A stretch of DNA of 35,985 nt from Acidimicrobiales bacterium (GTDB taxonomy: Bacteria; Actinomycetota; Acidimicrobiia; Acidimicrobiales; JAJPHE01). Location: assembly GCA_036273495.1 (NCBI GenBank), contig DASUHN010000226.1:1-35985 (forward strand), read 5' to 3'. The notes below the pieces were generated by a model, which was given only the letters and a program-made list of their open reading frames with translations, was not told where the DNA came from and did no database searches. Shown one piece after another: positions 1 to 35,985 of this stretch. Each line of letters opens with the position of its first letter. Positions within the stretch are counted from its first letter, which is position 1. The translations under genes and the position numbers were made by a program.

Positions 1-705
1 AACGGGGCCCGCCTGGTCGCTTCGGGCCGGTGCGACGTGGTGCTGGCCGGAGGCAGCGAGGCCGCCATCACCGGAACGTCCCTGGCCGGCTTCGGCAACA
101 TGACGGCTCTGTCCGGGCTGGGGATCTCTCGGCCCTTCGACGCCGAGCGCGACGGCTTCGTCATCGCCGAGGGTGCGGCCGTCCTCGTGCTCGAGGAGCT
201 CGAGCGGGCCCGGGCGCGCGGGGCCCACATCTACGCCCTGGTGGCCGGGTCGGCCAGCACCGCCGACGCCTACCACATCACCGCGCCGTCGCCCGGGGGG
301 ACCGGCGCCGCCACGTGCATGGAGCTGGCGCTGGAGGACGCGGGGGTCACCCCCGACGCCGTACGCCACATCAACGCCCACGGGACCTCGACGCCGCTGA
401 ACGACGCGGCCGAGGCCGAGGCCATCACCAAGGTCTTCGGATCGCCCGGGCCGCCGGTGACGTCGACCAAGGGAGTGACCGGCCATGCCCTCGGGGCGGC
501 GGGGGCCATCGAGGCGGTGGCGGTTGCCCTCAGCATCGACCGACGGCTGATCCCGCCGACGTCCGGCTACGAGCACCCCGACCCCTCCATCCAGCTGGAC
601 GTGGTGGCCGGGGAGCCCCGGGCGTGGGAGCCGGGGCCGGCCCTGTCGAACTCGTTCGGCTTCGGCGGTCACAACGGCTGCCTCGTGCTGGTGCCCGCCG
701 ACTGA
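1..705 (+). CDS. fabF: beta-ketoacyl-ACP synthase II (KAS I/II family), C-terminal ~234 aa; the 5' end lies outside the window
   Basis: Frame 1 is open from nt 1 (NGARLVASGRCDVVLAGG..). Motifs HINAHGTSTPLND (active-site His), GHALGAAGAIEA and NSFGFGGHNGCLVL are hallmark C-terminal motifs of FabF/FabB. TGA stop at 703-705. Confidence 0.9.
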   Translation, partial: NGARLVASGRCDVVLAGGSEAAITGTSLAGFGNMTALSGLGISRPFDAERDGFVIAEGAAVLVLEELERARARGAHIYALVAGSASTADAYHITAPSPGGTGAATCMELALEDAGVTPDAVRHINAHGTSTPLNDAAEAEAITKVFGSPGPPVTSTKGVTGHALGAAGAIEAVAVALSIDRRLIPPTSGYEHPDPSIQLDVVAGEPRAWEPGPALSNSFGFGGHNGCLVLVPAD

Positions 706-823
706 CGACGAGCGCCGGGGACCCGGAGGGGCATGGGGGCAGGGGGCACCTGTAGAGGTCAGTTCCACATTGTCCGAAAGCCACTGTCGGTGAAGAAGCG
801 TTCGACGACCCGGCAGAAGCAGC

Positions 824-955
824 AATTCGGAACAGGACGGAACGTCGCGTCGGCGGTAGACGAGCTCGTCGGGACGTGATCGCACCGCCCCCGACACCCA
901 GCGCAGCCTGGCGACGACATGGCGTGACGCCCCGTGTTCCAGCCTGTTCCGAATT
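824..955. repeat. Inverted repeat with 13-bp perfect arms AATTCGGAACAGG (824-836) and CCTGTTCCGAATT (943-955), extendable to ~22-nt imperfect arms; lies in a GC-poorer convergent intergenic region
   Basis: Base-by-base check: 824-836 pair perfectly with 955-943. After a 2-nt mismatch, 839-843 pair with 940-936, plus two G-U pairs. Each arm carries GGAAC-N5-GGAAC. Function unknown. Confidence 0.6.
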
Positions 956-1076
956 CACCCTGAGCGGTCGGTGGCGGCGGTGCTGGAGCCCCCAGTCAGA
1001 TTCGGAGACTTTGAAACCGACGTAGGTGGGCAACCGGAGCGTCCGGCGTCTGCCGGCGGGTCGGAGCCAGCGTGAC

Positions 1077-1502
1077 CTAAGCGTCAACGATGACGAACAG
1101 CAGCTCCACGTCGCAGGCCGTCCGGCCCTCGACGGCAGCGCGACCCTTGCCCCGCCCGGCGCGGGCGGACAGGCGCCCCATCTCCACCTCGAGGTCCAAC
1201 ACATCACCCGGTACGACCTGGCGGCGGAAGCGGGCCGAGTCGATCCCTCCGAACAGGGGGAGCTTGCCGGCGTAGCGCTCATCGAGGAGCACCGCCACCG
1301 CCCCCAGCTGGGCCACGGACTCGACCATCAGCACGCCCGGCAGGGTCGGCCGGCCGGGGAAGTGACCGGCGAAGAACCACTCCTCGCCCGTCAGGCGCCA
1401 CCGGCCCCGCGCCGAGACGCCGGGCTCGACGGCGGTGATCTCGTCCAGCAGGAGGAACGGGGGACGGTGGGGCAGGATCTCGTCGGGCCGGGGCAGGCTC
1501 AC
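1077..1502 (-). CDS. fabZ: 3-hydroxyacyl-ACP dehydratase FabZ
   Basis: 141 aa. PHRPPFLLLDEI and GHFPGRPTLPGVLMVESVAQ are the hot-dog-fold FabZ signature. TAG stop at 1077-1079. Confidence 0.9.
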   Translation of the reverse strand: MSLPRPDEILPHRPPFLLLDEITAVEPGVSARGRWRLTGEEWFFAGHFPGRPTLPGVLMVESVAQLGAVAVLLDERYAGKLPLFGGIDSARFRRQVVPGDVLDLEVEMGRLSARAGRGKGRAAVEGRTACDVELLFVIVDA

Positions 1503-1512
1503 CGCCCGACCC

Positions 1513-1986
1513 TCACGCTTTGGCGCTCAGCGCGGCCAGGAGCTTCTCCGGCGTGTCGGCCGGGCTGATCTTGTACCAGGCCTCGGCCACCTTGCCCTTG
1601 GCGTCGATGAGGAACGCCGAGCGCACGATGCCCATGAACTTGCGGCCGTAGAGCGAACGCTCCCCCCACACCGCGTAGGCGTCGGCGACAGAGTGGTCGG
1701 GGTCGGAGAGAAGCGGGAAGCCAAGGCCGTATTTCGTGTCGAACTTGGCCTGCTTCTCGGGGGCGTCGGGACTGATCCCGATGACCACGGCGTCCCCGAT
1801 GCGGTCGGCGACGTCGCGCAGGCCGCACGCCTGGGTGGTGCACCCGGGTGTGTCCGCCTTCGGATAGAAGTACACCAGGTGCGGACCCTTGCCCCGCTTG
1901 AGCGAGTCCGCCAGGCGGAACGGCCTACCGCTCTGGTCGAGCAACTTGAAGTCGGGCGCCTTGTCGCCGGGTGCCAATCGGGCCAT
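1513..1986 (-). CDS. bcp: Thioredoxin-dependent thiol peroxidase (BCP/PrxQ peroxiredoxin)
   Basis: ORF-track start 2058 trimmed to ATG at 1986 (MARLAPGDKAPDF..). YFYPKADTPGCTTQAC carries the peroxidatic and resolving Cys-x4-Cys motif of BCP-type peroxiredoxins. Confidence 0.9.
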   Translation of the reverse strand: MARLAPGDKAPDFKLLDQSGRPFRLADSLKRGKGPHLVYFYPKADTPGCTTQACGLRDVADRIGDAVVIGISPDAPEKQAKFDTKYGLGFPLLSDPDHSVADAYAVWGERSLYGRKFMGIVRSAFLIDAKGKVAEAWYKISPADTPEKLLAALSAKA

Positions 1987-2070
1987 GTGAGGAAGGTAGT
2001 GGGTCGGCGCCGGCGGCCATGCCCGCCTCCCCCTCGGTAGGGTCCGGATTGGCGGCAACGGCGCCGGGTA

Positions 2071-2079
2071 GGAGGGGGG
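2071..2079 (+). promoter_or_regulatory. Shine-Dalgarno-like GGAGGGGGG upstream of the TTG start of the FDH alpha subunit
   Basis: A purine-rich GGAGG core lies 10 nt upstream of TTG 2090. An in-frame TAG at 2069-2071 prevents any longer N-terminus. Confidence 0.5.
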
Positions 2080-2089
2080 CGAGATCGAG

Positions 2090-5000
2090 TTGACGCGGTG
2101 GCCCGTGATCCGTCAGCTGCAGGGCCGGGACCGGACGGGACGCGGGGCGGCAGCCAAGTCCGGGCACAGCGACCGGCTCCTGCCCCGGACCTACACCGCC
2201 GACAAGGTCGTCAAGTCCATCTGTCCCTACTGCGCGGTCGGATGTGGCCAGAACGTCTACGTCAAGGACGGCCGGGTGGTCCAGATCGAGGGGGACCCGG
2301 ACTCCCCCGTCAGCCGGGGCCGGCTGTGCCCCAAGGGGGCGGCCAGCCTGCAGCTGACGACGGGGCCGGCGCGGGAGCACCGTGTCCTCTACCGGCCGCC
2401 CCACGGCACCGACTGGGAGGTCCTCGACCTCGACCGGGCCATGGACATGGTGGCCGACCGGGTGATCGCCACCCGGCGGAAGTCGTGGGAGTGGGAGGAC
2501 GCCGACGGGGTCCGGGTGCGCCGGACCCTCGGGATCGCCAGCCTGGGCGGGGCCACGCTGGACGTCGAAGAGAACTACCTCATGAAGAAGCTGTACACCG
2601 CCCTCGGCGCCATCCAGATCGAGAACCAGGCGCGCATCTGACACTCGTCCACCGTCCCCAGTCTGGGGACCTCGTTCGGGCGGGGCGGCGCCACCACCTT
2701 CCAGCAGGACCTGCAGAACTCCGACTGCATCGTCATCGAGGGCTCGAACATGGCCGAGTGCCACCCGGTCGGGTTCCAGTGGGTCATGGAGGCCAAGGCG
2801 CGCGGGGCCACGGTCATCCACGTCGACCCCCGGTTCACCCGGACCAGCGCCCTGGCCGACCTCCACGTTCCGCTCCGGGCGGGCAGCGACATCGCCTTCC
2901 TGGGCGGGATCGTCAACTACGTCATCCAGAACGAGCGCTACTTCCGGGAGTACCTCGTCGCCTACACCAACGCCCCCACCATCATCAACGAGGACTTCGC
3001 CGACACCGAGGACCTCGACGGCGTGTTCTCGGGCCTCGATCGGGAGAACCGCAAGTACGACTTCCACACCTGGATGTACGAGGGCATGGAGATCCAGGCC
3101 GCCGCCGGCAGCCGCGACCAGGAGTACGAGGACCGGACCCGGTCCGGCGCCTCGGTCCGTGAGGCCGCCCGCGGCGAGTCCCACGGCTCGGGCGGGGCCG
3201 CCATCAGCGGGCGGCCGGAGAACGACCCCGACCTCCTCCACACCCGGTGCGTGTTCCAGATCGTGAAGCGCCACTTCGCCCGCTACACGCCCGAGGTGGT
3301 CGAGGAGATCTGCGGCGTCCCCCGGGACGTGTTCCTCCGGGTGTGCGAGACGGTCGCGGCCAACTCGGGACGCGACCGCACCACGGCGTTCGTGTACTCG
3401 GTCGGCTGGACCCAGCACACCGTCGGGGTCCAGTACATCCGCACCGCCGCCATCCTCCAGCTCCTCCTCGGGAACATCGGCCGCCCCGGGGGCGGGATCA
3501 TGGCCCTGCGCGGCCACGCCAGCATCCAGGGCTCGACCGACGTCCCGACGCTGTTCAACCTGCTTCCCGGCTACATCCCGATGCCCCACGCCCACGAGCA
3601 CGAGGACCTCGACAGCTTCGTCCAGGCCGAGGCCCCGGAGTACGGCTTCTGGGCCGAGATGAAGGCCTACACCGTCAGCCTGCTCAAGGCCTGGTTCGGG
3701 CCGGCCGCCTCTGCGGACAACGACTGGTGCTTCGACTACCTGCCCCGTCTGACCGGGGACCACAGCAGCTACGAGACGGTGATGGCCCAGATCGACGGCA
3801 CGTGCAAGGGCTACTTCCTGGCCGGGGAGAACCCCGCCGTCGGCTCGGCCAACGCCAAGATGCAACGGCTCGGCATGGCCAACCTCGACTGGCTGGTGGT
3901 GCGGGACTTCTCCCTGATCGAGTCGGCGACCTGGTGGAAGGACGGCCCCGAGATCGAGACAGGGGAGATGAGCACCGCCGACATCGGGACCGAGGTGTTC
4001 TTCTTCCCCGCCGCCGCCCACACCGAGAAGAGCGGGAGCCTGACCAACACCCAGCGCATGCTGCAGTGGCACCACATCGCCCGGGATCCCGACGGGGACG
4101 CCCGCAGTGACCTGTGGTTCTACTTCCACCTGGGCCGGATCATCCGGGAGAAGCTGGCCGGGTCGAACGACCCCATGGACCGGCCCCTCCTCGACCTGAC
4201 CTGGGACTACCCGACCGAGGGCGCGCTGGCCGAGCCGACCGCCGAGGCCGTGCTGGCCGAGATCAACGGCTACGACTCCGATGGCCGGCCCCTGGCGTCC
4301 TACGAGCAGCTCCGCGAGGACGGTTCGACGACCTGCGGGTGCTGGATCTACTGCGGCGTGTACGCCGACGGCGTGAACCAGTCCGCCCGCCGCAAGCCGG
4401 CCAGCGAGCAGAACTGGGTGGCCAACGAGTGGGGCTGGGCGTGGCCCGCCAACCGCCGCATCCTGTACAACCGGGCGTCAGCCGATCCGGACGGGAGGCC
4501 CTGGAGCGTGCGCAAGGCCCTCGTCTGGTGGGATCCCGACCAGGGCCGCTGGAGTGGCCACGACGTCCCCGACTTCAGCGCCGACAAGGAGCCGTCCTAC
4601 GTGGCGCCGGAGGGGGCGCGCGGAGCGGCGGCGCTGTCCGGCACCGACCCCTTCGTGATGCAGGCCGACGGCAAGGGCTGGCTGTTCGTTCCCGCCGGGC
4701 TCACCGACGGCCCCCTCCCCGCCCACTACGAACCCCAGGACTCCCCGTTCGACAACGTGCTGTACCGCCAGCAGCGCAACCCGGTGCGCCAGGTCTTCAG
4801 CCGCCGGAACAACCGGTACCAGCCGTCCGGCAGTGAGCCGGGATCGGACGTCTTCCCCTACGTCACGACCACCTACCGGCTCACCGAGCACCACACCGCG
4901 GGCGGGATGAGCCGGTGGCTGCCCTACCTCTCCGAGCTCCAACCCGAGATGTTCTGTGAGGTCTCCCCCGCCCTGGCCGCCGAACGGGGCCTCGAGCACC

Positions 5001-5329
5001 TCGGATGGGCCACGATCGTCACCGCCCGCAGCGCCATCGAGGCCCGGGTCCTGGTGACGGAGCGGATGCGGCCCCTGCAGGTGCAGGGCCGGACCCTCCA
5101 CCAGATCGGCCTGCCCTACCACTGGGGACCCAACGGCCTGAGCACGGGCGATGCCGCCAACGAGCTGGCCTCGATCTCGCTCGACCCCAATGTGCACATC
5201 CAGGAGGTCAAGGCTCTGGCCGCCGACATCCGCCCCGGACGCCGGCCCCGCGGCCCGGCCCTGACCGCCCTCGTCGAGGAGTACCAGCGCCGGGCCGGCA
5301 TCACCGAGAAGACCGGGACCGAGGTGTGA
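2090..5329 (+). CDS. fdnG: Formate dehydrogenase-N/O-type alpha subunit (Mo-bisPGD), selenocysteine-containing: TGA 2639-2641 read as Sec (residue 184 of 1079)
   Basis: ORF-track pieces 2090..2641 and 2750..5329 share one frame, and TGA 2639-2641 is the only stop between them. The N-terminal 4Fe-4S motif is CPYCAVGC..CPKG. Read-through gives ENQARI-U-HSSTVPSLGTSFGRGG..AECHPVGFQWVMEAK..VDPRFTRTS, which parallels E. coli FdnG DNQARV-U-HGPTVASLAPTFGRGA..AEAHPVGFRWAMEAK..VDPRFTRTA. Similarity continues to the C-terminus (TTYRLTEH, IGLPYHWG). Confidence 0.9.
2654..2670 (+). promoter_or_regulatory. Candidate bacterial SECIS upper stem-loop
   Basis: GTCCCCAGTCTGGGGAC forms a 6-7 bp perfect stem (2654-2660 with 2670-2664) with an apical loop containing G-U. 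It starts 12 nt after the TGA. Its size and position resemble the minimal E. coli fdhF SECIS (a 17-nt element 11 nt from UGA). Confidence 0.6.
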
Positions 5330-6090
5330 GCACCGCCCGCTTGGGTTTCTTCACCGACACGTCGATCTGCATCGGCTGCAAGGCGTGCGAGGTGGCATGC
5401 AAGGAGTGGAACCACGTCCCGGAGGACGGGCTGGCGCTCACCGGGATGTCCTACGACAACACCGTTGGCCTCGGAGCCGACACCTGGCGCCATGTGGCCT
5501 TCATCGAGCAGGCCCGGCCCGACGGGCTGCGTTGGCTGATGTCGTCGGACGTCTGCAAGCACTGCACCGAGGCCGCCTGTCTCGACGTGTGCCCGACCGG
5601 CTCCCTATTCCGTACCGAGTTCGGCACCGTCGTGGTGCAGGAGGACATCTGCAACGGCTGCGGCTACTGCATCCCCGCCTGCCCCTACGGGGTCATCGAC
5701 CAGCGCAAGGAGGACGGCCGGGCCTGGAAGTGCACCATGTGCTACGACCGCCTGCAGGTCGGAGCGGAGCCGGCGTGCGCCCAGACCTGTCCCACCAGGT
5801 CGATCCAGTTCGGGCCGCTCGACGATCTGCGAGAGCGGGCGGCCGGTCGCCTGGCCGAGCTGCAGCAGGCGGGGGTCACCGACGCCCGGCTCTACGGGCA
5901 CGACGCCGACGACGGCGTGGGCGGGAACGGGGCCTTCTTCCTCCTCCTCGACGAGCCCGAGGTGTACGGGCTCCCGCCCGACCCCGTCGTGACCACCCGG
6001 GACCTCCCGGCCATGTGGCGTCACGCCGCCATGGCGGCGCTGGCCCTGGCGACCGGGGCGGCGGCGTCCTTCCTCCGGGCCGGCCGATGA
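5326..6090 (+). CDS. fdnH: Formate dehydrogenase iron-sulfur (beta) subunit, 4x[4Fe-4S] ferredoxin type with a C-terminal membrane anchor
   Basis: GTG 5326 overlaps the alpha-subunit TGA (GTGA). Four Cys clusters are present: CIGCKACEVACKEWN, CKHCTEAACLDVCP, CNGCGYCIPACP and CTMCYDRL..CAQTCP. The hydrophobic tail is AAMAALALATGAAASFL. The ORF-track N-terminal extension from 5005 is rejected as a P/R/G-rich overlap of fdnG. Confidence 0.88.
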   Translation: MSTARLGFFTDTSICIGCKACEVACKEWNHVPEDGLALTGMSYDNTVGLGADTWRHVAFIEQARPDGLRWLMSSDVCKHCTEAACLDVCPTGSLFRTEFGTVVVQEDICNGCGYCIPACPYGVIDQRKEDGRAWKCTMCYDRLQVGAEPACAQTCPTRSIQFGPLDDLRERAAGRLAELQQAGVTDARLYGHDADDGVGGNGAFFLLLDEPEVYGLPPDPVVTTRDLPAMWRHAAMAALALATGAAASFLRAGR

Positions 6091-7016
6091 CCAGCGCGGA
6101 ACGATCGATGGTTCCCGACGCCACGCCGCGCTCGTACTACGGGCTGCCGGTGATCAGCCAGCCGGTGTGGAAGAGCCGCGACATAGCCGGCTACTTCTTC
6201 CTGGGCGGGCTGGCCGGGGCCTCGTCGACCCTCGCGCTCGGGGCCCAGTTGACCGGACGCCCGGGCCTGGCCCGGTCCAGCCGCCTGGCCGCCGCCGGCG
6301 CCATCGGGCTCTCGGCGGCGGCGCTGGTCCACGACCTGGGCCGTCCCGAGCGGTTCTACAACATGCTGCGGGTCTTCAAGCCCACCTCGCCGATGAGCGT
6401 CGGATCGTGGCTGCTGGCCGCCTACGGACCGATGGCCGTCACGGCGGCGGGGACCGCGGCCACCGGGCTGCGGCCGGGACTGGGCACGGCGGCGTCGGCG
6501 GGAGCGGCGCTTCTCGGGCCGGCGGTGGCGTCGTACACGGGCGTGCTCGTCTCCGACACGGCCGTGCCGGCCTGGCACGAGGGCCACCGCCACATGCCCT
6601 ATCTGTTCGCCTCCTCCGCCGCCTCGGCGGCCGGTGGGCTGGGCCTGGTGGCCGCCCCCCGCCGGGACAACGGGCCCGCCCGCCGCATGGGCGTGGCGGG
6701 GGCGGCCGGGGAGCTGGCGCTGTTCCGGATCATGCGCCAGAGCATGGGGAGGGCGGGGCGGGCCTACACCGAGGGCCGGGCCCACCGGTGGACGCGCCGG
6801 GCCGAGACCCTCACCCTGGCCGGTCTGGTCGGAGCGGCGGTGGGGGCCCGCCGCAGCCGGGTGGCGGCGGCGCTGTCGGGTTCCGCCCTGCTGGCCGGCT
6901 CGGCCTGCACGCGGTGGGCGGTCTTCGAGGCCGGGCTGCAGTCCGCCCGCGACCCGGACGACACCGTCATCCCTCAGCGAGAGCGTCTGCGGCGCCGACC
7001 AGGGCCAGATGGCTGA
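6087..7016 (+). CDS. nrfD: NrfD/PsrC-family integral membrane quinone-interacting subunit of the FDH complex
   Basis: ATG 6087 overlaps the beta-subunit TGA (ATGA). 309 aa with about 8 hydrophobic segments. DLGRPERFYNMLRVFKPTSPMSVGSW is the typical NrfD/PsrC loop motif. The C-terminal FEAGLQSARDPDDTVIPQRERL is typical of actinobacterial NrfD-like proteins. Confidence 0.8.
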   Translation: MTSAERSMVPDATPRSYYGLPVISQPVWKSRDIAGYFFLGGLAGASSTLALGAQLTGRPGLARSSRLAAAGAIGLSAAALVHDLGRPERFYNMLRVFKPTSPMSVGSWLLAAYGPMAVTAAGTAATGLRPGLGTAASAGAALLGPAVASYTGVLVSDTAVPAWHEGHRHMPYLFASSAASAAGGLGLVAAPRRDNGPARRMGVAGAAGELALFRIMRQSMGRAGRAYTEGRAHRWTRRAETLTLAGLVGAAVGARRSRVAAALSGSALLAGSACTRWAVFEAGLQSARDPDDTVIPQRERLRRRPGPDG

Positions 7017-8826
7017 GGCCCAGCGGGAAGTTCCCGAGGAATCCCCCGGTGCCGGGATCGATCTCCTCGGCCAGCAGGCCGACGTCGTTGGGTAGGCCGA
7101 CGAGCTCGTCCATGAGCGCCACCGCCTCGTCCCTTCGGCCGGCGTACACCAGGGCCTCGACCATCCAGAACGAGCAGGCCACGAACGTCCCCTCGATCCC
7201 CTCCATCCCGCTGTAGCGGTAGACGAGCGGTCCCCGGGCCAGCTCCTCCCGCACGGCGTCGATGGTCGACGACAGCTGCGGCCCCCGGTCGAACCCGATG
7301 CGGCCGGCCCGGAGCACGGCGGCGTCCAGGAGGTCGGTGTCGGCGTAGAAGGTGTAGGCCTGCCTGGCCTCGGACCAGCAGCGCTCCCGGATCCAGTCGG
7401 CGACGACATCCCGCTCGTAGGCCCAACGGTCCCGGTTGCGGGAGTGGATCCGGCCGGCGTCGGCCAACCGGGTGGAGCGCTCGAGGGCCAACCAGCACGC
7501 CAGCTTCGACGACGTGTAGTGGCGCTGCTCGTCCAGCTCCCAGATCCCGCTGTCGGTCTGGAGCCAGGTGTCGCACACCCGGTCGGCGAACGCCGCGACC
7601 GTCTCCGCCGTGGACTCGTCGAGGACGTTGCCCCGCTCGCTGTACAGCCACACGGCGTCGATGAGGTCTCCGAACGTCCCCAGCTGGGACTGGCGGGCGG
7701 CCTCGTTCCCGGAGCGGACCGGCCGGCTGTCGCGATAGCCCCGCAAGGGGACGTCGGCCTCGTCCTCGGCCAGGCGGCCGTCCAGCGAGTAGAAGACGTG
7801 CAGATCCGGGACGGTGCGCCGGACGGTCGAGAGCAGCCAGGAGAGCGACCGGTGGGAGTCCTCGCGGGCGCCGAGGTAGATCAGGGCCTGGATCACGAAC
7901 GACATGTCCCGCACCCACGCGAACCGGTAGTCGTAGTTCCGGGTGTGTCCTACCGCCTCGGGCAGGGAGGTGGTCGGAGCGGCGGCGATGGCGCCGGTGT
8001 CTGAGTAGATCAGCAGCTTGAGGGCCCGGGCGCTGTCGAGCACGTGGTCCCGCCACGGCTCCTGGGCCTGCACGCGCGAGCTCCACGCGTCCCAGGCCCG
8101 GGTCGTCTGCTCGACGCGCGCGCACACCTCGTCCGGAGTGGGGACGAACAGCGGCTCACCGTCGGTGGACACGATGCCGAGGAGGTGGCGCGACCCTTCG
8201 TGGGCCTCGAACGAGCCGCGCACCACCCGACCGTCGATGACCGGCTTGCCCACCTCGTCGGCCACGACCCCGAGGTACTGGTCCTCGACCGTCACCAGCG
8301 GGACCCCATCGCGTTCGGTTGCCCAGGGCCGGGCCATGCCGAACCGGTCCCCGACCGCGACCTCCCACTCCATCTCCACCCGGCCCGACACTCCCTCGAC
8401 CAGGCGGGCCAGCTCGCTCCACGGGAGTTGGTGGCCGTCCATGAGATTGGCCGAGTCGGTGACCCGGACCTCCCCGTTCGGGGTGGTGAAGGTCGTCTGC
8501 AGGACCGCGCTCCGACCGACGTAGGACCGGCGGGCGCGAGCCGGGCCCCGCGGGCGCAGGCTGATGTGGCCTCCCGCGTCGGGGTCGAGGATGCGCGAGA
8601 ACGCCGGGGGGGCGTCCATGGTGGGCAGGGACCACCAGTCGACGGCCCCGTCCAGCGCCACGAGGGCCACGCTCCGCCCGTCTCCCACCGCGGCGTAGCA
8701 CTCGATCGGCGCAAAGCCGTCGGGGCGGAGGTCGTCGATGTCGCGTCCGGCATCCCGGGCGCCACCTGCGGCCTGCTCTGCGGACGGCACTGCCTCCAGG
8801 GACGGCATCGCCTCTAGGGACGGCAT
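6967..8826 (-). CDS. Glycoside hydrolase family 15 protein (glucoamylase/trehalase-like)
   Basis: Motifs NYDYRFAWVRDMSF, GIWELDEQRHYTSSKLACW and GGFLGNFPLGLSHLALV. ORF-track start 9006 trimmed to ATG 8826, which lies 5 nt past the upstream SDR stop; an alternative ATG is at 8808. The 3' end overlaps nrfD by 50 nt. Confidence 0.85.
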   Translation of the reverse strand: MPSLEAMPSLEAVPSAEQAAGGARDAGRDIDDLRPDGFAPIECYAAVGDGRSVALVALDGAVDWWSLPTMDAPPAFSRILDPDAGGHISLRPRGPARARRSYVGRSAVLQTTFTTPNGEVRVTDSANLMDGHQLPWSELARLVEGVSGRVEMEWEVAVGDRFGMARPWATERDGVPLVTVEDQYLGVVADEVGKPVIDGRVVRGSFEAHEGSRHLLGIVSTDGEPLFVPTPDEVCARVEQTTRAWDAWSSRVQAQEPWRDHVLDSARALKLLIYSDTGAIAAAPTTSLPEAVGHTRNYDYRFAWVRDMSFVIQALIYLGAREDSHRSLSWLLSTVRRTVPDLHVFYSLDGRLAEDEADVPLRGYRDSRPVRSGNEAARQSQLGTFGDLIDAVWLYSERGNVLDESTAETVAAFADRVCDTWLQTDSGIWELDEQRHYTSSKLACWLALERSTRLADAGRIHSRNRDRWAYERDVVADWIRERCWSEARQAYTFYADTDLLDAAVLRAGRIGFDRGPQLSSTIDAVREELARGPLVYRYSGMEGIEGTFVACSFWMVEALVYAGRRDEAVALMDELVGLPNDVGLLAEEIDPGTGGFLGNFPLGLSHLALVGAADALAEG

Positions 8827-8841
8827 CGCCTCTAGGGACGG
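8781..8841. repeat. 18-bp tandem repeat (about 3.4 units, two of them identical) spanning the SDR stop and GH15 start junction
   Basis: Units are 8781-8798 (14/18 match), then 8799-8816 and 8817-8834 (both GGGACGGCATCGCCTCTA), then a partial 8835-8841. On the minus strand this encodes MPSLEA-MPSLEA-VPSAEQ and duplicates the TAG/ATG junction. Confidence 0.85.
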
Positions 8842-9836
8842 CGCCGGCGGGCCGCCTTCTCCCTGGCCGTGCGGGCCAGGGCGATCCCGAACTTCCGTCC
8901 CGTGTCGGGCAGGGTCCGCAGGAAGCTGGGATCGCGGAACCCGGACGCCTGGTCGTCGAAGATCCCGTGGGCCCCCTCGTCCCCCGAGTCGTCCCCGGCA
9001 TCCCACAGGTTCCCGCGCCGGCCGGGGTCAACCGGAAGATCGGTCAACTGGGCGTCCCACGCCCCGATGGCGGCGAACTGGTTCCCGACCCCGGGCATCA
9101 CCTTGGACGCCCCCACCAGCAGCTTGTTCCAGGACCCCACGATCTTGGCCCGCCGGCCGTCGAGGGCGGCCTCGACGATGAACTTGGCCGGCACCTCGGG
9201 TTGGTAGATCGGCGGCACGGGCTGGGGGTGGCGGTCGAAGACCGAGCGGCACCAGTTGAACTGCGGGGTGTTGACGGCAGGCAGGTGCACCATCGACATC
9301 CGCACGTTGCTGCCGCGGTGGATGAGCTCGGCGCGCACCGACTCGGAGAACCCCCGGCAGGCGAACTTGGACGCGCAGTAGGCCGACTGCAGGGGGATCC
9401 CCATGAACGCCAGGGCCGACCCGACGTTGACGATGGTCCCCCGGTCGCGGGGCACCATGCGCTGCAGGGCGGCGCGGGTCCCCCAGACCTGGCCGAGGAA
9501 GGTCACCTCGACCGCCCGCTTGAACTCGTCCGGGTCCACCTCCCAGAACGGGGCGAACTTCGTCGTCATGGCGTCGTTCACCCACACCTCCACCGGCCCG
9601 AGCTGCTCCTCGGCCAACTCGGCCGCCCGGTCCACCTGCTCGTGGTCGGCGACATCGGTGGGCACGACCAGAGCCCGGCCCCCGGCGCTCTCGACGTCCT
9701 TGGCCGCCGCCTCCAGTCCGGCCCGGCCCCGCGCCAGCAGGGCCACGTCGAAGCCCCCCTCCGCCAGGGCCACTGCGGTGGCCCGTCCGACCCCCGCGCT
9801 CGCACCCGTGACCACCGCTACCCCACGTCCCGCCAT
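8832..9836 (-). CDS. SDR-family oxidoreductase with a ~80-aa C-terminal extension
   Basis: VVTGASAGVGRATA (TGxxxGxG) and SAYCASKFACRG (YxxxK). 334 aa. A strong GAGGAGAGG RBS lies just upstream of ATG 9836. Confidence 0.85.
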   Translation of the reverse strand: MAGRGVAVVTGASAGVGRATAVALAEGGFDVALLARGRAGLEAAAKDVESAGGRALVVPTDVADHEQVDRAAELAEEQLGPVEVWVNDAMTTKFAPFWEVDPDEFKRAVEVTFLGQVWGTRAALQRMVPRDRGTIVNVGSALAFMGIPLQSAYCASKFACRGFSESVRAELIHRGSNVRMSMVHLPAVNTPQFNWCRSVFDRHPQPVPPIYQPEVPAKFIVEAALDGRRAKIVGSWNKLLVGASKVMPGVGNQFAAIGAWDAQLTDLPVDPGRRGNLWDAGDDSGDEGAHGIFDDQASGFRDPSFLRTLPDTGRKFGIALARTAREKAARRRRP

Positions 9837-9854
9837 GACCTCTCCTCTATTCCT

Positions 9855-10451
9855 CTATCCCGTGATCAGGCGGCGCCCGTAGTCCCGGACCCGGTCCACG
9901 ACCGCCAGCACCGGAGCGGCGACCACGAGGCCGCCGAGCCGGTCCGGGCCGTGCGGGTGGGGACGGGTCGGCGCCGTGGCCTTGGCCTGGTCGAACAGGG
10001 TGGCCAGGAGCCGCAGCTTGGTGTCCCCCTCCGCTCCGGTGAGGAGCGGCAGGACCTCGGCCTCCTCGGCCGCGGCGTGGGCCCGGACGAGGGAGTGCAG
10101 CCGCTCGAGGTTGCGCCGGAAGCGGCGGCTGGCGGGGTTCAGCAGCTCCTGACGCAGCATGCGGGCCAGGAGGCGCTTGGCCTGCCGCTCCTCCTCGAGG
10201 CGCCGGTTGCGCACCTCGACCGCCTCCGTCCCCAGCCCGCGGAGGTGGGGGTAGACGACCTCCTCCTCGGCCGCCTCGTGCACCGACAGCTGCCGGACCA
10301 CGGCGCGGAACAGCTCACGGCGTTCGGCGGCGTCCCTCACCCCGACGAGGTGGGCCAGAGCGTCCGAGACCTGCGCGTGGTCCTCGCGGATCACCTCGAC
10401 CAGGTCGGGTCCGTACGGCTCGCGTTGCAGCACCTCTTCGGGGACGGTCAT
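9855..10451 (-). CDS. Hemerythrin HHE cation-binding domain protein
   Basis: ORF-track start 10862 trimmed to ATG 10451 (MTVPEEVLQ..). Paired H/E motifs are present: IREDHAQV, SVHEAAEEEVVYPHL and RAHAAAEEAEVLPLL. 198 aa. Confidence 0.7.
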   Translation of the reverse strand: MTVPEEVLQREPYGPDLVEVIREDHAQVSDALAHLVGVRDAAERRELFRAVVRQLSVHEAAEEEVVYPHLRGLGTEAVEVRNRRLEEERQAKRLLARMLRQELLNPASRRFRRNLERLHSLVRAHAAAEEAEVLPLLTGAEGDTKLRLLATLFDQAKATAPTRPHPHGPDRLGGLVVAAPVLAVVDRVRDYGRRLITG

Positions 10452-10554
10452 GACTGCGTGTCCTCTACCCGGATCCCGGGCCGGAAATGCTTCCGGGGCG
10501 GAGGTGGCCGGACCTCCGGCGGGGGCGGGCCACGGCGTCGGGTACGGTCGGCCG

Positions 10555-12171
10555 GTGAGCGCGACCGAGGCCACCGACCTCGACATCGGCGCCTTCACGG
10601 CGGAAGGCCCCTGGGTCGTCGATCCGGCGGCCATGTCGTGGCGGCGGGGCATCGACCAGCTGCGGGAGCGGACCCGCCGGGAGGTCCCCCGTCTGGTCCG
10701 CCGGCGCCGGCTGCCCCCGGGCGGCCGGGTGGTGACGGTCGGGACCAGCCTGGGATGGGCTCTCGGGAACTGGTATCTCCTCGACCGGAGGAAGGGGCAG
10801 GTCCCGTCGCGCCGGGGGGTGTCGCGCCGGCTGCGGGAGGCCTTCGTCCGGCTCGGGCCCACCTACATCAAGCTGGGCCAGATCCTCTCGTCGGGGGAGG
10901 GCATCTTCCCCGAGGAGCTGGTATCGGAGTTCAAGCTGCTACGCGACCGCGTCCCGGCCGAGCCGTTCGACGTCGTGCGCCGCATCGTCGAGGAGGACCT
11001 CGGCCGTCCCCTCGAGGCGGTGTTCTCCTCGTTCACGGAGAAGCCCATTGCCGCGGCGTCGATAGCCCAGGTGCACGCCGCCACCCTGCACCCCGACGTC
11101 ACGCCCGGGGGAGGCCGGGACATCGTCGTGAAGGTCCAGCGGCCGACGGTCGCGTCCCTGGTGCGCCGGGACCTGGCGGCGATGAGCTGGATTGCCCCCT
11201 CCCTCGTGGGCCGCATCCCGGTCACCGCGCTGGCCAACCCGCCGGCGCTGGTCGACCTGTTTGCCGAGACGATCGTCGAGGAGCTCGACTTCCGCCTCGA
11301 GGCCCAGAACATGCTCGACGTCGGGCGGATCCTGGCCGACACCGAGCAGCGCGCCCTGGTCGTCCCCCGGCCGCACCCCGACCTGGTCACCCGCCGGGTA
11401 CTCGTCATGGAGCGCCTCGACGGCTTCAGCTTCGACGACGTGGCGGGAATGAAGGCGGCGGGCATCGACACGTCCGCGGTCGTGCGCGCCGGCATGGTCG
11501 CGTTCCTGGAGGGCTCGATGCTGTTCGGCGTGTTCCACGGGGACCTCCACGGCGGGAACCTCTTCGTCCAACCGGACGGGCGGGTGGCGCTCCTCGACTA
11601 CGGGATCACCGGCCGCCTGGACGAGCCCCGCCGGCTGGCGTTCCTCCGCCTGGTGATGGGCGCCACGGGTAACGACATCAAGGGACAGATCGCCGCCCTG
11701 CGCGACATGGGCGCCCTCCCCCCCGACGTCGACGTCGACGCCGTGATCCGGGACCTCAACCTGGAAGGGCCGGTGAAGGACCCCACCCAGATGTCGGCCG
11801 AGGAGCTGACCGCCGAGATCCGCGAGCTGACCAAGTCGCTCCTGGCCTACGGGGCCCGCCTGCCGAAGGAGCTCATGCTGTTCATCAAGGACATGCTGTT
11901 CCTCGACAACGCCCTGGCGACGCTGGCCCCCGAGATCAACATCTTCGACGAGATCGGCCAGATAGCCGCCTACTTCGCCACCCGCCACGGAGAGCGCATA
12001 GCCGCCGACGTCGGGATCGATCCCCGCAGCGTCCCGCTCGACCTGTCGGGGGTGAAGGCGTCGTTCGGCCTGACGTCCGACGTCGACACCCTGACCTACC
12101 ACGACCTGCAGAAGCGCCGGGACGTCATCCGCAAGCGGATGGAGGACCACCACCGACCGCGGCGGCGCTGA
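10555..12171 (+). CDS. ABC1/UbiB-family atypical kinase
   Basis: Motifs LGPTYIKLGQILSS, AAASIAQVHAA, FHGDLHGGNLFV and LLDYGITG. The start is uncertain: I prefer GTG 10555, because ATG 10450 would overlap the divergent hemerythrin start. Confidence 0.85.
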   Translation: MSATEATDLDIGAFTAEGPWVVDPAAMSWRRGIDQLRERTRREVPRLVRRRRLPPGGRVVTVGTSLGWALGNWYLLDRRKGQVPSRRGVSRRLREAFVRLGPTYIKLGQILSSGEGIFPEELVSEFKLLRDRVPAEPFDVVRRIVEEDLGRPLEAVFSSFTEKPIAAASIAQVHAATLHPDVTPGGGRDIVVKVQRPTVASLVRRDLAAMSWIAPSLVGRIPVTALANPPALVDLFAETIVEELDFRLEAQNMLDVGRILADTEQRALVVPRPHPDLVTRRVLVMERLDGFSFDDVAGMKAAGIDTSAVVRAGMVAFLEGSMLFGVFHGDLHGGNLFVQPDGRVALLDYGITGRLDEPRRLAFLRLVMGATGNDIKGQIAALRDMGALPPDVDVDAVIRDLNLEGPVKDPTQMSAEELTAEIRELTKSLLAYGARLPKELMLFIKDMLFLDNALATLAPEINIFDEIGQIAAYFATRHGERIAADVGIDPRSVPLDLSGVKASFGLTSDVDTLTYHDLQKRRDVIRKRMEDHHRPRRR

Positions 12172-12188
12172 GCCCTGGCGTAGGGTGA

Positions 12189-14561
12189 ATGGCCTTGGCC
12201 AGCAGCCCGGTCGCCGATCGCGCCGGCGCCGCCCTGGGGCGCCATCCACGAGACCTGGCCCGCGTGCTCGGCGCGGCGGCCATCGTCACCGTCGCCTTCC
12301 TGGTGGCCCGGACCCACCGGGTCGACCCCCTCGAGGCCGCCCTCTACCGCGACGCCCAGAACCTGCCGGCCTGGCTGGCCCCGATCTCACGGACGGTGTC
12401 GGTCGGCGGCTCGGTCCTCAGCATCGCCGTGGTGGCGGGCATCGCCTTCCTGGCCCACCAGATCCGGGGCGCCCTCAAGCTGGTGGCGGCGGGCACGGCG
12501 GGCTGGGTGGCGGGCGACCTGCTCACGGTCTTCGCCCCCACCCGGGTGGTCACCGTGGCCAACGTGACCGTGCAGCACGGCTTCCGCCACTCGGTGGTGC
12601 TGCACACCACCTTCCCGGCCGACCACATGGCGGTGGCCGGGGCCCTGGCGACCGTGGTGACGCCCTACCTCCCCCGCATCCTGCGCTTCGTGCCCGCCGT
12701 GCTCCTGGCCCTCGTGGCCGTGTCCCAGACCTACACCGGCCATCACCTGGCCCTGGACGTGGCGACGGGGGCGTTCATCGGCTTCGGGATCGGCAGCTTC
12801 TTCCATCTGGTGTGGGGGGCGCCGGGCCGGGCGTCGTCGACGACCGCCGTCGAGGCGGCCCTCCGGACCGGCGGGTTCGAGCCGGCCGAGCTCCGCCCGG
12901 TGATCGGCGGGCTGTTCGGCCCGCGCATCTTCGAGGGCTGCACGTGCTCGGGCACCCCGCTGCTCGTCGAGGTGGTGCGCCGGGGCCAGCGCCGGGCGGG
13001 GTGGACCTACCGGCTGCGCCGGCTGCTCGCGTCCCTGGAGGTGGAGGACGAGCCCCGCCTGTCGTCACCCAGCCACGAGGTCGAGCACGAGGCCTACGCC
13101 AGCCTGTTGGCCGAGCGCTCGGGGGTCCGCACCCCGCCGGTGCTGATGACCACCGAGCTGGGCCACGGTCCCGCCCTTCTCGTCAGGGAGAAGGTGAAGG
13201 GCCGCCGCCTCCCGCAGCTGGCCCCGCACGAGCTCGACGACGGGCTGCTCGACGAGATCTGGCACCAGGTCCTCATGCTGGGGGACGCCCGCATAGCCCA
13301 TCACGAGCTGACCGCCAACAACGTCCTCGTCGACGACAAGAACGACCCGTGGATCCTCGACTTCACCTTCTCGCGCACCGGCGCCACCGAGACCCGCCTG
13401 GCCCAGGACGTGGCCGAGATGCTGATCTCCCTCACGTCGGTGGTCGGGGTGCAGCGGGCGGTCGACTCCGCCTTCCGCACGCTCACCGCCGACCGGGTGC
13501 GCCCCGCCGTCACCTACCTCCAGCCCCTGGCCGTGCCGGCGCGCATACGCGACCAGATCGGCGGTCAGCGCTGGCTGCTGGCCGACCTGTCCAACGAGGT
13601 GGCGGGGCGGCTGGGCCAGCAGCGCCCCTCGTTCCGGCCGCGCATCCGCGCCACCACCATCCTCACCCTCGTGGTCGGCGGGGGGGCGGTCTACCTCCTC
13701 CTCCCCCAGCTCGGGACCCTCCCCCGCCTGCTCACCGCCCTGCGCCAGGCGGACTACTGGTGGCTGGTGGTGGCCTTCGCCGCCAGCGCCCTCACCTTCC
13801 CGGCCTCGGCGGCGTCGTACATCGGCTCGGTCCCGCGCCACCTGCCCTGGGGCCGCACCACCCTCGTGCAGGTGGCCTCGGCGTTCACCAGCCGCCTCAC
13901 GCCCGGTGGCGTCGGGGGCATGGGCCTCAACCTGATCTTCCTCGAGAGCGAGGGATCGGCCCGCGCCGAGGCGGTCGGCTCGATCGCCCTCAACCAGGCG
14001 GCGAGCGTCGTGGTCCACGCCGCCCTGTTCTTCATCGCCGTCGGCGTGCTCGGCCTGTCCGGGGTCGTCGGCCGCCATCCCCTCCCCACGGGCTGGCCCG
14101 TGCTGGTGGTGGTGGCCGGCGTGCTGGTGGCCGCCGGGGCCCTCCTCGGCTCCCCCTTCGGGCGCCGGCGGGTGCTGGCCCCCAGCGTCAGGGTGGGGCG
14201 GGAGCTCGCCCGCGCCCTGCGCTCCCCCCGCCAGGCCCTCGGCCTGTTCGGGGGGGCGGCCGGCGTCACCCTGGGCAATGCCGTGGCCCTGGTCACCTGC
14301 CTGGCCGCCTTCGACCCGCACTTCCCCGTGCTCTCGGCCCTGGCGGTCTACGTCGGCGGCTCGGCCATCGCCTCCCCCGCTCCCACCCCCGGCAAGCTGG
14401 GGGCGGTCGAGGCGGCCCTGGTGGCGGGCCTGACCGGGATCGGGGTGCACTCGGAGCCGGCGGTGGCGGCGGTGCTCACCTTCCGGCTGATCAGCTTCTG
14501 GATCCCGATCGTCCCCGGTCTGGCCGTGTTCCGCTACCTGCAGCACCGGCGTATCGTCTGA
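12189..14561 (+). CDS. Tri-domain membrane protein: N-terminal PAP2-like phosphatase region, central kinase-like domain, C-terminal LPG-synthase-TM / flippase-like (MprF N-terminal type, UPF0104) domain
   Basis: PAP2-like C2/C3 remnants are FPADH and SQTYTGHHLALD. The kinase-like catalytic loop is IAHHELTANNVLV, followed by ILDFTFS. The C-terminal ~300 aa are polytopic, with RLTPGGVGGMGLN and PTPGKLGAVEAALVAGL as seen in flippase-like domains. 790 aa. Confidence 0.65.
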   Translation: MALASSPVADRAGAALGRHPRDLARVLGAAAIVTVAFLVARTHRVDPLEAALYRDAQNLPAWLAPISRTVSVGGSVLSIAVVAGIAFLAHQIRGALKLVAAGTAGWVAGDLLTVFAPTRVVTVANVTVQHGFRHSVVLHTTFPADHMAVAGALATVVTPYLPRILRFVPAVLLALVAVSQTYTGHHLALDVATGAFIGFGIGSFFHLVWGAPGRASSTTAVEAALRTGGFEPAELRPVIGGLFGPRIFEGCTCSGTPLLVEVVRRGQRRAGWTYRLRRLLASLEVEDEPRLSSPSHEVEHEAYASLLAERSGVRTPPVLMTTELGHGPALLVREKVKGRRLPQLAPHELDDGLLDEIWHQVLMLGDARIAHHELTANNVLVDDKNDPWILDFTFSRTGATETRLAQDVAEMLISLTSVVGVQRAVDSAFRTLTADRVRPAVTYLQPLAVPARIRDQIGGQRWLLADLSNEVAGRLGQQRPSFRPRIRATTILTLVVGGGAVYLLLPQLGTLPRLLTALRQADYWWLVVAFAASALTFPASAASYIGSVPRHLPWGRTTLVQVASAFTSRLTPGGVGGMGLNLIFLESEGSARAEAVGSIALNQAASVVVHAALFFIAVGVLGLSGVVGRHPLPTGWPVLVVVAGVLVAAGALLGSPFGRRRVLAPSVRVGRELARALRSPRQALGLFGGAAGVTLGNAVALVTCLAAFDPHFPVLSALAVYVGGSAIASPAPTPGKLGAVEAALVAGLTGIGVHSEPAVAAVLTFRLISFWIPIVPGLAVFRYLQHRRIV

Positions 14562-14619
14562 TCCCGGAGGCGGCCCGGGCCGTCGTCTGCCCGCAAGGGA
14601 TGACGGGTAGGGTCCGCGG

Positions 14620-16461
14620 GTGAACGATCTCGACTTCTGCCGGGAGCTGGGCCAGCAGCTGCGGGTGGACTCGGTGCGGTGCAGCGCCGCCGCCGACTCG
14701 GGCCATCCGACGTCGTCGATGTCGGCGGCCGACCTGATGGCCGTGCTCATGGCCCGCCACCTCCACTACGACTTCTCGGAGCCGGGGAACCCGGGCAACG
14801 ACCACCTGATCTTCTCCAAGGGCCACGCCTCCCCGCTGCTGTACTCGATGTACAAGGCGGCCGGCGCCATCAGCGACGACGAGCTGCTCACCTTCCGCAA
14901 GTTCGGCAGCCGCATCGAGGGTCATCCGACCCCGGACCTGCCCTGGGTGGACGTGGCCACCGGCTCGCTGGGGTTCGGGCTCCCCGTCGGCGTCGGCGTG
15001 GCCCTCGCCGGCCAGCGGCTCGACCGCCTCGACTACCGGGTGTGGATCCTCTGCGGTGACAGCGAGATGGCCGAGGGCTCGTGCTGGGAGGCGTTCGAGC
15101 ACGCCGCCTACGAGGGTCTCGACAACCTCACCGTCGTCATCGATGTCAACCGCCTCGGCCAGCGGGGCGAGACCATGCACGGCTGGGACCTGACCTCGTA
15201 CGCGGCGCGCGCCGAGGCGTTCGGCTGGCGCGCCATCGAGATCAACGGCCACGACGTGGACGAGGTGGACCGGGCCTATTCCGAGGCCGTGGCGACCAAG
15301 GGCCGCCCCACCGTGATCGTGGCCCGCACCCACAAGGGCCGGGGCGTCAAGGCGGTCGAGGACCAGGAAGGGGCGCACGGCAAGCCCCTCGACGACCCGA
15401 CGGAGGCCATCGCCGAGCTGGGTGGGGAGCGCCACCTGAGCGTGCAGGTGGCGGTGCCGGAGGCCAACGGCAAGCCCCACCAGTTCGCGACCGGGTCGGC
15501 GGCGCTGCCCCGCTGGGAGCTCGGCGAGTCCGTCGCCACCCGCCGCGCCTACGGGGATGCCCTGGCGGCGGTGGGAACCGGGCGCGGCGACGTCGTCGCC
15601 CTGGACGGGGAGGTAAGCAACTCCACCCACGCCGACATCTTCAAGAAGGCCCACCCCGACCGCTTCTTCGAGATGTTCATCGCCGAGCAGCAGATGGCCG
15701 CCGCCGCCGTTGGCATGCAGGTGCGGGGCTGGACGCCGTACGCGTCGACCTTTGCCGCCTTCCTGAGCCGCGCCTACGACTTCGTGCGCATGGGCGCGGT
15801 GAGCCAGGCGTCGGTCCGCTTCTGCGGGTCCCACGCCGGGGTGTCGATCGGCCAGGACGGTCCCTCGCAGATGGGCCTGGAGGACCTCGCCTCCTTCCGG
15901 GCCGTGCATGGCAGCACCGTGCTGTACCCGTGCGACGCCAACCAGACCGCCGCCCTCGTGGCCGCCATGGCCGACCTCGTCGGGATCAGCTACCTGCGCA
16001 CGACCCGCGGCAACACGCCGGTCATCTACGGACCGGACGAGGAGTTCCCCGTCGGCGGGCTCAAGGTGGTGCGCTCGTCGGCCACCGATGCGGTGACCGT
16101 CGTCGGCGCCGGCATCACGCTCCACGAGGCCCTGGCCGCCGCCGACACCCTCGAGGGCGAAGGTATCCGGGTGCGCGTCATCGATCTCTACTCCCTGAAG
16201 CCCGTCGACGGCCCGGCTCTGCTGGAGGCGGTGACGGCGACCGGGGGGCGGGTGGTCACCGTCGAGGACCACTGGCCCGAGGGAGGCGTCGGCGACACAG
16301 TGCTGACGGCGCTGGCGGCGGCGAGGGTGGCCCTGCGGGCCGAGAAGCTGGCGGTGGGCGCCATGCCGGGCTCGGGAACCCCGGAGGAGCTGATCGGTGC
16401 GGCCGGGATCGACGCCGCCCATATCGCCGCCGCCTGCCGCCGCCTGGCCGGCGCCGGCTGA
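14620..16461 (+). CDS. tkt: Transketolase (613-aa form)
   Basis: GTG start. SGHPTSSMSAADLMAVL, GDSEMAEGSCWEA (ThDP/Mg motif), FIAEQQM (pyrimidine-binding Glu), and a C-terminal domain ending RVIDLYSLKP. Confidence 0.85.
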   Translation: MNDLDFCRELGQQLRVDSVRCSAAADSGHPTSSMSAADLMAVLMARHLHYDFSEPGNPGNDHLIFSKGHASPLLYSMYKAAGAISDDELLTFRKFGSRIEGHPTPDLPWVDVATGSLGFGLPVGVGVALAGQRLDRLDYRVWILCGDSEMAEGSCWEAFEHAAYEGLDNLTVVIDVNRLGQRGETMHGWDLTSYAARAEAFGWRAIEINGHDVDEVDRAYSEAVATKGRPTVIVARTHKGRGVKAVEDQEGAHGKPLDDPTEAIAELGGERHLSVQVAVPEANGKPHQFATGSAALPRWELGESVATRRAYGDALAAVGTGRGDVVALDGEVSNSTHADIFKKAHPDRFFEMFIAEQQMAAAAVGMQVRGWTPYASTFAAFLSRAYDFVRMGAVSQASVRFCGSHAGVSIGQDGPSQMGLEDLASFRAVHGSTVLYPCDANQTAALVAAMADLVGISYLRTTRGNTPVIYGPDEEFPVGGLKVVRSSATDAVTVVGAGITLHEALAAADTLEGEGIRVRVIDLYSLKPVDGPALLEAVTATGGRVVTVEDHWPEGGVGDTVLTALAAARVALRAEKLAVGAMPGSGTPEELIGAAGIDAAHIAAACRRLAGAG

Positions 16462-16490
16462 CCCACCTTCTCAGCCCGGACCGAGCGCCC

Positions 16491-17759
16491 TCAGCGGCGG
16501 GTGAGCCGCCAGGACAGGCTGACCCGCGGGACGGCGGTGCCCGCGGTTGCGGGCTTCGACACCGTCTGAGTCCCGACGCGGTAGGTCACCGTGCCGACCT
16601 GCTGGCCGGCGGCCAGCGGGGCGCGGAGGGGAACGTGGGCCACGTTGACCTTCACCGCCATTCCGGGCCAGCCGAGGAACACGGCCCCGCCTCCGGCCTG
16701 CACCGCCACCTCGTGGCCCCACGGGACGCTGATGCGGCCCACCTCGGAGGACGGCAGGCTCACGGCTATGGGCCGCAGCGCTGCGGCGGTGGCGTCGATC
16801 AGGCGCTGCCCGGAGGTGAGGGCCGCCTCCAGGATCGACGGGCCCCGCTGGCCCAGGACGGCGCCGATCACCAGCTGGTCCTTTCCCAGCACGGGGCGGT
16901 GGGCGGCGAAGAGGAAGCAGCCCCCGGCCTGGATGGTCGAGCCGGTCTTGATGCCGACGATGCCGGAGTGGCCGACCAGGAAGTCGTAGTTGTAGAGGGT
17001 CCCCGCCACCGGGAGGTCGACCGAGGCCTCCCCGACGATGGCGGCGAACACCGGGTTGGCCATGGCCCGCTCCGCCAGCACGACCTGGTCGGTGGCGTTG
17101 CTCCTCGACGCCGCGCTCAGCCCGGTCGAGTCGGAGTAGTGGGTGGCGGTCATGCCGAGCCGGGCCGCCTCGGCGTTCATCTTCTGCACGAAGGCGGCCT
17201 CCGAGCCGGCGTCCCAGCGGGCCAGCGCCACGGCGACGTTGTTGGCCGACGCCACCAGGGCCGCCTCCAGCGCCTGGTGCTCGGTGATCTGCTCCCCCGC
17301 CGCCACGCGCGCCACCGACTGGTTCTGGGCCACGCCGAAGGCGTAGCCGGCGACGTCCGCCGCCGTCATGGTGAGCGACGGCCCCTGCGAGCCCGACGCC
17401 AGGGGGTGGTCGGCCATGATCACGTAGGCGGTCATCACCTTGGTGAGGCTGGCCACCGGAACCGGCGCGCCCGAACCCGACGCCCCGAGGGTGCCCACGC
17501 CCGCCACCGCGACCGTCGCCTCACCACCCTTCGGCCACGGCAGCGCCGGCGGCGTTCCGGGCACGACGAACGTGGCGGGGGCGTCGCCCACGAACGACAG
17601 GGCGGGCACCGACCGGGTGAGCTGCACGACGGCACCGGCCACGGCCAGGACCAGCAGGACCAGCAGCACGATCAGCACGGCGCGCAGCGCGGGCAGCCGG
17701 CGCCGGCGCCGGCGGCCCCAGTCCAGCGAGTTGCGGCGGTCGAGGGTGCGCAGGGCCAT
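16491..17759 (-). CDS. D-alanyl-D-alanine carboxypeptidase (peptidase S11, PBP5-like) with an N-terminal membrane anchor
   Basis: SLTKVMT (SxxK), SANN (SxN) and IKTGST (KTG). The N-terminus RRRRRLPALRAVLIVLLVLLVLAVAG is an anchor or signal sequence. Confidence 0.88.
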   Translation of the reverse strand: MALRTLDRRNSLDWGRRRRRRLPALRAVLIVLLVLLVLAVAGAVVQLTRSVPALSFVGDAPATFVVPGTPPALPWPKGGEATVAVAGVGTLGASGSGAPVPVASLTKVMTAYVIMADHPLASGSQGPSLTMTAADVAGYAFGVAQNQSVARVAAGEQITEHQALEAALVASANNVAVALARWDAGSEAAFVQKMNAEAARLGMTATHYSDSTGLSAASRSNATDQVVLAERAMANPVFAAIVGEASVDLPVAGTLYNYDFLVGHSGIVGIKTGSTIQAGGCFLFAAHRPVLGKDQLVIGAVLGQRGPSILEAALTSGQRLIDATAAALRPIAVSLPSSEVGRISVPWGHEVAVQAGGGAVFLGWPGMAVKVNVAHVPLRAPLAAGQQVGTVTYRVGTQTVSKPATAGTAVPRVSLSWRLTRR

Positions 17760-17775
17760 CCTCCCAGTGAACCGC

Positions 17776-19335
17776 CTACTCGCCCATCAGAACGGGATCC
17801 CGGCTGGGATGACCCGTCGGCACGGCGCGGGCCGGGGTCACCGGGGCCGCCGCCCGCCGGGGCAGGAAGGCGGCGGGAATGAACCCCACGGCGGTCAGCA
17901 CCAGCGCCAGGAGGAAGGTCTTGGCAAAAGAGTGGGCCAGGACGGGCGACACCTTGGTCAGCACCGCCGGCGACACGGACGACACGGCGTTGAGGGAGCT
18001 GGCCCCGGCCCGGAACCCGTGGGCGGCCAGCCCGCTGGTCATCTCCCGCTGCAGGGTCACCGCCATGACCGCCGTGCCGATCGATCCACCCACCCGCTGG
18101 ATGATGTTGAGCGACGTGGTGGCGCGCGGGACCTGGGCGTGCTCGAGGCTCCCGTACGACGCCGCCATGGCGGGCATCATCGTGAAGCCGAACCCGATGC
18201 CGCGCACGAACAGGGCGCCGCAGAGGAACACGTACGAGGTGTGGGGGCCGACCTCGGCGAAGGCGGCCGTCCCCAGGCACATCACCGCCATCCCGCCGAG
18301 CACGACGCGCCCGGCCCCGATGCTGTCGGTGAGCCGCCCGGCCAGCGGCATGAACATGGCGCTGGCTATCCCCTGCGGCGCGAGCAGCAGTCCCGCCGCC
18401 AGGGCGCCCTGCCCGCGCACGATCTGGTAGTAGAGCGGCAGCAGGATCATGGCCCCGAACAGGGCGATGCCGAACATCAGCGATGTCCCCGCCCCGGCCG
18501 AGAAGCTGCGGTCCTTGAACAGCCGCATGTCGATCAGCGCCACCCCCGGCCGGCGCACCGACTGGAGGACGAACGCCACCAGGAGGGCGCACCCCACGCT
18601 CACGCCGATCACGGTCTGGGTCCCCCCGAACCCGCCGGACGAGCCGGCCTCGGACAGGCCGTAGACGATGAAGGCCAGGCCGGGAGACAGGAGAGCCAGG
18701 CCCCGGAGGTCGAGCCGCTGCCCGCGCGAGACGGTGGCCCGGGGCAGCAGCCGCACGGCCAGGAACAGGGCCACCGCCCCGATCGGGACGTTCACGTAGA
18801 AGATCCACCGCCAGCTGGCGTCCTGCACCAGCACCCCGCCCAGGACCGGACCGAGAATCGGGCCCAGCATCATGGGCACGCCGATGATGCTCATCACCCG
18901 GCCCATCCGGGCCGGGCCGGCCGCCTGGGCCATGATCGTCTGGCCCACCGGCATGATCATCCCCCCGCCGAATCCCTGCAGGACGCGGAACACGATCAGG
19001 CTGCTGATCGACCACGCCGCCCCGCACAGGGCCGAGCCGGCCAGGAACAGCACGGTGGAGGCGATCCACACCTGCTTGGCCCCGAAGCGCTCGATGGCCC
19101 AGCCGGTGAGCGGGATCACCGTCGAGAGGGAGAGCAGGTAGCCGGTGGCCACCCACTGGACGCTGGTCAGCGAGGCGTGCAGGTCCTTGCCCAACGCGTC
19201 GAGGGCCACGTTGACGATCGTGGTGTCGAGGATCGACATGATCGAGCCCAGGACGACGACCGACGCCAGGAGCATCAGCGGCCGGTCGAGCCCCGCCCCG
19301 CTCCGTCCGGCCTCCCGCGTCGCCGTGGTTGCCAC
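17776..19335 (-). CDS. MFS transporter, DHA2 (EmrB/QacA, 14-TMS) family
   Basis: 519 aa and highly hydrophobic. Motifs SILDTTIVNVAL and PLAGRLTDSIGAGRV. GTG start at 19335. Confidence 0.88.
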   Translation of the reverse strand: MATTATREAGRSGAGLDRPLMLLASVVVLGSIMSILDTTIVNVALDALGKDLHASLTSVQWVATGYLLSLSTVIPLTGWAIERFGAKQVWIASTVLFLAGSALCGAAWSISSLIVFRVLQGFGGGMIMPVGQTIMAQAAGPARMGRVMSIIGVPMMLGPILGPVLGGVLVQDASWRWIFYVNVPIGAVALFLAVRLLPRATVSRGQRLDLRGLALLSPGLAFIVYGLSEAGSSGGFGGTQTVIGVSVGCALLVAFVLQSVRRPGVALIDMRLFKDRSFSAGAGTSLMFGIALFGAMILLPLYYQIVRGQGALAAGLLLAPQGIASAMFMPLAGRLTDSIGAGRVVLGGMAVMCLGTAAFAEVGPHTSYVFLCGALFVRGIGFGFTMMPAMAASYGSLEHAQVPRATTSLNIIQRVGGSIGTAVMAVTLQREMTSGLAAHGFRAGASSLNAVSSVSPAVLTKVSPVLAHSFAKTFLLALVLTAVGFIPAAFLPRRAAAPVTPARAVPTGHPSRDPVLMGE

Positions 19336-19344
19336 CGCCGGAGT

Positions 19345-19860
19345 CTAAGAACCCCGGAACCTGGTGCCGACCACGAACGGGTCCAGGGACACGGGCGGGG
19401 CCGTCCCGAGGGCCAGCGCCGCCGCCGTGGAAGGCGACCTTGTAGGTGCCCCCGAAGGGGCCGGGGGAGAAGGTGGGCAGCCCGTAGGGCGAGGCCCCCT
19501 CCTCGCGCGGGCGGCGCTCGATGAAGATCGGCAGGGCCAGCGGGTCGCGGTCATCCCCGGCCCGGAAGTAGGCCACCTGCTCCAGGGTGGGCCGCAGGCG
19601 GAGCGGGATCCCGGCGGCGGCCGTGACCGAGCGGCTCCACGGCCCCGCCCGAGTCGCGGATCCCGGTCACCCGGCTCCCCTCCCGGAGCTCGGCTGCCGA
19701 GCAGGCCCGGAGAGCGGCCAGGCAGGAGTCGGCGGACAGCACCCCCGAGTCGGGCTCCCACAGGGCGGCTCCGCCCCATCCGCGACGGGCCGCGCGACCC
19801 GGACCGCTCGTGGCCCACGGCGGCCTGCTCCAGGACCACCACGTCCCGGCCGGGCGGACG
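19345..19860 (-). pseudogene. Probable frameshifted remnant of an unidentified gene immediately upstream of the MFS transporter
   Basis: A hand count of G/C at each codon phase shows the G/C-saturated phase moving through three frames. About 19860-19795 is frame a (GRDVVVLEQAAVGHE). About 19795-19650 is frame b (LWEPDSGVLSADSCLAALRACSAAELREGSRVTGIRDSGGAVEP). About 19650-19440 is frame c (PTLEQVAYFRAGDDRDPLALPIFIERRPREEGASPYGLPTFSPGPFGGTYKVAFHGG). About 19440-19345 returns to frame a (AALALGTAPPVSLDPFVVGTRFRGS, then stop). No single intact ORF explains this. Confidence 0.3.
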
Positions 19861-19889
19861 GTACCGGAGGGGCCGACAAGAATGCCGCC

Positions 19890-20639
19890 ATGACCCCCGA
19901 GGCGAAGACCCTGGCCGTCGACGTCGGTGGGACCGGGATCAAGGCCTCGGTCCTCGACGCCGCCGGGAAGCTGACGGCCGAGCGGGTGCGGGTGGCCACC
20001 ACCTATCCGATGGAGCCCGGCCGTCTGGTCGACGTGATCACCGAGCTGGCCGGCCACCTGCCCGCGTACGACCGGGTGTCGATCGGCTTTCCCGGCGTCG
20101 TGCGGGAGGGCCACGTGCTGACCGCTCCCCACTTCGTGACCGAGAAGGGGCCCGGCACCAAGATCGTTCCCGCCCTCGAGCGGAGCTGGCGGGGCTACGA
20201 CCTGGCCGGCGCGGTCGCGACCGGCCTCGGCAAGCCGGCCCGGGCGGCCAACGACGCCGACCTCCAGGGGGCGGCGGTGGTCACCGGCGAGGGACTGGAG
20301 CTGGTCGTCACCCTCGGCACCGGCGTCGGCACGGCTCTGTTCTACAAGGGCCGCCTGGCCGCCCACCTCGAGCTGGCCCACCACCCCTTCCGCCGCGACC
20401 AGACCTACAACGAGCAGCTCGGTGACGCCACCCGCCGCCGGATCGGCAAGCGGCGCTGGAACAAGCGCGTGCACCTGGCCATCCGCACGCTCTACGACCT
20501 CGTGGTCTACGACCACCTCTTCATCGGCGGCGGCAACTCCGGTCGGGTGTCCGAGCCGCTGGACGCCAACATCACCATCGTTGGCAACGAGGCCGGCATC
20601 CTCGGGGGCATCAAGCTGTGGGAACGCGAGGAGATGTAG
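19890..20639 (+). CDS. ppgK: ROK-family sugar kinase, polyphosphate glucokinase-like
   Basis: ORF-track start 19587 trimmed to ATG 19890. Motifs LAVDVGGTGIKASVLD (DxGGT), ANDADLQG and VTLGTGVGTALF. 249 aa, with no zinc CxCGxxGC motif, as in PpgK-type enzymes. Confidence 0.8.
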   Translation: MTPEAKTLAVDVGGTGIKASVLDAAGKLTAERVRVATTYPMEPGRLVDVITELAGHLPAYDRVSIGFPGVVREGHVLTAPHFVTEKGPGTKIVPALERSWRGYDLAGAVATGLGKPARAANDADLQGAAVVTGEGLELVVTLGTGVGTALFYKGRLAAHLELAHHPFRRDQTYNEQLGDATRRRIGKRRWNKRVHLAIRTLYDLVVYDHLFIGGGNSGRVSEPLDANITIVGNEAGILGGIKLWEREEM

Positions 20640-20645
20640 CAGCGC

Positions 20646-21404
20646 TCAGGCGGCCGAGGTGACGCGCCGGGCGAACTCGACGGCGGCGCGCTCGATCAGC
20701 TCCTTGTCGTGGTCGAGGGTGGCGACGTGGAAGCTGCGCTCCAGGCTCACCCGCTCGACCGGGCCCGAGACCGACCCGGCCAGCCGCTCGCTGGCACCGG
20801 GTGGGACCACGTGGTCCTGGGGGCTGTTGAGGATCAGCACCGGGCAGCGGATGTCGGCCAGCCGGCCCTCGAGGTCGAGCATCGCCTCTCCGAGCGACAG
20901 CAGGCTGCGCACCGGCACCTGGTCGTAGCCGAGCTCGTCGGCGTCGGGGTCGGCGATGTCCCCGGCCACGCCGGGCATCAGCTCGATGCCCTGCGACAGC
21001 ATGTCCTCGAGGCCCTTACGCAGGTCGTCGTCCGCCATGCCCACAGCCGCGTTGATCAGCACCAGGCCGGCCAGCTCGGGGTGGTGCGCCCCCACCCACG
21101 CCGCCAGCGTCCCGCCCATCGACAGGCCGGCCGCCACCACCCGCTCACACCGGCCGGCCAGGTCCCGGTAGGCGGCCTCCACCGCTCCCGACCAGTCGGC
21201 CCAGCCCGTGGTGGCCATGTCCTCCACGGTGGTGCCGTGGCCGGGCAGGCGGGGCAGCTCGACGGTGAAGCCGGCCGAGGCGAAGGCCTCGGCCAGGCCC
21301 CGCATCGACTGGGGGCAGCCGGTGAAGCCGTGGATCACCAGGGCGCCGGCGGGCCCGCCGGGAGCGGACCACGCCTCGGCGCCGGGAAGGACGGCGGGGC
21401 TCAC
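20646..21404 (-). CDS. Alpha/beta hydrolase (carboxylesterase/lysophospholipase-like)
   Basis: GTG 21404 overlaps the upstream TGA. Motifs HGFTGCPQSM, the nucleophile elbow GLSMGG, and later SPQDHVVP and SFHVATLD (Asp/His candidates). Confidence 0.8.
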   Translation of the reverse strand: MSPAVLPGAEAWSAPGGPAGALVIHGFTGCPQSMRGLAEAFASAGFTVELPRLPGHGTTVEDMATTGWADWSGAVEAAYRDLAGRCERVVAAGLSMGGTLAAWVGAHHPELAGLVLINAAVGMADDDLRKGLEDMLSQGIELMPGVAGDIADPDADELGYDQVPVRSLLSLGEAMLDLEGRLADIRCPVLILNSPQDHVVPPGASERLAGSVSGPVERVSLERSFHVATLDHDKELIERAAVEFARRVTSAA

Positions 21405-22390
21405 GCCGGGGTGGGCTGGCGGGGCTCCATCCCCGCCGCCAGGTAGATGGCGTCGATCACGCGCATGTTGGCGATGGCGTCGTCGGGCCCGGTCGGCACG
21501 GCGGCGCCGTTCTCGACCGCGTCCACGAACGCCTCGAGCTGGTACTGGTAGGTGTGGTGGCCCCGCCCCCGCCACCGCCGGGTCCGGCCCCCGCTGCGCT
21601 GGGTGACGAGGTTGAAGAACTGCGGGGCGGTGGGGTTGAACACGTGCACGCTGCCGCTCTCCCCGATCACCCGGGCCGAGATGTCGAGCACGGTCCCGGA
21701 CCACATCGAGGTGGTGATCCGGCCGCTGCTGCCGTCGGGAAAGCGGACGGAGGCCCGCACGTAGCGGTCGACGCCCGGGCGGCGCAGCCGGGCCTCGGCG
21801 CTCACCACCTCGGGCTCGGCGCCGGCCAGGGTGCGCGCCATGTGCACGGCGTAGCACCCGGCGTCCATCAGGGCGCCCCCGGCCAGGTGCGCCTGCCACC
21901 GGATGTCGTTGCGGGCGAACAGCGGGAAGCACATCGAGGTGCGGATCTCCCGGATCGGGCCCAGCTCGCCACTTCTCACGATCTCGACCAGCCGGGAGGC
22001 CAGGGGGTGGTACCGCCAGTGGAAGGCCTCCACGACGACCAGCCCGGTCTCGGCCGCCACCTTGGCGACCTCCTCGGCCTCGGCGGCGTTGGCCGTGAAG
22101 GGCTTCTCGCACAGGACGTGCTTGCCGGCCCGCAGGGCCCGCATCGTCCAGACCCCGTGCAGACCGTTGGGCAACGGGTTGTACACGGCGTCGATGTCGG
22201 GGTCGTCGATCAGCTGCTGGTACGACCCGTGCACGCGGGGGATGCCGTGCTTGGTGGCGAAGGCCTGCGCCTTGTCGCGCGAGCGCGCCGCCACGGCGGC
22301 GACCTCGGCCCCGGCCACGGCCCGCCCGGGCCGGACCAGCGCCATCGGGGCGATGCGGGCCGCGCCCAGGCAGCCGATCCGGACGGTCAC
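21401..22390 (-). CDS. Gfo/Idh/MocA-family NAD(P)-dependent oxidoreductase
   Basis: GTG 22390 overlaps the PPOX TGA. Rossmann start VRIGCLGAARIA; HVLCEKPF (EKP motif). 329 aa. Confidence 0.85.
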   Translation of the reverse strand: MTVRIGCLGAARIAPMALVRPGRAVAGAEVAAVAARSRDKAQAFATKHGIPRVHGSYQQLIDDPDIDAVYNPLPNGLHGVWTMRALRAGKHVLCEKPFTANAAEAEEVAKVAAETGLVVVEAFHWRYHPLASRLVEIVRSGELGPIREIRTSMCFPLFARNDIRWQAHLAGGALMDAGCYAVHMARTLAGAEPEVVSAEARLRRPGVDRYVRASVRFPDGSSGRITTSMWSGTVLDISARVIGESGSVHVFNPTAPQFFNLVTQRSGGRTRRWRGRGHHTYQYQLEAFVDAVENGAAVPTGPDDAIANMRVIDAIYLAAGMEPRQPTPA

Positions 22391-22896
22391 GAGCCCGCCT
22401 GGGGCCGCATCGGGGGCAGGCCCAGCTTGCGGTGGTCCCACGACACGACCCGGTCGACGTTGAGCTTGATCACCACGCGCTTGTTCAGCATGGCCTCGAC
22501 CATGGGCCGCATGTCCTCGCTGTAGGCGCCCGTGTAGCGCTCGAACACGCTCACCCCGAGCTCCCACATCCGCTTCGGGTCCTCGACGATCTCGGCCCGG
22601 CCCACCAGCTCGACCCCGCGCAGCTCGTCGTAGTAGTCCCCGTCCTCGATCATGCAGGTGATCGTGGGGTTGCGCCGCAGGTTCAAGACCTTCTGGCTCT
22701 TGGCCTTTGTCTCGAAGGCGAGCGCCCCCTCGAGGAACCCGTACCACATGGCCACGGCGTGGATGGTCCCGTCGTGGTTGATGCTGCAGAGACTGGCGGC
22801 GCGGCGGCCGGCCAGGAACTCGTCGATCTCGTCCGGGCCCATCTTGATGAGGTCCCGCTGCTTGACGCCGTGGCCCATGGCCCCTTGTTCCGACAT
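22387..22896 (-). CDS. Pyridoxamine 5'-phosphate oxidase-family (PPOX class, possibly F420-dependent) protein
   Basis: ORF-track start 23058 trimmed to ATG 22896 (MSEQGAMG..). Split-barrel-like sequence LCSINHDGTIHAVAMWY..NLRRNPTITCMIEDG. 169 aa. Confidence 0.7.
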   Translation of the reverse strand: MSEQGAMGHGVKQRDLIKMGPDEIDEFLAGRRAASLCSINHDGTIHAVAMWYGFLEGALAFETKAKSQKVLNLRRNPTITCMIEDGDYYDELRGVELVGRAEIVEDPKRMWELGVSVFERYTGAYSEDMRPMVEAMLNKRVVIKLNVDRVVSWDHRKLGLPPMRPQAGS

Positions 22897-22969
22897 ATGG
22901 GCATGGTAGGGAACGGGGCGGGAGAACGCCGCTTCGCCCTCGGGCGTCAGCGGGTGGAGCGGGCGGGGA

Positions 22970-23767
22970 TCAGCCGGCGAGCTGAACGAGGGCCCGGGAC
23001 ACCATGCGGCGGGCGTCCTCGGAGAGCATGGCCTTGGACCAGTAGAAGCCCTGGGCAAAGTCGCACCCGAGGTCCGACAGCCGGCCCAGCTGGTCGAGCG
23101 TCTCGACGCCCTCGGCCACCGCCTTCATCCCGAGCGTGTGGGCCAGGACCACGACGGCCTCGACGACGACGCTGTCGTGCTCGTCCCGGCACAGCCCGGC
23201 CACCAGGGTGCGGTCGATCTGCAGGTAGTGGACGCCGAGGCGGCGGAGCCGGCTGAGCGAGGAGAAGCCGGTGCCGAAGTTGTCGACGGCAATGCCGACC
23301 CCGAGGTCGCGCAGGGCCTCGACCGCCCGCACCGATGCGGGGGCCATGAGCGAGCTCTCAGTGAGCTCGACGGTCAACAGTTGGGCGGGAACGCCGTGCT
23401 CGGTCAGAGCCGACTCGACCGCACGGGGCAGGTGCTCGTCGACGACCTCCTGGGCGGACAGGTTCACCGACACGCCGACGTTGGCGTGGGGAGCCAGGTC
23501 CCGCCAGACGCCGACCTGGCGCACGGCCTCGTTGAGGACGAACTCGCCCAGCCGGCCGATCTCGGCGGTCTCGACCGCCAGGGCCAGGAAGTCCTTGGGC
23601 AGCAGCACGCCCCATGCGGGGTGGCGCCAGCGCACGAGCGCCTCGAAGCGGGAGAGGGCCCCGGTCGACAGGTCGAGCTGCGGCTGGTACCAGACCTCGA
23701 ACTCCCCCCGCTCCAGCGCAGCCTCGATGGCCCCCGGCAGGAGCGCCTGGTCCCGGTTTCTCTCCAT
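22970..23767 (-). CDS. Stand-alone EAL-domain protein (c-di-GMP phosphodiesterase fold, probably catalytically degenerate)
   Basis: YQPQ, FEALVRW (EAL), SVNLS, VELTES, VDNFGTGFSSLSRL, YLQIDRTLV and AEGVET..QGFYW. There is no GGDEF or sensor domain. 265 aa. Confidence 0.88.
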   Translation of the reverse strand: MERNRDQALLPGAIEAALERGEFEVWYQPQLDLSTGALSRFEALVRWRHPAWGVLLPKDFLALAVETAEIGRLGEFVLNEAVRQVGVWRDLAPHANVGVSVNLSAQEVVDEHLPRAVESALTEHGVPAQLLTVELTESSLMAPASVRAVEALRDLGVGIAVDNFGTGFSSLSRLRRLGVHYLQIDRTLVAGLCRDEHDSVVVEAVVVLAHTLGMKAVAEGVETLDQLGRLSDLGCDFAQGFYWSKAMLSEDARRMVSRALVQLAG

Positions 23768-23831
23768 GGTTCGCCCTGAGCCCTCGATCCTGGTTCCCGG
23801 CGTGCGCCGAGAGGGTGTCCCTGGAGTTTTC

Positions 23832-23848
23832 GGCGTCCCGGAGACGCC
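23832..23848 (-). terminator. Weak candidate hairpin downstream of the GlsB/YeaQ gene
   Basis: GGCGTC-CCGGA-GACGCC gives a 6-bp GC stem and a 5-nt loop. There is no clear U-tract on the minus-strand transcript. Confidence 0.25.
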
Positions 23849-23862
23849 CCTTTAGCCGGGAA

Positions 23863-24204
23863 TCAGCGGATCTGGCGGCGAGCGCCGGGCAGGCCCCGGC
23901 GCCGGGCCCAGGGCGAGGAGTAGGCGCTCACCGCCGCCGCCGCCACTCCGACCTCGAGCAGCACGGTGGCCAGGTGGCCCACGCCGATCTCGTGGCCGAT
24001 GAACCCGCCCAGGATCGAGCCGATCAGCCCGCACAGGATCGTGGCCACGGTCCCGATGGGCTGGGTCCCCGGCACCACCAGGCGGGCCAGGGCCCCGAAG
24101 AACAGCCCGACGATGGCGGTGCTGACGAGGGTCCACAGGGCCAGGCCGACCAGGGGCAGGACCACGAACAGGACCAGGAAGGCGACGAACAGGGCCAGGA
24201 TCAC
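23863..24204 (-). CDS. GlsB/YeaQ/YmgE-family stress-response membrane protein
   Basis: GTG 24204 overlaps the upstream TGA (24201-24203). 113 aa with three hydrophobic, Gly-rich segments (VILALFVAFLVLFVVLPLVG.., IVGLFFGALARLVVPG, ILCGLIGSILGGFIGHEIG). Confidence 0.75.
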   Translation of the reverse strand: MILALFVAFLVLFVVLPLVGLALWTLVSTAIVGLFFGALARLVVPGTQPIGTVATILCGLIGSILGGFIGHEIGVGHLATVLLEVGVAAAAVSAYSSPWARRRGLPGARRQIR

Positions 24205-25871
24205 CGCAGCACCTTTCCGGGCCGGGTGCCGGCTCCGTCCGGCGCCGGCTCTCCGTCCACCCGGATCGGGACCCCGTTGACCAGCACGTGGCTCATGCCC
24301 ACCGGGGCATCCGCGGTGAGCCGCTCCCCGTCGGCCGGGAAGTCGCGCACCCGGCGGAGGGGCCCGGGCGCCACGGTGCCGGGATCGAACACGCACAGGT
24401 CGGCGGCCTTGCCCACCTCGACGGTGCCGCGGTCGGCGAGCCCGTAGACGGCGGCCGGCTCCCCGGTCAGCTTGTGGACCGCCCGCTCGAGGCCGATCAC
24501 CCGCCGCTCGCGCACCCAGTTGCCGAGCAGGTCGGTGGCGAAGCAGGCGTCGCACAGCTGCGACACGTGGGCGCCCGAGTCGGCCAGACCGAGCAGGACG
24601 TTGTCCCGGGGCAAGAGCCAGGCGATCCCGTCGGGGTCGTCGTTGGCGAGCACCGACCAGAAGCGGGTGCGCAGCTCGTCCTCCAGGGACAGGTCCAGCA
24701 CCACGTCCAGCGGGGTGCACCCCCGCTCCCCGGCCAGCTCGGTCACCGACCGGCCGACCAGGTCGGGGCGGGTCTCGGACTCGGCCACCGACAGCGAGGC
24801 CCAGTTGAACGGGAGGCCCCGCCGGCCCTGGGGGACGCCCAGCTCCGCCCACGCCGCCTCCCGCCACGCCGGGTCGCGGTAGGCCGCCATGCGGTCCTCC
24901 TTGGACACCCCCATCAGCTGCTTGAAGGCGTCGCGCATGTTCAGGGTGAACGGCTCGGCCAGGTTCATCTGGAACACGAGGGGACGGCACGACACCTGGG
25001 GCCACACCTCGACCCCCCGGGCCCGGGCGGCGTCGTTCTCCTCGATCACCTTCTCGTGGTACGGGTAGCCCTTGATCGTCAGCAGCGCCGTCCACGTGAA
25101 CGGCCGGCCGATCTCGGTCTGCAGGGAGAACATGGTCTCGTTGGGGATGACCCCACCGGGCAGCAGGGCCACCACGCCCCGGCCGGCGTCGCGCACCGGG
25201 AGCAGGAGGGCGCGCAGCTCCTCGACGTCGGCCACACGCGACGGCACGGGGCGGCCGTGGTCTCCGTTGTGGGTCGGCGAGGCGCTGGACGCGAACCCGA
25301 TGGCGCCGCCGGCCATGGCCTCGGCCACCACCTGCTGCATGCGCTCGAGCTCCTCGGCCGTGGCGGGCCGCTCGTAGGCGTCCTCCCCCATCACGTAGAG
25401 GCGCACGGCGGTGTGACCGACGTAGCAGCCGTAGTTGAGGGTGACGCCGCGCTGCTCGACGGCGTCCAGGTACTGGGGGAAGGTCTCGAAGTCGTCCCAC
25501 GGCACCCCGACCGACAGCGTCTCGAAGCTCATGTCCTCGACGTGCTGCAGGGTCCGGGCCAGGAGCCCGACCCCGTCGCGGCGGATGGGGGCGATCGAGA
25601 ACCCGCAGTTCCCCGCCACGACCGTGGTCACCCCGTGGAAGGCCGAGGGGGTGAGGCCCGGGTCCCAGAACACCTGGGCGTCGTAGTGGGTGTGGATGTC
25701 GATGAAGCCGGGGCTCACGACCTGCCCCGAGGCGTCGAGCTCCCGGCGGCCCCGCAGGCCGGTGCCGATCCCGGTGATCGTCCCGTCGGTGACGGCCACG
25801 TCGGCCGGGCGGCCCGGGGCTCCCGTGCCGTCGACCACCGTCCCGCCCCGGATCACGATGTCTGCGTCCAT
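24201..25871 (-). CDS. N-acyl-D-amino-acid deacylase (D-aminoacylase) family amidohydrolase
   Basis: ORF-track start trimmed to ATG 25871 (MDADIVIRGGTVVDGTG). VVSPGFIDIHTHYD is the HxH metal site. 556 aa, typical for the family. Confidence 0.85.
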   Translation of the reverse strand: MDADIVIRGGTVVDGTGAPGRPADVAVTDGTITGIGTGLRGRRELDASGQVVSPGFIDIHTHYDAQVFWDPGLTPSAFHGVTTVVAGNCGFSIAPIRRDGVGLLARTLQHVEDMSFETLSVGVPWDDFETFPQYLDAVEQRGVTLNYGCYVGHTAVRLYVMGEDAYERPATAEELERMQQVVAEAMAGGAIGFASSASPTHNGDHGRPVPSRVADVEELRALLLPVRDAGRGVVALLPGGVIPNETMFSLQTEIGRPFTWTALLTIKGYPYHEKVIEENDAARARGVEVWPQVSCRPLVFQMNLAEPFTLNMRDAFKQLMGVSKEDRMAAYRDPAWREAAWAELGVPQGRRGLPFNWASLSVAESETRPDLVGRSVTELAGERGCTPLDVVLDLSLEDELRTRFWSVLANDDPDGIAWLLPRDNVLLGLADSGAHVSQLCDACFATDLLGNWVRERRVIGLERAVHKLTGEPAAVYGLADRGTVEVGKAADLCVFDPGTVAPGPLRRVRDFPADGERLTADAPVGMSHVLVNGVPIRVDGEPAPDGAGTRPGKVLR

Positions 25872-25957
25872 CCGGCCCTCCTCCGGGCCGGGCCTGCTCA
25901 GGCTCGGCCCTGCTCGCGCCAGCATGCCAGGATCGCGCCCATGACCAGGATCTCGAG

Positions 25958-26440
25958 ATGATCAGGGGCGAAGGCAGCGCGTTGATCCCCGGCGTCACCG
26001 CCCAGGACGTGTTCGACTTCGTGCTGGACCCGGCGCAGTACACCCGGGCCGACACCAAGATGGTGTGGGTCACCAAGCTGGCGGACATCCCGAACGGGAT
26101 GCTGGCCCGGGAGGACGGCAAGTTCCTCGGCCGCCTCCCGGGGTCGGTCGTGACCCGCTACGTGTGGGAGCCGCCGAACCACATCGACGTGACCCTGGAG
26201 CACGGGATCCCGGCCGAGCTGCACGCCTGGTTCGAGATCGAGGACCGGGAGGGCGGCGCCTTCATCCACCACGTCGAGACCATGTCCATGCCGGCGCCGT
26301 TCGGGTGGGCGTGGGACCGGGTGGCAGGAGGGTGGTTCGCCCGGTCGGTGGCGGCGGAGGTGGCCGAGATAGCCCGGCTCCTGGCCGCCGGAGAGCGGGG
26401 TCGGGGCGTTGCCGCCCACGACCCGGCCCCCATGGCGTAG
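25958..26440 (+). CDS. SRPBCC-superfamily (polyketide cyclase/START-like) protein
   Basis: 160 aa. The N-terminal pattern GVTAQDVFDFVLDPAQYTRAD and overall size resemble SRPBCC ligand-binding proteins. The call rests on general resemblance only. Confidence 0.5.
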   Translation: MIRGEGSALIPGVTAQDVFDFVLDPAQYTRADTKMVWVTKLADIPNGMLAREDGKFLGRLPGSVVTRYVWEPPNHIDVTLEHGIPAELHAWFEIEDREGGAFIHHVETMSMPAPFGWAWDRVAGGWFARSVAAEVAEIARLLAAGERGRGVAAHDPAPMA

Positions 26441-26444
26441 GGGA

Positions 26445-26945
26445 TCAGCCCCCGGCGGCGCGCTGCTGGCGCTCGGCGGCGTTGGCCTTGGTCCGGGCCT
26501 CCTCGGCCTTGGCCTCCTCCTTGGCGACGTCGGACTGGGCCGCGCCCTTCTCCTGCTGGGCCGACCCCTCCGAGCGCAGGCGGTCGTTGCCCACGACCGA
26601 GCCGGCCGCCTCCTTGAGGCCGCCCTTGACCCGCTCGGCGACGCCGCGGGCGCCGGCCTCCGGCCCGGACATTCCCGACATCTTCCGGGTGGCGGACTCA
26701 CCGGAGCTGCGGCCCTGGCTGGCCTGCTGGCGCTTCTCCTTGGCCGCCGCCTCGACGCGCTTGGCGTCGGCTTTGACCTCGCGCCGGAACTCCTCCATGC
26801 GCTCGTCGGCCTTCTTCTGCTGCGCCTGGCCCTGGGTGCGGAGCTCGTCGCGGTCCAGGACCGTTCCCCAGAACTCCCTGGTCAGGCCCACGACCTTCTC
26901 CCCGAAGCTCGGGATCATCCGTGGCAGCATCTGGATAGTCGACAT
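26445..26945 (-). CDS. CsbD-family stress protein with two CsbD-like repeats
   Basis: ATG 26945 is preceded by GGTGGAG at 6-nt spacing; the alternative is GTG 26957. Repeats are GTVLDRDELRTQGQAQQKKA and GSVVGNDRLRSEGSAQQEKG. The sequence is highly charged and K/E/A/Q-rich. Confidence 0.75.
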   Translation of the reverse strand: MSTIQMLPRMIPSFGEKVVGLTREFWGTVLDRDELRTQGQAQQKKADERMEEFRREVKADAKRVEAAAKEKRQQASQGRSSGESATRKMSGMSGPEAGARGVAERVKGGLKEAAGSVVGNDRLRSEGSAQQEKGAAQSDVAKEEAKAEEARTKANAAERQQRAAGG

Positions 26946-27034
26946 CGGTAACTCCACCGTCCTTTGCGTGATCGCTCGATTAGAGGAGGTTCCCGACTAC
27001 CCCCGGCGGAAAACGCCGCCCGGCCGGTCATAGG

Positions 27035-28390
27035 TCACCGGTCCAGCTGCCCGCCCAGGTCCGCCGTGGCCCGGACCAGCGCCGGGCTGGGAGCAACTGC
27101 CACCGGTCGGGGCTCGTGGAGACGGCGGACCTCCTCGGGCAGAGAACCCCACTCGCCCCCGAAGCGATCCGCCGCCGCGGCCAGGCTTTCCCGGCCCGCC
27201 GGCGTGCGCGTCCCTCCCGCCATCACCTCCACGAGGAGCGGTCGGTAGGCGGGAGCGGGCGGCTCCTCCCCGACCAGCGCCAGCACGTCCCCGCCCCAGC
27301 CCGGGCCCCGCCACACCTGCTTGGCGCCGGGCCAGGTCTCCTTCCCCGGCGAGCGCTTGCGCACCGGGCGGCCGCCGAACTCAACGAGCTTGTAGACCGT
27401 GTCGATCACCGGGGCGTCCCCGGACACGCCGAGGTCGGAGCCCACCCCGAACCCGTCGATGGGAGCGCCCTCCGCCACCAGCTCGGCGATCCGGTCCTCG
27501 TCGAGCCCGCCCGACGCGATGACCCCCACCTCGGGGCACCCGGCGTCGTCGAGCCGGTCCCGGGCGTGGCGGGCCAGGGCGGCCAGGTCCCCGGAGTCCA
27601 GCCGCAGCGCCCGCAGGGTGACGCCGCCCTCCTGCGCCTCGCGGGCCACCGCCACGGCCCGCTCGATGCCCCGCCAGGGGTCGAAGGTGTCCACGAGGAG
27701 GACGGTCGCCGGCCCGAACAGGGCGGTGAAGGCCCGGAACGCATCCACCTCCCGGCGATGGGCCTGGACGAAGGAGTGGGCCATGGTCCCGCTGGCCGGG
27801 AGCCCGAACCGGCGGGCGCCCGCCACGTTGCTCGTGCTCTCCAGCCCGCAGATGCGCGCCGCCCGCACCAGATGGAGGGCGGCGTCGACCCCCTGGCACC
27901 GCCGCAGGGCGAACTCGGCCAGCGTCCGGTCCCCCGCCGCGTACCGGTAGCGCGCCGCCTTGCTGGCCAGGGTCGTCCCGGTGGTGACCAGGTTGAGGAT
28001 CAGGGTCTCGACCAGCTGGGCCTCGACCATCGGGGCGGTGACCTCGAGGATCGGCTCCCCGGCGAACACCACCGTCCCCTCCGGCACCGCCCGCACCGAC
28101 CCGGTGAAGCGCAGCCGGGCCAGCCGCTCCAGCGCCGGCGCGCCCAGCAGGTCGAGGCCCTCCAGACACGCCAGGTCGTCGTCGGTGAAGCGGAGGGCCT
28201 CGAGGTAGGCGAGCACCCCGTCCAGGCCGGCCGCCACGAGATAGCCCCGGGTCGGGGGCAGGGCGCGCACGAACAGGCTGAAGGTGGCGGTCGTCTCGGC
28301 CATGTCCTCGGCCACGTAGGCCGCCGCCATGGTCAGCTCGTAGAGGTCGGTGAGCAGGGCGGGAGACGACGGCGCCCAGGTCCAGTCCAT
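27035..28390 (-). CDS. pncB: Nicotinate phosphoribosyltransferase
   Basis: LLTDLYELTMAAAY, SGTMAHSFVQAH and the ALRLDSGD pattern. 451 aa. Confidence 0.85.
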   Translation of the reverse strand: MDWTWAPSSPALLTDLYELTMAAAYVAEDMAETTATFSLFVRALPPTRGYLVAAGLDGVLAYLEALRFTDDDLACLEGLDLLGAPALERLARLRFTGSVRAVPEGTVVFAGEPILEVTAPMVEAQLVETLILNLVTTGTTLASKAARYRYAAGDRTLAEFALRRCQGVDAALHLVRAARICGLESTSNVAGARRFGLPASGTMAHSFVQAHRREVDAFRAFTALFGPATVLLVDTFDPWRGIERAVAVAREAQEGGVTLRALRLDSGDLAALARHARDRLDDAGCPEVGVIASGGLDEDRIAELVAEGAPIDGFGVGSDLGVSGDAPVIDTVYKLVEFGGRPVRKRSPGKETWPGAKQVWRGPGWGGDVLALVGEEPPAPAYRPLLVEVMAGGTRTPAGRESLAAAADRFGGEWGSLPEEVRRLHEPRPVAVAPSPALVRATADLGGQLDR

Positions 28391-28433
28391 CCCGGATCAT
28401 CCCTCAGCCCCCGGCCGACTAGAAACCCCTCCC

Positions 28434-29270
28434 ATGGCAGAGCGACGGGTGGCGATGGTGACGGGGGCCAGCAGGGGCATAGGACGCGCCGGCGCCCTGG
28501 CCCTGGCCGAGGCCGGCTTCGACGTGGTCGTGACCGGGCGGACGGTCCACGAGGGTGAGGGACGCGAGGGGGACGTGGTCCTCCCCGGCAGCCTCGAGAA
28601 GACCGCGGCGGAGATCGGGGAACGGGGCCAGCAGGCCATCGGGGTCCCGATGGACGTCACCGACCGGACGTCGGTGCGGGCCGCGTTCGACCGCGCCATG
28701 GCGGAGTGGGGCCGGATCGACGTGCTCGTCAACAACGCGCCCTACTCGGGGCCCGGCTACGAGGCCCGCATCCTCGACATCGACCCCGACATCGCCATCC
28801 GGATGGCCGAGGCCAACTACGTCAACCAGCTGATCCTGGCCCAGCTGGCCCTCCCGGGGATGCTCGAGTCCGGCGCCGGCACGATCATCAACCTCGGCTC
28901 GGGATCGGCGCTGGTGCGCCCGCCCGCGCCCGCCGGCGAGGGGGGATGGAGCCTGGCCTACTGCGCCACCAAGGCCGCCCTCCACCAGGTGGCCGTGCTC
29001 GTCGACGTGGAGTTCCGGGACCAGGGCATCCGCGCCTTCACCCTCGAGCCGGGCTTCACCATCACCGAGCGGGCCATCGCCCTCGGACGGTCGGGGCCGT
29101 ACGAGTCGCACTTTGCCGGGGACCCGCCGGAGGTGGCGGGAGCGGTCATCGGCTGGCTGGCCACGTCGGCGGACGCCGACCGCTTCCTCGGGCGGATCGT
29201 GCACGCCCAGGCGGCCTGCGCCAAGAACAACCTGCTGCCGGGATGGCCCCCGCCCGGCCGGGACGCCTGA
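28434..29270 (+). CDS. SDR-family oxidoreductase
   Basis: ORF-track start trimmed to ATG 28434 (MAERRVAMVTGASRGIGRA). NNAP and YCATKAAL (YxxxK). Confidence 0.85.
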   Translation: MAERRVAMVTGASRGIGRAGALALAEAGFDVVVTGRTVHEGEGREGDVVLPGSLEKTAAEIGERGQQAIGVPMDVTDRTSVRAAFDRAMAEWGRIDVLVNNAPYSGPGYEARILDIDPDIAIRMAEANYVNQLILAQLALPGMLESGAGTIINLGSGSALVRPPAPAGEGGWSLAYCATKAALHQVAVLVDVEFRDQGIRAFTLEPGFTITERAIALGRSGPYESHFAGDPPEVAGAVIGWLATSADADRFLGRIVHAQAACAKNNLLPGWPPPGRDA

Positions 29271-29280
29271 TCGGCCGCGC

Positions 29281-30531
29281 CTACGTCATGCGGCCGTAGG
29301 CGGCGCCCGAGTACGCCGTCTCGGAGTGCTGGGTGTTGTCGAGACCCTCGTCCTCCTCGGCGGGTGACACGCGCAGTCGCATGACCGCGTTCACCGCCTT
29401 GCCCACGGCAAAGGTGGCGCCGAAGGCGTAGGCCATGGTCACGACGGAGGCGAGGGACTGCTGGCCGAGGAGGTGCAGCCCCCCGCCCGAACCCAGCCCG
29501 TCGTGCCCGGCCGGGTTGATGGCCGCGGCGGCGAAGACCCCCAGCAGCAGCATCCCCACCAGCCCGCCGACGCCGTGCACCGCCAGCACGTCGAGGGAGT
29601 CGTCATAGCCGAGCCGGAACTTGGCCTGCACCGCCAGCACGCAGATGATCCCGGCGGCCAGCCCGATCCCGATGGAGGGCAGGGTGCCGACGAACCCGGC
29701 GCACGGCGTGATCGCCACCATCCCCGCCACCGCCCCCGACGCGGCCCCGAGGGTCGTGGCGTGGCCGCCCCGGACCCGCTCGACCGCCACCCAGCCCATG
29801 AGGCCGGCGGCGGCGGCCAGCTGGGTGTTCATGAACGCCTGGGCGGCCACCGAGTTGGCGCCCAGGGCCGAGCCGGCGTTGAACCCGAACCAGCCGAACC
29901 ACAGGACCCCCGCCCCCATCATCGTGAGGGGAAGGGAGTGGGGACTCATCAGCTCGGGCCACCCCCGCCGGCGCCCCACCACCAGGGCGGCGGCCAGGGC
30001 CGAGAAGCCGGAGTTGATCTCCACCACCGTCCCGCCGGCGAAGTCCAGCACGCCGCGGTGGTAGAGCCACCCGCCCGGGCTGAACGCCCAGTGGGCGATC
30101 GGGGCGTACACGACCAACGACCACACGGAGATGAACACGACGAACGCCGGAAACCGCAACCGGTCGGCGGTGGCCCCGGTGATGAGGGCGGCGGTGATGA
30201 CGGCGAACATCATCTGGAAGGCCACGAACGCCAACGGCGGGATGGTGAGCTGGAAGCCCGGGACGCCGGCTCCGATGTGGCGGAGGCCAACCATGCTCAG
30301 GTTCCCGATCAACCCGCCCCCGGCGTCGGGCCCGAAGGCCAGGCTGAACCCGAACAGCACCCAGAGCACGCTCACCACGCCGATGCACGTGAACGACTGC
30401 ATCATCATGCCGAGCACGTGCTTGGCCCGGACCATCCCGCCGTAGAACAGGGCCAGCCCCGGGGTCATGAACAGCACCAGCGCCGTCGACCCGAGGACCC
30501 ACGCCGTGTCCCCTCCGCTCATCCGTCCCAC
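29281..30531 (-). CDS. amt: Ammonium transporter (Amt family)
   Basis: About 11 TM segments. Motifs FAVITAALITGATADR, LDFAGGTVVEINSG and LAVHGVGGLVGMLLLG. The start is GTG 30531 or ATG 30522. Confidence 0.9.
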   Translation of the reverse strand: MGRMSGGDTAWVLGSTALVLFMTPGLALFYGGMVRAKHVLGMMMQSFTCIGVVSVLWVLFGFSLAFGPDAGGGLIGNLSMVGLRHIGAGVPGFQLTIPPLAFVAFQMMFAVITAALITGATADRLRFPAFVVFISVWSLVVYAPIAHWAFSPGGWLYHRGVLDFAGGTVVEINSGFSALAAALVVGRRRGWPELMSPHSLPLTMMGAGVLWFGWFGFNAGSALGANSVAAQAFMNTQLAAAAGLMGWVAVERVRGGHATTLGAASGAVAGMVAITPCAGFVGTLPSIGIGLAAGIICVLAVQAKFRLGYDDSLDVLAVHGVGGLVGMLLLGVFAAAAINPAGHDGLGSGGGLHLLGQQSLASVVTMAYAFGATFAVGKAVNAVMRLRVSPAEEDEGLDNTQHSETAYSGAAYGRMT

Positions 30532-30660
30532 CGGGATGTGTTAGCCGACGATCACGTCCTTGCGAAAACGACGCAACGGGCCGCCGGGCCCACTCCCGAA
30601 GGAGGGACCACGGCGGCCCGGCGGATGACCCGCGGGGGGACGGGTCAGACCTGCTGCGGC

Positions 30661-32535
30661 TCAGAGCCAGGCGTCGGCGTTCCAGGAGGAGCCGTTCCAG
30701 CTCGACCCGTTCCAGGAGGAGCCGTTCCAGCTGCTCCCGTTCCAGCTGCTCCCGTTCCAGGAGGAGCCGTTCCACGAGCTGCCGTTCCAGGAGCTGCCGT
30801 TCCAGGAGGAGCCGTTCCAGACCATCCCGTTCCAGGACGAGCCGTTCCAGCTGGAGCCGTTCCACGAGCTGCCGTTCCACGAGCTGCCGTTCCAGCTGCT
30901 CCCGTTCCAGCTGCTCCCGTTCCAGGACGAGCCGTTCCAGCTGCTGCCGTTCCAGGAGGAGCCGTTGAACGAGCCGCCGTTCCAGCTCGACCCGTTCCAG
31001 GAGGAGCCGTTCCAACTCGAGCCGTTCCAGCTGCTCCCGTTCCACGAGCTGCCGTTCCAGGAGCTGCCCAGGTCCTGGACCGAGCCGGGGGTGGCGGACT
31101 CGGCGGCGGCGGCGGCGGTCTGGTCGTAGACCAGCTTGGGGCCGGTGGCGGCGTAGTAGGCGTTCAAGAAGCCGTGGCCCTCGACCAGGGGGTTGCCGAG
31201 CTCGGCGGGCATGGCGTTGCCGAGCAGGCGCCCCTTGATCTCATCGGGGCTGGCCGTGGGGTTGGCCGAACTGACCAGGGCGGCGGCCCCCGAGGTGATC
31301 GCAGCGGCGAAGCTGGTTCCCGAGCCCACGAAGTTGGCCTTGCCCACCACCGCTGTCGGGTTGGTGGCATAGATGGTCGAGCCGGGATCGGCCAGGCTGA
31401 TCACCGAGCGGCCCGGGGCCACCAGGTCGGGCTTCATCCAGCCGTCGAACTGGGTCGGGCCGACCGAGGAGAACGGGCAGGCCGCCCAGTTGGCCGGGTT
31501 GGGGCTGGCGTTGTCGGCGTAGGCGCCGACGGTGATGGCCAGGGGGTCGTCGCCGGGCGAGGTGATGGTGCCGTTGAACGGCCCGGAGTTGCCCGCCGAG
31601 ACCACGACTGTGATCCCGGCGTTCCACGCCGCCTCGACGGCCTGGTCGAGCGGCTCGGTGGCCGTGGGACCGGTCGGCATGGCCCCCAGCGAGAGGTTCA
31701 AGACGTTGATGGCGTACTTGCGCTGGTTCTTGACGGCGAAGCCGATGCCCTGGACGATCGTGGAGATCGTGCTGGCCCCGGTGGCCCCGGCCACCTTGAT
31801 CGACACCAGCTTGGCGCCGGGCGCCTCACCGGGGTACTGGCCCCCCGAGGCCGCCCCGTTGCCGGCGATGAGGCCGGCCACGAAGGTGCCGTGGCCGAAC
31901 TCGTCGGTCCAGGGCGAGCCGTTGCCGTTGACGGTGAGGTCCACGCCGGCGCGCTCACGGCCGGAGAAGTCCTTGAGGGAGCCGTTGATGCCGGTGTCGA
32001 GCACCGCCACGGTGGCGTTGGCGCCGGTGATGCCGGCCCTGGCGGCCTGGTCGGCCCCGGTGTCCTGGGTGAAGTAGCCGCTCGGGGGCGAGAAGGTGGT
32101 GGTGTCCGGGCAGCTGGCCGCGGCGTTGGCGGAGGGGGCGGCCTGGAAGGCCACCGGCTCGTCGGGGGTGACGGTGACGCCGTCGGCGCTGAGCTCGTCG
32201 ACCCAGTGCTTGGGCAGGCTGAGCGCCACCCCGTTGATCACGTCGAGGGACTTGGCCCCGAGCCCCTTGGGCAGCTTGGCCACCACGTCGGCCGCCGTCA
32301 TGTCGGCGGGCAGCTGGACGATCACCGCCTCGGGGGGACCGGCCTGGTCGGCGGCGGATCCGGCATCGCCGGCGGCGGCCAGGGTGGCGCCGGGATCGGC
32401 GCCCGGGTGGCTCTTCGGCGGCTTGGCGGCCGCCCAGGCCGGCGTGACCGCCAGCACCGAGAGCCCGCCGGCTGCGGCCGCCGCCGCCCAACGGGTTCCC
32501 CGGCGGCCCCACGACACTCCACGCTTGCTGTTCAT
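30661..32535 (-). CDS. Secreted subtilisin-like serine protease (peptidase S8, with an I9-like propeptide) carrying a C-terminal 26 x SSWNG pentapeptide repeat region
   Basis: Catalytic triad motifs VAVLDTGI (Asp), GHGTFVAG (His) and GTSFAAA (Ser). The signal-like N-terminus is RRGTRWAAAAAAGGLSVLAVTPAWAA. The start is ATG 32535 or TTG 32586. Confidence 0.88.
   Translation of the reverse strand: MNSKRGVSWGRRGTRWAAAAAAGGLSVLAVTPAWAAAKPPKSHPGADPGATLAAAGDAGSAADQAGPPEAVIVQLPADMTAADVVAKLPKGLGAKSLDVINGVALSLPKHWVDELSADGVTVTPDEPVAFQAAPSANAAASCPDTTTFSPPSGYFTQDTGADQAARAGITGANATVAVLDTGINGSLKDFSGRERAGVDLTVNGNGSPWTDEFGHGTFVAGLIAGNGAASGGQYPGEAPGAKLVSIKVAGATGASTISTIVQGIGFAVKNQRKYAINVLNLSLGAMPTGPTATEPLDQAVEAAWNAGITVVVSAGNSGPFNGTITSPGDDPLAITVGAYADNASPNPANWAACPFSSVGPTQFDGWMKPDLVAPGRSVISLADPGSTIYATNPTAVVGKANFVGSGTSFAAAITSGAAALVSSANPTASPDEIKGRLLGNAMPAELGNPLVEGHGFLNAYYAATGPKLVYDQTAAAAAESATPGSVQDLGSSWNGSSWNGSSWNGSSWNGSSWNGSSWNGGSFNGSSWNGSSWNGSSWNGSSWNGSSWNGSSWNGSSWNGSSWNGSSWNGMVWNGSSWNGSSWNGSSWNGSSWNGSSWNGSSWNGSSWNGSSWNGSSWNADAWL
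30676..31065 (-). repeat. 26 contiguous in-frame 15-nt units encoding (SSWNG)n
   Basis: Counted unit by unit on the sequence. N to C the units run SSWNG x6, GSFNG, SSWNG x9, MVWNG, SSWNG x8, SSWNA. TGG and AAC are invariant, while the Ser codons vary between units. Confidence 0.95.
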
Positions 32536-32705
32536 GGGGAGATGAACGGGTGTCCGGAAGACCGCCTTGAGAACACGGCGGGACAATCGGTCTTCGGTCG
32601 CAGCCGGCCTCCCCGGCAGGGGACCAAAGGTCCCACCGGAGGTCAGACTCCGGCTCTCGGACCGGGCCGGGGCACCCTGCGGCAGGCGTCCCTAACCTGC
32701 GCCCC

Positions 32706-33518
32706 GTGCCGACGACGGATGGGAAGCAGGGAAGGGGACGCCCGGGCCTGAGCCTGGACGGGGCCACGGTCGTGATCACCGGGGCGTCGAGGGGGATCGG
32801 GCGGGCCGTGGCCGTGCAGGCGGCCAGGCGGGGGGCCCGGGTGGGGCTGATCGCCCGCTCGGCGGCCGACCTCGAGAAGGTGCGGGGCGAGATCGGCGGC
32901 ACCAGCGCCACGGCCCCGGCCGACGTGGCCGACAGGGACCAGGTCGGGGCCGCCATCAGGTCGCTGGAGGAGGCGCTGGGCCCGACCGACGTCCTGGTGG
33001 CCAACGCCGGGATCGGCGCCTATGGCGCATTTTCCGACATTCCGGTCGACGAGGTCGAGCGGCTGGTCCGGGTCAACCTCCTCGGGACCGTCTATCCCCT
33101 GAAGGCGGTGCTGCCGGGGATGCTCGAGAGGGGCCGGGGCCACCTGGTGGTGGTCTCCTCCGTGGCGGGAAGGTTCGGGTCACCGTTCGAGGCCGCCTAC
33201 GCCGCCACCAAGTTCGGCCAGACCGGCCTGGCCGAGGCCATGTCCGTCGAGCTGGAGGCCCGGGGCGTCGGGGTGTCGATCGTCAATCCGGGCGTGGTCG
33301 ACACCGACTTCTTCGCGACCCGGGGCCACGCCTACGACCGGCCCTTCCCGAAGCCGATCTCCGCCGACCGGGTGGCGGCGGCGGTGGTCGGGGCGGTGGA
33401 GTCGGGCCGGCGGGAGGTCTTCGTCCCCCGCTGGTTCAAGTACGCCCTGGCGGTGCGCCACCTCTCCCCCGGTCTCTACGCCCGCGGAACCCGACGGAGC
33501 TTCAAGGACCAGCTGTGA
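32706..33518 (+). CDS. SDR-family oxidoreductase
   Basis: VVITGASRGIGRA and YAATKFGQ (YxxxK). GTG start at 32706. 270 aa. Confidence 0.85.
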   Translation: MPTTDGKQGRGRPGLSLDGATVVITGASRGIGRAVAVQAARRGARVGLIARSAADLEKVRGEIGGTSATAPADVADRDQVGAAIRSLEEALGPTDVLVANAGIGAYGAFSDIPVDEVERLVRVNLLGTVYPLKAVLPGMLERGRGHLVVVSSVAGRFGSPFEAAYAATKFGQTGLAEAMSVELEARGVGVSIVNPGVVDTDFFATRGHAYDRPFPKPISADRVAAAVVGAVESGRREVFVPRWFKYALAVRHLSPGLYARGTRRSFKDQL

Positions 33519-34390
33519 GGGTCGGGGTGGGGCTGCCCATGAAGGCGCTGCCCCGGGACGAGCTGGTGACCTTCGCCCGCAAGGTCGAGGACGGGCCGTT
33601 CGACAGCATCAGCCTGGGCCAGCGCCTGACCTTCGAGAGCAACGACCCGATGATTGCCCTCACGTTCGTGGCCGCCATCACCGAGCGGATCCGCCTGCTG
33701 ACGTCGGTGCTGTGCCTGCCCTTCCACAAGGAGGGGGTCACGGCCCAGCAGGCCGCCACCCTCGACCGGCTGTCGCTCGGCCGCTTCAGCTTCGGGGTGG
33801 GGCTGGGGGGCCGTCCCGCCGACTTTGCCGTGGCGCCCGCCGAGTGGGCGGGGCGGGGCCGGCGCTTCGAGGAGCAGCTCCTGGCGATGAAGCGGGCCTG
33901 GCGGGGCGAGGCTCCGTTCCCGGGCACCGAGCCCGTCGGCCCCTCACCGCTCACACCCGGAGGGCCCGAGCTCATCGTGGGCGGGATGGCCCCGGCCGCC
34001 CTCGAGCGGGCGGGACGGGTGGCCGACGGCATCCGCAGCTTCAGCTTCTCGACCGACGTGCGCCAGCACCTCGACCGCCTGGCCGTCACCGCGGCGGCGT
34101 GGGAACAGGCGGGCCGGGAGGGACGCCCCCGGTTGATCACCGCCACCCACTTTGCCCTCGGGCCCGACGCCCGGCAGTCCTACGAGGAGCACGTCCAGCG
34201 GTACTACGGCTATTCCGCCGAGCTGATGGCCGAGGCGCTCTCGGGTGATGCGCCCACGTCACCCGACGCCATCCGGGCCACCATCCGCCGCTTCGCCGAC
34301 GCAGGGGTCGACGAGCTGGTGTTCACCGCCACCACGTCGGACACCATGGACTCCCTCGACCGGCTGGCGCAGGCGGTGGCCGGCGCCTGA
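33515..34390 (+). CDS. Luciferase-like monooxygenase (LLM-class, possibly F420-dependent) oxidoreductase
   Basis: GTG 33515 overlaps the SDR TGA. MRVGVGLP.., ITERIRLLTSVLCLP and TLDRLSLGRFSFGVGLGG are typical of LLM TIM-barrel proteins. 291 aa. Confidence 0.8.
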   Translation: MRVGVGLPMKALPRDELVTFARKVEDGPFDSISLGQRLTFESNDPMIALTFVAAITERIRLLTSVLCLPFHKEGVTAQQAATLDRLSLGRFSFGVGLGGRPADFAVAPAEWAGRGRRFEEQLLAMKRAWRGEAPFPGTEPVGPSPLTPGGPELIVGGMAPAALERAGRVADGIRSFSFSTDVRQHLDRLAVTAAAWEQAGREGRPRLITATHFALGPDARQSYEEHVQRYYGYSAELMAEALSGDAPTSPDAIRATIRRFADAGVDELVFTATTSDTMDSLDRLAQAVAGA

Positions 34391-34414
34391 CGGCGCCCCC
34401 CTGGCCGGGGCCGG

Positions 34415-35985
34415 TCAGTGGCGGTGACGGTGGCTGCCGCTGCCGACGGTCGACGATGTCGAAGACGTTGACGAGGTCGAAGACGTTGACGAGGTCGAAG
34501 ACGTTGACGAGGTCGAAGACGTTGACGAGGTCGAAGACGTCGACGACCTCGAGGACGTCGACGAGCCCGATGAGGTCGTAGAGGTCGTCGGGGCGCGCAC
34601 CGGTCGCGCCGTGGTGCTCGTGGGTGCGGCGGCCGACGTCGACGTGGTGGTCGGACGGTGCCGGCGGGCCTGGGTGGTCGACGTGGTGGTTGGGGCCACC
34701 GTCGTCGAGGTCGTCGACGTCACCGGGTGACGGCGGTGGTGCGAGCCCGACCGGGTCGTGGCGGTCGTGTCACCCGCTCCGGTGGTCGAGGTCGGGGTCG
34801 GGCCCCCGGTGGTGCTGGTCGGGCCCGCTCCGGGGTGCTGGCGATGGTGCCGGGAGGGGCCGGTGGGAGTGGTCTGGTCGGGCGCCCCGGGATGGGGCTT
34901 CCTGACCCCCTTGGCCGGCTCGTTCCTGGCCGGGGTGCTCTTGGCCGGGGTGCTCTTGGGCGGGGCGTGCCGGGCCGGATGGGCCCCGGCCCCGCCCGCC
35001 ACCACCGGCAGGCCCGGGCCCGAGCTCGACACGTCGGGGATCTCCGGCCGGGTGGCCCCCACGAATGCGGGGCTGAAGCCGGCCACCGGCTCGATCCTGA
35101 CCACGGCCCCGGTGTGCGGGGCGTCGATCATCTTCCCGGCCCCGACGTAGATCCCCACGTGCTCCACGCCGCGCGGACCGGACCCGAAGAACACGAGGTC
35201 TCCGGCGTACAGCTCGGCTCCCGCCGGCAGACGGGGACCGGCGTCGTACTGGGACTGGGCCACCCGGGGCATGTCGATGCCCGCCTCGGCCATGACCCAC
35301 TGCACCAGACCGGAGCAGTCGAAGCCGACCTTGGGGTTCTCCCCGCCCCACACGTAGGGCGTGCCGAGGAAGGCCTCGGCATCGTGGACGATCACCGAGC
35401 CGAGGCCGATGCTCCCCGACGCCGTCGGCTCCTCACCGGCCCGGGCCTGGTACTGCCCGGCGAGGGCCAGCACGGCCGACACGTAGGCGGCGGAGTGGTT
35501 GTAGGCGAACACGGCGCCGTAGAGGCCCGCCGGGCTGCCGGCGCCGTCGGCGCACAGGAGCCGGGCCGCCGACCAGATGGCGTCAGGCGAGTCGTACGGG
35601 GAGGGCGGGGCCGCGCCCCCCGGGGCCACGACGCCGTAGGCGGCGAACGTCCACGGCAGGAACTGCATCGGCCCCTCGGCCCCGGCGTAGTTGGCGCCCG
35701 AGTGCACGCCGGGCAGCGAGGACTGGCCGTTGTCGCTCTCGACCGTGCCGATGGCGGCCAGCACCGCCCAGGACAGACCGGGGCAGGTGGTGGATGCCTC
35801 CTCGTACCAGGAGAGGTAGTCGTCCGGTATCCCGGTCAGATGGGCGGGAGCCGAGGCGGGCCGGGGCGGCGGCGCCGGGGCGGGCGTGCCGGCCGGAGCC
35901 GGAGCGGGGCTCGGAGGAGGCGGCGGGGCCGGCGGGAGATGGGTCATCAGGCCGTCGACGTCCTCCACCTTCCACCCCGAGCCGT
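34415..35985 (-). CDS. Bifunctional cell-wall hydrolase: lytic transglycosylase (SLT-like) domain plus NlpC/P60 (C40) peptidase domain plus a ~200-aa P/T/S-rich tail. The 5' end probably runs off the window.
   Basis: SLT-like: AAIGTVESDNGQS..GPMQFLPWTF. NlpC/P60: LGTPYVWGGE..GFDCSGLVQW..HVGIYVG..IDAPH. The frame stays open to nt 35985, and the first in-window start is GTG 35968. No signal peptide is seen in the visible N-terminus. Confidence 0.85.
   Translation of the reverse strand, partial: GSGWKVEDVDGLMTHLPPAPPPPPSPAPAPAGTPAPAPPPRPASAPAHLTGIPDDYLSWYEEASTTCPGLSWAVLAAIGTVESDNGQSSLPGVHSGANYAGAEGPMQFLPWTFAAYGVVAPGGAAPPSPYDSPDAIWSAARLLCADGAGSPAGLYGAVFAYNHSAAYVSAVLALAGQYQARAGEEPTASGSIGLGSVIVHDAEAFLGTPYVWGGENPKVGFDCSGLVQWVMAEAGIDMPRVAQSQYDAGPRLPAGAELYAGDLVFFGSGPRGVEHVGIYVGAGKMIDAPHTGAVVRIEPVAGFSPAFVGATRPEIPDVSSSGPGLPVVAGGAGAHPARHAPPKSTPAKSTPARNEPAKGVRKPHPGAPDQTTPTGPSRHHRQHPGAGPTSTTGGPTPTSTTGAGDTTATTRSGSHHRRHPVTSTTSTTVAPTTTSTTQARRHRPTTTSTSAAAPTSTTARPVRAPTTSTTSSGSSTSSRSSTSSTSSTSSTSSTSSTSSTSSTSSTSSTSSTVGSGSHRHRH
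34459..34566 (-). repeat. 18-nt tandem repeat (4 perfect plus 2 diverged units) encoding (TSSTSS)n in the hydrolase tail
   Basis: GTCGAAGACGTTGACGAG occurs at 34459, 34477, 34495 and 34513. Diverged units follow at 34531 and 34549. Confidence 0.9.

Follow-up and report, generated by a model that had tools for sequence, protein, structure and literature searches.

The Locus and Its Subtilase Gene

The window, that is, the whole stretch of 35,985 nucleotides analyzed here (contig DASUHN010000226.1 of an uncultured Acidimicrobiales bacterium, GC content 72.7%), harbors on its minus strand a gene for a prepro-subtilase with a C-terminal Trp pentapeptide array (30661..32535), as delimited from the list of open reading frames and by comparison with homologues. 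The mechanical open reading frame spans 30661..32586 (minus strand) and gives 641 aa counted from its first TTG (32586), a count that is kept for the residue numbers below. The ATG at 32535, which would yield a protein of 624 aa, is more likely the start, since homologue N-termini were compared and that of the homologue P0002, MNKQRGVSWGR, aligns with MNSKRGVSWGRR of the window. A plus-strand reading frame of 1092 aa lying over the array (29473-32751) was rejected as a high-GC artifact, the conserved frame being that of the S8 protease on the minus strand.

From the N-terminus, a predicted signal peptide (aa 18-52; 32431..32535, minus strand), read from the sequence as MNSKRGVSWGRRGTRW-AAAAAAGGLSVLAV-TPAWA|AA, has an Arg-rich n-region, in which a RGVSWGR motif is found, then a hydrophobic core and an AxA site. 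The RGVSWGR motif is present in 14 of 120 homologue N-termini, and the signal is presumably of the Sec or Tat type. It is followed by an I9-like N-terminal propeptide (aa ~78-146; 32149..32355, minus strand), recognized from the AlphaFold2 (AF2) model and Foldseek, with a fitting secondary structure (beta-alpha-beta-beta-alpha-beta, pLDDT 89-96). The Peptidase S8 catalytic domain (aa 188-458; 31213..32025, minus strand) was assigned with Pfam PF00082 (E 3.6e-41, 141.8 bits for a gathering cutoff of 21.8), a model matched by 81 of the 81 family members. Its catalytic triad, D197 (DTG; 31996-31998), H232 (HGT; 31891-31893) and S425 (GTS; 31312-31314), and the oxyanion residue N333, all on the minus strand, are invariant in the 81-sequence alignment and stand in subtilisin order. 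The core is modeled with a pLDDT above 90, and the top Foldseek match of the AF2 model is the unprocessed Pro-Tk-SP (3afg, E 2e-28, 419 columns including the propeptide). Profile score, triad with its Asn, and fold with an I9-type propeptide all place the protein in Peptidase S8, and an earlier note, which had called the catalytic part an S8 protease from the letters alone, is borne out by the PF00082 match and the invariant D/H/S/N. The window gene can be predicted to encode a catalytically intact, exported prepro-subtilase. Between the catalytic domain and the array lies a post-catalytic segment with an Ala-rich linker (aa 459-507; 31066..31212, minus strand) ending in ...AAAAAESATPGSVQDLG; the pLDDT stays at 82-96 up to about aa 520, so that the linker and the first two to three array units are modeled as ordered against the catalytic domain.

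Relation to Other Subtilases

A signal peptide, an I9-like propeptide, an S8 core and a D-H-S triad can also be found in Tk-SP from Thermococcus kodakarensis (3afg/9ues) and in subtilisin E, and 3afg is the best match of the window protein in sequence (E 4e-49) as well as in structure. While the C-domain of Tk-SP is a folded beta-jelly-roll, the extension of the window protein is a 130-aa array of Trp, Gly, Ser and Asn lacking a predicted fold. Among NCBIfam models, the catalytic region scores best with the mycosin model TIGR03921 (aa 180-497, 139.8 bits vs a cutoff of 278.75). Mycosins, which belong to type VII secretion systems (T7SS), are likewise actinobacterial, envelope-associated subtilases, but they are TM-anchored, whereas the window protein has no C-terminal TM helix. 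No ESX/T7SS genes occur near the protease in the window or in the relatives' loci examined, and a T7SS mycosin identity was rejected on the basis of the half-cutoff score, a C-terminus that is not hydrophobic and neighbors unrelated to ESX. A covalently or TM-anchored surface protease was also discarded, the protein ending in ...SSWNADAWL with neither LPXTG nor TM helix. Finally, the models of the binding modules CW_binding_1, LysM, SLH, GW/SH3b and PPC do not match the window protein at E<=1, nor any of 81 relatives at E<=0.01.

The Tryptophan Array of the Window Protein

The C-terminal part of the protein consists of 26 tandem units of 15 nt, or five residues each (aa 508-637; 30676..31065, minus strand, by direct translation), followed by the terminal partial unit DAWL and a TGA stop (30661..30675, minus strand). 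From N to C they read SSWNG x6, GSFNG, SSWNG x9, MVWNG, SSWNG x8 and SSWNA, i.e., 23 SSWNG units plus one each of GSFNG, MVWNG and SSWNA, in frame with the S8 domain, and their five-residue periodicity is not interrupted by a single indel. The protein stops one residue past its final Trp (...SSWNADAWL). The earlier note had described precisely this run of uninterrupted units ending in DAWL and a stop, which the translation reproduces exactly, and its statement that no TM or sortase signal follows the repeats also holds, neither an LPXTG motif nor a hydrophobic or TM helix being read from the sequence after the array.

At the nucleotide level, Tandem Repeats Finder reports a period of 15 and 26.1 copies (score 297) with only 75% matches. 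Nearly identical protein units are encoded by mixed codons (Ser as AGC, TCC, TCG or AGT; Gly as GGC or GGG), and since the codons are scrambled in this way the array is not a simple DNA repeat. The tail of 134 aa comprises 49 Ser, 26 Trp, 26 Asn and 26 Gly plus seven other residues, only one of its residues being charged; with eight Trp in the remaining 507 residues, a bias of this kind excludes a chance origin of the tail. The summed interfacial free energy of the tail amounts to about -31 kcal/mol on the scale of Wimley and White (1996).

Such a repeat may be suspected of being an assembly or annotation artifact, or meaningless translated low-complexity DNA. Short-read assemblies are prone to collapse or expand short tandem repeats, the copy number varies among close relatives (26, 27 and 16 units), and many MEWNG-type "proteins" in databases are translated human (GGAAT)n satellite contamination. 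However, the array lies in frame with an intact S8 gene, its codons are not those of a simple repeat, and it is conserved in more than 120 homologues whose identity is only 50-95%. It also recurs in independent assemblies. The JGI contig L121, with 92% nucleotide identity across 30571-35985, carries the same array, though of 27 units instead of 26; its GSFNG occupies the position seen in the window, and its MVWNG is displaced by one unit towards the C-terminus. The two arrays differ at 40 of 405 nucleotides and at no amino acid. In the GTDB MAG L002 the array numbers 16 units and again closes with MVWNG...SSWNA-DAWL, and a cultured isolate, Blastococcus sp. CT_GayMR19 (assembly coverage 137x), displays a GLSWN array of about 15 units. 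Because all three carry arrays, and the same landmark units reappear in independent assemblies, an artifact has a practically negligible likelihood. The array is under strong conservation. The caution raised in the earlier note about a possible assembly artifact is thereby answered with regard to the array and its landmark units, the count of 26 being that of this assembly.

Distribution of the Array

Arrays of xxWxG units were found at the C-terminus of all of the 120 best homologues (E<=1e-159, mostly from Acidimicrobiales MAGs), with 5-49 units and a median of 24. Within the units, W is present at 100% and G at 92%; positions 1 and 2 are S or A, position i-1 being S in 48% and A in 36% across the family, and position 4 is N, T or S. 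The homologue arrays contain a median of 0.7% charged residues, and 118 of 121 family proteins terminate exactly one residue past the last in-phase W. Nineteen proteins have M[VTA]W[NDG]G as a landmark, and in 13 of them its distance to the C-terminus is 11 units. The unit sequence itself varies between orthologues, e.g., GSAWT or GAAWN, and paralogous cassettes of a single genome, the MAG SMAG_U9929, display GAGWN and GSSWN units, respectively. The idea that the units serve as N-glycosylation sequons (N-G-S) was abandoned, many orthologues using GSAWT or GAAWN, which contain no sequon. The Trp tail is a hallmark of a large family and not a peculiarity of the window gene.

Beyond the Acidimicrobiia, the array can also be found in Blastococcus, Kineosporiaceae, Nitriliruptoria, Myxococcota lipoproteins, an archaeal subtilase and a eukaryotic adhesion GPCR. 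Its position differs: in the Myxococcota lipoproteins it sits right behind the lipobox and ahead of an ADYC domain, in Firmicute-like proteins immediately behind the signal peptide, in the adhesion GPCR as 93 QVWNG units ahead of the GPS motif, and some small proteins consist of a signal peptide and an array alone. In these unrelated extracytoplasmic proteins, arrays of the same type stand in the place of a tether, of a stalk or of a terminus. In some S8 relatives (P0163, P0203 and L035) the array is placed between the propeptide and the catalytic domain, which counts against an anchoring role in so far as a generic spacer fits equally well.

Searches with the motif are easily polluted. GTDB genomes were scanned at the DNA level with the pattern (TGGAAYGG N7)x5, and about 40% of the loci were filtered out as short, low-coverage contigs of human (GGAAT)n satellite read as MEWNG or HEWNG; MEWNG, MAWHG and VVWCG matches from a search of representative proteins were removed as the same contamination. 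A word-index protein search with the tail alone returned nothing, presumably since its index leaves out words of low complexity, and a literature search on the motif strings, on Trp-type pentapeptide repeats and on Acidimicrobiia subtilases, c-di-GMP or Tad found nothing relevant.

Resemblance to Pentapeptide Repeats and Possible Fold

No family scored above threshold when the tail was searched against Pfam and NCBIfam profiles, in agreement with the earlier note, which did not recognize the tail as a named domain. The tail does share traits with pentapeptide repeat proteins (PF00805/PF13599; MfpA, Qnr, Rfr32), namely a tandem arrangement of five-residue units in which i-2 is small, i is large and hydrophobic or aromatic, and i+2 is rich in Gly. 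Its W falls on the central F/L position of these repeats, as seen in unit 7 (GSFNG), and in the protein P0196 the xxWxG array continues in register into SDFNG units that pass PF00805 at 35.9 bits. The only PDB sequence matches of the tail are the pentapeptide proteins QnrB1, AhQnr and Rfr32 (E 0.05-0.6), which themselves have an occasional W at the aligned position. Yet the consensus A(D/N)LXX or [STAV][DN][LF][STR][G] is followed only at i-2 (S/A) and i+2 (G). The center is W in 100% of the in-phase units of the family instead of L/F, i-1 is S/A instead of D/N, and the units of the window tail are almost identical to each other, unlike those of pentapeptide repeats. The gathering thresholds of PF00805, PF13576 and PF13599 are not reached by the window tail; Pentapeptide_4 gives 14.4 bits vs a cutoff of 38 on the window protein, and three of 81 family members attain E<=0.01 with this model. 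The loose resemblance to the pentapeptide template proposed in the earlier note is therefore real as to the in-phase W/F and stays below threshold in score. Characterized pentapeptide members such as Qnr and MfpA are cytoplasmic DNA mimics, whereas the window tail is extracytoplasmic and fused to a protease. As best read from its sequence, the tail, G-[S/A]-[S/A]-W-[N/T], would be a pentapeptide repeat of a Trp-centered kind in which W replaces the usual central L/F.

A more specific proposal is that the tail folds as a right-handed quadrilateral (Rfr-type) beta-helix of about 6.5 coils with Trp stacked inside, in which case it would serve as a stiff rod or spacer, or mimic a surface, instead of being sticky. 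The strict five-residue period, the phase of W and F including the register switch of P0196, the PDB matches and the three Pentapeptide_4 hits speak for such a fold, as do the 5-periodic beta bridges in the single-sequence AF2 model of the tail and the predominance of beta-solenoids, including the SV2A pentapeptide domain, in the non-significant Foldseek list for this weak model. Canonical pentapeptide proteins normally receive confident AF2 predictions. However, in the full protein modeled with the 81-sequence alignment, the tail has a pLDDT of ~28-30 and no secondary structure over aa 527-641; alone, it reaches a mean pLDDT of 47.6 and a pTM of 0.31, and Foldseek gives no match with E below 4. 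Pfam scores fall far under their cutoffs, and four Trp per coil would probably be bulkier than the L/F core of known structures. The autocorrelation of unit types over 115 arrays decays monotonically, with no peak for a 2-, 3- or 4-unit super-period and none at lag 4; while a correlation at lag 4 is missing for the helix, such a decay does not tell how many units make up a turn. The quadrilateral helix with stacked Trp suggested in the earlier note hence found no support in modeling, and it is considered unlikely.

Genetic Context

In 31 of 36 related loci, a gene for a polytopic membrane protein with PAS/GAF-GGDEF-EAL domains lies directly 3' of the protease gene, on the same strand and at a distance of ~0-110 nt. 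The two closest relatives have a Tad pilus cluster in this place. GGDEF-EAL and Tad neighbors both point to surface or biofilm physiology, a conserved context that the earlier note had not mentioned. The window itself has an ammonium transporter after the protease and no c-di-GMP gene, the other neighbors being SDR genes and NlpC/P60. A terminator-like GC hairpin with a T-run (30575..30594, minus strand) lies ~67 nt past the stop, and synteny with the closest relative breaks off beside it, at 30571. As the window protease is followed by this terminator and the ammonium transporter, the contextual argument rests on the relatives. The partner GGDEF-EAL proteins have polytopic N-termini with loops of at most 54 aa, no large external domain and an intact GGDEF motif. 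The idea of a RiPP or tailoring system was rejected, since the protease is flanked by no such genes either in the window or in four annotated relatives.

With regard to neighborhood only, an analogy can be drawn with LapG/LapD from Pseudomonas, where the gene of an exported protease is also linked to a membrane GGDEF-EAL gene and the theme is again one of surface or biofilm life. The fold of LapG, a Cys protease, differs from that of the S8 window family; in LapD the output domain is periplasmic and the GGDEF/EAL domains are degenerate, whereas the partner here has a short-loop polytopic N-terminus and an intact GGDEF; and the window gene, unlike LapG/LapD, lacks a GGDEF-EAL partner. Short loops in polytopic N-termini weaken a LapD-like capture, and a gated pair of the LapG/LapD type was discarded for want of a large external capture domain, for the difference in protease class and for the missing adjacency in the window.

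The linkage also raises the idea of a self-processed polyprecursor, in which cleavage by the S8 domain behind every Trp would set free identical pentapeptides (e.g., NGSSW), a diffusible signal to be sensed by the putatively co-transcribed GGDEF-EAL protein. Phr pentapeptides of Bacillus are released by secreted subtilisins. Consistent with this scheme are the identity of units at the protein level despite scrambled codons, their difference among orthologues and between the paralogous cassettes of SMAG_U9929, the W-x ending of 118/121 proteins and the polytopic sensor immediately 3' in most loci. However, the window gene and its two closest relatives have no adjacent sensor, recombination within the array would likewise yield homogeneous units, and arrays are also present in lipoproteins, an adhesion GPCR and protease-free proteins, a distribution that favors a structural or adhesive module. 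The polyprecursor must be regarded as very unlikely. A broader hypothesis, by which the array and the GGDEF-EAL protein would form an unrecognized actinobacterial signaling pair, working either through a released pentapeptide cue or through a membrane-interface tail read by the sensor, is highly doubtful as well.

A Possible Retention or Targeting Tail

The array is real and family-wide, occurs in extracytoplasmic contexts and has a conserved c-di-GMP or Tad-pilus gene neighborhood. Export features together with a complete active-site set, the lack of any other anchor, the Trp-rich and uncharged composition, the same array in unrelated extracytoplasmic proteins and the GGDEF-EAL/Tad neighbors of the relatives favor a tail which, uncharged and displaying Trp, keeps the protease at the cell envelope or matrix or directs it there, a reading to which we would give a probability of roughly 0.4. 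The array would be a non-catalytic, almost uncharged extracytoplasmic module exhibiting one Trp per five residues and could act as a multivalent "sticky" tail, contacting the membrane interface or wall and matrix polymers and possibly also associating with itself. A solenoid that would bind glycans or the cell wall had been the other suggestion of the earlier note. It would in this way substitute for the TM anchor or sorting signal that the protease lacks; such a model requires exposed Trp side chains. We infer the retention or adhesion function, along with the binding partner and the conformation of the tail, which may be either rod-like, in the manner of a beta-solenoid, or that of an extended chain with little order.

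Multivalent weak binders built on aromatic residues are known among eukaryotic, intracellular proteins, as in the GW/WG Argonaute hooks, FG-nucleoporin repeats and LARKS (GYNGFG). In a functional analogy that implies no homology, these aromatic "sticker" arrays resemble the window tail in repeating a single aromatic amid G, S and N, in being nearly uncharged and in their predicted disorder. Stickers are irregularly spaced, whereas the window array keeps a strict spacing of five and is bacterial, extracytoplasmic and attached to an enzyme.

C-terminal extensions of secreted subtilases are often cut off at maturation, and removed extensions are common, e.g., in aqualysin I and Tk-SP. If the tail were removed in this manner, it would be absent from the active enzyme, which counts against a retention role. 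The tail might then be a C-terminal pro-region that aids export or folding or maintains latency, for instance with Trp in the S1/S4 pockets, and that is trimmed later. The closest solved structure is indeed the Pro form of Tk-SP, AF2 orders the first two to three units against the catalytic domain (pLDDT ~84), and, as subtilisins favor large hydrophobic P1 residues, the tail is a plausible self-substrate. Nevertheless, a disposable segment needs neither 5-49 near-identical units nor an invariant W/G and a fixed W-x ending, and the same array is found in proteins with no protease domain. A pro-region is unlikely.

Significance

A strictly 5-periodic module with 20% Trp is conserved across the Acidimicrobiia, which are abundant in soil and water, while neither Pfam nor NCBIfam recognizes it and AlphaFold2 assigns it no confident structure. 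A family model is absent from databases, and human (GGAAT)n satellite contamination pollutes motif searches. Solving the structure of the tail would reveal either a pentapeptide fold with an all-Trp core or a new extracellular aromatic tether. If the array and the GGDEF-EAL protein do form a signaling pair, it would couple extracellular proteolysis to c-di-GMP and surface attachment through Tad pili, and pentapeptides, if released, would be a species- or cassette-specific cue for a c-di-GMP enzyme. The array also marks a conserved cassette of protease and GGDEF-EAL protein, offering a handle on the coupling of proteolysis, c-di-GMP and surface life in little-studied, mostly uncultured actinobacteria.

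The array and the protease that carries it

The protease ORF of the window (30661..32586, - strand) ends in 26 tandem units of 15 nt (31065..30676, - strand; residues 508-637), which read, from N to C, SSWNG x6, GSFNG, SSWNG x9, MVWNG, SSWNG x8 and SSWNA, followed by DAWL and a TGA stop (30661-30675, - strand). Unit-by-unit translation matches exactly the number, position and order of units described in an earlier note. Tandem Repeats Finder reports a period of 15 and 26.1 copies (score 297) with only 75% nucleotide matches, and codon use is scrambled across units (Ser AGC, TCC, TCG, AGT; Gly GGC, GGG) that are near-identical as protein. The tail is made up of 49 Ser, 26 Trp, 26 Asn, 26 Gly and seven other residues, with a single charged residue, while the remaining 507 residues contain eight Trp. 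Given the exact translation, the scrambled codons and this concentration of Trp, the array is real and far beyond chance. A 1092-aa open frame on the + strand (29473-32751), which extends over both the ammonium transporter and the protease and reads PVPGGAVPAA... across the array, is not a gene but a by-product of the 72.7% GC content.

The protease part is ordinary. Translation probably begins at the ATG at 32535: in an alignment with the homologue P0002, MNSKRGVSWGRR... falls on the start of that protein. A Peptidase_S8 domain covers aa 188-458 (Pfam, E 3.6e-41), and an alignment of 81 sequences shows no variation at D197, H232, S425 and N333. AlphaFold2 (AF2) reaches pLDDT >90 for both the propeptide and the catalytic core, and unprocessed Pro-Tk-SP (3afg) is found both by Foldseek (419 aligned columns, E 2e-28) and as the best PDB sequence match (E 4e-49); mycosin is the top NCBIfam model, at half its cutoff. 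From its sequence, the N-terminus is evidently a signal peptide, complete with AxA site, and neither a TM helix nor a LPXTG motif is found after the array, as had been claimed earlier. The protein is an exported prepro-subtilase that is presumably active.

The n-region of the signal peptide contains a R-G-V-S-W-G-R motif resembling one repeat unit (32506-32526, aa 21-27, KRGVSWG). Motifs of this type are conserved at the N-termini of the homologues P0002, P0003, P0004 (in two copies), P0010, P0013 and P0110 and in the Blastococcus locus L113 (as YGVTWGG), and 14 of the 120 homologues have the motif under a strict pattern. It may stand in a Tat-like RR context.

Conservation within the family

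Terminal arrays of the same type can be found in all of the 120 best homologues (46-96% identity), mostly from Acidimicrobiales MAGs, with units such as GSSWN, GSAWT, GAAWN, GSQWT, GAGWN, GNSWN and GTSWN, among others. Over the 121 proteins, arrays have a median of 24 units (range 5-49); the unit centre is Trp in 100% of in-phase units, 92% have Gly two residues later, Ser or Ala occupies positions 1 and 2, and position 4 is Asn (72%), Thr (19%) or Ser (5%). The stop falls exactly one residue past the last in-phase Trp in 118 of the 121 (W-N, W-S, W-T, W-L, W-A...). Nineteen of the proteins carry a landmark unit, M[VTA]W[NDG]G; in 13 of these it sits at a distance of 11 units from the C-terminus, which is kept although the number of upstream units ranges from 4 to 16.

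The independent JGI contig L121, which is 92% identical to the window across 30571-35985, carries the same array lengthened by one unit, with GSFNG at the identical unit position and MVWNG displaced by one unit towards the C-terminus. Its array differs from that of the window at 40 of 405 nt with zero amino acid differences, and many of the differences are AGC/TCN serine switches, a pattern suggestive of unit shuffling inside the array and of selection at the level of the protein sequence. A cultured Blastococcus isolate, whose assembly has 137x coverage, also carries an array, made up of about 15 GLSWN units. With this recurrence, the concern that the repeat arose during assembly becomes vanishingly improbable; the array is a family trait, neither an oddity nor an artefact.

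Occurrence in other proteins

Scanned in full with HMMER, 1.84 billion representatives gave 6009 matches to the tail with E<=1e-3, 486 of them with E<=1e-10, figures that are inflated by low-complexity matches and by human (GGAAT)n satellite in translation (MEWNG, MAWHG, VVWCG), a contaminant that matches any W-N-G query of period 5. Database "proteins" such as P0134, P0186 and P0204 (MEWNG, HEWNG, MAWHG, VVWCG repeats) are of this origin, as are many short low-coverage contigs with W-N-G arrays in "bacterial" isolate assemblies (pattern matches L003-L006, L008, L014, L017, L026-L028, L030, L037-L039, L042-L044, L055, L060, L072-L074, L077, L089, L092, L093, L096, L099, L103, L112, L118 and others).

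Genuine arrays with 10 or more units account for 52 of the best 149 HMMER matches, and roughly 40 of the 52 are S8 proteases with a C-terminal array. In the S8 proteases P0163, P0203 and L035 (from a Thermoplasmata archaeon), the array separates the propeptide from the catalytic domain. Myxococcota lipoproteins (L063, L015, L119) have a lipobox followed directly by the array and then an ADYC domain, Firmicute-like proteins (P0141, P0196, P0222, P0264) carry it immediately after the signal peptide, and the small proteins L033, L050 and L091 consist of a signal peptide and an array. The eukaryotic adhesion GPCR P0121 (1154 aa) has 93 QVWNG units before GPS-7tm_2. All these settings other than the protease C-terminus are extracytoplasmic. 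In a GTDB pattern scan, most bacterial arrays were found in Acidimicrobiales, Acidimicrobiaceae and Ilumatobacteraceae, with outliers in Blastococcus, Kineosporiaceae, Nitriliruptoria and Streptosporangiaceae.

Relation to pentapeptide repeats and structure of the tail

As previously claimed, the tail corresponds to no recognized domain: no NCBIfam model matches it, and the sole Pfam match is Pentapeptide_4 (14.4 bits, below the cutoff of 38). Among 81 relatives, three reach Pentapeptide_4 and two Pentapeptide_2 at E<=0.01, and searching the PDB by sequence yields chiefly pentapeptide-repeat proteins (QnrB1, AhQnr, Rfr32) at non-significant E-values of 0.05-0.6. In P0196, the xxWxG array runs in register into eight SDFNG-type units passing Pfam PF00805 (35.9 bits), beyond which Trp, Phe and Tyr alternate in phase. 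Together with the GSFNG unit 7 of the window, this in-register switch places Trp at the central "i" position held by Leu or Phe in canonical repeats. The loose likeness to pentapeptide repeats noted earlier thus holds for the phase of the central residue and fails on the Pfam score. The tail can be filed as a Trp-centred pentapeptide-repeat variant in sequence rather than in demonstrated fold; it belongs to an undescribed, unmodeled and widespread repeat class, of which the pentapeptide repeat is the nearest known kind.

With the 81-sequence alignment, AF2 gives a pLDDT of 82-96 up to about aa 520, a stretch that includes the linker as well as the initial 2-3 units, but only about 28-30 for aa 527-641, which lack secondary structure. 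The tail could be a closed Rfr-type quadrilateral beta-helix with a Trp ladder, acting as a rod: modeled alone (mean pLDDT 47.6, pTM 0.31), it shows weak 5-periodic beta bridges, and its non-significant Foldseek matches are mostly beta-solenoids, among them the SV2A pentapeptide domain. However, no Foldseek match has an E-value below 4, and the autocorrelation of unit types, computed for 115 arrays, falls off smoothly without a maximum at lags 2, 3 or 4. These results and the low AF2 confidence speak neither for nor against such a helix, to which we give a low probability; a chain that is extended or poorly ordered and exposes its Trp would be at least as likely.

Genomic context

Among the 36 related loci with sufficient downstream sequence, 31 have a same-strand GGDEF-EAL gene about 0-110 nt past the protease stop, two of these matches being weak (cassette loci L001, L007, L010, L011, L013, L020-L024, L029, L041, L045, L054, L056, L058, L061, L068, L081, L085, L087, L110, L111, L113, L122-L124). 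Its product combines a polytopic-membrane N-terminus (4-6 helices with short loops in TM scans) with PAS or GAF, GGDEF and EAL domains, an architecture confirmed by Pfam in L122, L123, L124 and the Blastococcus locus L113. A cultured Blastococcus isolate also carries the cassette, and some MAGs have two cassettes whose unit types differ. That the tail is a pentapeptide polyprecursor, self-cleaved and coupled to the GGDEF-EAL sensor, may be envisaged from this arrangement, but is highly improbable.

In the closest relatives, L121 (9073-16761) and the GTDB MAG locus L002, the protease is followed by a complete Tad/Flp pilus cluster (RcpC, CpaE, TadA/B/C, two TadE, TadG). Synteny with the window breaks about 90 nt past the protease stop (30571-30660), at a terminator-like hairpin; the next gene in the window encodes an ammonium transporter (29281-30531, - strand), and no Tad gene is found anywhere in the window. 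GGDEF-EAL queries match a single window ORF, a stand-alone 265-aa frame (22970-23767, - strand) about 7 kb from the protease, and only in their EAL region (46% identity over 230 aa of L123_up). Upstream, synteny with L121 is kept (SDR, luciferase-like, NlpC/P60). The NlpC/P60-type cell-wall hydrolase ORF (34415-35968, - strand) runs past the window end and terminates in a Thr/Ser/Pro-rich region with a (SST)n run, coded by an 18-bp tandem repeat (34452-34565, 6-7 copies, 88-93% matches), and then HRHRH.

Possible function of the array

Common to all contexts is that the segment is uncharged, dotted with Trp and of strict periodicity, and that it lies outside the cytoplasm, either at a terminus or as a tether. 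These shared contexts, the lack of any other anchor in the protease family, its genomic setting of mostly c-di-GMP and pilus genes, and a summed Wimley-White interfacial energy of about -31 kcal/mol favor a tail that retains or targets the protease at the envelope or matrix, a tentative reading to which we give a probability of about 40%. The interfacial energy makes a membrane-interface anchor physically plausible: the tail would bind the membrane interface and keep the protease at the envelope. Trp stacking on glycans or self-association of the tail could serve the same end. That the tail is a disposable C-terminal pro-region is quite unlikely. In each case we infer, rather than demonstrate, the mechanism.

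For repeat-protein specialists, the all-Trp centre, the failure of AF2 to reach a solution and the very broad conservation would come as a surprise. Although the window gene itself stands without its partner, the array also uncovers a conserved cassette of protease and c-di-GMP genes in the family.
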